From a virus (taxonomy: Duplodnaviria; Caudoviricetes): a stretch of 24,592 bases of DNA. Each line of letters opens with the position of its first letter. The first letter of the stretch is position 1. The stretch covers positions 1 to 24,592 of IMG/VR virus record IMGVR_UViG_3300037847_000548. One strand, written 5' to 3'. Positions 1 through 24,592 of the stretch are shown here, one piece after another. The translations under genes and the position numbers were made by a program. Below the pieces are notes generated by a model. That model was not told the origin of the DNA and did not search any database. It saw only the letters and a list, made by a program, of their open reading frames with translations.

Positions 1-2
1 CC

Positions 3-299
3 AATGGAGAATGGATTATACTTTCATCCCCATTAAGATACGACAATGACAATTCATCCTTTTGGAAAAGACATTGGTTAGCTAAACATAACTATAAACC
101 AAGTGATGCAATCTTTACAGGTCGAAAAGAAAAGTATGCAAGGAATAGAGCATATGACGAGGGCAACATACTAATAGATGATAAGCCTAAAAATATAGAA
201 AAATGGATAGCTAAAGGTGGTATAGGCATACTGTACCAAGCTAATCAAGATAGCCTAAAAGAGTTGTATAACAAGGTAGAGAAATACTATGGAGAATAA
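3..299 (+). CDS. 5'(3')-deoxyribonucleotidase-like HAD hydrolase (NT5C family), 5'-truncated by the window edge
   Basis: Manual translation of frame 3: ...WIILSSPL...FWKRHWL...RKEKYA...NILIDDKPKNIEKWIAKGGIGILY...*. The LIDD motif IV and W..GG.GI pattern are typical of phage NT5C-like HAD proteins. Not in the ORF track. Confidence 0.7.
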   Translation, partial: NGEWIILSSPLRYDNDNSSFWKRHWLAKHNYKPSDAIFTGRKEKYARNRAYDEGNILIDDKPKNIEKWIAKGGIGILYQANQDSLKELYNKVEKYYGE

Positions 300-300
300 T

Positions 301-447
301 ATGGCATATTACATATATGACTTTAACCAAGTAAGACTATTTGATACAGGATTTGAAACTTATCTACAGGCATTTGATTTTTGTTTAGATAAGTTTACAG
401 ATGAAGAAATGAAAGACATAACAATAACATTAATGAGGAGAAACTAA
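301..447 (+). CDS. small hypothetical protein (48 aa)
   Basis: Manual translation MAYYIYDFNQVRLFDTGFETYLQAFDFCLDKFTDEEMKDITITLMRRN*. GGAG SD at 291-294; stop overlaps the next ATG (TAATG). Confidence 0.65.
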   Translation: MAYYIYDFNQVRLFDTGFETYLQAFDFCLDKFTDEEMKDITITLMRRN

Positions 448-644
448 TGACTATAGCTGAATTATTTAAAAAATTATCTAGTTATCCAAGTAATACAAGA
501 TTAGATTTTATGTTAGTAGACCATCCCTTATCTGATTCTCAAAACGATATACCTGTAGAACCTGTAGGAATTATAGGTAGTGGGGATACAGTAGAAAATT
601 GTAATGTAAAGTATATTGAACTTGGATTAGTTAAAAGTGAGTAA
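447..644 (+). CDS. hypothetical protein (65 aa)
   Basis: ORF track; GAGGAG SD upstream; coupled to the previous stop. Confidence 0.7.
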   Translation: MTIAELFKKLSSYPSNTRLDFMLVDHPLSDSQNDIPVEPVGIIGSGDTVENCNVKYIELGLVKSE

Positions 645-657
645 AGGAGAATAAATA

Positions 658-843
658 ATGAGTGTATTAGTAGCTGATATAAAATTTTATAAAGTAGATG
701 ATGATGGCAATGAAGTCTTAACAAAAGATGGAAAGCACATACAACTATATGAATTAAAAAGAGGTATTAGATTTAAACCATTAGAGTATCTATGTGAGGA
801 TATGGATGATGATATATTAGAGGAGATAAAAGAAACTACTTGA
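658..843 (+). CDS. hypothetical protein (61 aa)
   Basis: ORF track; AAGGAG SD upstream. Confidence 0.7.
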   Translation: MSVLVADIKFYKVDDDGNEVLTKDGKHIQLYELKRGIRFKPLEYLCEDMDDDILEEIKETT

Positions 844-868
844 CACTACCAAAGTTAAGTTATATAAC
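840..868 (+). promoter_or_regulatory. sigma70-type promoter upstream of the methyltransferase
   Basis: TTGACA (840-845), 17-nt spacer, TATAAC (863-868). Confidence 0.75.
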
Positions 869-898
869 ATAAACACAACACCTACAGGAGCAACACAA

Positions 899-2062
899 AT
901 GAAATACAAATACTATGCGAGTGAGATAGATAAATACACTATCAAAGTAACTCAAGCTAACTTCCCTAACACAATACAATTAGGGGATGTACAAGAAATA
1001 AAACCACCATTAGAATGGAATCAAGAACTAGATATTCTAGTAGGTGGTAGTCCATGTCAAGGATTTAGCTTTGCAGGAAAACAACTAAACTTCAATGATG
1101 AACGTAGTAAATTATTCTTTGAGTTTGTCAGACTAAAAGACACATTAAAACCTAAATACTTTTTACTTGAAAACGTAGTGATGAAACAGGAGTATCAAGA
1201 CGTTATATCAAAGTATCTAGGAGTAAAACCTATTATGATTAACTCTAGTAACTTTACTGCACAAAACAGGAAGAGATTATATTGGACAAACATTCCTGTT
1301 GATATGGACATTCAAGATAAAGGCATAGTCTTACAAGACATACTACAGGAAGATGGCATAGCCTGTGATGAAATGACTAGCAAAGAGGGTAAATCACATT
1401 GCCTAACTGCTACCTACAATGGTGCAGTATGGTGGAATAGTATCCAAAGAAAACAACGTACTATGGTAGGTTGTATTGAAGTTGGTCATGCTGAAGAGTA
1501 TGCACATTACAAACATGAACAAGCCAAAAGAGTTTATCACAAAGATGGTAAAGCACCAACTCTATTGACAATGCAAGGTGGCAACAGGCAACCTAAAGTA
1601 GCTACTTATTCAACTAAAGGTGGTCGTATTGTCAACAGGAGATTAAACAAAGATGGTGTTAGAAAAGACTACCAATTAGATTTACCTTTCACTACACAAA
1701 TAGAAGTGAGGGATGATGATAAAACTAATTGTTTAACTACTGTACAAAAAGATAATATTCTAGTTAAGGATATGACATGGAGAAAGCTAACACCATTAGA
1801 ATGTGAAAGGCTACAAGGATTGCCTGATGACTACACGAATCATGTATCAAATAGTCAGCGATACAAGATGCTAGGCAATGGTTTTAATATCCCTACTATT
1901 AAACATATAATTAAAAACTTACCATTGCATGATGGTATGGTTGTCGCATCTTTGTTTGATGGATATAGTGGATTCCAACAGGCATTGCACGAAACAATAC
2001 AGGAGCAACCAAAAGAATATACATTAGATAATCCTATATGGGATGAAAGGTGGACAAGATGA
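899..2062 (+). CDS. DNA (cytosine-5)-methyltransferase, circularly permuted (motif I at the C-terminus)
   Basis: Motif II ASEID, III GDV, IV GGSPCQGFS, VI ENV, VIII AQNRKRLYW, IX RKLTPLECERLQGLP, X RYKMLGNG, then motif I VASLFDGYSG near the C-terminus. AGGAG SD before ATG 899. Confidence 0.92.
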   Translation: MKYKYYASEIDKYTIKVTQANFPNTIQLGDVQEIKPPLEWNQELDILVGGSPCQGFSFAGKQLNFNDERSKLFFEFVRLKDTLKPKYFLLENVVMKQEYQDVISKYLGVKPIMINSSNFTAQNRKRLYWTNIPVDMDIQDKGIVLQDILQEDGIACDEMTSKEGKSHCLTATYNGAVWWNSIQRKQRTMVGCIEVGHAEEYAHYKHEQAKRVYHKDGKAPTLLTMQGGNRQPKVATYSTKGGRIVNRRLNKDGVRKDYQLDLPFTTQIEVRDDDKTNCLTTVQKDNILVKDMTWRKLTPLECERLQGLPDDYTNHVSNSQRYKMLGNGFNIPTIKHIIKNLPLHDGMVVASLFDGYSGFQQALHETIQEQPKEYTLDNPIWDERWTR

Positions 2063-2496
2063 TACTTGAATCAATCGTGTGTTTAGCTTTAAATGTATAT
2101 CACGAATCCAAAAACCAAAGTTTCGTAGGTCAAGTGGCAGTTGCACAAGTAGTTATGAATAGGGTACAGGATTCAAGATATCCAAACAACGTATGTGATG
2201 TCGTTAAACAGGGATTAACATATAAATGGAAACCTACACTACCTATCAAGAACAAGTGTCAATTTAGTTGGTATTGTGATGGTAAGAGTGATAAGGCAAG
2301 AGAAAAGAAAGCATGGAGTGTTGCACTCAAAGTTGCTAAAGGTGTATACTATGGCAACCTAGATGATTTTGTCGAGGGTGCAACACATTACCATGCCTAC
2401 TACGTTAACCCAAGTTGGGCAGAAACAAAGACTTATATAACTAGAATAGATGACCACATATTTTATAGGTGGGAAAATGAAAGGAGAACAAAATGA
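2059..2496 (+). CDS. cell wall hydrolase, SleB/CwlJ-like (Hydrolase_2)
   Basis: CLALNVYHES, VAQVVMNRV, CQFSWYCDG, GATHYHA, IDDHIFY. ATG 2059 overlaps the MTase stop (ATGA); the track start is 2050. Confidence 0.88.
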   Translation: MILESIVCLALNVYHESKNQSFVGQVAVAQVVMNRVQDSRYPNNVCDVVKQGLTYKWKPTLPIKNKCQFSWYCDGKSDKAREKKAWSVALKVAKGVYYGNLDDFVEGATHYHAYYVNPSWAETKTYITRIDDHIFYRWENERRTK

Positions 2497-3149
2497 AAAT
2501 CTATAAGTTAGTAAATGTACTAGGTGCATTAAATGATACAGGAAAATTAGCTAGTGATATGTATGAGCTAGGTAAAAAAAGATACTACTCAAAAGCACAT
2601 CAGCAAGAGATACCTATATCAGAAATGGACTTTCAACATATGGTTAGAGCATTCGTAAAACAAAATGATGAGGATGTTAGAACTGATACTCAAGAGGGCA
2701 AAGTTAGAGAGCTAGAAAAAGCTAACAGTCTACTTAAACAAGCATTTAAAAGAGTTAAAAAAGATTTAAATGTTTATAAAAATAAACTTGCTAATAATGA
2801 TACACAAGAATATCACAATCTGCATGGCAAGATAGATAAACTTGATGCTATCATTGAAGAGAAAGATGACATAATAAAAAAGTTATCTGAAGAGAATGAA
2901 CATTATAAAAAAGCATACCATGAGGCTATGCAGTTTGGAGGAGCTAGATATGTATTCGCTGAGATACCTAACAACGAGTATGGTAAAAAGTTAACTAGAG
3001 GTATGAAAGTATATCTTAACCATGATTCATACACCATGAGAGTGCGAGGGCAACACATCAAGCCTGAGTTAAAAGGTACAGGTGCTACCCATTATGGTCA
3101 AAGCATAGAGCAATCAACACATCTACGAGTTTACATAGATAAAAAATAG
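2493..3149 (+). CDS. hypothetical protein with a central coiled coil
   Basis: 218-aa ORF, AAGGAG SD, K/E/L-rich heptad-like middle section. Confidence 0.75.
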   Translation: MKIYKLVNVLGALNDTGKLASDMYELGKKRYYSKAHQQEIPISEMDFQHMVRAFVKQNDEDVRTDTQEGKVRELEKANSLLKQAFKRVKKDLNVYKNKLANNDTQEYHNLHGKIDKLDAIIEEKDDIIKKLSEENEHYKKAYHEAMQFGGARYVFAEIPNNEYGKKLTRGMKVYLNHDSYTMRVRGQHIKPELKGTGATHYGQSIEQSTHLRVYIDKK

Positions 3150-3158
3150 GAGATAAAA

Positions 3159-3428
3159 ATGGCAATACAAAGAGACCAACTAGCGACTAGTAATACAACT
3201 AAAGTAAACAATATAGACTGTATAGAACTAGATAGTCTAATCAAAAAACATAAAGTTATAGAAAATTTAAAAGATGGTATAGCTGATGGTTTATTGCATG
3301 GAGAAAGGGATGATAATAAAACACATTACTATTACAAGATAGGCTATGACTATGGTTGTACTATGTTTGATATGTTAGGTACAAATGTATGTAGAACTAG
3401 GATAAAGGATGGAACAGAAAATGACTAA
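3159..3428 (+). CDS. hypothetical protein (89 aa)
   Basis: ORF track; AGGAG SD. Confidence 0.7.
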   Translation: MAIQRDQLATSNTTKVNNIDCIELDSLIKKHKVIENLKDGIADGLLHGERDDNKTHYYYKIGYDYGCTMFDMLGTNVCRTRIKDGTEND

Positions 3429-3777
3429 AATAGTACATGATACATGGCAACTGATTATGAACCATCAGCGTAACCCATTGAAATATATACCTGATTTAAA
3501 TACTAGACACATGGTTATGCAGGTGTTAGCATGGATGTGGTGTATAGTTTTTTCTATGTACTTTGGTAGTATGTGGGTGTTTGGTATAACTGCCATTGCC
3601 CATGTATTTATATTGTGTGCCATTGTTTTAACTGTAGCTACGTTTGAAACTGCAAAGAGAAAGCCTACATTTTTTTTGAAGAAAGGCTATCACACACCAA
3701 GCAGAAGTAGATATATGTATTACAAAGGCAAGAGAATTAAGTATGACGATAACGACAAAGGTGGAGAACATGAATAG
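3409..3777 (+). CDS. hypothetical membrane protein (about 2 TM helices)
   Basis: Hydrophobic stretch VMQVLAWMWCIVFSMYFGSMWVFGITAIAHVFILCAIVLTVATF; alternative start at ATG 3421. Confidence 0.75.
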   Translation: MEQKMTKIVHDTWQLIMNHQRNPLKYIPDLNTRHMVMQVLAWMWCIVFSMYFGSMWVFGITAIAHVFILCAIVLTVATFETAKRKPTFFLKKGYHTPSRSRYMYYKGKRIKYDDNDKGGEHE

Positions 3778-3913
3778 ATACTACGTAGAAATGGAACACC
3801 CAAGAGGTAAAGAGGAGTATGGCACTATATACATTTATATGAATGCATATGATGCACAACAAATAATTGACATGGTTGACCAAGTTATAATAACAATAGA
3901 GAAAACAGAATAG
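3770..3913 (+). CDS. small hypothetical protein (47 aa)
   Basis: Manual translation MNRYYVEMEHPRGKEEYGTIYIYMNAYDAQQIIDMVDQVIITIEKTE*. GGAG SD; fills the gap between its neighbours. Confidence 0.6.
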   Translation: MNRYYVEMEHPRGKEEYGTIYIYMNAYDAQQIIDMVDQVIITIEKTE

Positions 3914-3922
3914 GAGATACAC

Positions 3923-4432
3923 ATGAATAGATTTATTATAGAAGATACACCAAGCAAGATTGCATCATCTCTATGCGACCAACATATAGTTAAGATGCCA
4001 CTAGAAGAAGCACAGATGTTGTGTACTGCACTATGGCATCATGTGCCTGACTATGCAGAGGAGCATGACCTGTACAAACCTGTACATCAAAAACATCCAT
4101 GCACTCTATGGGCAATGGAAACAAGAGCAAACTATTGGTTCGCTATGGATTTATATGGTCTAATGTTATTAGAATATACTAAACGATATGGCAGAGTGCA
4201 TGGTGCTAGTAAGCACAAAGAAGCTATCTATAGAGGTACTTGGATGATACCTGACCATACGGATGGTAAAATAACTGCACACCCACAATGTTTTAGTGGG
4301 CATGATGACTTGAAGACAGATGAGTTCTATCCTATTGAAGCATATCGTAAATTTTATATTGTAGACAAGTCTAAATTTGCGAGATACAAGTATACAGATA
4401 AACCAACTTGGATGAAAGGAGAAGTAGCATGA
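3923..4432 (+). CDS. pyrimidine-dimer DNA glycosylase / T4 endonuclease V-like protein
   Basis: LCDQHIVKMPLEEAQML, HQKHPCTLW, EYTKRYGRVH and PIEAYRKFY motifs of the Pyr_excise-like family. Confidence 0.75.
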   Translation: MNRFIIEDTPSKIASSLCDQHIVKMPLEEAQMLCTALWHHVPDYAEEHDLYKPVHQKHPCTLWAMETRANYWFAMDLYGLMLLEYTKRYGRVHGASKHKEAIYRGTWMIPDHTDGKITAHPQCFSGHDDLKTDEFYPIEAYRKFYIVDKSKFARYKYTDKPTWMKGEVA

Positions 4433-4677
4433 CAACGATTAAACTTACAGAAGTGCAAGAGGAAAGACTATTGAAGCAAGTTAATAATTTGAGAGAGATA
4501 GTTAATAATGTAAATGAATGTTTGCCTTTAGACTACCACACAGTAGCTGAATTGCCTACGTTAGAATACACATTAGTAGATATATTTAATTTAGAACTAC
4601 CTAGTTGTGAGCATAGTCATGTAGACAGGTGGAGAGATTATAGATATAAAGTGAAAGGAAAGAAAAATGTGGCATAG
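4429..4677 (+). CDS. hypothetical protein
   Basis: Track ORF 4408-4677. ATG 4429 follows AAGGAG and overlaps the previous stop (ATGA). Confidence 0.7.
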   Translation: MTTIKLTEVQEERLLKQVNNLREIVNNVNECLPLDYHTVAELPTLEYTLVDIFNLELPSCEHSHVDRWRDYRYKVKGKKNVA

Positions 4678-4798
4678 AATAGCAGATTTTTTTAACGTAG
4701 AGTATCATAAAAAGTATGGCGAGGGTACAAGGTTTGACCTCGACTATGGTAAGCTACTGATAATAGCATTGTGTATTTATATAGCTATAAAGGTGTAG
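4667..4798 (+). CDS. small protein with a C-terminal TM segment (43 aa)
   Basis: Manual translation MWHRIADFFNVEYHKKYGEGTRFDLDYGKLLIIALCIYIAIKV*. Confidence 0.55.
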   Translation: MWHRIADFFNVEYHKKYGEGTRFDLDYGKLLIIALCIYIAIKV

Positions 4799-4800
4799 TT

Positions 4801-4884
4801 ATGTATCCCAACAATGATGCTATAGTTGTACTACTAATAAGTGCAATAGTAGTATTATTCTTTTCATGTTACATAGGAGTATGA
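4801..4884 (+). CDS. very small single-TM peptide (27 aa)
   Basis: Manual translation MYPNNDAIVVLLISAIVVLFFSCYIGV*. AAGGTG SD; ends 1 nt before the integrase ATG. Confidence 0.45.
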   Translation: MYPNNDAIVVLLISAIVVLFFSCYIGV

Positions 4885-4885
4885 C

Positions 4886-5806
4886 ATGGCAAAAATAACA
4901 GTTAAACAACTAGTAGATGAATACTATAAGTCTAGTGATTACAGTATGTTAGCCTATAAAACTAAAGTAGATTATTCAAATTGTTTAGAGCTAATGTTGA
5001 ACACAAAATTAAATAAGCATTTTATTTGTACAACTAAAGCTGATAAACTAACAGGTGCTATGGCTAGACAATCATATGAAGTGTGGCTAAAACGTGGCAT
5101 TTATATGGCTAACCATATTGTTGCATCATCTAGGAAAGTGTATTCATTTGGAATGGAGATGGGTTATGTTGAATACAATCCATTTTCTACTTTTAAATGT
5201 AAAACTAACAAGCCAAGAAAGGTTGTTTGGACAAGAGAACAGATAAAAAAACTACTTGACTTTTGTTATAGTGATTTCAAGTACAGAAGTATAGGTTTAA
5301 TTGTACAAATGTCCTATGAATGGTGTCAAAGAGTAGGAGATATGAGATTACTCAAGTTTGAAAGCATAGATTTTAACAATGGTGTGTTAAATCTTGAACA
5401 ATCTAAACGAGGTGCAAGTGTTAGTCTTCCAATTAGTGAAGATTTATTTGAAATGTTACAAGAACAGAAAAGAGATTATGATTTTCAAGAATATGTTGCA
5501 CCTGTACCAAAGGCGATTAGAAGCTCATACAACCCCTATACTCTTCATAGGCTATCCATAGTGGCTAGAAAGGTAATCAAGCTCTGTGGACTTCCTAATG
5601 AGCTACGAATCGCTGATTTAAGACGAACAGGTACTACAGAGATGGTTGAAGCAGGAGTTTCAATGGGTCAAATCATGTCAGTTACAGGTCACGCAAACCC
5701 ACAGTCAGTAAAGCCTTACATGAAAAATACACTTGACTCTGCAAAAAATGCATTGACAACTCGAAAAAACTATGGTATAAGCATATTAAGTGCCACAGGG
5801 AAGTGA
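4886..5806 (+). CDS. int: tyrosine recombinase / phage integrase
   Basis: Catalytic R in WCQRVGDM, K in QSKRG, ADLRRT (HxxR box with Ala in place of His), TGHANPQSVKPY (His and nucleophile Tyr). Confidence 0.88.
   Translation: MAKITVKQLVDEYYKSSDYSMLAYKTKVDYSNCLELMLNTKLNKHFICTTKADKLTGAMARQSYEVWLKRGIYMANHIVASSRKVYSFGMEMGYVEYNPFSTFKCKTNKPRKVVWTREQIKKLLDFCYSDFKYRSIGLIVQMSYEWCQRVGDMRLLKFESIDFNNGVLNLEQSKRGASVSLPISEDLFEMLQEQKRDYDFQEYVAPVPKAIRSSYNPYTLHRLSIVARKVIKLCGLPNELRIADLRRTGTTEMVEAGVSMGQIMSVTGHANPQSVKPYMKNTLDSAKNALTTRKNYGISILSATGK
5753..5781 (+). promoter_or_regulatory. sigma70-type promoter inside the integrase 3' end, driving the replication genes
   Basis: TTGACA (5753-5758), 17-nt spacer ending in TGn, TATAAG (5776-5781). 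Confidence 0.7.
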
Positions 5807-5813
5807 TACATAT

Positions 5814-6605
5814 ATGAGTATATATACATATATAAATGATTTACATTTAAGTGTAGGAGAAAGTAAAAGATTAAACTGTCCTAATTGTAATGGCTATAAA
5901 ACTTTTAGTGTTACAAATAATATGGGCAATCTTTTATGGAACTGTTACAAAGCATCCTGTAGATTGTCAGGGTCAAAAAGAATACACTTATCTGTAGATG
6001 ATATTAAATCATCATTAGAATTAGTTAAACAACTAGATGATAAATTCACTATGCCTGAGTTTGTGGTACATCATGGTTATAGACGAGAGGTCATGGATTT
6101 CTGTGAGCTTTGGGAACTAGACTGTGATAAATTGAATCTACACTACGATATAAAAGATAAGAGGGTGGTGTTTCCTATCAAGGAGAATGGTGTGATTGTT
6201 GATGCCATAGGCAAAGCAGTTACACACAGACTTCCTAAGTGGAAAAGATATGGAAAAAAGAACTTGCCTTATTATTTTGGTTGTGGTAGTGTAGCAATCG
6301 TAGTTGAGGATTGCATTAGTGCTACTGTTGTAGGTAGTGATGTTTTTGTAGGGGTAGCTGTGTTGGGAACATCATTAAGCGAATCACACAGGCAGTATCT
6401 ATCGCAATTCTCGACTGTGATTATAGCACTAGACCCTGATGCAATGCCCAAAACACTAGCCTTTGCAAAAGAACTAAGAGGTCATGTGCCTGATGTAAAA
6501 GTTTTAAGATTGAATGACGATTTAAAATACAGGAATGAAGAAGACTTAAATAACTTATATACCCTAACCCCAAAGGAGAACCAACATGGAACTATCGTTA
6601 ATTAG
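5814..6605 (+). CDS. DNA primase (N-terminal Zn finger + TOPRIM)
   Basis: CPNC...CYKASC zinc finger; TOPRIM motifs VVED, AVLGT, IALDPD. Track start is GTG 5790; ATG 5814 is preferred. Confidence 0.85.
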   Translation: MSIYTYINDLHLSVGESKRLNCPNCNGYKTFSVTNNMGNLLWNCYKASCRLSGSKRIHLSVDDIKSSLELVKQLDDKFTMPEFVVHHGYRREVMDFCELWELDCDKLNLHYDIKDKRVVFPIKENGVIVDAIGKAVTHRLPKWKRYGKKNLPYYFGCGSVAIVVEDCISATVVGSDVFVGVAVLGTSLSESHRQYLSQFSTVIIALDPDAMPKTLAFAKELRGHVPDVKVLRLNDDLKYRNEEDLNNLYTLTPKENQHGTIVN

Positions 6606-7809
6606 AAGTTTGATGGACAAGCCATTCTATGATGAACATAGAGGTGCTAAGTGTCCTGATAGATTGTTTAGTAAAGATGTTAGAAAGATAAAACAATCTA
6701 TTGACAAAGCAATGTCAACATATGAAAGAACAGTAACACCTGATGAGATTGAAGCCTTGTTTATATCAAGTAATCCATCAATGACTACTGCACAGAAACA
6801 AGCCTACTTGGATTTGTTTAACAGAATAAAAAAGGAGAAGCCACTTGGAGAAGACGTTGCACAAGAAGTATTGTCTAAGTTATTTCAGCAAGTTGTTGGC
6901 GAAGACATTGCTAATATCGGCTTTGATTATGTTAATGGTAATCAATCCTCTCTTGAACCCATTAGAAATATTCTTGAATTATATGGAGATGATTTTACAC
7001 CAAATCTTAACATAGAATGGGATGACATGAGTTTGGAAACTTTAATATCCAAGAATAGCTTGGAAGCTAAGTGGACATTCAACATACCTGCCTTGACTAG
7101 AAAAGTAGAGGGAGTTTCTGCAGGACATTTGATTGAAGTAGGTGCTAGACCAAACACAGGTAAGACATCCTTTCATGCATCACTTGTTGCTAGTACAGGT
7201 GGCTTTGCACATCAAGGTGCTAAGTGTGTTGTGTTATGTAACGAAGAATCAGCACATAGAGTTGGTGCAAGATATCTTACATCAGCAACAGGCATGACAA
7301 TGCATGACATAAAAAAGAACCCTGAGAAAGCTAGAGATATATATGAAACAGTTAAGAAGAATATATTTATCAAAGATGCATCAGGTCGTGATATGGCATG
7401 GGTTGAGAGTGTTTGCAAATCATATAAGCCTGACATAGTGATACTTGATATGGGAGATAAGTTTGCAAGGTCAGGTGGGTTTGCTAGACCTGATGAAGCT
7501 CTAAAAGCTAATGCCATTCATGCTAGGCAGATAGCTAAGATACACGAGTGTGCAATATTCTATATGTCGCAACTGTCAGCAGAAGCAGAGGGTAAGGTAT
7601 ACTTGAATCAGGCTATGATGGAAGGCAGTAGAACAGGAAAAGCAGCCGAAGCAGATTTGATGCTTTTGATAGCAAAAGATGCAGTTAAAAATCCTGATAA
7701 TGAAGAAGAAAGTCCTGCAAGACACTTGAATGTTGTGAAGAATAAATTGTCAGGTTGGCATGGTGTTGAACATTGTGAATTAGATTATTTAACTGCTAGG
7801 TATTTATAG
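6586..7809 (+). CDS. replicative SF4 (DnaB / T7 gp4-like) helicase
   Basis: Walker A GARPNTGKT, CNEE, Walker B IVILD, MSQL, EADLML, VVKNK. Confidence 0.9.
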   Translation: MELSLIRSLMDKPFYDEHRGAKCPDRLFSKDVRKIKQSIDKAMSTYERTVTPDEIEALFISSNPSMTTAQKQAYLDLFNRIKKEKPLGEDVAQEVLSKLFQQVVGEDIANIGFDYVNGNQSSLEPIRNILELYGDDFTPNLNIEWDDMSLETLISKNSLEAKWTFNIPALTRKVEGVSAGHLIEVGARPNTGKTSFHASLVASTGGFAHQGAKCVVLCNEESAHRVGARYLTSATGMTMHDIKKNPEKARDIYETVKKNIFIKDASGRDMAWVESVCKSYKPDIVILDMGDKFARSGGFARPDEALKANAIHARQIAKIHECAIFYMSQLSAEAEGKVYLNQAMMEGSRTGKAAEADLMLLIAKDAVKNPDNEEESPARHLNVVKNKLSGWHGVEHCELDYLTARYL

Positions 7810-7810
7810 T

Positions 7811-8245
7811 ATGGTTCAAGGAGAACTATTTAAGAAAACAAATTTATTTGATTCGAGTAAAGGCACTAAAAAGTGTAGTAAATGTTCTCTTGATTTACCA
7901 TTAAATGCTTTCTCATCTTGTCATGGCGGAACTTATTTAAGACCTGAGTGTAAGAAATGTATGAGAGATATATCAAAGTCTAGGGAAGACATGAGGAGAG
8001 TTCATGGTATGCCTGATGAGGATACTTACATCTGTCCTATATGTTTAGGTAACTCTGAAGAGGTGGGAGATTTACAAAATAGAACTGCTTGGGTGTTAGA
8101 CCATTGTCATGTTACTAATAAGTTTAGAGGTTGGCTCTGTCATAAATGTAATAGAGCATTAGGTAATTTTAACGACAATGTTGACATTTTAAAAAGAGCA
8201 ATTAAATATTTAACAAAAAAGGATAAGAATGAAACTAACACTTGA
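7811..8245 (+). CDS. endonuclease VII-type HNH (His-Me) nuclease with N-terminal zinc finger; possible homing endonuclease
   Basis: CSKC..CKKC, then CPIC...VLDHCHVTNKFRGWLCHKCNRALG...AIKYL (Endonuclease_7 signature). Confidence 0.85.
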   Translation: MVQGELFKKTNLFDSSKGTKKCSKCSLDLPLNAFSSCHGGTYLRPECKKCMRDISKSREDMRRVHGMPDEDTYICPICLGNSEEVGDLQNRTAWVLDHCHVTNKFRGWLCHKCNRALGNFNDNVDILKRAIKYLTKKDKNETNT

Positions 8246-10256
8246 TGTGGAAAACACAGTCACAAAGAGAGATGGCAAGATGCATCTTGACCCATTTGAA
8301 GCTGATAATAAGTTAGTCATGGTGGGTTGTCTTGAAGACAATGGAACAAGACATTTGTTTAACATGGATAGCGAAGAGAATAACTTTGATGCTATACAAT
8401 CTTTGTTAGACAGGGCAACTATACTCATAGGACATAACTTTGTTTATGACTTAATGTGGTTGTGGGAATCAGGATTTAAATATGATGGTGCAATATTCTG
8501 CACAATGCTGACAGAGTATGTGTTGCAAAGAGGTGTCAAAGAACCATTACATCTCAAAGATTGTGCAAACAGATATGACTTACCTACTAAAAAGCAAGAT
8601 ACATTGAAAGATTACTTTGCAAAAGGATATGCAACTGATGAAATACCAAGAGATGAATTAACAGAATACCTGATAGCAGACTTGGAAGCCACACAACAAC
8701 TTAGTCAAAGACAATATATGAGATTAAATAGTTTGGAAGATGCAGGTTTGATGGAAACTGTTATACTAACAAACAGAGTAGCAGTTGCATTGGCTAAGAT
8801 ATATAAAAGAGGATTCAAGGTTGATGTTGATACATTAGAAAAAGTTAAGAATGAGTTTGAGAATGAAAAGATTGCCATAGAGAATAGGTTAAAGGAACAA
8901 GTTATACAACTAATGGGAGATACACCTATTAATTTAAGTAGTCCTGAACAAATGTCATGGGTTATTTATAGTAGAAAGCCAAAAGACAAGGTTATGTGGG
9001 CAAATTCTTTTACACCATATATGCCTGATAAAGATTACAAACAAACAGTCAAAGATAATTCAGACATAGTATACAAAACAAAGGCAGAGAGATGTCAAAC
9101 CTGTCTTGGCACAGGAAAAATAAGAAAGGTTAGGAAGAATGGTGTACCTTATGCTAACACTAATAATTGCAATGATTGTAACTCTAATGGATATCACTTT
9201 CAACGTACCTCTGCAGTAGCAGGACTAAAATTTACACCACCAAATGCAAAATGGATAAGTGCAAATGGTTTTACTGTCAATAAAACTAATTTAGTTATAC
9301 TACAGAACATAGCTAAGAGTAAAAATCTTACAAATGCACAAAACTTTTTAGAAGATTTACAGAGATTGTCAGCATTAGAAACATACTTATCATCTTTTGT
9401 TGAGGGAATAGCAACACACCTAAAATCTGATGGTAAATTACACGTTAGATTGTTGCAACATAGAACTGCAACAGGCAGATTTAGTGGTGCTGACCCTAAT
9501 ATGCAGAATATGCCTAGAGGTGGCACGTTTCCTGTTAAAAAAGTGTTTGTTTCTCGTTGGGAAGGTGGACAAATATTAGAAGCTGACTTTGCACAGTTAG
9601 AATTTAGAGTGTCAGCATTCTTATCTCAAGATAAAACTGCAATGAAGGAGATTGAAGATGGATTTGATGTGCATAGTTATACTGCTAGTGTTATTAGTGA
9701 TGCAGGGGAGAAAATATCTCGCCAAGAAGCGAAAGCACATACGTTTGCACCCCTGTACGGAGCAACAGGATTTGGGAGAACGATTGCTCAAGCTACATAT
9801 TATAAACAGTTCAACAAAAAGTACAAGGGAATCGCATTATGGCATTCCAAATTGGCTAAAGAGGCTATAGGAACAGGTAAAATAACAACACCATCAGGTA
9901 GAGAGTTTGCATTCCCTGATGTAAGAAGAAATTCTTATGGAAAAGTGTCTCATTTTACACAGATAAAGAATTATCCTGTGCAATCATTTGCTACTGCAGA
10001 TATTGTGCCTTTGATACTATTAGAAATAGACAAGCAGTTGTCTAAATTAGAGTCTTGTATTGTAAATACTGTACACGATTCTATTGTTATTGATGTTCAT
10101 CCAAATGAGGTAGATAAAGTAACATTTATAATTAAGAGTATGAACGAAATAATAACGGATTTAGTAAGTCAACATTTTAAGATTGATTTCAATGTGCCAT
10201 TGTTACTTGAAGCAAAAATAGGTGATAATTGGCTTGACACAAAAGATGTTTTGTGA
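8229..10256 (+). CDS. polA: family A DNA polymerase (3'-5' exonuclease + DnaJ-like Zn insertion + polymerase domain)
   Basis: ExoI LDVE, ExoII GHNFVYDL, ExoIII YLIADL, TATGRFSGADPNMQN, motif A ADFAQLEFR, motif B RQEAKAHTFAPLYG, motif C TVHDS; insertion CQTCLGTG...CNDCNSNG. Confidence 0.96.
   Translation: MKLTLDVENTVTKRDGKMHLDPFEADNKLVMVGCLEDNGTRHLFNMDSEENNFDAIQSLLDRATILIGHNFVYDLMWLWESGFKYDGAIFCTMLTEYVLQRGVKEPLHLKDCANRYDLPTKKQDTLKDYFAKGYATDEIPRDELTEYLIADLEATQQLSQRQYMRLNSLEDAGLMETVILTNRVAVALAKIYKRGFKVDVDTLEKVKNEFENEKIAIENRLKEQVIQLMGDTPINLSSPEQMSWVIYSRKPKDKVMWANSFTPYMPDKDYKQTVKDNSDIVYKTKAERCQTCLGTGKIRKVRKNGVPYANTNNCNDCNSNGYHFQRTSAVAGLKFTPPNAKWISANGFTVNKTNLVILQNIAKSKNLTNAQNFLEDLQRLSALETYLSSFVEGIATHLKSDGKLHVRLLQHRTATGRFSGADPNMQNMPRGGTFPVKKVFVSRWEGGQILEADFAQLEFRVSAFLSQDKTAMKEIEDGFDVHSYTASVISDAGEKISRQEAKAHTFAPLYGATGFGRTIAQATYYKQFNKKYKGIALWHSKLAKEAIGTGKITTPSGREFAFPDVRRNSYGKVSHFTQIKNYPVQSFATADIVPLILLEIDKQLSKLESCIVNTVHDSIVIDVHPNEVDKVTFIIKSMNEIITDLVSQHFKIDFNVPLLLEAKIGDNWLDTKDVL
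9658..9870 (+). CDS. candidate overprinted membrane peptide in the +1 frame of polA
   Basis: AAGGAG at 9645-9650, 7 nt before ATG 9658. MDLMCIVILLVLLVMQGRKYLAKKRKH... reads as a TM segment plus basic patch. Confidence 0.35.
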   Translation: MDLMCIVILLVLLVMQGRKYLAKKRKHIRLHPCTEQQDLGERLLKLHIINSSTKSTRESHYGIPNWLKRL

Positions 10257-10262
10257 TATAAC
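10234..10262 (+). promoter_or_regulatory. sigma70-type promoter overlapping the polA 3' end
   Basis: TTGACA (10234-10239), 17-nt spacer ending in TGn, TATAAC (10257-10262). Confidence 0.75.
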
Positions 10263-10291
10263 GATACAACTTTATAAAGGAGAAAACTTAT

Positions 10292-11179
10292 ATGGTAAAT
10301 GAAGTAACGACTATTGATACCAATAACTATGCAGTTATGGCTAAAGCTATGGGAATGTCAGGAGAAACATCGTCATCAGATGATAAACCTAAATCATTAC
10401 CAAGATTTAGAATTAACCATAGTCCTATTATTGGGTCAGACAAAGTGTTAGTAAAGGGTGGTACATACAAGTTAGAGATACCTGAAGAGACCACACTCTA
10501 TGGCACATCAGCAAAAATAAGACCTTTTATACAAAGATTTATGTATAAGAGGTTTGTAAAGAATATGTCTGCAAAGCAAGGAGAGCCTTTGGGGGTATAT
10601 CATAAAACCATAATGTCAGACAACTTGAATGTTGATTTAAAAGACAATCAAGGTAAGTTTAATTGTGGTAAGCCTACAGGTTATATAAAAGACTTTAAGG
10701 CATTGCCTGTGGAAACACAGGATGTTATCAGACAAATCAAAAGAGTTCGTGTCATCTTTGGCACAGTAGATTTAGTTGACTCTGTTGATGAGAATGGTAA
10801 AAAAGTAGATAGAGGAACAATTCCTTTTATTTGGGAAATAGACAACAGAGATGCTTTTAAAACTATGGGAGAGCCATTTAAAAAGTTCTCACAAGTAAAG
10901 AGATTACCTGTTGAACATTCTATTGCTCTCAATACTGAAGAGAGGAAACTTCCTAATGGTAATTCTTTTTACCTGCCTACATACACTCTTGATTTACAAG
11001 AGAAAATGGATGTATCTAAAGAAGACCAAGATACTTTCATTAACTTCATGGCTTGGATAGATAATTATAACACTTATATATACAATGAGTGGGATATGAA
11101 AACTAAAAAAGACATAAGTGATGACGATAAAAATACAGTTGATAGTTTTATTGATGTCACAGAGGAAGATGTAGCTTAG
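10292..11179 (+). CDS. conserved phage protein, putative single-stranded DNA-binding protein
   Basis: Lies directly after polA with its own promoter and AAGGAG SD; acidic C-terminal tail (DDDKNTVDSFIDVTEEDVA). Function is inferred. Confidence 0.55.
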   Translation: MVNEVTTIDTNNYAVMAKAMGMSGETSSSDDKPKSLPRFRINHSPIIGSDKVLVKGGTYKLEIPEETTLYGTSAKIRPFIQRFMYKRFVKNMSAKQGEPLGVYHKTIMSDNLNVDLKDNQGKFNCGKPTGYIKDFKALPVETQDVIRQIKRVRVIFGTVDLVDSVDENGKKVDRGTIPFIWEIDNRDAFKTMGEPFKKFSQVKRLPVEHSIALNTEERKLPNGNSFYLPTYTLDLQEKMDVSKEDQDTFINFMAWIDNYNTYIYNEWDMKTKKDISDDDKNTVDSFIDVTEEDVA

Positions 11180-11925
11180 TGAGAAGCAATAATCCATTCG
11201 CAGTTCACAATATCAATTACTTATCTCCTAGTAGTATAAACACTTTCATAGGAGATAAGCCATTGTGGATTATGCGATACCTTTTTGGTGTCAAGTCATC
11301 TAGTGGTGCAGGTGCAGTAAGAGGTATTGCAGAAGAGTATGCTTTAGCTGAAAAGTATGAGAAAGGTTTCTTTGATTTTAAAGCTCTTGATACCAAGTTC
11401 ATATCCTTGTGTTGTGAATCAGGTGTAGATTTAAATGATGGTAAAACCTTGAAAGAAAAGGATGCTCTTAAAGGCTTTGGCACTGTCCTTGACGAAAACT
11501 TTAATTATGAAAATCTTGAAACATATCAAGAAAAGGTTGAGGTTAAAGTTGAGGACTTGCCTGTGCCAATTATAGGATATGTTGACTTCTTGTTCAAAGA
11601 CAAGATAGTTGATTTAAAGACCACAAATAGAATGCCATCTAATCCTACTGAAGCACAGAAAAGACAAATGGCTATGTATTCTATGGCATATCCCAAGAAA
11701 AGTGTAGACTTGTTCTTTGCTAGTTCAAAGCAACATAAAGTGTTTACACTTAGTAATCTAACTAAGTATAAGAAGCAACTAAAAAATGTTGCTTTTACAA
11801 TACAAAGATTCTTGTCTCTTAGTGATGACAAGCATGAGTTAGCTTCTTTTGAATATCCTAACTTTGATAAGTGGGAATGGTCAGATGACATGAAAAAAGA
11901 GGCGAAGAATATATGGAGTATATAG
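11179..11925 (+). CDS. PD-(D/E)xK superfamily exonuclease (RecB/Cas4-like fold)
   Basis: LSPSSI N-terminus, YQEKV, GYVDF...IVDLKT, QMAMY motifs. Confidence 0.82.
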   Translation: MRSNNPFAVHNINYLSPSSINTFIGDKPLWIMRYLFGVKSSSGAGAVRGIAEEYALAEKYEKGFFDFKALDTKFISLCCESGVDLNDGKTLKEKDALKGFGTVLDENFNYENLETYQEKVEVKVEDLPVPIIGYVDFLFKDKIVDLKTTNRMPSNPTEAQKRQMAMYSMAYPKKSVDLFFASSKQHKVFTLSNLTKYKKQLKNVAFTIQRFLSLSDDKHELASFEYPNFDKWEWSDDMKKEAKNIWSI

Positions 11926-12143
11926 TGGAGAAAAAAGTAGAGGACTTAAAAAACGAAATAGAACAAATGGAGAAAGAGTTAGCAGAAGCTAAGAAAGCCT
12001 ATCGTGAACTCAGAACCAAAGGTCTAAGAGAAGCAATGGAAGCTAAGAAGTTAGCTGACGAAGCAGTAAAAGAAGAGATGAAGGCTCTAGGATATCCTTC
12101 AACTGCCACACATTTTAATTGGTATTGGAGAGACTTAACGTAG
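11913..12143 (+). CDS. small coiled-coil hypothetical protein
   Basis: 76-aa E/K-rich helical ORF in operon context. Confidence 0.7.
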   Translation: MEYIVEKKVEDLKNEIEQMEKELAEAKKAYRELRTKGLREAMEAKKLADEAVKEEMKALGYPSTATHFNWYWRDLT

Positions 12144-12574
12144 TGTTTGGCAGAGCACAACTAGAAGATGGATACAGGGGTGGTTTAGAGCATAGTATAG
12201 TTAAAGACTTAAATAAAAGACGAGCTAAGTTTGAATACGAAACTCTAAAGATAAAGTGGGAAGAGATAATGTATCGTTCCTACACCCCTGATTTCATTTT
12301 AAGAAACGGAATAATCATAGAAGCAAAGGGAAGATTCCTTCCTAGAGAAAGAGTTAGGGCACTAGCAATCAAAAAGCAGTTCCCTGATTTAGATATTAGA
12401 TTTGTTTTTAGTAATAGCAATGCAAAAATATACAAAGGTAGCAGTACAACTATTGCTGATTGGTGTAAACAAAAAGGTTTTATGTTTAGTGATAAGTTTA
12501 TACCTATTAGTTGGATAAGAGAAAAAGGTAAAAAGAAACACCCTGCAATAATAGACATTAGAGATAGAAAATAA
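12119..12574 (+). CDS. T7 endonuclease I-like Holliday junction resolvase
   Basis: YRGGLE, YTPDF, IIEAKGRF, DIRFVF, ADWC motifs; the real start may be GTG 12143. Confidence 0.88.
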   Translation: MVLERLNVVFGRAQLEDGYRGGLEHSIVKDLNKRRAKFEYETLKIKWEEIMYRSYTPDFILRNGIIIEAKGRFLPRERVRALAIKKQFPDLDIRFVFSNSNAKIYKGSSTTIADWCKQKGFMFSDKFIPISWIREKGKKKHPAIIDIRDRK

Positions 12575-12575
12575 T

Positions 12576-12908
12576 ATGCCTACATTAGACAACATAAATC
12601 CTGAAGACTTTCTTATACAAGTAAAGCCTATGTTAAATCCTGCTAAAAGATGGACAGGAGAAGTGGATGTTTCAGTAGTGTCATCTAAAGAAAATCCTAT
12701 GAATGATGAAGACTATTATGGGGTGTTAGAGTTTTGTAGAATCATATGTGCTAGTATTCCTATGATGGAAAAAGATGAAGATATAAGAACACGAGCTTTG
12801 GATTATTTAAAACTACAAGATGAGTTAGATAACATAAAAAATAAGCCAAAAATAATTGACAAACGAGATAATGTTATAGTAGTATCATTTGATAAGAAGA
12901 AGAAATAA
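12576..12908 (+). CDS. hypothetical protein (110 aa)
   Basis: ORF track; tightly packed in the operon. Confidence 0.7.
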   Translation: MPTLDNINPEDFLIQVKPMLNPAKRWTGEVDVSVVSSKENPMNDEDYYGVLEFCRIICASIPMMEKDEDIRTRALDYLKLQDELDNIKNKPKIIDKRDNVIVVSFDKKKK

Positions 12909-13204
12909 TGTTAAGTCATATGGAGTACATGAGGATGAGAGAAAAGCAAGAGTTAGAGAAACAGGACATGGTTAATCATCCACCTCACTATAATAAATCA
13001 GGAATAGAATGTATTGATGCAATCAAAGCAATGACAGATGATGGTTTTGAGCATTACTTGCAAGGTAATATAATGAAATACCTTTGGAGATACAGGTATA
13101 AGAATGGTGCAGAAGATTTAAAAAAAGCACAATGGTATCTCACAGAACTAATAGACGTAGTAGAAAATGATAAAAGTAAAAATGATGTTGACATTGGATG
13201 TTGA
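12908..13204 (+). CDS. DUF3310 family protein (related to T7 gp1.7 nucleotide kinase)
   Basis: VNHPPHY...ECIDAI...GNIMKYLWRY..KNG.EDLKKAQWYL signature. Confidence 0.85.
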   Translation: MLSHMEYMRMREKQELEKQDMVNHPPHYNKSGIECIDAIKAMTDDGFEHYLQGNIMKYLWRYRYKNGAEDLKKAQWYLTELIDVVENDKSKNDVDIGC

Positions 13205-13331
13205 CGAAGAAGAATATCCTGTTCCCTCTGACGGAGATGTAAGAGAAGACTTTGAGGAATATGTTAAAGAGTTGTTTTATGACGTGGATGGAGTTATAGT
13301 AAAACAAGTTAAAGTGTTAATGGAGACCTAG
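13167..13331 (+). CDS. small acidic hypothetical protein (54 aa)
   Basis: Manual translation MIKVKMMLTLDVDEEEYPVPSDGDVREDFEEYVKELFYDVDGVIVKQVKVLMET*; stop abuts the RNR ATG. Confidence 0.65.
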   Translation: MIKVKMMLTLDVDEEEYPVPSDGDVREDFEEYVKELFYDVDGVIVKQVKVLMET

Positions 13332-15260
13332 ATGAGAAATTATTTACCAACAGACTATCAAAATTTTATTGCGTTATCTCGTTACGCAAGATGGAAAGAA
13401 GACGAGCAAAGAAGAGAGACATGGGTTGAAACTGTGGACAGATACTTTGATTATATGGAAGACCATCTCAAGAAGAACAACAACTACACTTTAACTAAAG
13501 CACTCAAAGAAAAGCTATCTACTACTATCATGTCTTTAGGTATCATGCCAAGTATGAGAGCACTAATGACATCAGGTGTAGCACTAGACAGATGCCATGT
13601 TGCAGGTTACAACTGTAGTTATATACCTGTTGATAGTCCTCGTAGCTTTGATGAGTGTATGTACATTCTTATGTGTGGCACAGGTGTTGGCTTCTCTGTT
13701 GAAAGAGAGAATGTTGACAAACTTCCTGTGGTAAATGAACACTTTGAGAATAGCACTACTACAATTAGAGTAGATGATAGCAGACAAGGTTGGGCAAAAG
13801 CCTTGAGAGAACTCATTGCTATGTTATATGTAGGACAAATACCTACATGGGATGTGTCAGAGGTAAGACCTGCAGGTGCAAGACTAAAAACATTTGGTGG
13901 TAGGGCATCAGGACCTGCTCCTCTTGAAGAGCTATTTCAGTTCTGCATAGAAAAGTTTACAGGTGCAAAGGGCAGACGTTTGTTTCCTATTGAATGCCAT
14001 GATATCATGTGTAAGATAGGTGAAGTTGTTGTTGTTGGTGGTGTCAGACGTTCTGCCCTCATCTCTTTGTCTAACTTAGGCGATGACCAAATGCGTCATG
14101 CCAAATCAGGACAATGGTGGGAGAATGAGGGTCAAAGAGCATTGGCTAACAATTCTGTAGCATTCAAAGGTAAGCCTGAGATGGGTACATTTATGCGAGA
14201 GTGGACATCATTATACGAATCTAAATCAGGTGAACGTGGCATCTTTAACAGACAGGCTGCCAAAGTAAAAGCACTTGAGAATGGCAGACGAGATGCAGAC
14301 TATTACTTTGGTTGCAATCCATGTAGTGAAATTATACTTAGACCATATCAGTTTTGTAATTTAACTGAAGTTGTTTGTAGAGAAACTGATGACTTAGAGA
14401 CACTAAAAAATAAAGTTAGATTGGCTACTATTCTTGGCACATTTCAATCTACATTAACTAGATTTAAATATCTGAGAAAGGTATGGAAAGATAACACAGA
14501 AGAAGAAAGATTATTAGGTGTATCACTGACAGGTATACTTGATTGCCCTGTGTTGTCTCCTGATAATAGTAATCTAATAGTTAATCTACAGGCACTGAGA
14601 GAGGTGGCAGTAGAGACCAACAAAAAGATTGCTAAAGACTTAGGTATACCACAGTCAACTGCAATCACTTGCATCAAGCCATCAGGAACAGTATCGCAGT
14701 TAGTTGATAGTGCGAGTGGCATTCATGCTAGACATAGCGATTACTACGTTAGAACTGTACGTGGTGATAACAAAGACCCACTTACACAGTTTATGAAAGA
14801 TGTAGGTATTCCTGCAGAACCTGATGTTATGAAGCCTGATAGCACAACTGTGTTCAGCTTTCCTATGAAATCACCATCAGGTGCTACCACTAGAACTGAG
14901 ATGACTGCTATAGAACAACTAGACTATTGGCTGTTGTTTCAAAGACATTGGTGTGAGCATAAACCATCTGTAACTATATCTGTCAAGGAGCATGAATGGA
15001 TGCGAGTTGGTGCATGGGTATATGATAACTTTGATGAAGTATCAGGCATATCCTTCTTACCTTTTAGTGAGCACACATATAAACAAGCTCCTTATCAGGA
15101 TATAAATGAAGAGCAGTATAAATCTTTCATGGAGAAGATGCCTAATCACATTAATTGGTCTCTTCTAAAAGAATATGAGAAAGAAGATACTACAATAGGC
15201 AGTAAAGAGTTAGCCTGTACTGCAGGTGTCTGTGAAATAGTGGACATAGAAGCTAGTTAA
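13332..15260 (+). CDS. nrdJ: class II (adenosylcobalamin-dependent) ribonucleotide reductase
   Basis: PSMRAL, YNCSY, GGVRRSA, GCNPCSEI, FCNLTE, IKPSGTVS and C-terminal CTAGVC. No small-subunit gene nearby. Confidence 0.92.
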   Translation: MRNYLPTDYQNFIALSRYARWKEDEQRRETWVETVDRYFDYMEDHLKKNNNYTLTKALKEKLSTTIMSLGIMPSMRALMTSGVALDRCHVAGYNCSYIPVDSPRSFDECMYILMCGTGVGFSVERENVDKLPVVNEHFENSTTTIRVDDSRQGWAKALRELIAMLYVGQIPTWDVSEVRPAGARLKTFGGRASGPAPLEELFQFCIEKFTGAKGRRLFPIECHDIMCKIGEVVVVGGVRRSALISLSNLGDDQMRHAKSGQWWENEGQRALANNSVAFKGKPEMGTFMREWTSLYESKSGERGIFNRQAAKVKALENGRRDADYYFGCNPCSEIILRPYQFCNLTEVVCRETDDLETLKNKVRLATILGTFQSTLTRFKYLRKVWKDNTEEERLLGVSLTGILDCPVLSPDNSNLIVNLQALREVAVETNKKIAKDLGIPQSTAITCIKPSGTVSQLVDSASGIHARHSDYYVRTVRGDNKDPLTQFMKDVGIPAEPDVMKPDSTTVFSFPMKSPSGATTRTEMTAIEQLDYWLLFQRHWCEHKPSVTISVKEHEWMRVGAWVYDNFDEVSGISFLPFSEHTYKQAPYQDINEEQYKSFMEKMPNHINWSLLKEYEKEDTTIGSKELACTAGVCEIVDIEAS

Positions 15261-15421
15261 TGTTAGAGGGAACAGAAGACATACTATGGTGGCAATGGTG
15301 GTTGCTTATCGCTATCACTATTAATACAACAATAAACTTAATAGTTTTCTTCAAGGGTAGAAAGTTGCACATAAGAGAACTATTACATCTTAAACCAAAA
15401 GCAAAAAGGAGTATAAAATGA
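15260..15421 (+). CDS. small membrane protein (53 aa, Trp-rich TM + basic tail)
   Basis: Manual translation MLEGTEDILWWQWWLLIAITINTTINLIVFFKGRKLHIRELLHLKPKAKRSIK*; coupled by TAATG and ATGA overlaps on both sides. Confidence 0.6.
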   Translation: MLEGTEDILWWQWWLLIAITINTTINLIVFFKGRKLHIRELLHLKPKAKRSIK

Positions 15422-15663
15422 GAGAAATGTTATTGTCAGCTTTAAAATCATATTACGTTGGGCATATAAATAAACATATAGCTAACGTAGAAATATATTT
15501 AAGTAGGTCTACAGGTATTGGAGAGCACTCTGATATCATAGAAGCTATGGACAAAGAGATAGAGCATATTGATAAGTATGATGCAAGACTATCAATGATA
15601 ATGAAATATTTAGAGAGGAAGCAGATTAATGAGCAAAAAGAAGAGAAATCCAAATCTAAATAA
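15418..15663 (+). CDS. hypothetical protein (81 aa)
   Basis: ORF track; AAGGAG SD; GIGEHSDI motif. Confidence 0.75.
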   Translation: MREMLLSALKSYYVGHINKHIANVEIYLSRSTGIGEHSDIIEAMDKEIEHIDKYDARLSMIMKYLERKQINEQKEEKSKSK

Positions 15664-15904
15664 GTATGATGCACCTCTAAGAATACAGTTTGAAAGAGGT
15701 GTAAATGCTTTCAGGGGTAAACAGTACATACAAAACTTAGGCAAGAAAGGAACTAAGATAATATCTACAGTAAGTCCTTACAATCAAAATACTATGCAAC
15801 ACAGAGAGTGGCAAAGAGGATACAACTTTGCATATTATAAGAACTTGGAGAAGTTAAAACGTGAGGAAACTAGAGGAAGAAGCAAAGAAGTTCATGCAGT
15901 CTAA
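15629..15904 (+). CDS. hypothetical protein with a ribosome modulation factor (RMF/CrpP)-like motif
   Basis: FERGVNAF...SPY...HREWQRGYNFA resembles RMF RG..A...CPY...R..W..GW..A. Confidence 0.5.
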   Translation: MSKKKRNPNLNKYDAPLRIQFERGVNAFRGKQYIQNLGKKGTKIISTVSPYNQNTMQHREWQRGYNFAYYKNLEKLKREETRGRSKEVHAV

Positions 15905-16223
15905 AAACAAAAGCATGATAACTGCTGATGAGTATCAGAACAAGGCAAAGGCAACTGCAATCTATCCAAAGAAAGATGCGTTGCCTTATCTTGTTTTAGG
16001 TCTTACAAGTGAAGCAGGAGAGGTAGCAGGGAAAGCTAAAAAATTAATACGTGATGGCACAGAGTCTGACTTAGCATCAGAGATTGGTGATGTGTTGTGG
16101 TATTGTGCCATGTTAGCTACAGAACTAAATGTTAGTCTTGGTAAGCTAATGGAAAATAATCTTGATAAGTTATATGACAGAAAGAAGAGAGGCACTATAC
16201 AAGGGTCAGGAGATACTAGATAG
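15861..16223 (+). CDS. mazG: MazG-like nucleoside triphosphate pyrophosphohydrolase
   Basis: GLTSEAGEVAGK...SEIGDVLWY...NLDKL.DR..RG motifs. Confidence 0.9.
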   Translation: MRKLEEEAKKFMQSKNKSMITADEYQNKAKATAIYPKKDALPYLVLGLTSEAGEVAGKAKKLIRDGTESDLASEIGDVLWYCAMLATELNVSLGKLMENNLDKLYDRKKRGTIQGSGDTR

Positions 16224-19200
16224 CAGGTACGTCTTTTGCGTTTTCTAATGCCCACTGCATGACACTTATAGCATTACCATCCACACCTTTTATTATTCTA
16301 TCAGCGTCTACTCTTATGTTTTTACCTTCGTAAAACTCTTCACCTTCTCTTATAGGAAATAATCTTCTATATTTAGAAGTGACTGCATTCTTTTTATAAC
16401 TAGGTAACTTATTGTAATCAGCTATATCAACAGTTGTAACTATAGTTTTAGCATTTAATTCAGGTTCAAACTTCTTAGCGACCTCTACCTCTTCAGCTTG
16501 TATTTTCTCTCTAGCAGTTACTCTAGCTTCAGTTATAATTGATTTTACTAAAGCTCTAAATTTAGGAACTCTTTCGGCTCTATTTAAATCTGCATATAAA
16601 GGATTTTTCATAGCAGCAGTTACCCTATCTACTAAATTTAATTTCCCATTAGGCTCACTTAATTCTCTTCTTAATCTTAAATCTATGGTTTCGTTAGGGT
16701 CTTTACTGTATAAATCAAACCAACCTAACTGTAACTCTGACATTTCTTTTTGAACAGCGTTCTTTGCAGGACCTTTGTTAAACCCAAATATTTGTTTTTC
16801 TAGTGGGTTTATAGAGTATAAATCTCCTGTTCTAAAAGGACTTCTTAATGGTAAATCATATTCAGGTCCTACATCAGGGAATGCTCTTGTACCTCTATTT
16901 AAAAATATAGATAGAAAATCTACTTCGCCTGTTCTTGTCTCAGGTATTGCTCTTGAAAATTTATCAAACTGAGAATAAAAGTCTTTAACTATAGCAACAG
17001 GAAGAGTGAATGTGTTTAGTATGTTAGCACCAAATTCTCCTAATATTTTTTCAGTTATCTCTCCTTTTGATGCACCACTTGTGAGGTCAATCATTAGTTT
17101 GTCAATAGCGTAAACACCATACCCTGTTCTGAAACTAGAACCCAACATAGATTGTATAGTGTCTCTTCTATATTTTGTAGCAGATGCAGATATAGTGCCT
17201 ACATCTGTTGGGTCTGCATTGAAATATCTATGAAGTATATCTGCTGCCAACATATATGGAGCAAAAGGACCATATGTAGCACGACCATCAATTATCTTGC
17301 CTGTGTTATCTTTAAATTCAAACCATTCTGTATCCTGTCCATTCAAGTCTCTCCAACCATATGCTATAGCTAACATGGATAAACCCATAGTTTGTTTTGC
17401 CATTCTGTTATACACATCATATTCTTTTGCACCTTTTCTTGACGCAGGTAGTAAGCCTAGTATGGGTGCGTGTTCATAAACGAACTTAAATTGATTAGCT
17501 ATATATCTTGGGAAAGGCATTACAGAAGATACAAAGAAAGGCATTTCTCTGTGTGCCTTTATAGTTCCTGCAGCGAGTTTCTCAAACATACCTGTATCTT
17601 TTCCATACATATCAAAAGATTTTTGATAAACAAATTCAAGAGAATCATTTATAGCACCTTTTAACGTGGCATCATCTATTTGAGAAAACTTACCTGACTT
17701 TATTATATCATAAAATTCTTTTGTTCCTAGTCTTCTTTTTAAAGAAGCAGAAAACATAGCTTGTTTCATTACATTATCACTAAATGTGTTTAATATATTA
17801 GCTTTTGTTCCTATCCAAGCTAGTGATTTATTTACTTTACTAGAACCAACCAAATTATACTCTAAATCAGCGGCTTCCCTAAAAAGTTTAGTTGCTAAAT
17901 CAGGAGTATTATTTTGAAATATGTTTCTTACAACCCTAGCCTCATAGGGGTCAAGTAGTCCTTTGTATACATCAAGAACACCACCAAACAATCCTTCTTT
18001 AGACAACTCCCTTTTGCCTAGTAATACTTTAAAAATATTTTCTGCCTGTCTTGTACCTGCATCTATAAAAGTTCTAAATCCTGCATTCTCAAAGTTACGC
18101 ATAGTTGTAGCTATTTGAGATGTCATTAAACCAAGTCTTGTTCTATCTAAAGTTCTAAAAAATCCGTCTTGAGCTTTGCCACTAGCAATTTGTTTAGCTT
18201 CAGTAGGATTTATAGTTGTCATTCCTCTTGCCTCTAACTCTCCTATATCTTTTATTAATTTGTCTGTTACTTTTTCACCATCGGAAAGTGGTCTTCTTTG
18301 ACCCAACCTTTTCATTTGATTAGTTAAGTTACCTGAAAAACCTAGAGTTCTACCTGCTTCTGACAATTCTGCCTTGTATATCAAAGAAAATGTATCTAGG
18401 GTTAAATTATATTTAGATAGTATGCCTTGTATCTCAGGTAAATCTAAGCCACCTTTTTCTTTACCTTTACTTATAGCTTGTTGTATGCCTGATGTAATTC
18501 TTTGATTTCTACCTAGCTTGAACTTACCTGCTTCTGCTAACGCTAAAGTTGCAGCAGTTATATTTTCAAATAACTCTGTAGGCAGACCAACTGTAAGACC
18601 ATCTACTCCTTTAGCCTTTGCTATGTCTTCTTTTAATTTTTTACCTAAGTTAACTTTATCAGGGTCAAGAGCAGTTAAATCTTTTAATCTTCTTCTCACA
18701 ACACCCATGTTAACTTTATTTTGTCTTCTTTGTTTTTTTGTTCCACTTGTTGTGGCTTGTTTTATAGTTTCTTTTGCGTTGTCATTTGCTTGTTTAGCTA
18801 TCGCTTTCTCGGAGCTTTCTGATATTCTAGCTAACTTTGCAGCGTCTTTAGCTAATTTAGTTTGCTGTTTCCCTACTATAGCACCTGATATAACACCACC
18901 AAAAGCAGAAGCACCACCTGTCAATGCAACTTGTCCTACATCTATTTCTTTTTGTTGTCCTGTTTCTACACGTGTTTCCTCCTGTGCTAAACCTTGACCT
19001 GTTCCTATAGTGCCTTCTATAGCACCAGTAATTGTGGCTCTTTTAGCTATTTCTTTTTTTATATTTTTGTTGATTTGATTACGGAGAGTTTTTTTGGCTA
19101 CTTCTTTAGATAAGCCTTTTTGAAGTAATTTTTTTAATGCAACCTTAGATACTTGAGTTGCTGCACCTGAAGCTAGTTTACCTGCACCTCCTGTAAATAT

Positions 19201-19575
19201 ACCCAAGTAAGTTGATGGAGCAGTTAAAATTCCACCTGCAAAATCTTTCACAGTTTCAAGACTAAAGTCTGTATCCATAGTGTCATATAACTCTATTAGA
19301 TTTGCAAACTCTTTTTTGTCTTGCTTGTTAGCATTTTGTGCATATTCTAAATCACGAACAGCACTAACTTCGTTTACGTTTTGATAACGAAAATGCTCTA
19401 AAAATTGCTCGTAGACTTCATTATTATCTTTTAGTCTTTCTTGGCTATACCCACCTCTTTTTACAAGAAAGTTACGAGCTTCACTCAAGAAATCTTCATT
19501 ATCAATTAAGTTTTCTTTATTTTTATTTTCTTTGTCTAGAAAATTATAACTAGATTTATCTTTAGCCTCTAACAT
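16216..19575 (-). CDS. large internal virion / ejection protein (1119 aa)
   Basis: Large helical protein at the end of the virion operon, with Gly/Ala-rich hydrophobic segments (APSTYLGIFTGGAGKLA; ALTGGASAFGGVISGAIVG). Function inferred from position. Confidence 0.6.
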   Translation of the reverse strand: MLEAKDKSSYNFLDKENKNKENLIDNEDFLSEARNFLVKRGGYSQERLKDNNEVYEQFLEHFRYQNVNEVSAVRDLEYAQNANKQDKKEFANLIELYDTMDTDFSLETVKDFAGGILTAPSTYLGIFTGGAGKLASGAATQVSKVALKKLLQKGLSKEVAKKTLRNQINKNIKKEIAKRATITGAIEGTIGTGQGLAQEETRVETGQQKEIDVGQVALTGGASAFGGVISGAIVGKQQTKLAKDAAKLARISESSEKAIAKQANDNAKETIKQATTSGTKKQRRQNKVNMGVVRRRLKDLTALDPDKVNLGKKLKEDIAKAKGVDGLTVGLPTELFENITAATLALAEAGKFKLGRNQRITSGIQQAISKGKEKGGLDLPEIQGILSKYNLTLDTFSLIYKAELSEAGRTLGFSGNLTNQMKRLGQRRPLSDGEKVTDKLIKDIGELEARGMTTINPTEAKQIASGKAQDGFFRTLDRTRLGLMTSQIATTMRNFENAGFRTFIDAGTRQAENIFKVLLGKRELSKEGLFGGVLDVYKGLLDPYEARVVRNIFQNNTPDLATKLFREAADLEYNLVGSSKVNKSLAWIGTKANILNTFSDNVMKQAMFSASLKRRLGTKEFYDIIKSGKFSQIDDATLKGAINDSLEFVYQKSFDMYGKDTGMFEKLAAGTIKAHREMPFFVSSVMPFPRYIANQFKFVYEHAPILGLLPASRKGAKEYDVYNRMAKQTMGLSMLAIAYGWRDLNGQDTEWFEFKDNTGKIIDGRATYGPFAPYMLAADILHRYFNADPTDVGTISASATKYRRDTIQSMLGSSFRTGYGVYAIDKLMIDLTSGASKGEITEKILGEFGANILNTFTLPVAIVKDFYSQFDKFSRAIPETRTGEVDFLSIFLNRGTRAFPDVGPEYDLPLRSPFRTGDLYSINPLEKQIFGFNKGPAKNAVQKEMSELQLGWFDLYSKDPNETIDLRLRRELSEPNGKLNLVDRVTAAMKNPLYADLNRAERVPKFRALVKSIITEARVTAREKIQAEEVEVAKKFEPELNAKTIVTTVDIADYNKLPSYKKNAVTSKYRRLFPIREGEEFYEGKNIRVDADRIIKGVDGNAISVMQWALENAKDVPAI

Positions 19576-19583
19576 TTTTACCT

Positions 19584-20882
19584 CTAAATTTTATTTTTAG
19601 ATAAAAAGTCATTTACATATTTAGTAGCACCTGCTTGGTCATTAAAAAAATTGCTAGTTTTATCTCCTGTTAACACCTGCATAAGTTTTGCTCTTAAATT
19701 TTGTTTGTCTTTATTATATTTTATAGTATCAATTTTGTTACCCTGACCTCTAGGAGGATTGTTTTTTAATTCTAATAAAGTGCTTTCTATGGCTGTTACT
19801 GTTTTAGGCATAGTTAATGTAGTAGTTTTATTATTAATTTTTAAGTTACTTTTATTATTTGATGATTTTTTATTTATAACACCTGCTATTGGAGAGTATG
19901 TTGTGTCTGCTGAACCTAATTTATACTTGTTAATAACTGCTTGTACTGCTTCTCTTCTAGTATAGCCTTCCGTACTCATTTGTTTTTCTACCTCTAATAG
20001 AAGGTCTCCTGTGACTGCTGAAGCATTTTGCAATCTTTTTTGTATTTCTGAGTCATATGAGTATACTATATTATTAGCATCATCTCTGTCTATTTTAACT
20101 GTTCCACCTAAACTTTTTGCAACAGCATCCATAATTTGTTTTTGTGCTCTAGTTTCGGTTAGTCCACCTGCTATCTTAGGTCTTAAAAACCTTTGTCCTT
20201 TCTCTGTAATAGCACCACCACTTATTATTAAATCTTCAATATTGTCATCTTTTATGTCAGGTGCTATAGCTTGTATCTGTGCTTTTACTTCTTCACTAAC
20301 ATCTTCTTGTCCACCACCTGATATAAGATTAGATATAAAGCTAGTTCTCTTAGGTGCTAAAAATTTTGTATTTAAATCTTTACTTATATTATCTACAGGT
20401 CCTGCTAAAGCACCTGCTAAATCATTAATACTCAAACCTGTGTTTTGTTTTTTAAAGTCGTTTGTTACTGTGTATAGTGTGGAAACATCTTTTCCTTGCT
20501 TACCATACTTCATCATATCTGTATATAAATTATCTTTTATTATATTGGCAGATACATATGAATCTTTTGTATACTGATTTAAGTCTTTAATTTTTTGTTT
20601 AAAGTCTATTAATCTTTCTTTTCTTCTAGCTCTGTTTTCTGCTATAACCTTTCCAATACTAGTTGCACTAGATTTTATATAGTCTCTTCTGCTTTCGGCA
20701 TCTGCCTCTTCTAACTTGTCTTTAACTTGATTTATTCCTTGCAATACGTAAGGGTCTTTTTTAGCTAAATAGTACGAACTTACAGCTAATAAAGCTGCTT
20801 TTAAATATTTATTATTAAAACCTTTATAAGTAGATGTCTCTTGCTTAGTTTCATTTTCATTTGTTATATCTACTTTTGCCAT
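19584..20882 (-). CDS. putative internal virion protein (432 aa)
   Basis: ORF in the structural operon between ejection-like genes; no recognisable motif. Confidence 0.5.
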   Translation of the reverse strand: MAKVDITNENETKQETSTYKGFNNKYLKAALLAVSSYYLAKKDPYVLQGINQVKDKLEEADAESRRDYIKSSATSIGKVIAENRARRKERLIDFKQKIKDLNQYTKDSYVSANIIKDNLYTDMMKYGKQGKDVSTLYTVTNDFKKQNTGLSINDLAGALAGPVDNISKDLNTKFLAPKRTSFISNLISGGGQEDVSEEVKAQIQAIAPDIKDDNIEDLIISGGAITEKGQRFLRPKIAGGLTETRAQKQIMDAVAKSLGGTVKIDRDDANNIVYSYDSEIQKRLQNASAVTGDLLLEVEKQMSTEGYTRREAVQAVINKYKLGSADTTYSPIAGVINKKSSNNKSNLKINNKTTTLTMPKTVTAIESTLLELKNNPPRGQGNKIDTIKYNKDKQNLRAKLMQVLTGDKTSNFFNDQAGATKYVNDFLSKNKI

Positions 20883-21386
20883 TTATGTTCTCCTAGACAT
20901 TAAACCCATAGATGCTTCTTCAGGAACAGGTGTTTCCTCTTCTTCTACAACATCCTCTACAGGTAAATCATCTTCTACGTTTGCTTGTTCTGCTGCTGAA
21001 TGTATGTCTGTTTCCATAACTTGTGTATTATAATCTCTTTCCAAGCCTGTTACATAATCTATGCCTTGTTGGTCTGCTATTAACATTATTGTTTCCATAA
21101 TTATTGGCATGGTCATCATGCCTATGTCTATGCTATGAACACCTTCCATAATATTTACAGTATTCATAGAATTAGCAATCATGGTAATAGGCATTTTAGT
21201 TTCTAGTAGATTAGTTACTTGGTCGGCAAAAGAATCACTTTGCATTTGTGATATATAAAACTGTGCCACTTCATCAACAGTTTTATATTTAGCAGGTGTC
21301 TGCCAAGGTCTTGCACCTATCTCGTGTGTTAATCCCATGCCGGGAACAGGCAATTCAAATATTGGCTCTTGTCTATCCTGATACAT
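20883..21386 (-). CDS. hypothetical acidic virion-module protein (167 aa)
   Basis: ORF track; PVPGMGLT...RPWQTP N-terminus, acidic C-terminus. Confidence 0.65.
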   Translation of the reverse strand: MYQDRQEPIFELPVPGMGLTHEIGARPWQTPAKYKTVDEVAQFYISQMQSDSFADQVTNLLETKMPITMIANSMNTVNIMEGVHSIDIGMMTMPIIMETIMLIADQQGIDYVTGLERDYNTQVMETDIHSAAEQANVEDDLPVEDVVEEEETPVPEEASMGLMSRRT

Positions 21387-21618
21387 TTTCTTCTCTTTTT
21401 ATTGCTTCTCTAGCCTGTCTAATCGCTACAAAATAATCCATAGCTATTTCTAAAGGTTCTTGTTTCTCACCCTCTTTCTTAGTAAAATCTAAATTAGACA
21501 CCCTTTGTAACAAACCTTTTGTTGTTGTTTCTTTAGGAGCAGGTGTTGAATCTATCTTCATCATACTAGCCATTGTATCAAATTTTATGTAAACTGATTT
21601 TGCAGGATTCCTAATCAT
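21373..21618 (-). CDS. hypothetical protein (81 aa)
   Basis: ORF track; GAGGT SD on the - strand. Confidence 0.65.
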   Translation of the reverse strand: MIRNPAKSVYIKFDTMASMMKIDSTPAPKETTTKGLLQRVSNLDFTKKEGEKQEPLEIAMDYFVAIRQAREAIKREENVSG

Positions 21619-21629
21619 CTATACCTCTA

Positions 21630-23567
21630 CTATAAACCTATTATTGCAGCACCTAACGTGCCTATCATAGAACCTAGTGCAGTTTTACCTGCAGCAGACT
21701 TTGTAGCGTTTGCTGAGTATTTTTGTGCTTCTTTACTTACGTCTGCCACTGCCATTGCATTTATTCTGTCTAACTCACTCTCAGCACTCTTCCATGCCCA
21801 CTCCATAGTATCAGCATAAAATTGCCATAAGTTGTCATATTGTTGATTAGACACATCTAACACTGCTTTTGCATTTAGTTCATTAGCACGATTAATTGCT
21901 ACAGTATCTGCAGTTGCAATCTCTCTTCTCCACACTGCGTTGTTCTGTGCAATAGCAAGTTGATTAGTTGCATTAAATTGGTCTCTTTGATTAGACACCT
22001 CTGCATTAAAACGAGCTACTGTGTTTGCTTCACCTGCATTAAACTGTGCCTGTGCATTAGATTGTGTTGCATTAAACTGTGATATCTGATTTGCTAAGTT
22101 AGACATGAATTGGTCTACTTGATTTTGTGATGTTGCATTGAATTGCCTTGAAGCATTTTCAGCAGCTTGGTCTGTTAACAAAGACTGATTTATAGCCTGT
22201 GCATTAAACATCCCTGTTTGTTGCTCATTAGACAAGTTCGCCATGTCCATCTGTAAAAAGTTCTGTGCATTCTGTACTGCTGCTTGTTGCCTTGCATTTA
22301 AGTTTGCAGTGTCTAGTTGTGCAAGTGCAGAGGCTTCTGCCATGACCAATGCCTGTCTATTAGAGAGATTATTTAAGTTAACAGTGTTTGCTGCTCTACT
22401 ATTTTCTAAAGCTATTGATTGTTCTGCAGTAAAGTTTTTATTTGCTATGTCAGCTATACGTGCAGAGTTTTGTACCCTTGCCTGAAACGCTTGGTCAAAC
22501 TCTAATCCAATAAAGTTAGCTCTTTGCTGTGCTGCTAATATTGCTCTTTGTTGTCTGTTAGATAAGTTTTGTAGCTCAAAAGTTCTTACAGTGTTTGCAT
22601 CTGCTTGTGCAATAGGCAATGCTGATTCCATTGCTGCCTGTACAAGTGCCTGTCCTGCAATACTAGATGCACCTAAACCTCTTTGTTGCATGACTGCTTG
22701 AACACCTCTTATTGCTCCTGCTGCCCACGCAGGTGGGTTTGTTGCATCAAAGTTTGCAGTAAGACCTGCTAGTTGTCCTGCTACAGTTGCTTGGTCAGTG
22801 GGTGTGGATGTGGCTGCTTCAATTTGTTCTGTAAATGCTCTTGCTTTTTCTGCATCTGCAGTAGTGTCAATAAGTTCACCTGCTTGTATTTGTCTTTGTA
22901 TAGGGTTGTCTAATTGTATAGAGTTTCCCTGTGCAGCAGTTACGTTTGCCACACTAGACGCTGTTTGTTGTGCTGCCACAACTTTTGCTCTTGGGTCATT
23001 TAAATCTGTTTGAGCAGCCTGATTAGCTTGTATTGCGTCTTGCACTTGTGGACTAGCCTGTGCTGCTTCCATTTGTGTGGCAGTTGCAGTAACAGGAGCA
23101 TCAGCCTGTGCTGTAATAGCCTGTGCTGTTGGTGTCGTTGGAGTCGTTCCTAGTGCTCCTAAATCAGGTTGTATTATTTGCTCTTGCATTACAGGTGTCA
23201 GTTGTGGTTGTGTCACTGCACCCACAGGTATAGCACCTGTCTGTGATAATGTTCCTGTAACGTCTTGTAGTGATGGGTCTCCTGAATAGGCAGGTACTTG
23301 ACCTTCGCCCTCACCAAGAGTTGTTACATACGCTTGTCCTGCAGGTGTAAAAGAAGGAGTAGACTGTGTTGGAGCACCTCCTGTTTGCATCTTAACAACA
23401 CCACCACGAGCCATCTGTTTCGCAGCATCTTCGTAGACAATCATCTGTCTTTTTTTCTCAGGGTTTTGTTCTAGGTAGTTTTCAAAGTTGTCTAATGAAC
23501 CTTGATACCCAAGTTTGTTAGCTATCTTTTGCAAACCTGTAGGCTTGAATCCTGTAAACATTGCCAT
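21630..23567 (-). CDS. Gln/Asn/Ala-rich internal virion (DNA ejection / pilot-like) protein
   Basis: 645 aa; 11-residue FNA repeats; C-terminal Gly-rich hydrophobic helix ALGSMIGTLGAAIIGL. Confidence 0.65.
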   Translation of the reverse strand: MAMFTGFKPTGLQKIANKLGYQGSLDNFENYLEQNPEKKRQMIVYEDAAKQMARGGVVKMQTGGAPTQSTPSFTPAGQAYVTTLGEGEGQVPAYSGDPSLQDVTGTLSQTGAIPVGAVTQPQLTPVMQEQIIQPDLGALGTTPTTPTAQAITAQADAPVTATATQMEAAQASPQVQDAIQANQAAQTDLNDPRAKVVAAQQTASSVANVTAAQGNSIQLDNPIQRQIQAGELIDTTADAEKARAFTEQIEAATSTPTDQATVAGQLAGLTANFDATNPPAWAAGAIRGVQAVMQQRGLGASSIAGQALVQAAMESALPIAQADANTVRTFELQNLSNRQQRAILAAQQRANFIGLEFDQAFQARVQNSARIADIANKNFTAEQSIALENSRAANTVNLNNLSNRQALVMAEASALAQLDTANLNARQQAAVQNAQNFLQMDMANLSNEQQTGMFNAQAINQSLLTDQAAENASRQFNATSQNQVDQFMSNLANQISQFNATQSNAQAQFNAGEANTVARFNAEVSNQRDQFNATNQLAIAQNNAVWRREIATADTVAINRANELNAKAVLDVSNQQYDNLWQFYADTMEWAWKSAESELDRINAMAVADVSKEAQKYSANATKSAAGKTALGSMIGTLGAAIIGL

Positions 23568-23800
23568 TATTTAGTTCCCATCAATATCTTGTCTAACTTA
23601 TCTTCTAATCTTCTGATTGCATCCATCAACTCGTGCATATCATCCTTAACGTCATCCTTACGTGCATACTCTTCTCGTGTCTTGTTAAGGAGTATCTGTA
23701 TACGCTTGACCTCTTGAAACATTTTGTTAAATGCCCAACCGAATGGTACAACAACCATAGTCAGGATTATGTTCCAAAATAACATTGCGTCAATTTCCAT
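23567..23800 (-). CDS. small single-TM + coiled-coil protein (holin-like or lysis-associated; uncertain)
   Basis: MEIDAMLFWNIILTMVVVPFGWAF followed by an amphipathic helix. ATG 23800 lies 5 nt after the tail fibre stop; the track start is 23827. Confidence 0.6.
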   Translation of the reverse strand: MEIDAMLFWNIILTMVVVPFGWAFNKMFQEVKRIQILLNKTREEYARKDDVKDDMHELMDAIRRLEDKLDKILMGTK

Positions 23801-23805
23801 GCTGT

Positions 23806-24592
23806 CTATCCACAATACAATGCACAAGGCACAGTGTAACTTCCGTCACTATATGTTTCTTGTTTGATGTTTGTTAATACTTTGCCTATAGTTTTACTTC
23901 TTATAACATCATCATCTTGTACTTTAGCTGTACCATCTCCATTAGATGAAAGCAAATCACCTGCCTGTACTGCTACGTCTTTATTGATTCTTACTACACT
24001 TGTTCCTACTGCTGTGACATACATATCATTGACTGCATCGTCATCATTATCCCAAGCTGCATATACACCATAAACTTTTGTGCTATCTGCTGTATCTGAT
24101 ATTTTACACTTGGGGTGTTTTTTATCCTTTTCTTTTAATATTGTTGCATCATCATAGGTAACACCTTCGTGTGTAATTGAAATCTTATCACCTACAGACT
24201 TACCTTCTGGTAATGCTATGGATATTTTTTCCTTTACTTCTGGTGTATCTTCTGTTGCTTCTTCCATAGTAAATTCTGCTTGATACCAATCACACATTTC
24301 ATCAATAGTTTCAATTACTGTTCCTTTTAAAATTGTTGGCTTTGAATTATCAGATAATCTACTCCAGTGAGAACCACTAAAAGCATTGTATGAAACTGTA
24401 CCTCCAGATATAGATATAGTTCCCTCTGTATTATTAGCATTCATCAAGTCAACTAATGTACCATCATTAGATTGTCTGTTTATTCTTAATACTGTTGTGC
24501 TATCTTGAACAATATTATTACCATTAGCTATGCCAGTTCTAATTTGAAATCCTGCAACAGATGCACTTGTATTAGTTTTTCCAATCATAGTG
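23806..24592 (-). CDS. tail fibre / receptor-binding protein, C-terminal part (5'-truncated), with a putative intramolecular-chaperone-like domain
   Basis: Frame is open to the window edge. Beta-rich G/S/T/N segment, then FSGSHWSRL...VYGV...AGDLLSSNGDG.AKVQDDD...TIGKV...PCALYCG. Confidence 0.65.
   Translation of the reverse strand, partial: TMIGKTNTSASVAGFQIRTGIANGNNIVQDSTTVLRINRQSNDGTLVDLMNANNTEGTISISGGTVSYNAFSGSHWSRLSDNSKPTILKGTVIETIDEMCDWYQAEFTMEEATEDTPEVKEKISIALPEGKSVGDKISITHEGVTYDDATILKEKDKKHPKCKISDTADSTKVYGVYAAWDNDDDAVNDMYVTAVGTSVVRINKDVAVQAGDLLSSNGDGTAKVQDDDVIRSKTIGKVLTNIKQETYSDGSYTVPCALYCG

Follow-up and report, generated by a model that had tools for sequence, protein, structure and literature searches.

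The open reading frame at 899–2062 of the window, by which we mean the whole 24,592-nucleotide stretch of viral DNA analyzed here, is, as judged from sequence, a phage C5 methyltransferase in a real, conserved, and naturally occurring circularly permuted form. The split, between motifs I and II (I|II), gives neither of the catalogued natural orders. In the reading that we consider probable, it is the permuted C5 enzyme of an HMO-2011-type marine phage, its motif I folding back onto the rest of the chain, and it would methylate the phage's own DNA to evade restriction. The gene, its signals, and its parts are as follows.

840–868, + strand: likely sigma-70-type promoter, TTGACA (840–845), 17-nt spacer and TATAAC (863–868); read by eye and putative
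886–890, + strand: Shine-Dalgarno sequence AGGAG, 8 nt before the ATG at 899
899–2062, + strand: circularly permuted C5-cytosine DNA methyltransferase, 387 aa, in the order II-III-IV-VI-VIII-variable region-IX-X-I
905–994, + strand: new N-terminus with strand 2, motif II (Glu9) and motif III; Glu9 invariant in 150/150 sequences, pLDDT 91–95 over residues 1–30
1043–1276, + strand: catalytic motifs IV (Pro52-Cys53), VI (Glu91) and VIII (Arg124, Arg126), from conservation in 150 aligned sequences
1394–1762, + strand: variable region of three exchangeable modules with TL-like cores (1394–1435, 1514–1573 and 1625–1741), likely target-recognition domains
1781–1915, + strand: motif IX, motif X and the helix of the latter, from motif profiles and positions
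1916–1936, + strand: linker joining the helix of motif X to motif I, with Pro342 in 98% of 41 permutants
1937–2002, + strand: relocated motif I, comprising strand 1 (residues 347–352), the FDGYSG loop and helix A (358–369), from profile, conservation and model
2003–2062, + strand: poorly conserved tail within which the next gene likely has its ribosome-binding site and its ATGA overlap; canonical alleles at the locus end in the same tail
2050–2496, + strand: downstream cell-wall hydrolase gene (PF07486), likely starting at ATG 2059 and overlapping the methyltransferase stop

The sequence features of the C5 class are all present, namely the PF00145 match, the Pro-Cys of motif IV, the ENV of motif VI, the QxRxR of motif VIII, and motif I. 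Among 150 aligned sequences E91, R124, and R126 are invariant and C53 is found in at least 90%. PF00145 matches residues 5–341 with its columns 25–322 of 324 (155 bits versus a cut-off of 22). The first 24 columns thus have no counterpart at the N-terminus and the protein starts at motif II, as an earlier note on this DNA had claimed. The order given there for the remainder, IV-VI-VIII-variable region-IX-X, is borne out by the motif positions: II at residues 7–13, III at 28–32, IV at 49–54, VI at 89–93, VIII at 122–126, IX at 295–307, X at 322–328, and I at 348–358. The canonical I-to-X order (topology C) is therefore not what is observed, which is II-X followed by I. The same note had expected the N-terminal columns of PF00145 to map to residues ~347–363; instead, only one stretch of the protein was matched and no second domain was returned at E 0.01. 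Since the profile gives a single ordinary-looking match minus its first 24 columns, standard profile annotation hides the motif order.

The relocated motif was recognized with a profile of motif I constructed solely from 147 canonical relatives, which matched residues 347–365 at 18.5 bits, whereas the top score in 1000 shuffles of the protein was 2.8. The segment flagged earlier (1937–1987, residues 347–363) is therefore a motif I with its helix, although the literal FxGxG ascribed to it does not hold: it reads F-D-G-Y-S-G (353–358), and canonical relatives read FDGMSCG or FDGCSGG. The eight canonical copies at the same locus score 41–49 bits, indicating that the relocated motif has diverged. 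An unusual motif I, with Asn for Asp, is also present in one canonical allele of the locus (L215:6635-7840), and its first residues resemble the relocated copy of the window.

The stop-to-stop frame of the gene opens at 830, and the 23 codons 5′ of ATG 899 contain no motif I, in agreement with the earlier claim. Met347 was considered as an internal start and rejected, as no ribosome-binding site precedes 1937 and the Met is not conserved. It is highly improbable that motif I comes from elsewhere, by an upstream frameshift or as a separate peptide, with the C-terminal copy redundant. The window does hold 24.6 kb of a genome where cultured relatives have 52–56 kb, and C5 methyltransferase fragments can complement each other according to the accessible text of PMC5944983. 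However, the motif I profile found no other match in six frames of the window, no second motif I was present in six frames of 10/10 related loci, and the linked copy is conserved and predicted to dock.

TTGACA lies 5′ of the methyltransferase gene in 10/10 related loci, and AGGAG precedes the start in L001–L010 too. The promoter and AGGAG of the earlier note are thus seen by eye as TTGACA-17-TATAAC and at 886–890, but a consensus scan, which demands a T at the last position, did not return 840–868. When L001–L010 are compared with the window at 830–845, identity among close relatives ends just 5′ of TTGACA, and the promoter and gene therefore appear to travel as one cassette.

The full-length protein is encoded at 97–99% identity by three other IMG/VR contigs (L001–L003), and contigs from 4/4 runs of four studies bridge the junction between motifs X and I (these are assembled contigs rather than reads, and one of the runs may stem from the sample of origin). 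Three RNA runs share only 0.07–0.18 of the window's words. By whole-protein similarity, the best 120 homologues comprise 89 with the same order, 28 canonical proteins, one with both motif I copies, and two fragments. Ninety of them start at motif II; 89 carry a C-terminal motif I and the other stops within motif IX. Together, the bridged junction and the 89 homologues of shared order argue that the gene is not an assembly artefact. The chance that a chimera created the order is practically negligible: metagenomic origin, close canonical relatives in the same habitats, and the use of contigs instead of raw reads would favor it, whereas the junction recurs with diverged linkers in many assemblies besides being bridged in every run.

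Related permutants are widespread. Of the 33 metagenome matches to the motif I pattern of this lineage, 24 hold the whole II..X-I gene preceded by an in-frame stop; in 7 the gene is truncated at the end of a contig, and the other 2 are unrelated. Motif I came first in none of them. Same-order homologues, which the earlier note proposed to look for, do exist. In a set of 503 collected proteins, which was enriched by the queries and is not a census, 177 are permutants that form 41, 18, and 7 clusters at 95, 80, and 50% identity. Junction searches revealed a second permutant group with a longer linker and canonical-type motifs, the P0192 group (P0192–P0196, P0201, P0202, P0206, P0209, P0322, P0323, P0339, and P0340), and an outlier, P0396. 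A DNA pattern for this group matched 0 viral contigs, and no identical locus was recovered for the permutant P0189. Among the 760 INPHARED phages with a match, the best 30 are aligned over query residues 4–345 only, and none of these 30 showed the permuted order.

With 15 sequences, AF2 gave a mean pLDDT of 47.8. With 150 sequences pLDDT rose to 74.6 overall (pTM 0.72) and to about 90 over residues 341–370, where the model places a strand (347–352) and a helix (358–369); confidence is low at 194–246 and 274–292. The model has the C5 methyltransferase fold, as seen by its match to DNMT3B (Z 24.3, rmsd 2.2, 237 aligned). M.HhaI residues 32–326 (Z 18.9, rmsd 2.7, 237 aligned) and M.MpeI residues 37–393 (Z 18.8, rmsd 2.8, 234 aligned) both match model residues 1–346, the canonical structures starting after their own motif I. 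DRM2 matches model residues 77–368 (Z 12.3, rmsd 3.7, 182 aligned). These ranges are end points only. Foldseek searches, which are sequential, confirm the family only.

When the chain was folded as two pieces with SAH, residues 343–372 docked on 1–342 at 0.87, compared with 0.04 for the best of three controls. The docking mark is reached by 116/157 solved complexes and 2/215 mismatched pairs; at least 97% of contacts agree between runs and the pLDDT of the partner is at least 88. Since the two pieces are halves of one well-known, much-solved domain, this pass reflects likeness to solved folds and not binding. In the docked model, residues 349–352 contact residues 4–8 and 47, whereas 359–365 contact 331–335. 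The strand at 347–352 is accordingly predicted to pair with strand 2 (4–8) and strand 4 (45–50), and helix 358–369 to pack on the motif X helix. In the methyltransferase fold the slot of strand 1 lies between strands 2 and 4 (PMC7544214, accessible text), so these contacts place the terminal strand in that slot. Terminal motif I is thus predicted to rebuild the SAM-binding sheet, and the models favor a C-terminal strand that completes the SAM pocket, a point that the earlier note had proposed to check by modeling.

Conservation of the moved segment resembles that of the other motifs. Across 41 non-redundant permutants, mean conservation is 0.82 for residues 350–363 and 0.80–0.84 for motifs II, IV-VIII, and IX-X, as compared with 0.54 for the linker and 0.09 for the tail. 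Ser351, Phe353, Asp354, Gly355, and Ala362 are found in 41/41, bearing in mind that assignment to the class required a motif I match. A pooled pN/pS of 0.17 for motif I was dropped, because the blocks had been chosen by a pattern that fixes most residues, and pairwise values were used instead. Between the window and L004 these are pN 4.0/33.7 and pS 4.0/8.3 for motif I and its helix, and pN 19.8/29.8 and pS 3.2/6.2 for the next 13 codons of the tail, all being small numbers. Compared with L002, the relocated motif I of the window carries 5 non-synonymous changes.

Because many related phages have this order and the relocated segment should, by prediction, return to its normal place in the fold, the enzyme is likely to have remained functional; that the permuted methyltransferase is active is, on its sequence, quite probable. 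C5 methyltransferases attack C6 of a flipped cytosine with a Cys and transfer the methyl group of SAM to C5. By this family chemistry, Cys53 would be the nucleophile and Glu91 and Arg124/126 would assist, while the relocated strand and helix, together with Glu9 and motif X, would make up the full SAM pocket. We consider it very unlikely that the protein is a catalytically dead relic or a DNA-binding decoy with a leftover motif I. The divergence of motif I would agree with a relic, as would the fact that a central strand made last may hamper folding (engineered cp35M.MpeI was poorly soluble according to the accessible text of PMC5944983). On the other hand, the catalytic residues are kept, the five motif I residues persist in every permutant of a class that needed a motif I match while the adjoining tail has drifted, and the order survives down to 50% identity.

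The split itself has been made in the laboratory. In the engineered cp35M.MpeI and cp33M.SssI (Albert et al. 2018, PMC5944983), the chain opens ahead of motif II and closes behind helix A, a split that we infer to be type A in those authors' A–J ordering. As far as the accessible text goes, both protected plasmid DNA after induction, extract activity was much lower than wild type, and cp35M.MpeI had the solubility defect mentioned above. The phage enzyme shares the split between helix A and strand 2, and the structural match of M.MpeI likewise begins at residue 37. However, the engineered proteins are CG-specific laboratory constructs, whereas the phage enzyme is natural, has an evolved linker and tail, and carries three recognition-like modules. 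As the same split has been engineered and is active in vivo, what appears new is solely the occurrence in nature of an already known topology. The earlier description as an undescribed natural permutation is supported in that the literature searched (mostly titles and abstract openings, with few subscription papers) yielded no natural I|II permutant.

Natural permutants in the literature searched break elsewhere. In the accessible part of PMC5944983, 27/27 natural permutants found in REBASE are split in the variable region, from which its authors conclude that evolution favors routes leaving both domains intact. Directed-evolution permutants of M.HaeIII, summarized in the same source, start between II and IV or in the variable region. 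M.BssHII, M.Alw26I, M2.Eco31I, M.Esp3I, and M2.BsaI resemble the phage enzyme in having motif X joined to motif I in one chain. They differ in starting in the variable region with I-VIII contiguous, whereas the phage enzyme starts at II and has I apart from II. This M.BssHII type corresponds to type H of Albert et al. (PMC5944983) and, as far as the accessible text goes, to topology F of bioRxiv 10.1101/2023.12.13.571470. By keeping I-VIII together it leaves both domains whole, and the phage enzyme is broken inside the SAM-binding half. The accessible text of that 2025 preprint (bioRxiv 10.1101/2023.12.13.571470) gives two m5C topologies and that of a 2020 review (PMC7544214) counts one alternative 5mC motif order; the string ‘permut’ is absent from PMC12707154.

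The plant-type enzymes DRM2 and NtDRM (4onj, 7l4f) also have X joined to I, and IX-X-I is collinear with the phage protein in sequence (query 296–365) and model (77–368). DRM enzymes are arranged VI-X, I-V. They are eukaryotic, have 28% identity over the aligned part, and break later in the chain, as seen from the start of the match at model residue 77; in the phage enzyme only motif I follows X and II-IV are N-terminal. The β-class amino methyltransferases M.MboIIa, M.RsrI, and M.PvuII likewise have IV before I and match the model up to residue 367 (Z 6.8–8.6). Unlike the phage enzyme, with its Pro-Cys and C5-type variable region, they act on exocyclic amino groups, are of the DPPY type, and are proposed to require dimers (PMC7544214, accessible text).

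The window has two features typical of HMO-2011-type phages according to the accessible text of PMC6918029: its family A polymerase contains a partial DnaJ domain, and its replication module is preceded by an integrase. The polymerase is 62–65% identical to those of CRP-345, HMO-2011, and CRP-1, and its DnaJ match (E 0.00017) lies below the curated cut-off. The DnaJ-insert polymerase typical of these phages is at 8229–10256. Weak matches to 5′-nucleotidase (PF06941) and pyrimidine-dimer glycosylase (PF03013), both below cut-off, were seen at 3–299 and 3923–4432.

Part of a methyltransferase was found in 24 of 80 integrase-anchored loci, of which 6 are permuted, 12 canonical, and 6 cut; the cut loci hold the 3′ part of the gene only, with no motif I after X. 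In 11/11 loci with at least 4.5 kb upstream, a permuted or canonical allele is located upstream of the integrase. Because both orders occupy the same site, they are alternative alleles of one accessory locus. Canonical phage C5 methylases, such as CRP-603 gp10 and the proteins P0083–P0115, belong to the same family, occupy this site, and share variable-region modules with the permutants; they differ in opening with motif I and closing behind motif X. Identity to the window protein is 68–70% for the uncultured relatives P0083–P0115 (those listed) and 46% for gp10 of the cultured Roseobacter phage CRP-603. CRP-1, CRP-345, and HMO-2011 have no such methyltransferase in their first 25 kb, and the gene appears dispensable there.

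The three TL-like modules of the variable region, where confidence in the model is low, occur in differing combinations and are swapped or lost as units. Residues 247–288 are cleanly missing from P0003 and P0076, and 12 of 164 permutants with recognizable modules are without the third module. Nineteen canonical proteins carry a module combination also found in 43 permutants. The multispecific C5 methyltransferases of Bacillus phages have canonical motif order and measured specificities. They too carry consecutive TL-like modules, each exchanged or deleted whole; the phage enzyme differs from them in motif order. TL motifs served to define the recognition domains of multispecific enzymes, and the cores found here match the TL consensus only partially (PMC2413257, accessible text). 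By analogy, the three modules may give the enzyme several target sequences.

Target sites were also sought among missing words. The window contains GATC 0 times of 154 expected, GGCC 0 of 40, CCAG/CTGG 6 of 104, and CCWGG 0, and its CpG ratio is 0.28; the loss of CCAG is asymmetric. Assignment from these words was rejected. Most related loci have the same depletion, including those with canonical alleles, and in HMO-2011, whose first 25 kb lack such a gene, GATC occurs 0 of 157 expected times over that stretch. These words therefore identify no target.

The inferred anti-restriction role would fit the swappable recognition-like modules, as expected from an arms race with restriction enzymes. 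It is unlikely that the enzyme is active but has another main job, such as placing marks on phage DNA that serve replication, packaging, or lysogeny, or changing the DNA of the host. In support of such a job, GATC, GGCC, and CCWGG are already missing from the window, so some obvious restriction sites need no protection, and the gene has the integrase close by, integration having been demonstrated for this type of phage (PMC6918029, accessible text). In addition to the modules, restriction protection has been proposed for the CRP-2 methylase (accessible text of the same source), and the lack of such a gene in the first 25 kb of CRP-1, CRP-345, and HMO-2011 also speaks against another main job.

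A duplication model of circular permutation requires fused and trimmed duplicate forms (PMC5944983, accessible text). Both exist in this family: the 503 proteins include 18 fused duplicates (I..X-I..X), 4 five-prime-trimmed duplicates (X-I..X), 19 III|IV permutants, and 5 variable-region permutants, although some may be miscalled or cut genes. They are as follows.

P0308–P0313, P0316, P0341–P0346, P0349, P0350, P0352, P0354, P0358: fused tandem duplicates, one ORF
P0314, P0319, P0356, P0363: trimmed forms, IX-X before a whole enzyme
L030:3284-4321, L047:3299-4288, L107:3269-4306, L108:794-1780, L113:3458-4306: III|IV permutant loci
P0360, P0364, P0366–P0475 set: III|IV permutant proteins
L031, L032, L029, L114, P0208: variable-region permutants of the family

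In the III|IV proteins the N-terminus is at or close to motif IV and I-II-III come last, which makes theirs a second natural permuted order in the same family; L113 belongs to a complete chromosome, that of Petroclostridium sp. X23. The reading frames of L029 and L114 depart from the motif sequence just after motif I. Pro342 (window 1922–1924), right after the motif X helix, is common to 98% of I|II and most III|IV permutants and is missing at that position in the fused duplicates listed, and may mark a shared or convergent linker.

The fused duplicates, trimmed duplicates, and two other permuted orders fit permutation by duplication. Tandem duplication and fusion would have been followed by loss of the first motif I and then of the second copy after helix A, and the permuted allele would since then have recombined with canonical alleles. 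The earlier proposal of tandem duplication and trimming thus gains circumstantial support from related forms, but no direct ancestor or intermediate of the window lineage is among the 503 collected proteins. P0082, which has motif I at both ends, was rejected as an ancestral intermediate and is a recent mosaic. It has a canonical front and a P0189-like back with a crossover near the first recognition module, with 98–100% identity to P0189, a pure permutant, beginning at residue 211, and 49–63% identity over residues 1–180. This near-identity and its occurrence in one contig only indicate a recent recombinant or chimera.

Rather unlikely, though the strongest competitor to duplication, is that the same active permutant arose when a short motif I segment alone was moved or copied to the gene's 3′ end. 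The tails after helix A in permutants match tails that directly follow motif X in canonical alleles of the same locus, so that motif I looks inserted, and no I..X-I intermediate besides P0082 is found among the 503 proteins. However, a duplicate whose second copy had suffered an internal deletion would look no different, the next gene has its likely ribosome-binding site in the tails, which may travel with that gene, and fused and trimmed duplicates do exist in the family. The tail match thus fits internal deletion, segment insertion, or exchange at the gene junction. The Trp-rich tail of the window (2003–2062) and its DNA are common to canonical alleles as well, and a second tail type is likewise common to both (loci L227, L245, L257, L261, and L270).

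In a 123-row tree the window group forms a starred clade with P0082. In a 46-row tree, from which P0082, P0396, duplicates, and other permutants were left out, it takes in one canonical row and is separate from the P0192 group when the tree is free. A single clade for the two groups had a p-AU of 0.055 (46 rows), which neither shows nor rejects it. In the 46-row tree, canonical alleles that share the locus are placed apart from the permutants.

Tentatively, and at somewhat less than even chances on these sequences, one phage family would show the whole path of permutation by duplication, from fused and trimmed duplicates to at least three permuted orders (I|II, III|IV, and variable region). 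Its I|II form would be active and multispecific, would split the SAM-binding unit, would have several origins, and would compete and recombine with canonical alleles at a single locus of a marine phage lineage. If true, this would overturn the published view that nature leaves both domains intact, and the fitness and kinetics of the two topologies could be compared at about 70% identity. A widespread natural family that breaks inside the SAM-binding half, such that the central strand is made last, contrasts with the 27/27 splits in the variable region (PMC5944983, accessible text). The permuted and canonical alleles, at about 70% identity and with shared modules at one locus, are a natural pair for the cost and gain of permutation.
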